Assembly: GCF_000014785.1 (NCBI RefSeq)
Contig: NC_008340.1
Coordinates: 2,610,001 to 2,642,000, forward strand
Source: Alkalilimnicola ehrlichii MLHE-1
Lineage (GTDB): Bacteria > Pseudomonadota > Gammaproteobacteria > Nitrococcales > Halorhodospiraceae
Reading direction: 5' to 3'
Length of the DNA stretch: 32,000 nt
Position numbers and translations under genes: made by a program. Positions 1 to 32,000 of the stretch are shown in pieces (within the stretch, counting starts at the first letter, position 1; every line of letters begins with the position of its first letter). Below the pieces are notes generated by a model that was not told the origin of the DNA, ran no database searches, and worked only from the letters and a program-made list of their open reading frames with translations.

Positions 1-575
1 TCAACCACGGTGCTCTGCTCGTCCTGGGGCACGACCCGACCGCCTATATACCGGGGGCCTACGTGCAGTTCCTACGCATCGACGGAACCGAGCTGGGCGA
101 CCCCATCAAGGACGAAAAGAGACTGACCGGCAACCTGCCCGAGGTCATGGCGCAGCTGGACGAGTTGTTGGAGGTGCACATCCAGGTTGCTGTCGACATC
201 GAGGCCGGATCACGGGAGCAGCGCCAGCCCGACTACCCCGTTGTTGCCTTGCAGCAACTCACCCGGAACGCCCTCATCCATCGCGCCTACGAAGGCAGCC
301 ACGCGCCGGTCCGCGTCTATTGGTTCAGAGACCGGGTGGAAATTCAGAACCCCGGCGGACTCTACGGCCAAGTCACCACCGACAACTTCGGTCAGGGTGT
401 CACCGATTACCGCAACCCCCTGATAGCAGAAGCCATGCATATTCTCGGCTACGTACAGAGATTCGGGTTCGGCATCCCATTGGCACAGCGCCACCTGCGG
501 GAAAACGGCAACCCCGACCCCGATTTTCAGTTCGCGCCAGAGTTCCTGGCCGTCACCGTGAGGGCAGTGACGTGA
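1..575 (+). CDS. C-terminal part of a putative ATP-binding/DNA-binding regulator (AlbA_2 + HATPase_c_4, RecG-like type); 5' end outside window
   Basis: Frame 3 is open from base 3 (NHGALLVLGHDPTAYIPGAYVQFLRIDG...) to TGA 573-575. The stretches LTRNALIHRAY, VRVYWFRDRVEIQNPGGL and RNPLIAEAMHILGYVQRFGFGI resemble this family. The stop overlaps the next start (GTGA). Confidence 0.6.
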   Translation, partial: NHGALLVLGHDPTAYIPGAYVQFLRIDGTELGDPIKDEKRLTGNLPEVMAQLDELLEVHIQVAVDIEAGSREQRQPDYPVVALQQLTRNALIHRAYEGSHAPVRVYWFRDRVEIQNPGGLYGQVTTDNFGQGVTDYRNPLIAEAMHILGYVQRFGFGIPLAQRHLRENGNPDPDFQFAPEFLAVTVRAVT

Positions 576-1543
576 TAACCATTGCCTTCTTCAACAACAA
601 GGGTGGCGTCGGCAAGACTGCTTTGGTCTACCATTTGGCCTGGATGTTCGCCGATCAGGGCCGGTCCGTGCTCGCCGCGGACCTGGACCCCCAAGCCAAC
701 CTCTCCACCATGTTCCTGGACGAACAAAGCCTGGAAGGCTTCTGGCCGGAGGGGGACAGCACGCATACCGTACTCTCACCCATACGCCCACTGCTGGAAG
801 GCGAAGGCGGCATCGAAAGCCCTCATGTTGAGCCCATCGAGGACCTAGGCCTGCTGGTCGGAGACCTGGCCCTGTCCGGCTTCGAGGACGAACTCTCCCA
901 GCAATGGCCCCGCTGCCTGGACGGCGAGAAGCGGGCCTTTCGCATCATCGGCGCCTTTGCCGAAGTCATCCAACGTGCCGGCGCCAACCGGGAAGCCGAC
1001 CTGGCGCTGGTGGATGTCGGCCCCAACCTGGGAGCCATCAATCGTGCCGCACTCATTGCCGCAGATTATGTGGTCGTGCCCCTGGGGCCGGACCTCTTTT
1101 CCCTGAAGGGACTGCAAAACCTGGGCCCCACCCTCCGACGGTGGCGTACGGACTGGCGCAAGCGGCTGCAGGAATTACCCACCAATGTACAAGCCCCATC
1201 GGGGCAAATGACGCCGATCGGTTACGTGGTCATGCAGCATTCCGTCCGACTTGACCGGCCGGTCAAGGCGTATGGCAAATGGATGGACCGGATCCCCAGC
1301 ACTTACCACCGTTACGTCCTCGACAAACCGGACGCTGCCAACCTGCGTGTCGACGACGACAGCGAATGTCTGGCTGCATTGAAGGACTATCGGAGCCTGA
1401 TGCCCATGGCTCAGGAAGCCCGCAAGCCCATGTTTCACCTCAAACCGGCGGACGGCGCCATCGGCTCCCACGTCCGTGCGGTACAAAACTGCTACAAAGA
1501 TTTCCGGGACCTGGCAGCGGCTATCGACAGCCGCACGCAGTGA
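572..1543 (+). CDS. ParA/MinD-like P-loop ATPase (323 aa) with no adjacent parB-like gene
   Basis: GTG 572 overlaps the upstream stop. N-terminal deviant Walker A ITIAFFNNKGGVGKT, DLDPQANLS, and Walker-B-like LALVDVGPNLG. The last codons and stop lie in repeat-like sequence (CGCAGTGACGGTGGGGG). Confidence 0.8.
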   Translation: MITIAFFNNKGGVGKTALVYHLAWMFADQGRSVLAADLDPQANLSTMFLDEQSLEGFWPEGDSTHTVLSPIRPLLEGEGGIESPHVEPIEDLGLLVGDLALSGFEDELSQQWPRCLDGEKRAFRIIGAFAEVIQRAGANREADLALVDVGPNLGAINRAALIAADYVVVPLGPDLFSLKGLQNLGPTLRRWRTDWRKRLQELPTNVQAPSGQMTPIGYVVMQHSVRLDRPVKAYGKWMDRIPSTYHRYVLDKPDAANLRVDDDSECLAALKDYRSLMPMAQEARKPMFHLKPADGAIGSHVRAVQNCYKDFRDLAAAIDSRTQ

Positions 1544-2193
1544 CGGTGGGGGCACCCCCCGTCATCGTGATGAGTGCAGGCCCTCCCCCCGGCATCGCGA
1601 GGGCCGAAGGCCCGTGGCGATCCAAGGCGGTAGACTGCCACGTCGGCTTCGCCTCCTCGCAGTGACGGTGTGGGCAACACCCCCCGTCATCGCGAGGGCC
1701 GAAGGCCCGTGGCGATCCAAGGCGGTAGACTGCCGCGTCGGCTTCGCCTCCTCGCAGTGACGGTGTGGGCAACACCCCCCGTCATCGCGAGGGCCGAAGG
1801 CCCGTGGCGATCCAAGGCGGTAGACTGCCACGTCGGCTTCGCCTCCTCGCAGTGACGGTGGGGTAACACCCCCGTCATCGCGAGGGCCGAAGGCCCGCGG
1901 CGATCCAGGGCGGTAGACTGCCACGTCGGCTTCGCCTCCTCGCAGTGACGGTGGGGGCAACACCCCCCGTCATCGCGAGGGCCGAAGGCCCGCGGCGATC
2001 CAGGGCGGTAGACTGCCACGTCGGCTTCGCCTCCTCGCAGTGACGGTGGGGGCGGATCCGCGCTCGCAGTGACGGTGGGGGCCACCACCACCCCGTCCTC
2101 GCGATGACAGGGGTGTTGCCCCCTCCCCGTCCTCGCGAGGAGCGCCCCCTCCCCCCGTCATCGCGAGGAGCGCAGCGACGTGGCGATCCACAC
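1536..2193 (+). repeat. Hairpin-repeat array A1: 5 full about 94-bp units plus degenerate 3'-arm and type-B units
   Basis: GTCATCGCGAGGGCCGAAGGCCCG starts at 1686, 1781, 1874 and 1969 (period 93-95). An earlier unit lies at about 1587-1670. The tail CCGTCATCGCGAGGAGCGCAGCGACGTGGCGATCCACAC ends near 2193. Confidence 0.92.
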
Positions 2194-2294
2194 GTCAGCC
2201 AAAACACAACGGCATCGGCATCAACACATATCGTCGCGTTATGCGCCAAACACGATACTATTGATTTATGCCTCATAGCACATAAACTATCATC

Positions 2295-2546
2295 ATGATC
2301 GATCTCGCCCGCACGCCGAAGCAGGTCGGCAACCTCATCCGTCGAAGCCGGAAGCAACAGGGCCTTACCCAACAAGCGCTTGGGGCGAAGGCCGGTTACC
2401 GGCAGGAGACCATCTCGCTCATCGAGAATGGCCATCCGGCCGCCAAGCTGGAAACCCTCCTGGCTATCCTCGCCGCGCTCGATCTCGAACTCCGGATCGC
2501 ACCACGCTCCAAGGGAAGCGCCGCTGACATCGAGGACCTCTTCTGA
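2295..2546 (+). CDS. hipB: XRE-family HTH antitoxin, HipB-like (83 aa)
   Basis: HTH core QQGLTQQALGAKAGYRQETISLIENG. Its stop overlaps the hipA start (TGATG). An AT-rich leader lies upstream (2216-2294). Confidence 0.8.
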   Translation: MIDLARTPKQVGNLIRRSRKQQGLTQQALGAKAGYRQETISLIENGHPAAKLETLLAILAALDLELRIAPRSKGSAADIEDLF

Positions 2547-3859
2547 TGCCCCGGCGTCGGCGCCACCCTCCGCTACACGTCCTGCTGAACAACCGCCACG
2601 TCGGCCAGCTCCAAAAGGCGGTGGACGGTGCAATCAGTTTTACCTACGAGCAAAACTGGCTGGACTGGGACCACGCCCTACCCGTCTCGCTCTCCCTTCC
2701 CCTCCGCGAAGACCCCTACCGGGGTGCACCGGTGGCGGCAGTGTTCGACAACCTCCTGCCCGATGCCGAGCCGCTCCGCCGCCGCGTTGCCGAGCGCGTT
2801 GGCGCCGAGGGCACCGACGCCTACAGCCTGCTCTCAGCCATCGGCCATGATTGCGTCGGTGCCCTGCAATTCGTCGGCCCCGACGCCCCGGCCCCCGGCG
2901 ACACCACCCAAATTTCCGGCCAGGTCATTGACGAGGACGACATCGGGAGGCTGCTCCGGGGGCTGGCCCAGGCCCCACTGGGGCTGGACCGCGACGAGGC
3001 ATTCCGGATCTCCATTGCCGGGGTGCAGGAGAAGACCGCCCTGCTCCGGCATGAAGGCCGCTGGCTAAAACCCCACGGCACAACCCCGACCAGCCACATC
3101 CTCAAGCCTCAGATCGGCCAGTTGCCGAACGGCATCGACCTGTCCAACAGCGTCGAGAACGAATACTACTGCCTCAAACTGGCTGCCGCCTTCGGGTTGC
3201 CCGTCAACAGGGCCGAGATCCACACCTTTGGGCCCACCCAAGCACTCGTCGTCGAGCGCTTCGATCGCCACTGGACCCACGACGGCCGCCTGCTCAGACT
3301 CCCGCAGGAGGACTGCTGCCAGGCCCTATCCGTCCCGCCAACACGCAAGTACCAGACCGAGGGTGGCCCCGGTATCGTGCAACTTCTTGAACTGCTCAAC
3401 GGCAGCGACACCCCGGCCAAAGACCAGGCGACCGTCTTCAAGGCACAGATCTTCTTCTGGCTGATCGGCGCTACCGACGGGCACGCAAAGAACTTCAGCC
3501 TGTTTCTGCGGCCACAGGGCGCGTTTCGCCTGACCCCGCTGTACGACATCCTGACCGTCCAGCCGAGCCTTGCCGGCCGGCAAATCGAACGCAAGCAGAT
3601 GAAACTGGCCATGGCCGTGGGGCGCGGAAACCGCTACCGGATCCATGAAATCCAGGGCCGCCATTTCCTACAGACCGGCGCCGCCGCCCGCCTGCCGCGC
3701 ACCTTGGCCACCAACGTCATCGAGGACATAGTGACCCGCGCGGACAACGCCATCACGCAGGTCGAAAGCGCCTTGCCCCCCGACTTCCCCCCGGCAATCC
3801 ACGAAAGCGTGAAGGCGGCCATCGCCGGGCGCCTGGGGGTATTGCAGAGGGCGGGGTGA
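2546..3859 (+). CDS. hipA: HipA-family serine/threonine kinase toxin (437 aa), apparently intact
   Basis: Motifs ISIAGVQEKTALL, catalytic-loop-like GATDGHAKNFSLF and LTPLYDILT. The length matches HipA and the gene is coupled to hipB. Confidence 0.9.
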   Translation: MPRRRRHPPLHVLLNNRHVGQLQKAVDGAISFTYEQNWLDWDHALPVSLSLPLREDPYRGAPVAAVFDNLLPDAEPLRRRVAERVGAEGTDAYSLLSAIGHDCVGALQFVGPDAPAPGDTTQISGQVIDEDDIGRLLRGLAQAPLGLDRDEAFRISIAGVQEKTALLRHEGRWLKPHGTTPTSHILKPQIGQLPNGIDLSNSVENEYYCLKLAAAFGLPVNRAEIHTFGPTQALVVERFDRHWTHDGRLLRLPQEDCCQALSVPPTRKYQTEGGPGIVQLLELLNGSDTPAKDQATVFKAQIFFWLIGATDGHAKNFSLFLRPQGAFRLTPLYDILTVQPSLAGRQIERKQMKLAMAVGRGNRYRIHEIQGRHFLQTGAAARLPRTLATNVIEDIVTRADNAITQVESALPPDFPPAIHESVKAAIAGRLGVLQRAG

Positions 3860-3864
3860 GTGAA

Positions 3865-4296
3865 GGCTTCCCCCCGTCATCGCGAGGGCCGGAGGCCCGT
3901 GGCGATCCAGAGCGGTAGACTGCCACGTCGGCTTCGCCTCCTCGCAGTGACGGTGGGGGCGATTTTCCGCTTCCGGCACAGTCAAGTTCTTCAAGAGAGG
4001 GCCGGAGGCTTTCCCCCCCGTCATCGCGAGGGCCGAAGGCCCGTGGCGATCCAGGGCGGTAGACTGCCGCGTCGGCTTCGCCTCCTCGCAGTGACGGTGG
4101 AGGTAGCCTGCCGCTTCCTGCACCGCCCAGTTGTTCAAGAGTCCCGTAGGGGCGTGGCAGTTCAGGGCGGCGGGTGGATCGCCGCGTCGCTGCGCTCCTC
4201 GCGATGACGGGGAGGGGCTGCGCTCCTCGCGATGACGGGGAGGTGCTGCGCTCCTCGCGATGGCGGGGAGGGGCTGCGGGCCTCGCAATGGCGGGG
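3865..4296 (+). repeat. Hairpin-repeat array A2: 2 full units, two copies of a 37-bp insert module, then inverted type-B and short units
   Basis: Full units at about 3871-3958 and 4015-4098. TTCCGCTTCCGGCACAGTCAAGTTCTTCAAGAG sits at 3960-3997 with a diverged copy at 4099-4141. Reversed GGATCGCCGCGTCGCTGCGCTCCTCGCGATGACGGGG is followed by 28-bp reiterations to about 4296. Confidence 0.9.
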
Positions 4297-4437
4297 TGGT
4301 GGTGCTTTGGGCATCGCGGGGGCGGGGGCGTTTGCGGCGCGGAGGATGGTGCTATGATGCTCATAAGGTCGTGCATTTTTAGTATAAAATAGCTATATAG
4401 TGCACTTTTTCCGATCGCTCTACGGAGAACGAGCCCA

Positions 4438-5559
4438 ATGAAAAAGAAGAACACCCTCACCACCCCCCTCATGCTTTCAGGACTGCTGGTCGGCTCTGCC
4501 TTCACCCTGAGCGGGTGCGTGAGCAGTTCCTCCAGCAGTGGGGACGACGCCACCGGCCCGCAGCATGACAGCCAAGGCGTGTTTGCCGCCGGGGCGCCGC
4601 TGAATAACGAGCAGGAGCTCGACGACGTCATCGCAGCGGCCAACCGGGCCGTCGGCGAGGACGGGGTTGAGCAATTCCTTGATGAGTTGGAAGGTGCAAT
4701 CTTCGTCAAGAGCGTCGATGTGGCCGGTGCCTCGACCACCGATGACGCCGATCGCACCACGGCAGCCCGCGACCGGCTGCGCGAGCGTGCCGGCAGGTGG
4801 CGCCAGGAGGACGCACCGGACCGGGTCATCGCCGCCACCGTCCAGCAGGACGACTGCCCCAACGGCGGCCATATCGTCATCACCAGTGACAGCACCGAAA
4901 ACGACCGTTACGAGCGCTGGGATACCACCGTGGCGTTCCACGGCTGCGCGGTGAACACGCCCTCCTGGGGTGACGTGGTGGTGAACGGGCAGCTCGACGA
5001 AACCTGGGAGGAGTCCTGGGGCGATGAAAACTTCGAGAACTACTCCGTCCACTTCGATATCACCGGCAGCGCCGCCGGGGGTGATCTGGTCCTCTCCGGC
5101 GAGGAACACTGGGGCATCCGCGCTCGGTCGGGCGACGTTTTCTTCAGCGAGCAGGTCCGCATCCCGCGGCTCGAGTTCCTGGCCGGCGAGCACTACATCG
5201 GGTTCCTGGACGTGGACCTGAACTACGTGGAGCGAGAGGTGGAGGAGCAGGGGACCACCCGGTACCCCTACGAAGACCACTGGAGCGGTCGCATCGGCAC
5301 CTCCGGCATGCAGGGCCACATCGCGCTGGATACCCCGAAAACCGTCGCCGGGCCGAACTACGATGCCTGCCCCACAGAGGGCGAGTTGACCATCAGCGGC
5401 AATGGCACCGCCTCCGTGCTCTTCGGGATGGACACCGGCATCTCCAACGCAGAAGTCGCCCTGGTGATCAACAACGCGCTCAGCCAAACCTGGGATGACT
5501 GCGACGACTTCTTCGACGAGTTCGACCTGCTCGAAGGCATCTTCCACGGCGGCCTGTAA
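4438..5559 (+). CDS. Hypothetical acidic lipoprotein (373 aa)
   Basis: Signal peptide with lipobox MKKKNTLTTPLMLSGLLVGSAFTLSGC followed by a Ser-rich linker. GGAGAA RBS upstream. No family recognised. Confidence 0.7.
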   Translation: MKKKNTLTTPLMLSGLLVGSAFTLSGCVSSSSSSGDDATGPQHDSQGVFAAGAPLNNEQELDDVIAAANRAVGEDGVEQFLDELEGAIFVKSVDVAGASTTDDADRTTAARDRLRERAGRWRQEDAPDRVIAATVQQDDCPNGGHIVITSDSTENDRYERWDTTVAFHGCAVNTPSWGDVVVNGQLDETWEESWGDENFENYSVHFDITGSAAGGDLVLSGEEHWGIRARSGDVFFSEQVRIPRLEFLAGEHYIGFLDVDLNYVEREVEEQGTTRYPYEDHWSGRIGTSGMQGHIALDTPKTVAGPNYDACPTEGELTISGNGTASVLFGMDTGISNAEVALVINNALSQTWDDCDDFFDEFDLLEGIFHGGL

Positions 5560-5575
5560 GCCCACCTCAGCACCC

Positions 5576-5599
5576 GGCCCCGGGGGGTTCCCCGGGGCC
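5576..5599 (+). terminator. GC-rich hairpin downstream of the lipoprotein gene (possible terminator, no U-tract)
   Basis: GGCCCCGGGG-GGTT-CCCCGGGGCC, a perfect 10-bp stem 17 nt after the TAA stop. No T-run follows, so an intrinsic-terminator role is uncertain. Confidence 0.35.
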
Positions 5600-5654
5600 C
5601 GTGCCGACACCCTCACCGCATTCCAGCCTCAGTCCGGTACCGGTTCAACGGTCG

Positions 5655-5792
5655 CTATCGCCGCCGCGGCGGCCAGGCCAGGCTGAAGTCCCCGTCGTTA
5701 AAGGCCACCGGCAGGTCGGTCTCGTTCAGTCCGCCCACCGCCTGGTAGCGCTCGCGACGGACCACGAGACAGGCGGCGGTCACCGCCCAGTC
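5655..5792 (-). pseudogene. Internal fragment of a family-2 glycosyltransferase (45 codons between two stops)
   Basis: The minus-strand translation DWAVTAACLVVRRERYQAVGGLNETDLPVAFNDGDFSLAW matches the conserved GT2 block (xxACLxVRRxxxxxVGGxxExxxVAxNDxDxxL). It has no start and is bounded by TAG on both sides. Confidence 0.45.
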
Positions 5793-5840
5793 CTAGCACC
5801 ACGCCCCCGTGCTGCGGGCGCTGCACAAGGGGTGGCCGGG

Positions 5841-6227
5841 ATGATCAGCGTATCCATCGTCAGCCACCGCCACGGCACCATGGTGGCCCGGCTGGTCGAC
5901 GCCCTGCTGGCCCTGCCGGAGGTGGGTCAGGTGGTGCTCACCCTCAACCGCCCGGACTGGGTGGCGGGCCTGTTCATCCTGGTGCGGGCACCGGCCTACC
6001 AGGCGGTGGGCGGCTTCGACGAGGACTACTTCCTCCACTACGAAGACGTGGGCCTCTGCGCCCGCCTCTGGGCCGCCGGCCACCCGGTCGCCCTGGACTG
6101 CAACGTCAGCATCAGCCACGACGCCCAATACCGCAGCCACCGGGACCCCATCCACTTCCTCTGGCACGTCGGCAGCCTACTGCGCTACCTCCGCAAACAC
6201 CAAGGCGGCGCCCGCCGCCCGCAGTAA
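5841..6227 (+). pseudogene. Family-2 glycosyltransferase with a large internal deletion (128 aa left)
   Basis: The N-terminal GT2 start MISVSIVSHRHGTMVARLVDALLALPEVGQVVLTLN joins directly to the C-terminal block DWVAGLFILVRAPAYQAVGGFDEDYFLHYEDVGLCARLWAAGHPV. About 90-100 aa, including the DxD region, are missing. The stop lies in repeat-like sequence. Confidence 0.55.
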
Positions 6228-6244
6228 TCGCGGGGCACCACCTA

Positions 6245-6549
6245 CCCCGTCATCGCGAGGGCCGAAGGCTTTCTCCCCGTCATCGCGAGGGCCGAAGGCT
6301 TTCTCCCCGTCATCGCGAGGGCCGAAGGCCCGTGGCGATCCAGAGGGGTAGACTGCCACGTCGCTTCGCTCCTCGCAGTGACGGTGGGGGCGGATCCGCG
6401 CTCGCAGTGACAGTGGGGGGCGGATCCGCGCTCGCAGTGACAGTGGGGGGCCACCAACGCCCCGTCATCGCGAGGAGCGAAGCGACGCGGCGATCCACAC
6501 CCCGCCATGGACTGCCACGGCCCTACAGGGCACGCAGTGACGGTGGGCC
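6245..6549 (+). repeat. Hairpin-repeat array A3: 2 short 30-bp units, 1 full unit, 2 3'-arm units, 1 type-B unit
   Basis: CCGTCATCGCGAGGGCCGAAGGCTTTCTCC x2, then a full unit, GGCGGATCCGCGCTCGCAGTGACAGTGGGG x2, then CCGTCATCGCGAGGAGCGAAGCGACGCGGCGATCCACAC... A degenerate 3'-arm motif already begins at about 6219. Confidence 0.92.
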
Positions 6550-6606
6550 CGACACATGCCGTACAATACAAGCGTGGATGCCATACTCCCTGGGAGGCCC
6601 GGGACA

Positions 6607-6852
6607 ATGAAACAGGAAACGACCAAGATCACCATCCGTCTACCGCGACAAGACGTCGAGTTCGCCAAGGCCTACGCCAGGGCGCACGGCCTCAGCATGA
6701 CTGAAGTCATTGATCGTTACCTGCGTCGCCTGCGGGCGCTAGAGCGCCACCAGCCCAGCCCCGAACTGGACGCGATCACCGGCCTGCTGCCAGCCGACCT
6801 GGACGCTGAACAGGCGTACCGAGACCACTTAGTCGAGAAACATCGCCCGTGA
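6607..6852 (+). CDS. vapB: Ribbon-helix-helix-type antitoxin partner of the PIN toxin (81 aa)
   Basis: KITIRLPRQDVEFAKAYARAHGLSMTEVIDRYL is a typical RHH/CopG-like N-terminus. GGGAGG RBS lies at about 6591. The stop overlaps the vapC start (GTGA). ATG 6556 is an alternative start. Confidence 0.7.
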   Translation: MKQETTKITIRLPRQDVEFAKAYARAHGLSMTEVIDRYLRRLRALERHQPSPELDAITGLLPADLDAEQAYRDHLVEKHRP

Positions 6853-7250
6853 TCATGCTGGACCTGAACGTTCTTCTGGACGTTCTGCAAAAAAGGGCGC
6901 CGCATTATCAGGCATCCGCCGCCGTCCTCGAGCATGTCATCCACGGTGAAGAACAAGGCGCACTCAGCGCGCACGCAGTCACTACGGTTCACTACCTGGT
7001 GAGCCGGTACGCGACTCGCGCCGCGGCGGACGGCGCCCTGGATTGGCTTCTCCGGCACTTTCACGTGTGTGCAGTGGGCCGTGACGAACTGGAACAGGCC
7101 CGGTCCCTTGGCTGGCCCGACTTCGAGGACGCGGTTCTGGCATGTGTCGCGCAGAGTGCCGGGTGCAGCTACATCGTGACGCGAAATATCAAGGACTTCG
7201 AACGATCACCGGTAACGGCGTTAACGCCGCAGGAGTGGCTACTTCGCTGA
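6849..7250 (+). CDS. vapC: PIN-domain ribonuclease toxin VapC (133 aa)
   Basis: MLDLNVLLD (first acidic residue), WPDFEDAVLACVAQ and YIVTRNIKDF are typical PIN signatures. The gene is coupled to the upstream RHH gene. Confidence 0.85.
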   Translation: MIMLDLNVLLDVLQKRAPHYQASAAVLEHVIHGEEQGALSAHAVTTVHYLVSRYATRAAADGALDWLLRHFHVCAVGRDELEQARSLGWPDFEDAVLACVAQSAGCSYIVTRNIKDFERSPVTALTPQEWLLR

Positions 7251-7265
7251 GCTGAGTCCGAACCC

Positions 7266-7592
7266 TCCGTCATCGCGAGGGCCTCCTCCCCCGTCATCGC
7301 GAGGGCCGAAGGCTTTCCCCCCGTCATCGCGAGGGCCGAAGGCTTTCTCCCCGTCATCGCGAGGGCCGAAGGCCCGTGGCGATCCAGAGGGGTAGACTGC
7401 CACGTCGCTTCGCTCCTCGCAGTGACAGGGGGCGCACCCCCCGTCATCGCGAGGGCCGAAGGCCCGTGGCGATCCAGGGCGGTAGACTGCCACGTCGGCT
7501 TCGCCTCCTTGCAGTGACGGGGTGGCCCCTCCCCCGTCATCGCGAGGAGCGCAGCGACGCGGCGATCCATACCCCGGCATGGACTGCCACGC
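7266..7592 (+). repeat. Hairpin-repeat array A4: 3 short units, 2 full units, 1 type-B unit
   Basis: Same unit types as A3. The type-B end CCGTCATCGCGAGGAGCGCAGCGACGCGGCGATCCATACCCCGGCATGGACTGCCAC lies at about 7535-7592. Confidence 0.92.
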
Positions 7593-7666
7593 CCCTTCGT
7601 AGGCTTGCACAGCCAGTGTAAGGAACAACGGCTACGTTGAGATCAGGCCAAGGAAGACATATCATA

Positions 7667-8089
7667 ATGATAAGTCCCAAACCAAACGTAAGCGCCTTTG
7701 ATGGTTTCCCACCTACGGCGACTGAAGACCGCGCCATCCAGGGTGGGCCACTGTATCCGCCGGACACCGTGGTGGCGCTGGCGAGGGAAGAAGCGCTCGC
7801 TTTCTGGAGCCGAGGGGCTATTCGAGACGCAGAGAAGTGGGGGCTTGATGTCCCGAGCGCGTGTCAATTAGTGGTAATGGCCGTCCGGCACGGCCACTAC
7901 CTGGGCGCACAATGGTGCATCCAGGGGCCTCGCGGGCCATGGGCAGCCTGCGACGCCTACAAAGTCACGAATCACGAGTGGATCGAGCATGCCCATCGGC
8001 ACATACCGGTCACGTATTACCTGAAATTTTGTATCGCGAAGACCGGAGCAATGCTGCTTTCGGTCTCCAACCACCCGGAGGGTACCTGA
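7667..8089 (+). CDS. mqsR: MqsR-family toxin (about 140 aa)
   Basis: The C-terminal pattern ACDAYKV...YYLKFCIAKTGAMLLSVSNH parallels E. coli MqsR (WQDVYRP...VYLKITVIHDVLIVSFKE). It lies directly upstream of an MqsA-type antitoxin. AGGAAG RBS precedes ATG 7667; ATG 7637 is an alternative start. Confidence 0.7.
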   Translation: MISPKPNVSAFDGFPPTATEDRAIQGGPLYPPDTVVALAREEALAFWSRGAIRDAEKWGLDVPSACQLVVMAVRHGHYLGAQWCIQGPRGPWAACDAYKVTNHEWIEHAHRHIPVTYYLKFCIAKTGAMLLSVSNHPEGT

Positions 8090-8090
8090 C

Positions 8091-8705
8091 ATGACCCGGG
8101 GCACTCGCAACGCACTACGGCCCTGCCCCGCCTGTGGCGAGGGTCGCCTGGAGCCCAGGCAAACGACTCAGCGGGCGGAACATGCCGGCCTCAGCGAGGC
8201 AATCCCATTGCACTACGCCGTGTGCGACACCTGCGGATCCGAACTCGCAGAAGCCCCCGAGGCGAAAGCCAACAAGCGCGCCATGACCGCATTTCGCAAG
8301 CGCGCCGATGGCCTGCTCACCGGGGCGCAGATGCGGCAGGCCCGCAAAGCGCTGGGGCTTACGCAGGCGCAGGCCGCAAAGCTGTTCGGCGGCGGCCAAG
8401 TAGCCTTCTCCCGCTATGAGAACGACGACATCACGCAAAGCGAGGCCATGGACAGCCTGGTCCGCGTTTGCCTGGCCCAACCAGCCAACCTGACATTGCT
8501 GGCTGACCAAAAGGGCGTCTCAGCAATATTCACAACGGACGACAACTGGGCCAACGCACTCGTGCGGCGCCACATCCTTGGCATCAAGAGCGCCCTGGAG
8601 CACCAGATCGCCCCGGACCGCGTTGCCGAGCCAAGCCCTCAAGACCCCTTGAAGCGACACGCCAAAGTCATTGACATTCAGCGTTGGAGAAAAGCCGCAG
8701 CATGA
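8091..8705 (+). CDS. mqsA: MqsA-type antitoxin: N-terminal zinc ribbon, XRE HTH and a long C-terminal extension (204 aa)
   Basis: CPACGEG...CDTCGSE Cys4 ribbon, then LTGAQMRQARKALGLTQAQAAKLFGGGQVAFSRYENDD HTH. There are about 65-70 extra C-terminal residues relative to the 131-aa E. coli MqsA. Confidence 0.8.
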   Translation: MTRGTRNALRPCPACGEGRLEPRQTTQRAEHAGLSEAIPLHYAVCDTCGSELAEAPEAKANKRAMTAFRKRADGLLTGAQMRQARKALGLTQAQAAKLFGGGQVAFSRYENDDITQSEAMDSLVRVCLAQPANLTLLADQKGVSAIFTTDDNWANALVRRHILGIKSALEHQIAPDRVAEPSPQDPLKRHAKVIDIQRWRKAAA

Positions 8706-9139
8706 AAGCCAGCCCGCTGACCCTGCACGGGATCGAGTTCGTGCGCGTCCACGTAGAATCCGATCTCGAGGCGGAAACACGCCGTGCAGAGCAATTCCAG
8801 TTCGACGGCACCACTCTAAAGTGGGGGCTGGACCACGGTCGCGACGAGGATAACGGAACTTGGTGGGTGGCCGTTGGTTTCGGGACCCACCAAGAGGACG
8901 ACGAACCACGGTGTCCCTACATTTTGGATGTCCAGGCCGTCGGCATCGTTTCTGTCTCGGACCAGCTCCCCGAGAAAGACCACGAAAAACTCGCTTTCGA
9001 ATACGGCGCCGCCCTCGTCTACGGCGCCATTCGCGAGATGGTCACCAACATCACCGCCCGTAGCCTCGCCGGACCGCTAATGCTTCCCACGCCAAGCTTC
9101 ATCGGCGCACTGGAAACAAGAAAGCAGCCGGGCAACTGA
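8702..9139 (+). CDS. SecB-like chaperone (145 aa), third gene of a TAC-type locus
   Basis: ATGA overlap with mqsA. The pattern CPYILDVQAVGIVSV...FEYGAALVYGAIREMVTNITARSLAGPLMLPTPSF matches the SecB core (C..Q.GIF.....YP.ARE.I....SRG.FP.L.L.P.NF). Confidence 0.7.
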   Translation: MKASPLTLHGIEFVRVHVESDLEAETRRAEQFQFDGTTLKWGLDHGRDEDNGTWWVAVGFGTHQEDDEPRCPYILDVQAVGIVSVSDQLPEKDHEKLAFEYGAALVYGAIREMVTNITARSLAGPLMLPTPSFIGALETRKQPGN

Positions 9140-9160
9140 GAGACACCGCTTGCCTCCCCA

Positions 9161-9701
9161 CCCCGTCATCGCGAGGGCCGAAGGCTTTCCCCCCGTCATC
9201 GCGAGGGCCGAAGGCTTTCCCCCCGTCATCGCGAGGGCCGGAGGCCCGTGGCGATCCAGAGGGGTAGACTGCCGCGTCGGCTTCGCCTCCTCGCAGTGAC
9301 GGGGTGGCCCCTCCCCCCGTCATCGCGAGGGCCGGAGGCCCGTGGCGATCCAGGGCGGTAGACTGCCGCGTCGGCTTCGCCTCCTCGCAGTGACGGGGTG
9401 GCCCCTCCCCCCGTCATCGCGAGGGCCGGAGGCCCGTGGCGATCCAGGGCGGTAGACTGCCGCGTCGGCTTCGCCTCCTCGCAGTGACGGGGTGGCCCCT
9501 GCCCCGTCATCGCGAGGGCCGGAGGCCCGTGGCGATCCAGAGGGGTAGACTGCCGCGTCGGCTTCGCCTCCTCGCAGTGACGGGGTGGCCCCTCCCCCCG
9601 TCATCGCGAGGGCCGAAGGCCCGTGGCGATCCAGGGCGGTAGACTGCCGCGTCGGCTTCGCCTCCTCGCAGTGACGGGGTGGCCCCTCCCCCCGTCATCG
9701 C
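9161..9701 (+). repeat. Hairpin-repeat array A5: 2 short units, 5 full units, and a 6th unit cut after CCGTCATCGCA
   Basis: Full-unit starts at 9225, 9319, 9413, 9506 and 9600 (period 93-94). The last unit is truncated at 9701, where the hipB-like coding sequence begins. Confidence 0.93.
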
Positions 9702-9953
9702 AAGGGGTGGACCCAGGAAGAACTCGCTGAGCGAGTCGGCGTTGGCGTGATCACGATCCGCCGGGTTGCCAAGGGCTCCCCCCGGGTGGCCATCGGCACT
9801 TACTTTGAAGCGGCCGCACTGGTTGGGGTTTCACTGTTCACCGATGATCCGGACAGGCTCAAACGCGAGCATGCAACCCAGCAGGAACGGCTGACGCTGC
9901 TACCCAAGCGAGTCCGTCGTCAAACACCAGAGCCCCTCGACGATGATTTCTAG
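9702..9953 (+). pseudogene. 5'-truncated XRE/HipB-like antitoxin gene (N-terminus replaced by the repeat array)
   Basis: The frame reads ...KGWTQEELAERVGVGVITIRRVAKGSPRVAIGTYFEAAALVGVSL, i.e. helix 2-3 of an XRE HTH without helix 1 or a proper start. Only an internal GTG at 9747 is available. Confidence 0.6.
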
Positions 9954-10185
9954 CAACCGCGCTTATGTCTGGATCTGGCTGCCCGGCCAGACATCGCCTG
10001 TAGTAGCCGGACTTGTTGAGCGCGACGACCAAGACCGGTACCGCTTTGCCTATGGTCGGCGCTATCTGGCCCGTGAAGATGCAATCAGCCTGTATCCCGA
10101 CGAACTGCCCTGCTGTAGTCATCGCCGCCAGCGGCATGTGCGAATGACGAACCACGGCTTCCCCAGCATTTCCCTAACGGCCTGA
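9943..10185 (+). pseudogene. HipA N-terminal fragment (80 codons, homology lost after about 55 aa)
   Basis: AYVWIWLPGQTSPVVAGLVERDDQDRYRFAYGRRYLAREDAISLYPDELP is the HipA N-terminal subdomain pattern. The kinase core is absent. Confidence 0.65.
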
Positions 10186-10331
10186 AACATGCAGCAGCGG
10201 TGTTAGACTAAACCGAGGTCAAAACCCTCATCGCCACGTGGTGGATCAAAGGCCAGAACATTGCCCACGAGCCCCAGGAATACACAAGGCTCCGAGAAAA
10301 ATCGCCGTCCTCAAGAATTGCCCATGGAGAC

Positions 10332-10766
10332 ATGATGCGGACTCGAGCCCGCCCCAAAAGGAATTCCAAGCGCCGGCTACATCCTGAATTGACCGTCGAG
10401 CGGCGCCGGGCACTCGCCCAGTGTGTCAAATATGTCGGCAGCCCCTTGCACAAGCGCAACCCCGGTGATTTCGGGCTGACGCCGCCCGTTGCGGCCCGTC
10501 CCGGGAAGAGCCTGTGTGATGATGTCTCGATCTTCGAGCGAGACAAGGCTCAGGTGCTGCTGCGAGAGGGAGTGCAAGCGGGCCTTGTAAGCCGTGATGC
10601 CGACGAGGGCTTCCCGCGCCACATCTGGATGGTTCACGAAGGGCGAGTCATCGAGGCACGTTGTGACAACATGGAAGCCGGAACCTACCATGGCTACCCC
10701 CTGGAAGCCGACGATCCCATGGCCGATGCTGTAAAGCGCGAATGGAGCCGGAGGCAAGCAGAATGA
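10332..10766 (+). CDS. Hypothetical basic 144-aa protein, first gene of an unknown two-gene operon
   Basis: GGAGA RBS. Arg/Lys-rich N-terminus. Conserved-looking blocks YVGSPLHKRNPGDFGL and GTYHGYPL. Its stop overlaps the next start (ATGA). No family recognised with confidence. Confidence 0.6.
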   Translation: MMRTRARPKRNSKRRLHPELTVERRRALAQCVKYVGSPLHKRNPGDFGLTPPVAARPGKSLCDDVSIFERDKAQVLLREGVQAGLVSRDADEGFPRHIWMVHEGRVIEARCDNMEAGTYHGYPLEADDPMADAVKREWSRRQAE

Positions 10767-12097
10767 GCGATACCCTGCGATTCGACTGGGAGTGGCTGGC
10801 CTACCCAGAATTGCCTGCTGAAGAGGCTGTGACCTTTGCTGACCTGAGCATCCGGCTCAACGACAAGGCCATGACTCGCCTCTACGACGTGGCCGCCAAG
10901 ACCGAGCGCGACAACCTTTTCGCTGCCGCGTACCCGTTGGCTCAATTTCTAGCGGAAAACTGGTGGCGCATCCGCTGGGAGCCCGCGCCGGCCAGTCTTT
11001 CAAACGCGGGGCCACAGTGGCGTCTGGCGCATAACATCGCAGCCGCTGGTGCCGGCTATGTCTGGCCCAACATCACCTTCCACGGCGATGGCGAGCGGAT
11101 GTTCATGCACGTCGGACCCCACACCTCTGAGTCCTCCGCCGTGCAGTTCGTCTCGGAGGGAAATGGTGTGCTCGACGCCGCAATGTTCGAAGCAGAGGCC
11201 GATCGTTTCATGGAAGGCGTCTTGGCCCGACTGCAAGCCTGTGGCCACCCGGATACGGAGCTCGAACAGCTCTGGCGAGCGGTCCAGGCCGAGCGTTCCA
11301 GCAACGAAGACTGTGAGCGGCGGCGGCTGGAGGCCATGGCGGGCTTCGATCCCGACGAAGCGCCAGAGGCCATGCTGGACGAACTGTTGCAGCTCGAACA
11401 GCGCCTTGGGGTTTCAGCCATCCGAGAATTGGCTGCGGCCTCGCGGGCAAACACACTGGACCATGTGCGAACCCTGGAAGAGGCACTTTGTGCTCGGGGC
11501 CTTCGGTATCAGGTCCCGGATACGAGTCGAATGAGGATTGAATGGCCTGCCCCGCCATGGCGCAGGGCTGTCGAAGTCGCAAAGGCCGCTCGACAGGCCT
11601 GGGGCCTGAACAATGGCCCACTGGATAACACGCAGCTCGCCGCCATCGTGGATCTACCGCGCGAGCAGCTTGACTCTTCGGCACCTGAAGCAGTGCCCTA
11701 CAGCGCGAGCCTGCGCGGGGGGGAAGAGGGCGACAGACTAGTGTTCAGAACCGGCCATCGGCACGGACGCCGCTTCGCAATCGGTCGCCTGATGGGTGAC
11801 GCCTTCTACTCACCCGGGGAAGGGGGGGCACTGGCGGCCGCAACGGATGCCCGGACGGGACGCCAGAAGTTTCAGCGGGCCTTCGCGCAGGAGCTGCTGT
11901 GCCCATTCGAGGCATTGAGCGACTTTCTCAACCTGGGCCAGGACTGGGATGCATGTGACGATATCACCCCCCCGAACGAGGACCGCATCGAAGAGGCAGC
12001 GGAGTATTTCGACGTCTCACCGGTGCTCGTTCAGAGCACGCTTGTCAACCACAACGTCTTGCCCCGCGACGTACTCGAAATAACGGACGCCGCCTGA
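10763..12097 (+). CDS. Hypothetical 444-aa protein whose C-terminal region resembles an ImmA/IrrE (M78) domain lacking the HExxH motif
   Basis: GGAGG lies 8 nt upstream of ATG 10763. N-terminal block AAAYPLAQFLAENWWRIRWEP. The C-terminal GRRFAIGRLMGDAF...RQKFQRAFAQELLCPFEAL aligns with the M78 pattern RRFTLAHELGHLL...E.EANRFAAELLMP. Confidence 0.65.
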   Translation: MSDTLRFDWEWLAYPELPAEEAVTFADLSIRLNDKAMTRLYDVAAKTERDNLFAAAYPLAQFLAENWWRIRWEPAPASLSNAGPQWRLAHNIAAAGAGYVWPNITFHGDGERMFMHVGPHTSESSAVQFVSEGNGVLDAAMFEAEADRFMEGVLARLQACGHPDTELEQLWRAVQAERSSNEDCERRRLEAMAGFDPDEAPEAMLDELLQLEQRLGVSAIRELAAASRANTLDHVRTLEEALCARGLRYQVPDTSRMRIEWPAPPWRRAVEVAKAARQAWGLNNGPLDNTQLAAIVDLPREQLDSSAPEAVPYSASLRGGEEGDRLVFRTGHRHGRRFAIGRLMGDAFYSPGEGGALAAATDARTGRQKFQRAFAQELLCPFEALSDFLNLGQDWDACDDITPPNEDRIEEAAEYFDVSPVLVQSTLVNHNVLPRDVLEITDAA

Positions 12098-12121
12098 GAA
12101 CCCGAGGAGCCAAACAACACA

Positions 12122-12619
12122 CTGTCATCGCGAGGGCCGAAGGCTTTCCCCCGTCATCGCGAGCCCCCCACCCCGCTGCGCGGGCCCGAATCAACGAGGA
12201 ACGGGGCACCCCCGGTCATCGCGAGGGCCGAAGGCCCGTGGCGATCCAGGGCGGTAGACTGCCGCGTCGGCTTCGCCTCCTCGCAGTGACGGTGGGGGCG
12301 ACTTTCCGCTTCCGGCACAGTCAAGTTCTTCAAGAGGGCCGAAGGCCCGTGGCGATCCAGGGCGGTAGACTGCCACGTCGGCTTCGCCTCCTCGCAGTGA
12401 CGGGGTGGCCCCTCCCCCCGTCATCGCGAGGGCCGAAGGCCCGTGGCGATCCAGAGGGGTAGACTGCCACGTCGGCTTCGCCTCCTCGCAGTGACGGTGG
12501 GGATGGGGCCCCGCTCGCAGTGACGGTGTGGATGGGCCCCCGCTCGCAGTGACGGTGGGGGCGGGTCCGCTCCTCGCGGTGACGGTGGGGGCGGGTCCAC
12601 GCTTGCAGTGGCGATGAGG
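12122..12619 (+). repeat. Hairpin-repeat array A6: 1-2 short units, 3 full units (one carrying the 37-bp insert module), 4 3'-arm units
   Basis: Full units lie between about 12214 and 12495. TTCCGCTTCCGGCACAGTCAAGTTCTTCAAGAG is at 12300-12337. Reiterated GCTCGCAGTGACGGTGKGG-type units run from 12496 to 12619. Confidence 0.92.
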
Positions 12620-12648
12620 CACCACCACCCAAAAAGGAGAACACCACC

Positions 12649-14031
12649 ATGGACGACCCCACCCTCCTCCACCACGGCGGCGCTGACGGCGTCACCGGCA
12701 GTTGCCACCAACTCTACGCCAGCCCCGACCACTCACTCCTCATCGACTGCGGCCTCTTCCAAGGCGAAGACGCCGGCCCCGACCCCCTCGCCCAACACAC
12801 CGTCGACTTCGACGTCGACACCCTCCAGGCCCTCGTCCTCACCCACGTCCACATCGACCACGTCGGCCGGCTGCCCTACCTGCTGGCCGCCGGCTACCGC
12901 GGCCCCATCCTCTGCAGCCACCCCTCCGCCCACCTGCTGCCGCTGGTCATTGACGACGCCCTGCGCATCGGCTTCACCCGTGACGGCCAACTCATCGCGC
13001 GCTTCCAGCAGCAGGTCCAAAACCAACTGACCCCCCTCAAATACAGCCGCTGGCACACCGTCACCGACAACCGCCACCTCACCCTCAAGGTCCGCCTGGA
13101 GCGCGCCGGCCACATCCTCGGCTCCGCCTACGTCAAAGTCGCCATCCGGGACAAACGCACCGGCCGCACACACCGCACCGTCTTCTCAGGCGACCTGGGC
13201 GCCCCCGGCTCGCCGCTGCTGCCCGCCCCGCAATCGCCCCACCACGCCGACCTCCTCGTCCTGGAGGCCACCTACGGCGACCGCAGCCACGAAAACCGCG
13301 ACCAGCGCCGCCACCGCCTGCGCCAGGCCATCGAACACGCCGTGCAGGACGGCGGCACCGTCATCATCCCCGCCTTCAGCATCGGCCGCACCCAGGTGCT
13401 GCTCCACGAGCTGGAAGCGCTCACCCACACCGCCCAAGGCCCCTGGCGCCACCTGCGCATCATCGTCGACTCCCCCCTGGCCGCCCGCTTCAACCGCGTC
13501 TACCGCCGCCTGAAACCCTACTGGGACCAAGAGGCCAGAAAACGGGCCCGACAAGGCCGCCACCCCCTCAACTTCAGCCGCCTGCACACCGTCGACAGCC
13601 ACGCCCAACACCAACACACCGTCACCACCCTGGCCCAGGGCGGCCACCCGGCCGTGGTCATCGCCGCCAGCGGCATGTGCGCCGGCGGCCGCGTCGTCAA
13701 CTACCTGAAAGCCATGCTCGGCGACCCACGCCACCACGTGCTGTTCGTCGGCTACCAAGCGGAAGGCACCCCCGGGCGGGACATCCAGCGCTACGGCCCA
13801 ACCGGCGGCTGGGTAGACCTGGACGGAGAACGGTTCGACATCCGCGCCGGCGTCACCACCATCGGCGGCTACTCCGCCCATGCAGACCAACAGGACCTAC
13901 TGCGGTTCGTACAACAGATGAAGCGCCCACCCGGCACCATCCGACTGGTGCACGGCAGCGCCCGCGCCCGGGAGACACTGGCCAACGCCCTCACCCGGCA
14001 GGGCCATACCGTGACCCAGGGAGGGTCATGA
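12649..14031 (+). CDS. Beta-CASP family metallo-beta-lactamase-fold nuclease (RNA-metabolising MBL hydrolase), 460 aa
   Basis: AAAGGAGAA RBS. LLIDCGLFQG, HxHxDH motif LTHVHIDHVGRLPYL, later SGDLG, IPAFSIGRTQ, GYSAHADQ and RLVHGS, typical of beta-CASP enzymes. Confidence 0.85.
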   Translation: MDDPTLLHHGGADGVTGSCHQLYASPDHSLLIDCGLFQGEDAGPDPLAQHTVDFDVDTLQALVLTHVHIDHVGRLPYLLAAGYRGPILCSHPSAHLLPLVIDDALRIGFTRDGQLIARFQQQVQNQLTPLKYSRWHTVTDNRHLTLKVRLERAGHILGSAYVKVAIRDKRTGRTHRTVFSGDLGAPGSPLLPAPQSPHHADLLVLEATYGDRSHENRDQRRHRLRQAIEHAVQDGGTVIIPAFSIGRTQVLLHELEALTHTAQGPWRHLRIIVDSPLAARFNRVYRRLKPYWDQEARKRARQGRHPLNFSRLHTVDSHAQHQHTVTTLAQGGHPAVVIAASGMCAGGRVVNYLKAMLGDPRHHVLFVGYQAEGTPGRDIQRYGPTGGWVDLDGERFDIRAGVTTIGGYSAHADQQDLLRFVQQMKRPPGTIRLVHGSARARETLANALTRQGHTVTQGGS

Positions 14032-14076
14032 CTTCAGAGGCCCGGCACTCCCGCCACGGCGGGGCCCCGCCCCCTC

Positions 14077-14399
14077 CCCCGTCACTGCGAGCGCCGAAGG
14101 GGCGTGACAGTCCATACGGCGTGTGGATCGCCGCGTCGCTTCGCTCCTCGCGATGACGGGGGCGGCGCCCCCACCGTCACCGCGAGAGCGGACCCGCCCC
14201 CACCGTCACTGCGGGCGGGGGCCCATCCACACCGTCACTGCGAGGAGGCGAAGCCGACGTGGCAGTCTACCCCTCTGGATCGCCACGGGCCTTCGGCCCT
14301 CGCGATGACGGGGGAAAGCCTTCGGCCCTCGCGATGACGGGGGAAAGCCTTCGACCCTCGCGATGACGGTGAGAAAGCCCTCGGCCCTCACGATAACGG
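14077..14399 (-). repeat. Hairpin-repeat array A7, inverted orientation: type-B, 3 3'-arm units, 1 full unit, 4 short units as read on the + strand
   Basis: Reverse complements of all unit types are present, e.g. GGAGGCGAAGCCGACGTGGCAGTCTACCCCTCTGGATCGCCACGGGCCTTCGGCCCTCGCGATGACGGGGG and GAAAGCCTTCGGCCCTCGCGATGACGGGG reiterated. Confidence 0.9.
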
Positions 14400-14514
14400 A
14401 AGCACCACCCCCAACTAATCCTTCCGATAGGTTGCACCGCACCATCCCCCATGCTTTACTCCCTAACATCGTTCACCCAGTGAACGACACAACCCTTCGC
14501 ACCCCCCAAGGATG

Positions 14515-14560
14515 GCCGTGCCACCGCATGTCATCCTTGCGGTAGCGTGCCCGAAAGCCG
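14515..14560 (+). repeat. Left copy of the 46-bp direct repeat flanking the ATPase/DUF4276 module
   Basis: GCCGTGCCACCGCATGTCATCCTTGCGGTAGCGTGCCCGAAAGCCG, 45/46 identical to 16355-16400. Confidence 0.9.
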
Positions 14561-14657
14561 GCACCAGGATATGAAAGCAGACGGCTCCCAAACGACATGC
14601 GACAAGGTTTTGGGACCCTACACGTATTGAGGCACACCGAATGAAGGGACTGATTCA

Positions 14658-15788
14658 ATGACATCGGAATCGGACCTGTGTAGCCGAATTTCACGCGTGA
14701 GCATCCGCGGGTTCCGTAGCCTAGCCTGTGTCGAGAACCTTGAGCTCCCGCAACTAGCGGTCCTGATTGGGGCAAACGGATCGGGCAAATCCAACCTCAT
14801 CCGATTCTTCGAGATGCTGAGCTACTCGCTCAAGGGCCGGAACCTTCAGCAGTTCGTGATCGAAAAAGGGGGCGGTGACGACCAGCTCTTTTTCGGAGCG
14901 CGGACCACGTCCCGCCTGGAAGCAGAGATCGCGCTGGAGACTGAGCAGGGCACCAATGAGTACCGGATGGCCCTGACCCACGTCGCACCAGACTCCCTGG
15001 CCTTCGCCGAAGAGGCTTTCCGGTTCTCCCGGCACGACCGCGAAGGCAGCAGCGACTGGATTCACCTCCCCATGCCGGCTCAGGAATCGGGCCTGCCGGT
15101 GGCCGCAGCGGATAGTGGTCAGCGGTCGCGGCGCACAGCACGCACGCTCCTTTACCTGCTGCGCAACTGCGCCACCTTCCAGTTTCATGACACCTCGGCA
15201 AAGGCCAGTCTGAACATGCGCTGGGATGAGAGCGAAAACGCACGCATGCGCTCGGATGGCGGAAACCTGGCCCCCATACTGCTGCATCTTTCTCAGGAGC
15301 ATCCCCGGCGTTACCGGCTCATCACGCGGCAGATTCAACGCGTTCTCCCCGTGTTCGAAGACTTCGACCTGCAATCGACGGGGGGCAAGGTGTTGCTGCG
15401 CTGGCGCGCCCGAAACAGCGACAACACCTTCGGGCCGCATCTGACATCGGACGGCTCGCTGCGACTGTTTTGCCTATTCACCCTGCTCAATCTGCCGGGG
15501 GAAATGCTCCCGGACGTACTCATGATCGACGAACCGGAACTGGGCCTTCATCCGCACGCTATCGCCCTGACCGCCGATATGCTCAAGAGCCTCTCCGTCC
15601 ATCGGCAAGTCTTCATCGCCACCCAGTCACCACTGATGGTCGACGCCTTCGACGTGGATAACATCCTCGTCGCCAGCCTGAAAGACGGCGCAACAGACCT
15701 GACGCCCATGGACCGTGACGAATACCGGGTCTGGCTTGAAAGCGGCTACCAGCCCTCGGATCTATGGCTCAAAGAACCGGTGGGCTGA
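14658..15788 (+). CDS. AAA_21/ABC-type (SMC-like) ATPase, 376 aa, defence-associated type
   Basis: Walker A LIGANGSGKSNL close to the N-terminus, distal Walker B LLMIDEPELGLHP and signature-like TSDGSLR. This split-ABC architecture is typical of OLD/AbiL/PARIS-type ATPases. Confidence 0.85.
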   Translation: MTSESDLCSRISRVSIRGFRSLACVENLELPQLAVLIGANGSGKSNLIRFFEMLSYSLKGRNLQQFVIEKGGGDDQLFFGARTTSRLEAEIALETEQGTNEYRMALTHVAPDSLAFAEEAFRFSRHDREGSSDWIHLPMPAQESGLPVAAADSGQRSRRTARTLLYLLRNCATFQFHDTSAKASLNMRWDESENARMRSDGGNLAPILLHLSQEHPRRYRLITRQIQRVLPVFEDFDLQSTGGKVLLRWRARNSDNTFGPHLTSDGSLRLFCLFTLLNLPGEMLPDVLMIDEPELGLHPHAIALTADMLKSLSVHRQVFIATQSPLMVDAFDVDNILVASLKDGATDLTPMDRDEYRVWLESGYQPSDLWLKEPVG

Positions 15789-15791
15789 GTG

Positions 15792-16354
15792 ATGAGTTCC
15801 AGTGTTCGATTGCTTGTGGTCTGCGAGGGACAGACAAGGGCGGAGGAAACGTCAACATCGAGCGACTGGCTATCCACCTGGCCAACGAATACCCCAACCA
15901 TGACTTTGTCACCACGTTGGTCGACCTCTACGGGTTCAGTGACCGGGAAGGACGAAGTCGGACAGAGCTTGAAGAGGCCATCCGCGAAGCCGTCCTAAGC
16001 CGTCGTCGAGACATTCAGACGGATAGAGTCATCCCGTATGTGCAGCAGTATGAATTCGAAGCGCTGCTGTTCAGCGATATTCAGGGTTTTCAATGGGTGG
16101 TTGATGGCTGGTCCACTGGGGCAGAGCGCCAACTTCAGAGCATCGTCGATAATTACTCGGACCCCGAGCAAATCAACGACAACCCGACCACCGCGCCCTC
16201 GAAACGCCTGGAAGCCATCTTCCGCGGTTACTATCGGAAGACCGAACATGGCCCGATCATTGCCGAAGAAATCGGGTTGGCAGTGATCCGCAGTCAGTGC
16301 CCAGGCTTCGACGGTTGGATAACCAAACTGGAAGGCCTTAATCGACCGCGTTAA
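15792..16354 (+). CDS. DUF4276-family (TOPRIM-like) protein interrupted by an apparent single-base frameshift near 15849-15851
   Basis: The N-terminal hallmark MSSSVRLLVVCEGQTRAEET is in frame 3 (15792-15851). The rest, VNIERLAIHLANEYPNHDFVTTLVDLYGF...EFEALLFSD...PSKRLE, is in frame 2 to TAA 16354. The only frame-2 ATG (15764) overlaps the ATPase gene and lacks the VxCEGxTE block. Confidence 0.7.
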
Positions 16355-16400
16355 GCCGTGCCACCGCATGTCATCCTTGCGGTAGCGTGCTCGAAAGCCG
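16355..16400 (+). repeat. Right copy of the 46-bp direct repeat, starting immediately after the DUF4276 stop
   Basis: GCCGTGCCACCGCATGTCATCCTTGCGGTAGCGTGCTCGAAAGCCG. Confidence 0.9.
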
Positions 16401-16433
16401 ACCCCACACGTCACCGGGGGCCCCACACCCTCA

Positions 16434-16628
16434 CCCCGTCAATGCGAGCCCCGAACCCTTCACCCTCGTCACTGCGAGCCCCCGAAGGGGGCGCGGCAGT
16501 CCACCGCCCTGGATCGCCACGGGCCTTCGGCCCTCGCGATGACGGGGGAAAGCCTTCGGCCCTCACGATGACGGGGTGATGCCTCCCCACCGGCCCTGCG
16601 AACCGCCAAAAGGGGCGCGGCAGTCCAC
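16434..16628 (-). repeat. Hairpin-repeat array A8, inverted and degenerate (about 1 full unit plus arm units), abutting the glycan locus
   Basis: CCCTCGTCACTGCGAGCCCCCGAAGGGGGCGCGGCAGTCCACCGCCCTGGATCGCCACGGGCCTTCGGCCCTCGCGATGACGGGGG plus GAAAGCCTTCGGCCCTCACGATGACGGGG. It ends 5 nt before ATG 16633. Confidence 0.8.
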
Positions 16629-16632
16629 AACC

Positions 16633-16956
16633 ATGACCCGCGAAGAAATCCAATTCCGCATCCTGCGCCTACTCCAGGACAACCCCCAGCTCAGCCAGCG
16701 CGACCTGGCCGCCGAGCTGGGCGTCTCGGTGGGCAGCACCCACTACTGCCTGCGCGCGCTGGTGGACAAAGGCTGGGTCAAGGCCAACAACTTCGCCAAG
16801 AGCACCCGCAAGACACGCTACCTGTACCAGCTCACCCCCAGCGGCATCGCCGAGAAGGCAGCGCTGACACGCCGCTTCCTAAAGCGAAAGCGCGAGGAAT
16901 ACCAGGCCATCCGGGCCGAGATCGCTGAGCTGGAAAAGGACCTGAAAGACCAGTAA
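16633..16956 (+). CDS. MarR-family EPS-associated transcriptional regulator (107 aa)
   Basis: MTREEIQFRILRLLQDNPQLSQRDLAAELGVSVGSTHYCLRALVDKGWVK...YLYQLTPSG is a winged-helix pattern typical of the EPS-locus MarR subfamily. The upstream part of the ORF (from 16576) lies in repeat sequence. Confidence 0.8.
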   Translation: MTREEIQFRILRLLQDNPQLSQRDLAAELGVSVGSTHYCLRALVDKGWVKANNFAKSTRKTRYLYQLTPSGIAEKAALTRRFLKRKREEYQAIRAEIAELEKDLKDQ

Positions 16957-17019
16957 CGCCGCCGACGCAGCAAGAGCCGCCACCGTCCAACCGCGCGGCA
17001 CACAGTGCAAAGAGGAGAA

Positions 17020-18123
17020 ATGGTGTCCTTCACGTCCATTAATTGGCCCAACCGCATCCTGGTCACCGGCGGGGCCGGCTTCATCGGCTCGGCGCTGGTC
17101 CGCCAGCTCATTGCCGAGACCGACAGCACCGTCATCAACGTCGATGCCCTCACCTACGCCGGCAACCCCGAATCCCTGGCAGAGGCCCGCCACCATCCGC
17201 GCCATGTCTTCGAGCAGGAGGACATTCGCAACCGCCCCGCGTTGGACCGCCTCTTCCGCGAACACCGCCCCGACGCCGTCATGCACCTGGCCGCGGAATC
17301 CCACGTGGACCGCTCCATCGAGGGCCCCGCCGCCTTCATCGAGACCAACGTCACCGGCACCCAGAACCTGCTGGAAGCGGCCCGGGAATACTGGCAGGCA
17401 CTGGAGCCGGCGGCCCGGGAGCGCTTCCGCTTCCACCACATCTCCACGGACGAGGTCTACGGCGACCTGGGCCCCAACGACCCGGCCTTCACCGAAGAGA
17501 CCCCCTACGCCCCCAGCTCGCCCTACTCGGCCAGCAAGGCCGGCAGTGACCACTTGGTCCGCGCCTGGCACCACACCTACGGCCTGCCCGTACTGCTCAC
17601 CAACTGCTCCAACAACTACGGCCCCTACCAGTTCCCGGAAAAGCTCATCCCCCTGATGATCCTCAATGCCCTCGAAGGCAAGCCCCTGCCGGTGTACGGC
17701 CAGGGCGACAACGTCCGCGACTGGCTGCACGTGGAGGATCACGCCCAGGCACTGCGCCGGGTGCTCGAAGCCGGCCGGCCCGGGCGCACCTACAACATCG
17801 GGGGCCGGGCGGAGCGCACCAACCTGGAAGTCGTCCACGCCATCTGCGCGCATCTGGACGAACTGCGCCCCCGTCCATCCGGCCGGCACGAGGCGTTAAT
17901 CCAATTCGTAACAGACCGCCCCGGCCATGATCGGCGCTACGCCATCGACGACAGCCGGATCAGCCAGGAACTCGACTGGCAGCCGCAGGAGAGCTTCGAA
18001 TCGGGCCTGCGCCGAACCGTCGAGTGGTACCTGGAGAACACCGAGTGGGTGCAGCGGGTGCAAAGCGGCGCCTACCGGGAATGGCTGGAGACCAACTACG
18101 GCCATCGCGGGGTGGCCGAATGA
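17020..18123 (+). CDS. rfbB: dTDP-glucose 4,6-dehydratase
   Basis: [23 protein letters not shown] Rossmann motif, [19 protein letters not shown] and [15 protein letters not shown] (YxxxK). Confidence 0.92.
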
Positions 18124-19040
18124 GGACACTGCTCTTCGGCCCCAATGGACAGGTGGGCTGGGAACTGCGCCGTTCGCTGGCGCCCCTGGGGGAGCTGATC
18201 CCCCTCGGCCGTCACGAATGGCAGGGCCTGCGGGGCGATCTCACCGACAAGGATGCCATCGCCCACGCCATCCGCTCACTGCGCCCGGATCTCATCGTGA
18301 ACGCGGCGGCCTACACCGCCGTGGACCAGGCCGAGTCCGAACCCGAACAAGCGCGGCTGATCAACGCCACCGCACCCGGCGTCATGGCCGAGCTCGCCCG
18401 CGAGCAGCAAGCCCTGTTCATCCACTACTCCACGGACTACGTCTTCGACGGCAGCGGCGACCGCCCGTGGCACGAGGACGACCCAACGGCCCCCTTAAAT
18501 GTCTATGGCCAGACCAAGCGGGAAGGCGAGGAGGCCGTTCGCGCCGCGGACGGCCACCACCTCATCTTCCGCACCGCCTGGGTCTATGCCGCCCGGGGCC
18601 ACAACTTCATCCGCACCATGATCCGCCTGGCTTGCCAACGCGACACCCTGCAAGTCATCAACGACCAGCACGGCGCACCCACCGGGGCGGAACTCATCGC
18701 CGACGTCACGGCGCACGCCGCACGCACCGCATCAACCCGCCCCGACCTGCGCGGCACCTACCACCTGACCGCCGCCGGCGAGACCACCTGGCACGGGTAC
18801 GCCCGCTTCGTCATCGAACAGGCCCGCGCGGGCGGCGCACCCGTACGCGTCGCCCCGGAGGCCATCGAAGCCGTCGCTACCGACGCCTTCCCCACGGTCG
18901 CCCGCCGCCCGCACAACTCACGGCTGGACGGTCACAAGCTGGAAACCACCTTCGGCCTAAAGCGCCCCGACTGGCGCAGCGGCGTCGCCCGGGCGCTACA
19001 GGAAATGGACATCTCGCACACCCAGGGGAGGCCCGACTGA
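18120..19040 (+). CDS. rfbD: dTDP-4-dehydrorhamnose reductase
   Basis: ATGA overlap with rfb[38 protein letters not shown] and YGQTKREGE are typical RmlD motifs. Confidence 0.9.
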
Positions 19041-19921
19041 TGAACCGCAAGGGCATCATCCTGGCCGGGGGCAGCGGCACGCGACTGCATCCGGCCACGC
19101 TTGCCATCAGCAAGCAACTACTGCCAGTCTACGACAAGCCGATGATCTACTACCCGCTCAGCACCCTGATGCTGGCGGGTATTCGCGATATCCTCATCAT
19201 CTCCACCCCGCAGGACACCCCGCGCTTCGAGCAACTGCTGGGCGATGGCGAGCAGTGGGGGCTTAACCTGAACTACGCCGTGCAACCCTCGCCGGACGGT
19301 CTGGCCCAGGCGTTCATCATCGGCGAGGCGTTCATCGGCGACGACCCCTGCGCCCTGGTCCTGGGCGACAACATCTTCTACGGCCACCATTTCGACGAGC
19401 TGCTCGGCAACGCCATGGAACGCGAGGACGGCGCAACGGTCTTCGCCTACCACGTCCACGACCCGGAACGCTACGGCGTGGCCGAGTTCGACCGCGACGG
19501 CAAGGTGCTCTCCCTGGAGGAAAAGCCCGAGCGACCGAAATCCAGCTACGCCGTCACCGGCCTGTACTTCTACGACAACGACGTGGTCGACATGGCGAAG
19601 GATCTAAAGCCCTCCGCCCGCGGCGAGCTGGAGATCACCGACCTCAACATCGCCTACATGAACGCCGGCAAGCTCGACGTGGCGATCATGGGCCGCGGCT
19701 ACGCCTGGCTGGACACTGGCACGCACGACTCCCTGCTGGACGCCAGCCAGTTTATCGCCACCCTCGAACACCGCCAGGGCCTTAAGGTCGCCTGCCCGGA
19801 AGAGATTGCCTACCGCCGCGGCTGGATCACCGCCGAGACCCTTGAGGGCCTGGCCCAACCGCTGCTCAAAAACGGCTACGGCCAATACCTCCGGCGCGTG
19901 CTGCAAGACACCGTATTCTGA
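19040..19921 (+). CDS. rfbA: Glucose-1-phosphate thymidylyltransferase
   Basis: [54 protein letters not shown] is nearly canonical RmlA. The start overlaps the rfbD stop by 1 nt. Confidence 0.95.
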
Positions 19922-19942
19922 TCCGACCACGGCAAGGACATC

Positions 19943-20491
19943 ATGCAATTCATTCCCACCGCCATCCCCGACGTTATCCTCGTCAAACCCGACGTGTTCG
20001 GCGACGAGCGCGGCTTCTTCATGGAAACCTGGCAGCGGCGCAAGTTCGCCGAGGGTGGCATCGACCACGACTTCGTGCAGGACAACCACAGCCGCTCCGT
20101 AAAGGGCACCCTGCGCGGCCTGCACTACCAGATCCGCCAGCCGCAGGGGAAGCTCGTGCGCGTGACCGCCGGCTCGGTCTTCGACGTGGCAGTGGACCTG
20201 CGCCGGGGCTCCCCCACCTTCGGTCAGTGGGCGGGTGAACACCTCTCGGCAGACAACCACCACATGCTCTGGGTGCCGCCGGGTTTCGCCCACGGCTTCT
20301 ACGTCACCTCCGAGACGGCGGATTTTCAGTACAAGTGCAGCGACTACTATGCGCCCGAGCACGAGCACTGCATCCGCTGGGACGACCCGGAGCTCGGGAT
20401 AGACTGGCCGCTTTCGGATAACGGCGCGCCGCTGGTCTCCGAAAAGGACCGCCAGGGCCTGGCCTTCGCGCAGGCGGAGTACTTCGATTGA
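19943..20491 (+). CDS. rfbC: dTDP-4-dehydrorhamnose 3,5-epimerase
   Basis: FGDERGFFMETW, RGLHYQ, KLVRVTAGSVFDVAVDLR and WVPPGFAHGF are RmlC signatures. Confidence 0.95.
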   Translation: MQFIPTAIPDVILVKPDVFGDERGFFMETWQRRKFAEGGIDHDFVQDNHSRSVKGTLRGLHYQIRQPQGKLVRVTAGSVFDVAVDLRRGSPTFGQWAGEHLSADNHHMLWVPPGFAHGFYVTSETADFQYKCSDYYAPEHEHCIRWDDPELGIDWPLSDNGAPLVSEKDRQGLAFAQAEYFD

Positions 20492-20814
20492 TCAGCTCCC
20501 CCGCACCGGCTGCTGTCGTCCGCCGGCGGCGACGGCCTAAAGGCGCGACTACAAGACAGGAACAGGCGCCGTAGGAGCGACTTCAGCCGCGAAACGGATG
20601 TGATGCCGCGGTGTGGCTGATCTGTTCGCGTGCGAAGATGCCCCCGACCACGCCTGGAAACACACCAATGACCTATATCATTGGATCCTTATCCCGATGA
20701 CATCGCTCTGGTACCCTTGCGCTTTCCCCAAGGGCTGACGCCCTCGTGGCACCGCTCGACATTGTCGGGTCGACGACGCGCGCTGTCATGACGGTAGAAG
20801 AGGCCGCCACCCCC

Positions 20815-22623
20815 ATGCTGCGACAACTCAAGGAACTCTATCGGCTGCTCACGCCCGAGCAGCGCGGCAAGCTCCTGCGCCTGCAGATCCTGGTGGTGCT
20901 CATGTCCATCGCCGAGATCGCCGGGGTGATCTCCATCGGCCCGTTCATGGCGCTGGTCGGCGACATGCAGCAGCTCCAGGGCGACGGCCTGCTCGCCGAT
21001 TTGTACCGCGCCAGCGGCCTGGACGACCCGCGCGACTTCCTCTTCTGGCTGGGCGTGGGCGTGCTGTTCATGCTCACCGTGGCGGCCGTGATCTCCATGA
21101 TCACCGTCTGGCGCCTGTCCCTCTACGGCGCCCAGGTCGGCGCCGAACTGGGCAGCCGCCTGTTTCGCCACTACATGCACCAGGACTGGCTCTTCCATTC
21201 CAGCGGCAGCAGCAGTCAACTGACCAACCAGATCGCCCAGGAAGCCCAGCGCATCACCGCCGCCATCATCAACCCCCTGATGCAGATCAACGCCAAGCTG
21301 GTGATGGCCTCGCTCATGGCCCTGGCGATCTTCCTCTACAACCCGGGCGTCGCCCTGGTGGGGCTTGCCGTCTTCGGGCTGGGCTACCTGCTGCTCTACC
21401 GCACCGTGCGCCGGCGGTTGACCGCCAACGGCGCGGCGATCACCCAGGCCCAGCGCCAGCGCTTCAAGCTGATGGGCGAAGGCTTCGGCGGCATCAAGGA
21501 CGTGCTGCTGCTCGGCCGGCAGGACACCATCACCCGGCGCTTCGAGAACGCGGCCAACCGCTTCGCCCGCGCCCAGGGCACCACCATGGCGCTCTCCCAG
21601 GTGCCGCGCTACGCCATGGAACTGATCGCCTTCGGCGCCGTGATCTTTCTCGTCCTCTACCTGCTCGCCAGCCACGAGGGCAACCTCGGTACCATCCTGC
21701 CGGTGCTTTCCGTCTACGCCCTGGCCGGCTTCAAGATGCTGCCCGCCTTCCAGCAGGTCTACCAGGGCGTCTCCCAGATCCGCGGCAACCTCGCCGCCTT
21801 CGAGGCGGTGCGCGACGACCTGCGCGCCAGTACCATGGAAGGCGCACGCGCCAGCCGGAACGGGGAGGAAGACCCGGACGCGCACTGGTCCCCGAAACAA
21901 TCCATCGAACTGCGCGACATCACCTTCCGCTACCCCGGCAAGCAGGAACCGGCCCTGAATGGCCTGAGCATGGAGATTCCCGCCAACGGCGTGGTCGGCC
22001 TAGTGGGCGCCTCCGGCTCCGGCAAGTCCACCGCCATCGACCTGCTGCTGGGCCTGATCCTGCCGGAGACCGGCGAGGTGCGCATCGACGGCGAACCGCT
22101 TACCGCGGAGAACCGCCGCGCCTGGCAGAACAGCGTCGGCTTCGTGCCGCAGAGCATTTTCCTGGCCGACAGCTCCATCCGCGAGAACATCGCCTTCGGC
22201 CTGCCGCCGGAAGCCATCGACAACGACAAGGTCCGCCGCGCCGCGACCATGGCCCACCTGGACGAACTGCTGGCCGAACTGCCCGACGGGCTGGACACCC
22301 GTGTGGGCGAGCGCGGCGTGCAGCTCTCCGGCGGCCAGCGCCAGCGCATCGGCATCGCCCGCGCGCTGTACCACGACGCCGACGTGCTGGTTCTCGACGA
22401 GGCCACCAGCGCCCTCGACGGTATCACCGAGAAACTGGTGATGGACGCCATCCACGACTTCGCCGGCAGGAAGACCATCATCATGATCGCCCACCGCCTG
22501 GCGACCGTGAAGCAGTGCGACACCATCTACCTGATGGCCGACGGCCGGGTGACCGACCGCGGCTCGTTCGATGAACTGGCGGAAAGAAATATCACCTTCA
22601 AGCGCATGGCAGAACATGCCTGA
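20815..22623 (+). CDS. Fused ABC exporter (6-TM permease + ATPase), MsbA/PglK-like, candidate glycan/lipid-linked oligosaccharide exporter
   Basis: A hydrophobic N-terminal half, then Walker A GASGSGKST, signature LSGGQRQR and Walker B LVLDEATSALD. The start is uncertain (ATG 20815 preferred; 20788 or GTG 20746 possible). Confidence 0.85.
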   Translation: MLRQLKELYRLLTPEQRGKLLRLQILVVLMSIAEIAGVISIGPFMALVGDMQQLQGDGLLADLYRASGLDDPRDFLFWLGVGVLFMLTVAAVISMITVWRLSLYGAQVGAELGSRLFRHYMHQDWLFHSSGSSSQLTNQIAQEAQRITAAIINPLMQINAKLVMASLMALAIFLYNPGVALVGLAVFGLGYLLLYRTVRRRLTANGAAITQAQRQRFKLMGEGFGGIKDVLLLGRQDTITRRFENAANRFARAQGTTMALSQVPRYAMELIAFGAVIFLVLYLLASHEGNLGTILPVLSVYALAGFKMLPAFQQVYQGVSQIRGNLAAFEAVRDDLRASTMEGARASRNGEEDPDAHWSPKQSIELRDITFRYPGKQEPALNGLSMEIPANGVVGLVGASGSGKSTAIDLLLGLILPETGEVRIDGEPLTAENRRAWQNSVGFVPQSIFLADSSIRENIAFGLPPEAIDNDKVRRAATMAHLDELLAELPDGLDTRVGERGVQLSGGQRQRIGIARALYHDADVLVLDEATSALDGITEKLVMDAIHDFAGRKTIIMIAHRLATVKQCDTIYLMADGRVTDRGSFDELAERNITFKRMAEHA

Positions 22624-22646
22624 CTGACACAAACAGGGAAAGCCCG

Positions 22647-23645
22647 ATGTTCAACGACTCATCCGTTCTCGTCACCGGCGGGACAGGCTCCTTCGGCCAC
22701 ACCTTCATCCCCATGCTCCTGGAGCGTTACAACCCCAGGCGCGTGATCATTTTCTCTCGGGACGAGATGAAGCAGTGGGAGATGGCCAAGAAGTTCGAGG
22801 GCGATCCGCGCGTGCGGTTCTTCATCGGCGACGTGCGCGACCGCGAACGTGTCTACCGCGCCTTTGACGGCGTGGATTACGTCGTGCATGCCGCCGCCTC
22901 GAAGATCGTGCCCACGGCCGAGTACAACCCGTTCGAATGCATCAAGACGAACGTCACGGGTGCGATGAACGTCATCGACGCCGCCATCGACAAGGGCGTC
23001 AAGAAGGTCGTCGCGCTCTCCACCGATAAGGCCAGCAGCCCGATCAACCTCTACGGCGCCACCAAGCTCACCTCCGACAAGCTCTTCGTCGCGGGCAACC
23101 ACTACGCCGGTCACTCGGAGACGCGCTTCTCCGTGGTCCGTTACGGCAATGTCATGGGGTCCCGCGGTTCGGTGATCCCGTTCTTCATGTCCATCCGCGA
23201 CCGGGGCGTGCTACCGATCACCGACGATCGCATGACCCGCTTCATGATCTCGCTAGAGCAGGGCGCGGAATTGGTCTGGCATGCCTTCGATGACATGGAA
23301 GGCGGCGAGATCTACGTCAAGAAGATCCCCTCCATGAAGGTCACCGACCTCGCCCGCGTGATCGCCCCCGCGGCCAGGCAGGAAATCGTCGGCATCCGGC
23401 CGGGCGAGAAGCTCCACGAGCAGATGATCGGCGGGGAGGATGCCTACTACACCTACGAATACCCCGAACACTTCAAGATTCTGCCGGCCATCAACGGCTG
23501 GGACCGTGACGCCAATCGCATTAAGGACGGCAAGCGCGTGCCGGAAGGCTTCGTCTATGCCAGCGACAACAACGCCGAATGGATGAGCGAGGACGAGTTG
23601 CGGGCGTGGATCGACGCCAACGAAGGTAAGATCGGGGCCATCTGA
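22647..23645 (+). CDS. pseB: UDP-N-acetylglucosamine 4,6-dehydratase (inverting)
   Basis: VLVTGGTGSFG, FFIGDVRD, YGATKLTSDKLF and VVRYGNVMGSRGSVIP are PseB/FlaA1 patterns. It is the first gene of a pseBCFGHI run. Confidence 0.9.
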   Translation: MFNDSSVLVTGGTGSFGHTFIPMLLERYNPRRVIIFSRDEMKQWEMAKKFEGDPRVRFFIGDVRDRERVYRAFDGVDYVVHAAASKIVPTAEYNPFECIKTNVTGAMNVIDAAIDKGVKKVVALSTDKASSPINLYGATKLTSDKLFVAGNHYAGHSETRFSVVRYGNVMGSRGSVIPFFMSIRDRGVLPITDDRMTRFMISLEQGAELVWHAFDDMEGGEIYVKKIPSMKVTDLARVIAPAARQEIVGIRPGEKLHEQMIGGEDAYYTYEYPEHFKILPAINGWDRDANRIKDGKRVPEGFVYASDNNAEWMSEDELRAWIDANEGKIGAI

Positions 23646-24805
23646 TGATTCCCTACGGACGCCAGGACATCACCCGGGCCGACATCGACACCGTCGTCGA
23701 GGTGCTGGAATCCGACTTCCTCACCCAGGGCCCGGTCGTGCCGCGATTCGAACAGGCCGTGGCCGACTACTGCGGCGCGGACCACGGCGTGGCGGTCAAC
23801 AGCGCCACCTCCGCACTGCACCTTGCCTGCCGGGCGCTGGGCCTGGGGCAGGGCGACTGGCTCTGGACCTCTCCGATCACCTTTGTCGCCTCCGCCAACT
23901 GCGGGCTCTACTGCGGTGCGCGGGTGGACTTCGTCGACATCGACCCGCGTAACTACAATCTCTGCCCTAGGGCGCTGGAGGCCAAGCTCGAACGGGCCGA
24001 AACGGAGAATCGTCTGCCCAAGGTCGTGGTGCCCGTGCATCTCTGCGGCCAGTCCTGCGACATGCAGGCCATCCACGAGCTCTCCCGAAGATGCGGTTTC
24101 CATGTCATCGAGGATGCCTCCCATGCCATCGGTGGGAAGTACCAGGGCGAGCCCATCGGCAACGGCCGCTATAGCGACATCACGGTCTTCAGCTTCCATC
24201 CGGTAAAGATCGTCACCACCGGCGAGGGCGGCATGGCCGTCACCAACGATGCCGGACTCGCGGAGAGAATGTCCCTGCTCCGTAGCCACGGCATCACCCG
24301 CGATCCGGCGCTGATGACCCACGAGCCGGACGGCCCTTGGTACTACCAGCAGATCGAGCTTGGCTACAACTACCGCATGACCGAGATGCAGGCCGCCCTC
24401 GGTTTGTCGCAGTTGCAGCGGCTGGATGACTACGTGGCCCGCCGCAACGAGCTGGCCGAACGCTACGACCGGGAACTGTCCGACCTGCCCGTGACCACGC
24501 CCTGGCAGCACCCGGACGCTTACTCGGCCCGGCACCTCTACGTGATTCGCTTGAGGCTCGACGAGATCCGCACCAGCCACCGCGCGGTCTTCGAGTCCCT
24601 GCGGGAGCAGGGCATCGGTGTAAATATCCACTACATCCCGGTCCACACCCAGCCCTGGTATCGGGCGATGGGGTTCGAGCCGGGTGATTACCGGGAAGCC
24701 GAGCGCTACTATGCCGAGGCGATCAGCCTGCCGATGTTCCCGACGATGACCGAGGCGCAGCAGGATCAGGTGATCGCGGCGATCCGGGGAGCGATTCGCG
24801 GATGA
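23645..24805 (+). CDS. pseC: UDP-4-amino-4,6-dideoxy-N-acetyl-beta-L-altrosamine transaminase
   Basis: MIPYGRQDIT...LESDFLTQGP, DASHAIG and SFHPVKIVTTGEGG (PLP lysine) mark the DegT/PseC family. Overlapping start/stop with its neighbours. Confidence 0.9.
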   Translation: MIPYGRQDITRADIDTVVEVLESDFLTQGPVVPRFEQAVADYCGADHGVAVNSATSALHLACRALGLGQGDWLWTSPITFVASANCGLYCGARVDFVDIDPRNYNLCPRALEAKLERAETENRLPKVVVPVHLCGQSCDMQAIHELSRRCGFHVIEDASHAIGGKYQGEPIGNGRYSDITVFSFHPVKIVTTGEGGMAVTNDAGLAERMSLLRSHGITRDPALMTHEPDGPWYYQQIELGYNYRMTEMQAALGLSQLQRLDDYVARRNELAERYDRELSDLPVTTPWQHPDAYSARHLYVIRLRLDEIRTSHRAVFESLREQGIGVNIHYIPVHTQPWYRAMGFEPGDYREAERYYAEAISLPMFPTMTEAQQDQVIAAIRGAIRG

Positions 24806-25512
24806 AAGTCGCCATCATCCCCGCACGCGGCGGCAGCAAGCGCATCCCGCGCAAGAACATCCGCGGATTCGCCGGCAAGCCGATGATCGCCTGGTCGATC
24901 GAGGCGGCCAGGGCGAGCGGCTGCTTCGACCGTGTCATCGTCTCCACGGACGACGACGAGATCGCCGGGGTGGCGAGACAGTGGGGTGCCGAGGTACCGT
25001 TCATGCGCCCTGCGGAACTGGCGGACGACCACACGGGCACCATCCCCGTGATCGCCCACGCCATCGACTGGTTGAACGAGCACGGGGAGACGCCGGACAG
25101 GGTGTGCTGCGTGTACGCCACCGCCCCGTTCGTCCAGGCCGGGGATCTGCGTCGGGGCCTGGAAGCGCTGGAGGAGCGGCAAGCCGACTATGCCTTCTCG
25201 GCCACCAGCTATGCCTTCCCCATCCAGCGGGCACTGCGCATCACCGACGACGGGCACGTGGCGATGTTCCAGCCCGAACACTTCGCCACCCGCTCCCAGG
25301 ACCTCGAAGAGGCCTGGCACGATGCCGGCCAGTTCTACTGGGGGCGCGCCGAGGCCTGGCGTACCGGCACCCCGATCTTTTCCGAACGCGCCGTGCCGGT
25401 CATCCTGCCACGTCACCGCGTCCAGGATATCGACACCCCCGAGGACTGGAAACGTGCCGAATGGCTCTTCCGAGCCTGGCAGGCCCAGGAAGGCGAGAGC
25501 GAGGGTCGATGA
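24802..25512 (+). CDS. pseF: Pseudaminic acid cytidylyltransferase
   Basis: MKVAIIPARGGSKRIPRKNI is the CMP-nonulosonate synthetase N-terminus. Its position between pseC and pseG supports the call. Confidence 0.85.
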   Translation: MKVAIIPARGGSKRIPRKNIRGFAGKPMIAWSIEAARASGCFDRVIVSTDDDEIAGVARQWGAEVPFMRPAELADDHTGTIPVIAHAIDWLNEHGETPDRVCCVYATAPFVQAGDLRRGLEALEERQADYAFSATSYAFPIQRALRITDDGHVAMFQPEHFATRSQDLEEAWHDAGQFYWGRAEAWRTGTPIFSERAVPVILPRHRVQDIDTPEDWKRAEWLFRAWQAQEGESEGR

Positions 25513-26714
25513 CGATGGCCGTGGCAGCGCAACACAGGACAACGACTGGCGGGATGCGCGTCGCCTTCCGCGTGGACGCCTCCCTGGCGATCGGATCGGG
25601 TCACGTCATGCGCTGCCTCACCCTCGCCGGGGCACTGTGCGAGCAGGGCGCGGACTGCCATTTCCTCTGCCGCGAGCCGCAAGGTCATCTCAACAGTCAG
25701 ATAGCCGAGCGGGGATTTGCGGTTCATCGTCTGCCCGCGGTAGAGGATGGCTCGATAACGTCGCCCGCCGGTTCGGGCCGTTCAGCGAGCGTGGATGACG
25801 AACCACCGCAACCGAAACACGCCGAGTGGCTGCAAACCACCCAGGCGACCGATGCCCGCCAGAGTCTCGAAACGCTGCGAGAGCTGGCACCGGACTGGCT
25901 GATCGTCGACCACTACGCACTGGATGCCCAGTGGGAGGCGCGGGTTCGAGAGGCCATTCCGGGGATGCGCGTCATGGTCATCGACGATCTGGCCGACCGC
26001 CTGCACCAGGCCGACCTGCTGCTGGACCAGAACCTGGGCCGCAAGGCCGAGGACTACCGTGACCTCGTCCCGGCCCACTGCCGCCTTCTCGTCGGGCCGA
26101 AGTACGCCCTGTTGCGCCCGGAATTCGCCGAATGGCGGGAATGGAGCCTGGAACGCCGACAGGAGAACGGGCCGGTCAGGCGGCTGCTGGTCAGCCTCGG
26201 CGGCGTGGACAGGGACAACGTCACCGGGCAGGTCCTCGATGCCTTGTCCGAAGTCGAGTTGTCGAAAGAAATGGAAATCACCGTGGTCATGGGCGCATCC
26301 GCCCCTTGGCTTGAAGCGGTTCGGGGCCGCGCCCGGCAGATGCCGTGTTCGACGGAAGTCGTGGTTAACGTCGATGACATGGCCCGGCGCATGGCCGAGG
26401 CCAATCTTGCCATCGGCGCGGCGGGCAGCACGGCGTGGGAGCGCTGCTGTCTTGGCTTGCCGACCATCGTGCTGGTGCTGGCGGAGAATCAGCGGGAGAT
26501 CGCGCGAAGCCTGCATCGTGCGGGTGTGGCTCATTCACTTGGTGCCCCTGATGCATTGTTCGATCTGGTTGGCCAATGGCCAATGATCACCCAGCCAGAG
26601 TACTTGAAAGGCCTGAGCCGGAAGGCCGCAAGCCTGGTGGATGGCCGTGGTGCCGTCCGTGTGCGGAATGGGCTGATGGGCGTTGAGATGGCGAACGAGG
26701 CGAACGATGGTTGA
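25509..26714 (+). CDS. pseG: UDP-2,4-diacetamido-2,4,6-trideoxy-beta-L-altropyranose hydrolase
   Basis: FRVDASLAIGSGHVMRCLTLAGAL is the PseG N-terminus, plus a GT-B-like C-terminal half (GAAGSTAWERCCLGLP). ATGA overlap with pseF. An internal start near 25551 is possible. Confidence 0.75.
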   Translation: MTMAVAAQHRTTTGGMRVAFRVDASLAIGSGHVMRCLTLAGALCEQGADCHFLCREPQGHLNSQIAERGFAVHRLPAVEDGSITSPAGSGRSASVDDEPPQPKHAEWLQTTQATDARQSLETLRELAPDWLIVDHYALDAQWEARVREAIPGMRVMVIDDLADRLHQADLLLDQNLGRKAEDYRDLVPAHCRLLVGPKYALLRPEFAEWREWSLERRQENGPVRRLLVSLGGVDRDNVTGQVLDALSEVELSKEMEITVVMGASAPWLEAVRGRARQMPCSTEVVVNVDDMARRMAEANLAIGAAGSTAWERCCLGLPTIVLVLAENQREIARSLHRAGVAHSLGAPDALFDLVGQWPMITQPEYLKGLSRKAASLVDGRGAVRVRNGLMGVEMANEANDG

Positions 26715-27237
26715 GCAGCAGGCTGGTCTCAGACCGATCGAGGCGAATGATCTGGAAGTGGTGCGCGGCTGGCGCAATCACCCGAAGGTCAGGGCGTACA
26801 TGTATACCAGGCACGAGATAGGGGCCGAAGAGCACCTGGCCTGGTTCGAACGGGTGCGTCATGACGAATCCCGCCATGCAATGATTTTCGAGATCGATCA
26901 CCAGCCCATTGGGTTTGTACAGTTCTCCGTTGTCGACGTGAAAGCCGGGCGAGCCGACTGGGGCTTCTACCTGGCTCCGGATGCCCCGCGAGGCAGCGGT
27001 TACCAGCTAGGGGAAAGCGCGTTGACGCACGCTTTCGGCCAGCTTTTGCTGCACAAGGTCTGCGGGGAGGCCCTGGCATTCAACGAGCGCTCCATTCGTT
27101 TTCATGAGCGTCTCGGTTTCACGAAAGAAGCCTCGCTGCGAGATCACCACTTTGACGGTGAGACGTACCATGATGTCGTCGGATTCGGTTTGTTGTCCGC
27201 CGAATGGAATGAGAGGAAAGAAGCCAAGTGTCCATGA
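26707..27237 (+). CDS. pseH: UDP-4-amino-4,6-dideoxy-N-acetyl-beta-L-altrosamine N-acetyltransferase (GNAT)
   Basis: LRPIEANDLEVVRGWRNHPKVRAYMYT...EHLAWF plus a GNAT core (RGSGYQLGE..., FHERLGF). The pathway position supports the call. Confidence 0.75.
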   Translation: MVEQQAGLRPIEANDLEVVRGWRNHPKVRAYMYTRHEIGAEEHLAWFERVRHDESRHAMIFEIDHQPIGFVQFSVVDVKAGRADWGFYLAPDAPRGSGYQLGESALTHAFGQLLLHKVCGEALAFNERSIRFHERLGFTKEASLRDHHFDGETYHDVVGFGLLSAEWNERKEAKCP

Positions 27238-28286
27238 GTGATCCGCACATTGTCATTGACGAGCGCCGCATTGGGGCCGACGAGCTGCCCTACGTGATTG
27301 CTGAACTTTCCGCCAACCACAATGGCAAGCTCGAAACCGCGTTGAAGATAATCGATGAAGCGAAGCAGGCTGGAGCGGATGCCGTCAAGCTGCAGACCTA
27401 TCGCCCGGATACCATCACGCTGGATTGCGACAGCGAGGACTTCCAGATCCATGGTGGTCCGTGGGACGGTCGTACCCTCTACGAGCTGTACGAAGAAGCC
27501 CACATGCCCTGGGAATGGCACAAGCCGCTCTTCGATCATGCCCGCAAGCTGGGCGTCACCATCTTCAGTTCGCCCTTCGACACCACGGCGGTCGACCTGC
27601 TCGAAGACCTTGGCGCACCGGCCTACAAGATCGCCTCCTTCGAGGCCGTCGACCTGCCGCTGATCGAGTACGTCGCCAGCACCGGCAAGCCCATGATCAT
27701 CTCCACCGGCATGGCGGACGCCGAGGAGATCCAGGAAGCCATCGACGCCGCCCGCGGCGCCGGCTGCGAGCAGTTGGCCATCCTCCACTGCGTCAGCGGC
27801 TACCCGGCCCCGGCCGAGGACTACAACCTGCGCACCATCCCGGACATGATCGACCGCTTCGGCCTGGTCACCGGCCTGTCCGACCACACGCTCGACAACA
27901 CCACCGCCATCACCAGCGTCGCTCTGGGTGCCAGCGTGATCGAGAAACACTTCACCCTCGACCGCAACGGCGGCGGCCCCGACGACAGCTTCTCCCTTGA
28001 ACCCCCGGAACTCGCCGCCCTGTGCCGCGACAGCAAGACCGCTTGGCAGGCGCTGGGCAAGGTCGATTACGGCCGCAAGTCCAGTGAGCAGGGTAACGTC
28101 AAGTTTCGGCGGTCGCTCTACTTTGTCAAGGATCTCAAGGCGGGGGATGTCATTACCGAGGATGCGGTAAGGAGTGTGAGGCCGGGGTTCGGGGTTGAGC
28201 CTAAGCATATTAACGACATATTGGGAAGGAAGGTGGTCCGTGATATTAGGCGACGAACCGCAGTCCGAAAAGTTGATATTTCGTGA
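27234..28286 (+). CDS. pseI: Pseudaminic acid synthase
   Basis: PYVIAELSANHNGKLETALKIIDEAKQAGADAVKLQTY, SPFD, KIASFE, STGMA, LHCVSGYP and a C-terminal SAF-like region. ATGA overlap with pseH. Confidence 0.9.
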   Translation: MSDPHIVIDERRIGADELPYVIAELSANHNGKLETALKIIDEAKQAGADAVKLQTYRPDTITLDCDSEDFQIHGGPWDGRTLYELYEEAHMPWEWHKPLFDHARKLGVTIFSSPFDTTAVDLLEDLGAPAYKIASFEAVDLPLIEYVASTGKPMIISTGMADAEEIQEAIDAARGAGCEQLAILHCVSGYPAPAEDYNLRTIPDMIDRFGLVTGLSDHTLDNTTAITSVALGASVIEKHFTLDRNGGGPDDSFSLEPPELAALCRDSKTAWQALGKVDYGRKSSEQGNVKFRRSLYFVKDLKAGDVITEDAVRSVRPGFGVEPKHINDILGRKVVRDIRRRTAVRKVDIS

Positions 28287-28470
28287 TTTGAGCCACTCTT
28301 ATGACCGCAAACCATTTACAACGTTAGCCAAGGTGCATTTCAAGACACCATATTCCAAGCCTAAGTTTAAAGCGGAAGTTTTAAACGAAATCTCTTTAAA
28401 CACTTCTCTATGCAATCCAGCGACAATGGAACGATCTTTTTAACTCGGCCTAGTGTAATGAGAAAATAAA

Positions 28471-29400
28471 ATGATCGATAGATCGATTTTCGTGTGTGGT
28501 TGTGAGCGCAGTGGCACTACCATGCTAGGTGCCCTTTTGGGAGCGGCTTCCGGCTGTGTAGCCACGCCAGAATCACAGTTTAAGTTTGATGGGATCAATG
28601 CAATAAGCGATGAGCTTGACACTAAAACCATTTATGACCTATTTGTGTCCAGTTATAGATTTAAGTTGTGGCAGGTCGCACCCCCGTCGATTAAAGATAT
28701 AGAAGGAGTAAACTCACTCAAAGGCCTGCTTTTCTTGTTCGTAAAGGAGTATGCCAAGCAGAAAGGAAAGAATTTGGACCGGCTGCACACATGGGTCGAT
28801 CATACTCCAGGCAATATTGATCACATTCAAAGATTATACACAGAATTCCCAAATAGTATGTTTGTTCATGTCATACGGGACGGCCGAGCGGTTACAGCGT
28901 CCATGAAATCACTACGGTGGGGAGCGCGCACGGCATTTGACGGGGCGGATATTTGGCAAAAGAAAGTCGCCCGAGGATTGGCTGCAAGTCACCTCAATCC
29001 AAGCTATGTCTACACCGTTCGATATGAGGATTTGGTTCTTGATCCCGTCCATGAAATGAAAAATCTATGCAGTTTTTTAGGAGTCGACTTTGAAGAAAGG
29101 ATCTTTAGATCTAACTCGTTCGAGGTCCCGGAATACACTCAAAGCCAGCACAAACTGGTCGGTAAAAAACAAGACCCTGACAGAATATCCGCGTGGAGGT
29201 CCGCTTTATCGGCAAGAGAGGTCGAGGTTTTTGAATACCTGACCGGAGATATGTTGTCCTCTTTGGGCTATGAAAAAGTGTTTTCCCGACCTAGGAGGGT
29301 TACATACCCCGAATGGATCCTTTTTCTTATAAAGGCAGCGGAAGGTAAGGTGGCGACTAAGTTATATCAGCGGGGGGCAAGGAAAAAATTCCAGTCCTGA
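28471..29400 (+). CDS. Sulfotransferase-family protein (309 aa), low-GC gene
   Basis: PAPS 5'-phosphosulfate loop-like CGCERSGTTMLG and 3'-phosphate motif-like VIRDGRAVTAS. GC is about 42-45%, against about 65% upstream. Confidence 0.75.
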   Translation: MIDRSIFVCGCERSGTTMLGALLGAASGCVATPESQFKFDGINAISDELDTKTIYDLFVSSYRFKLWQVAPPSIKDIEGVNSLKGLLFLFVKEYAKQKGKNLDRLHTWVDHTPGNIDHIQRLYTEFPNSMFVHVIRDGRAVTASMKSLRWGARTAFDGADIWQKKVARGLAASHLNPSYVYTVRYEDLVLDPVHEMKNLCSFLGVDFEERIFRSNSFEVPEYTQSQHKLVGKKQDPDRISAWRSALSAREVEVFEYLTGDMLSSLGYEKVFSRPRRVTYPEWILFLIKAAEGKVATKLYQRGARKKFQS

Positions 29401-29419
29401 CGACTGATATTTCTTTTTT
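29392..29419 (+). terminator. Weak intrinsic-terminator candidate after the sulfotransferase gene
   Basis: A 5-bp stem CAGTC/GACTG with a 5-nt loop overlaps the stop and is followed by ATATTTCTTTTTT. The stem is short, so this is tentative. Confidence 0.3.
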
Positions 29420-29599
29420 CACCTAGTTGCTCGTATTCTGGTTCAATCAAGCCTTAGTTTGAGGTCCTTTCGCGAATCGTGTGGGTAACGGGGCCTTACG
29501 GTGGGGGTAGCGGCGAGGTGGGCACCCCCTATATCTTGTGGCGGGACTCAACCAGTGTCGGGTCCCGTGCGGTGGCTGTCAAGGTAGTTGGCACCTGAA

Positions 29600-30658
29600 T
29601 CATGCCGTTTCTAATTGAGCATTGTGACCATGGCACTCACGCTCGGGGTTGAGCCAGACAGCACCCACTGGCTGCCAGTTTCGGGTCCGACCCGGCCAGC
29701 GCCCGGGGTTTTGGACACGTGCCCGCTCGTACTGGCGGGCCCGCCGGGCGAGAATGGCGCGGTCGTCGCCGCTATGCCGCTGCGCGGGGGTGACATAGCG
29801 AATGGCGCTGTGTCGGTGTTCGTGGTTATACCAGCGCTCGAAGCTCAGCACCCACTCGCGGGCCTGGGCCAGGTCCCGGAAGCCGTCCACCGGGTAATCG
29901 GGGCGGTACTTGCAATGGCGGAACAGCGCCTCGGAGAAGGGATTGTCGTCAGATACCTGCGGCCGGCTGTGGGAGCGGATGATCCCGAGTCGTTCCAGGG
30001 TCACGCGCACGGTCGAGCCCTTCATCGCGCTGCCATTGTCGGCGTGCAGGACGAGTGGAGTGCCATGACAGCCTTCCCGCAGCACCGTTCGTTCGATCAG
30101 CCGGGCACTGTTGAGCGCGGTCTCGTTCTCGAAGACCTCCGCGCCCACGATCTTGCGGCTGTAGATGTCGATGATCAGGTACAGATAGAAGTACACGCCG
30201 CGAACGGCCGAGGGGAGGTAGGTGACATCCCACGTCCAAACGGCGTTCGGTTGGTCCGCCCGGTGAGACGCCGGTGCGCCCATCTGGCGCGGCGTCCTTG
30301 CCCGGCCACGCCGGTTCTGCTCGCCGGCATCGCGCAGGATGCGGTAGAACGTCGACTCCGAGGCCAGGTAGCAGTCGTGCTCGTCCAACAACCGCGGCAC
30401 GATCTGCGCTGGCGGCAGGCTGGCATACTCGGGCAGATGGCATGTGGCCAGCACCGCCTGGCGCTCGGCATCACTCAGTGCGTACTGCGGACAAGGCCGG
30501 TGCGCCGTGGGCCGACGGTCCTCACCGCCACGCGACCAACGCCGGTACGTGTTGGGGCCGATCCCCAACACGGCACACGCGGACTTCAGCCGAGCACCGT
30601 CGCGCCGGGCTTCATCGACCAGCCTGATGGCTCGATTGCGATCTGCGGTGCTGGTCAT
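29600..30658 (-). CDS. IS3-family transposase OrfB (DDE/rve integrase core), 352 aa
   Basis: WTWDVTYL, LVLHADNGSAM and YNHEHRHSAIRYVTPAQRH are typical rve-domain blocks. Its ATG overlaps the orfA stop (ATGA) and is in the -1 frame relative to orfA. Confidence 0.9.
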   Translation of the reverse strand: MTSTADRNRAIRLVDEARRDGARLKSACAVLGIGPNTYRRWSRGGEDRRPTAHRPCPQYALSDAERQAVLATCHLPEYASLPPAQIVPRLLDEHDCYLASESTFYRILRDAGEQNRRGRARTPRQMGAPASHRADQPNAVWTWDVTYLPSAVRGVYFYLYLIIDIYSRKIVGAEVFENETALNSARLIERTVLREGCHGTPLVLHADNGSAMKGSTVRVTLERLGIIRSHSRPQVSDDNPFSEALFRHCKYRPDYPVDGFRDLAQAREWVLSFERWYNHEHRHSAIRYVTPAQRHSGDDRAILARRARQYERARVQNPGRWPGRTRNWQPVGAVWLNPERECHGHNAQLETA

Positions 30659-31146
30659 TCGTCCTCGTCCCCCCAGATCGCATGGGCTTTTTTTCGCAAC
30701 GTCAGCAAGGCCGCTGTCTCGGCCAGCGCGGCCTCCTTGCGTTTGAGCTCGCGCTGTAGTTTCCGGCTACGCTTGCGCTCCTGCTTGAGGGCATCGCCCT
30801 CGCGCTGGGAGGCGGCCTGGCTCAGGTCGTTGCCTTGTTCGCAGGCCAGCCGCCAACGCCGAACCTGTTCCGGGTACAGGCCTCGTCTGCGGCAGTATTC
30901 GGCGAGCTCCGCCTCCGACAAAGACGCGGTTTCCAGCACCGCATTGAACTTGTCCCGGGAACTCCAGCCCTCCGGGTCACAACCCCCTTCAGGCAGCAAC
31001 TGGCCGCTCTGGCGGGCCTGCTTGCGCCAAAGGTATATCGTTGCCGCCGAGATACCTTCCTCGGCAGCGACCTCCGGGACCGACCGGTTATGTGGCGCCC
31101 GGAGCTTGTTCAACACCGCTTCCTTGCGCTCGGTGGAATACTTCAT
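30655..31146 (-). CDS. IS3-family transposase OrfA (HTH), 163 aa
   Basis: MKYSTERKEAVLNKL...VPEVAAEEGISAATIYLWRKQ HTH, followed by a coiled-coil/leucine-zipper-like region. Confidence 0.85.
   Translation of the reverse strand: MKYSTERKEAVLNKLRAPHNRSVPEVAAEEGISAATIYLWRKQARQSGQLLPEGGCDPEGWSSRDKFNAVLETASLSEAELAEYCRRRGLYPEQVRRWRLACEQGNDLSQAASQREGDALKQERKRSRKLQRELKRKEAALAETAALLTLRKKAHAIWGDEDE
30688..30694 (-). promoter_or_regulatory. Programmed -1 ribosomal frameshift site (A AAA AAA G) for OrfAB fusion
   Basis: The minus strand reads CGA AAA AAA GCC near the end of orfA. A -1 slip gives ...KKSPCDLGGRGRMTSTADRN, in frame with orfB. Confidence 0.7.
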
Positions 31147-31266
31147 CGGAACCTCTCTGCGCCCCCCTGTTCAGGTTCAAACTCTAACACCAGGTGAAGT
31201 TCCAACTAGCTTGACAGTGGGGGATGCCTAGAGGCGTCGATGCAATCATCAGGGACCTGACATTTT

Positions 31267-32000
31267 ATGCATTCTAAGAAAAAAACTTTATACATTTTGA
31301 TGGAGCTAAAACGTCGCGAGCTCGAAGGCAAGATGCTCTTGGCGCATGAAGCGGCCGCTCAAGGTTTTCGGGTAATATTAGGGTCGCAGGATTATATTAA
31401 GCGTGCGTTTGAATATGGATTTTTCCCGCCAGGGATTTACATGGATAAGTCCTTGGCAAAGGCAAAGGCACGGGAGCTAAATAAAAGATCGAAGGAAGGG
31501 TGTGTAATCGTATCTCAGGATGAAGAAGGGGGGTTTTTGGATCGAGATTCAGTCAAGTTCGTCAAGTTTCGAAGCTCAGGGGAAACAGTAAGTGCCGCCA
31601 GCGCAATTTTCGCATGGGGTGAATTGGACGCTGATGGCTGGAAATATTGTTATCCCCAGGCGCGCGATAAAATTTTCATCACCGGTTCCCCGCGGGTGGA
31701 CTTCTGGAGGAAAGATTTTGAAAGTTTTTTCTCAAATGATATCGACAGGATTCAAGAAGAATATGGTAGTTTCGTTCTTATTCCCTCGAATTTTTCTCTC
31801 GCGAACCCTCTCGCTATAGAAACGGATCTTCTTGAGCAGGCGAAACAGAGTGGGAGGGTTCAATCTGCTCGTGAAGAACGAGAGTTTTTAAAGCTTATTG
31901 AGGATATCGGAAAGATATTTGACGAATATGTTTCGTTAATAAATTATCTTGCAGACATATTTCCTGAAGTCAACTTCGTTGTCCGTCCGCATCCTTCCGA
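31267..32000 (+). CDS. Partial (3' end outside window) low-GC gene, putative surface-carbohydrate biosynthesis protein
   Basis: My own translation from ATG 31267 is open to the window end (244 codons): MHSKKKTLYILMELKRRELEGKMLLAHEAAAQGFRVILGSQDYIK...ITGSPRVDFW...NFVVRPHPS. It is absent from the ORF track because no stop is reached. The function is a guess from locus context and the N-terminal pattern. Confidence 0.6.
   Translation, partial: MHSKKKTLYILMELKRRELEGKMLLAHEAAAQGFRVILGSQDYIKRAFEYGFFPPGIYMDKSLAKAKARELNKRSKEGCVIVSQDEEGGFLDRDSVKFVKFRSSGETVSAASAIFAWGELDADGWKYCYPQARDKIFITGSPRVDFWRKDFESFFSNDIDRIQEEYGSFVLIPSNFSLANPLAIETDLLEQAKQSGRVQSAREEREFLKLIEDIGKIFDEYVSLINYLADIFPEVNFVVRPHPS

Follow-up and report, generated by a model that had tools for sequence, protein, structure and literature searches.

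In Alkalilimnicola ehrlichii MLHE-1, the window analysed (32,000 nucleotides of contig NC_008340.1, positions 2,610,001 to 2,642,000 of the forward strand) contains at its positions 14658-16354 what is, by profile matches and gene order, a module of two genes that belongs to HEC-01, a candidate anti-phage type in PADLOC. HEC-01 (Hma-embedded candidate 01) combines an ABC ATPase with a TOPRIM protein and was described as a candidate located within Hma defence loci; in the one published assay it failed to protect against the phages used (Payne et al., bioRxiv 10.1101/2024.01.29.577857). The window shows the same order of genes, an AAA_21 ATPase (gene A) followed by a DUF4276/TOPRIM-like gene (gene B), and the matches to the HEC-01A and HEC-01B profiles are very strong (E 6.1e-110 and 3.5e-120, respectively). 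DUF4276 has been assigned to the Toprim superfamily (PMC12065111) and appears in the PARIS phylogeny as one of the TOPRIM-type domains that accompany AAA15/21 ATPases (PMC11464382). The former role of the module would have been that of an ATPase-controlled nuclease. The features of the locus are listed in Table 1.

Table 1. Features of the HEC-01 module in the window and example regions of related loci
Feature	Position	Strand	Basis or remark
Left copy of the 52-nt direct repeat bracketing the module	14515..14566	+	94% identical to 16355-16406
HEC-01A ABC-type ATPase gene, 376 aa, AAA_21, apparently intact	14658..15788	+	Pfam, PADLOC, motifs
Frame-2 ORF annotated in NCBI, 196 aa, 'DUF4276 family protein'	15764..16354	+	identical to P0001
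Frame-3 ORF, 69 aa: 15 native residues, then out-of-frame sequence	15789..15998	+	frame translation
5' remnant of DUF4276 (HEC-01B), frame 3, codons 1-15, MSSSVRLLVVCEGQT, CEG Glu E12 kept	15792..15836	+	alignments
Deletion junction, exact placement ambiguous by a few bases	15836..15838	+	DNA alignment, tblastn
3' remnant of DUF4276, frame 2, equal to orthologue residues 48-219 plus stop	15839..16354	+	tblastn, Pfam, conservation
Right copy of the 52-nt direct repeat, starting at the base after the DUF4276 stop	16355..16406	+	repeat search
Example regions after the ATPase match in related loci (L005-L043)	L021:5090-5140, L040:5100-5200, L014:5092-5373		

The ATPase gene, closed by TGA at 15786-15788, encodes a protein that matches Pfam AAA_21 (E 6.3e-27) and covers positions 4-358 of the 363 positions of the HEC-01A profile; it is therefore scored as present and full-length. 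The Walker A (GANGSGKS), Walker B (VLMIDE) and signature (SDGSLR) motifs were all found, and the ATPases of the closest orthologous loci, L044 and L045, are equal to it in length. Weaker matches were obtained with the AriA, Old and GajA profiles in the PADLOC search, as well as with MAD3 of NCBIfam (E 1.8e-29) and mad3 of PADLOC (E 4.5e-22). The systems of the OLD/PARIS type (P2 Old, Gabija GajA, PARIS AriA/AriB) follow the same logic of an ABC ATPase with a TOPRIM-superfamily effector. However, the effector of the window is DUF4276 rather than DUF4435 or Toprim_Old, and compared with the HEC-01 matches, those to these systems are weaker by 80 to 95 orders of magnitude. In MADS (methylation-associated defence system), Mad4 is a DUF4276 homologue (PMC12065111) and the window ATPase matches MAD3, but its 103 bits fall far under the MAD3 equivalog cut-off of 420, and the genes next to the pair, for a β-CASP hydrolase and a MarR-like regulator, include neither a methyltransferase nor any other component of MADS. 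The module also differs from HEC-01 in two respects: it lies outside Hma, between a β-CASP metallo-β-lactamase gene on one side and MarR-like and dTDP-rhamnose genes on the other, and its gene B carries a frameshifting deletion of 94 nt, which leaves the pair incomplete.

In its position, gene B of the window resembles that of the intact systems. ATG 15792 stands 3 nt past the ATPase stop, and the same spacing was found in L044 and L045, whose 376-aa ATPases each have an intact DUF4276 partner, of 219 or 230 aa. Translation together with the Pfam and PADLOC matches confirmed the original prediction that the DUF4276 gene is split over frames 3 and 2. Frame 3, read from GTG 15789 or ATG 15792 (GTG ATG AGT...), gives (V)MSSSVRLLVVCEGQTRAEETSTS... 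and has no stop before 15998. Frame 2 reads ...KGGGNVNIERLAIHLANEY... and ...DKGGGNVNIERLAIHLANEY... up to the stop at 16352-16354; upstream it is closed by TGA 15737, and the sole ATG, GTG or TTG that it contains before 15900 is ATG 15764, within the ATPase gene. This start scan agrees with the earlier statement that a frame-2 product can begin only at that ATG and lacks the CEGQTE block. The first 24 codons of the frame-2 ORF are out-of-frame readings of the 3' end of the ATPase gene and of the DUF4276 5' remnant, and no Shine-Dalgarno-like purine run is present in the 20 nt upstream of ATG 15764.

The downstream reading is clearly recognizable as DUF4276. The frame-2 ORF matches Pfam DUF4276 (PF14103) with 144.9 bits (E 4.6e-42), passing the gathering threshold of 30.2 bits, and the reading that matches HEC-01B is adjacent to HEC-01A on the same strand, but disrupted. 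The Pfam match extends over profile positions 36-192 in the frame-2 ORF and 47-192 in the 'restored' protein that results from joining the two frames, compared with 1-192 in P0002, the closest orthologue. The N-terminal (C/V)EGxTE..FV block, at profile positions 1-35, is unmatched in the window, and the DUF4276 domain is accordingly not of full length. The intact orthologues begin with M..(R)LLVVCEGQTE, as does frame 3, and not with the N-terminus of frame 2; the possibility raised with the original prediction, that the frame-2 beginning might be the native one, is not borne out by them.

The break itself had been described as a one-base frameshift at 15851. A switch from frame 3 to frame 2 at this base does give the 187-aa reading that had been proposed, but the alignments show a gap of 94 nt at 15836-15838 instead. 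The DUF4276 gene has lost 94 nt (3n+1) near its start, both the size and the position of the loss being seen in the DNA alignment with L044 and L045. In this alignment the window has a single gap of 94 nt (columns 67-160), located between ACA 15834-15836 and AGGGCGG 15837-15843 and flanked by ...GGACAGACA and AGGGCGGAGGAAACGTC...; the size of 94 nt assumes that the segment had the same length in the ancestor as in all the closest orthologues. Homology to the orthologues ends in frame 3 at ACA 15834-15836 (T15) and restarts in frame 2 at 15836/15839 (K/Q47, G48). By tblastn, the frame-2 homology runs from base 15836, which corresponds to residue 47 of P0002, and shows 72% identity to P0002 residues 47-218. 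In the protein alignment, frame 3 matches the orthologues through ...LLVVCEGQT and frame 2 from (Q/K)GGGNV, with 32 empty columns between them. Since 94 is 3 x 31 + 1, the loss removed about 31 codons and shifted the frame. The residues RAEET that follow in frame 3 are an out-of-frame reading of the GGGN codons and do not belong to the N-terminal motif. The true junction lies at 15836-15838.

The length of the family members gives the same picture. The search for DUF4276 homologues returned 1083 with E <= 1e-5, and their typical length is 212-220 aa, compared with 187 aa of the 'restored' reading. A frame switch that can be fixed by a single base should be compared with orthologue length before an indel or recoding is called. 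A sister or ancestral allele did not appear in the protein search, where the nearest match had 62% identity, or in the scan of genome contigs with the ATPase, where the nearest had 60%; the exact-match scan of metagenomes with the 24-mer left of the junction gave 0 matches. In the orthologue L045, an 8-nt direct repeat, GGGCAGAC, is present at both ends of the corresponding segment (L045:2382-2389 and 2477-2484, nt 37 and 132 of the P0006 gene), being read as G-Q-T on the left and, in another phase, as G-R-Q on the right. This arrangement is suggestive of slippage between such 8-nt repeats as the mechanism of the deletion, although the copies in L045 are 95 nt apart as against the 94 nt deleted, and the junction of the window is not exactly reproduced by them.

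A frameshift directly past the start of a gene is a common artefact, and the deposited sequence could in principle have lost a base or a longer stretch while the true genome carries an intact DUF4276 gene. This is highly improbable, given that the 121 nt around the junction (15780-15900) occur unchanged in CP183314.1 and in three further assemblies, those of SRR32708590, SRR9436228 and SRR9436229; over 1098-2201 nt, all four match the window with 100% identity. CP183314.1 is a second complete genome of 3,264,331 bp, compared with 3,275,944 bp for the longest contig carrying the annotated protein P0001, and the short-read assemblies are three independent ones from two SRA series. Furthermore, the lesion comprises 94 nt in non-repetitive sequence, so a homopolymer miscall is not involved. 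The four other assemblies may share one strain; their agreement excludes a sequencing error, and a change in the laboratory stock could still have taken place.

The consequences of the deletion were assessed through conservation and a structural model. The alignment of 70 intact family members has 31 invariant columns and 41 with a conservation of at least 90%. The window retains 29 of the 31 invariant and 37 of the 41 near-invariant residues, and each loss falls within the deletion: the invariant E16 and F19 and the near-invariant C23, P26, L28 and G45. In the AlphaFold model of P0002 (pLDDT 92.4, pTM 0.88), the protein starts with a β-α-β-α-β arrangement consisting of β1 (5-11), α1 (14-29), β2 (33-39), α2 (54-67) and β3 (70-76). 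According to this model, the deleted residues 16-47 (about 31 codons) are helix α1, the core strand β2 and the loop after it. The invariant residues of the family include E12, directly past β1 (5-11), and later D76, E119 and E121; in the window E12 is present only in the frame-3 remnant. This glutamate of the CEG motif, placed by the model on the β1-α1 turn, is stranded on the detached remnant of 15 codons. The TOPRIM assignment of DUF4276 rests on PMC12065111 and 10.1101/2024.01.29.577857. In the Foldseek comparison with PDB and BFVD, no match with E <= 0.001 was obtained and no TOPRIM protein was among the top PDB matches, and the profile search of PDB sequences found nothing.

These losses bear directly on the repair that had been proposed for the gene. 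Restoring one base, or a -1 shift, does not repair the protein, as the 187-aa product still lacks E16, F19, C23, P26, L28 and G45. Programmed -1 ribosomal frameshifting that joins frame 3 to frame 2 into a functional protein of 187 aa has next to no probability. Frames 3 and 2 are both open across the junction, and a GGAGG string lies at 15842-15846; internal Shine-Dalgarno-like strings stimulate frameshifting. However, a slippery heptamer of the X XXY YYZ type is absent anywhere in frame 3, in agreement with what had been noted earlier, and there is no downstream structure, since the 65 nt of 15836-15900 fold no better than shuffled sequences (z = 0.06). In the intact orthologues one frame encodes the whole protein, so a recoding site is not conserved in them, and the fused product would in any case be devoid of 31-32 conserved residues, E16 and F19 included, and of two core elements of secondary structure.

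The DUF4276 half of the module is best regarded, with a probability of about 90%, as an ordinary pseudogene next to an intact ATPase half, and the function of DUF4276 has presumably been lost. The single internal deletion of 94 nt right after codon 15 leaves the 172 codons behind it in the -1 frame. Normal coupling from the ATPase stop to ATG 15792 would then give a 69-aa peptide; a start at ATG 15764 would give a 196-aa protein without β1, α1 and β2, and hence without the strand of the CEG glutamate; and a frameshifted reading would give a protein without α1 and β2. With α1, β2, E16 and F19 missing, no route of translation would be expected to yield a functional protein. Of the options considered at the outset, inactivation of the module was upheld by the deletion evidence, while sequencing error was set aside by the identical junction and recoding by the lack of its signals.

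Outside the deletion, no conserved residue has been changed, and no further stops or shifts were found. Since the conserved residues there are intact, the deletion is probably recent in evolutionary terms. The 172 intact C-terminal codons fit a recent deletion, yet taken by themselves they are also compatible with a residual role of the truncated product. The frame-2 product, either of 196 aa or from a shorter internal start, could have kept a non-catalytic role such as binding or regulation of the ATPase, in which case the deletion would have been neo-functionalising. Apart from the undecayed C-terminal codons, this reading is favoured by the fact that the frame-2 ORF happens to reach an ATG, by the NCBI annotation of its product as a protein, and by the recurrence of truncated partners beside ATPases in other loci. 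It is nevertheless very unlikely. ATG 15764 lies inside the ATPase gene and has no recognizable ribosome-binding site, and the product would lack β1, α1 and β2 of a four-stranded core, which, judging from the model, makes stable folding unlikely. Preservation of the 3' part is predicted equally by a recent deletion, and the remnants in other genomes differ from one another, with often far more drastic truncation, which favours decay and speaks against a selected form. Decay to a pseudogene has implications for annotation: the 196-aa 'DUF4276 family protein' of NCBI is the out-of-frame tail of a broken gene and needs to be corrected, and defence-system finders would score this genome as having a complete HEC-01 pair though the effector is dead.

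The state of the DUF4276 gene was compared in 39 related loci collected with the ATPase as the query, of which one was cut by a contig end, leaving 38 assessable. A full-length, single-frame DUF4276 gene follows the ATPase in 18 loci; in 13 the gene has been disrupted, be it by internal deletions, by frameshifts or by truncation, and in the remaining 7 it went undetected by tblastn. The ATPase is a single full-length match in 14 of the 20 loci with a defective DUF4276 gene (14/38 overall). In several of the 7 loci, the first codons of gene B are still seen directly after the ATPase stop, as in L021 (VTRLAIVVE*), L040 (VIRLAIVVEGSRRR...) and L017 (VIRLGISVEGQTEESIV...). Several remnants keep only the first 9-17 codons and end just past (V)VEG, near the breakpoint of the window. 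The TOPRIM partner evidently decays often, and A. ehrlichii is not an exceptional case. These counts refer to loci ascertained through the ATPase, many of which belong to related Spirochaetia MAGs, so that the events are not independent. The isolate names of the MAGs suggest long-read assemblies; if so, the cases with a frameshift only may be due to sequencing errors.

The lesion in A. ehrlichii could further be taken as an instance of a recurrent and selected loss of HEC-01B beside a full-length HEC-01A across distant phyla, which is considered rather unlikely. If this were the case, the effector would be costly (self-toxic) and repeatedly purged, with the orphan ATPase keeping a function of its own. 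ATPases found without an intact TOPRIM partner may reflect the cost of the effector, a pattern that is only sketched by the present loci.

The genomic setting of the module differs from its surroundings in composition. The GC content of the module is 58.7% as against 68-70% in the flanking genes, and the closest relatives of either protein, which belong to unrelated phyla, share only about 60% identity with it. The two copies of the 52-nt direct repeat that bracket the module are identical over their first 36 nt, and this 36-mer matches twice in the window, compared with 0 matches expected. The low GC content, the repeats and the distant relatives are together consistent with horizontal acquisition. 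In the module, translation of the TOPRIM-like DUF4276 protein (HEC-01B) would be coupled to that of the ATPase (HEC-01A) ahead of it. The 52-nt repeat could mark the route of insertion of such a cassette. The repeat gave no match in Rfam, was absent from all of the non-Alkalilimnicola loci fetched, and its core gave 0 matches in the exact-match scan of metagenomes. When folding was compared with shuffled sequence, the left copy alone did better (z = -2.6, as against z = -0.6 for the right copy). The short-read Logan contigs break within the 52-nt repeats.

Upstream of the module are genes for a β-CASP metallo-β-lactamase-fold protein, HipA and an MqsA-like protein; downstream are the MarR-like gene and the dTDP-rhamnose genes. 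Since HipA-like and MqsA-like genes are found nearby, the HEC-01 remnant lies in a variable accessory region beside the dTDP-rhamnose genes. The upstream features, at 2546-3859, 8091-8705 and 10742-12097, comprise two genes of toxin-antitoxin type, one for a HipA-like kinase (Pfam E 2.4e-54) and the other for an HTH antitoxin resembling MqsA (E 2.6e-17), together with a 451-aa ORF that had no Pfam or NCBIfam match. The β-CASP gene, at 12649-14031, is located between inverted blocks of 149 nt (12415-12563 and 14166-14314) that are 93% complementary. REP-like palindromic units of about 29 nt, with the core ...GTCATCGCGAGGGCCGAAGGC..., form dense arrays at 12100-12620, 14070-14400 and 16420-16640, where they occur in both orientations.
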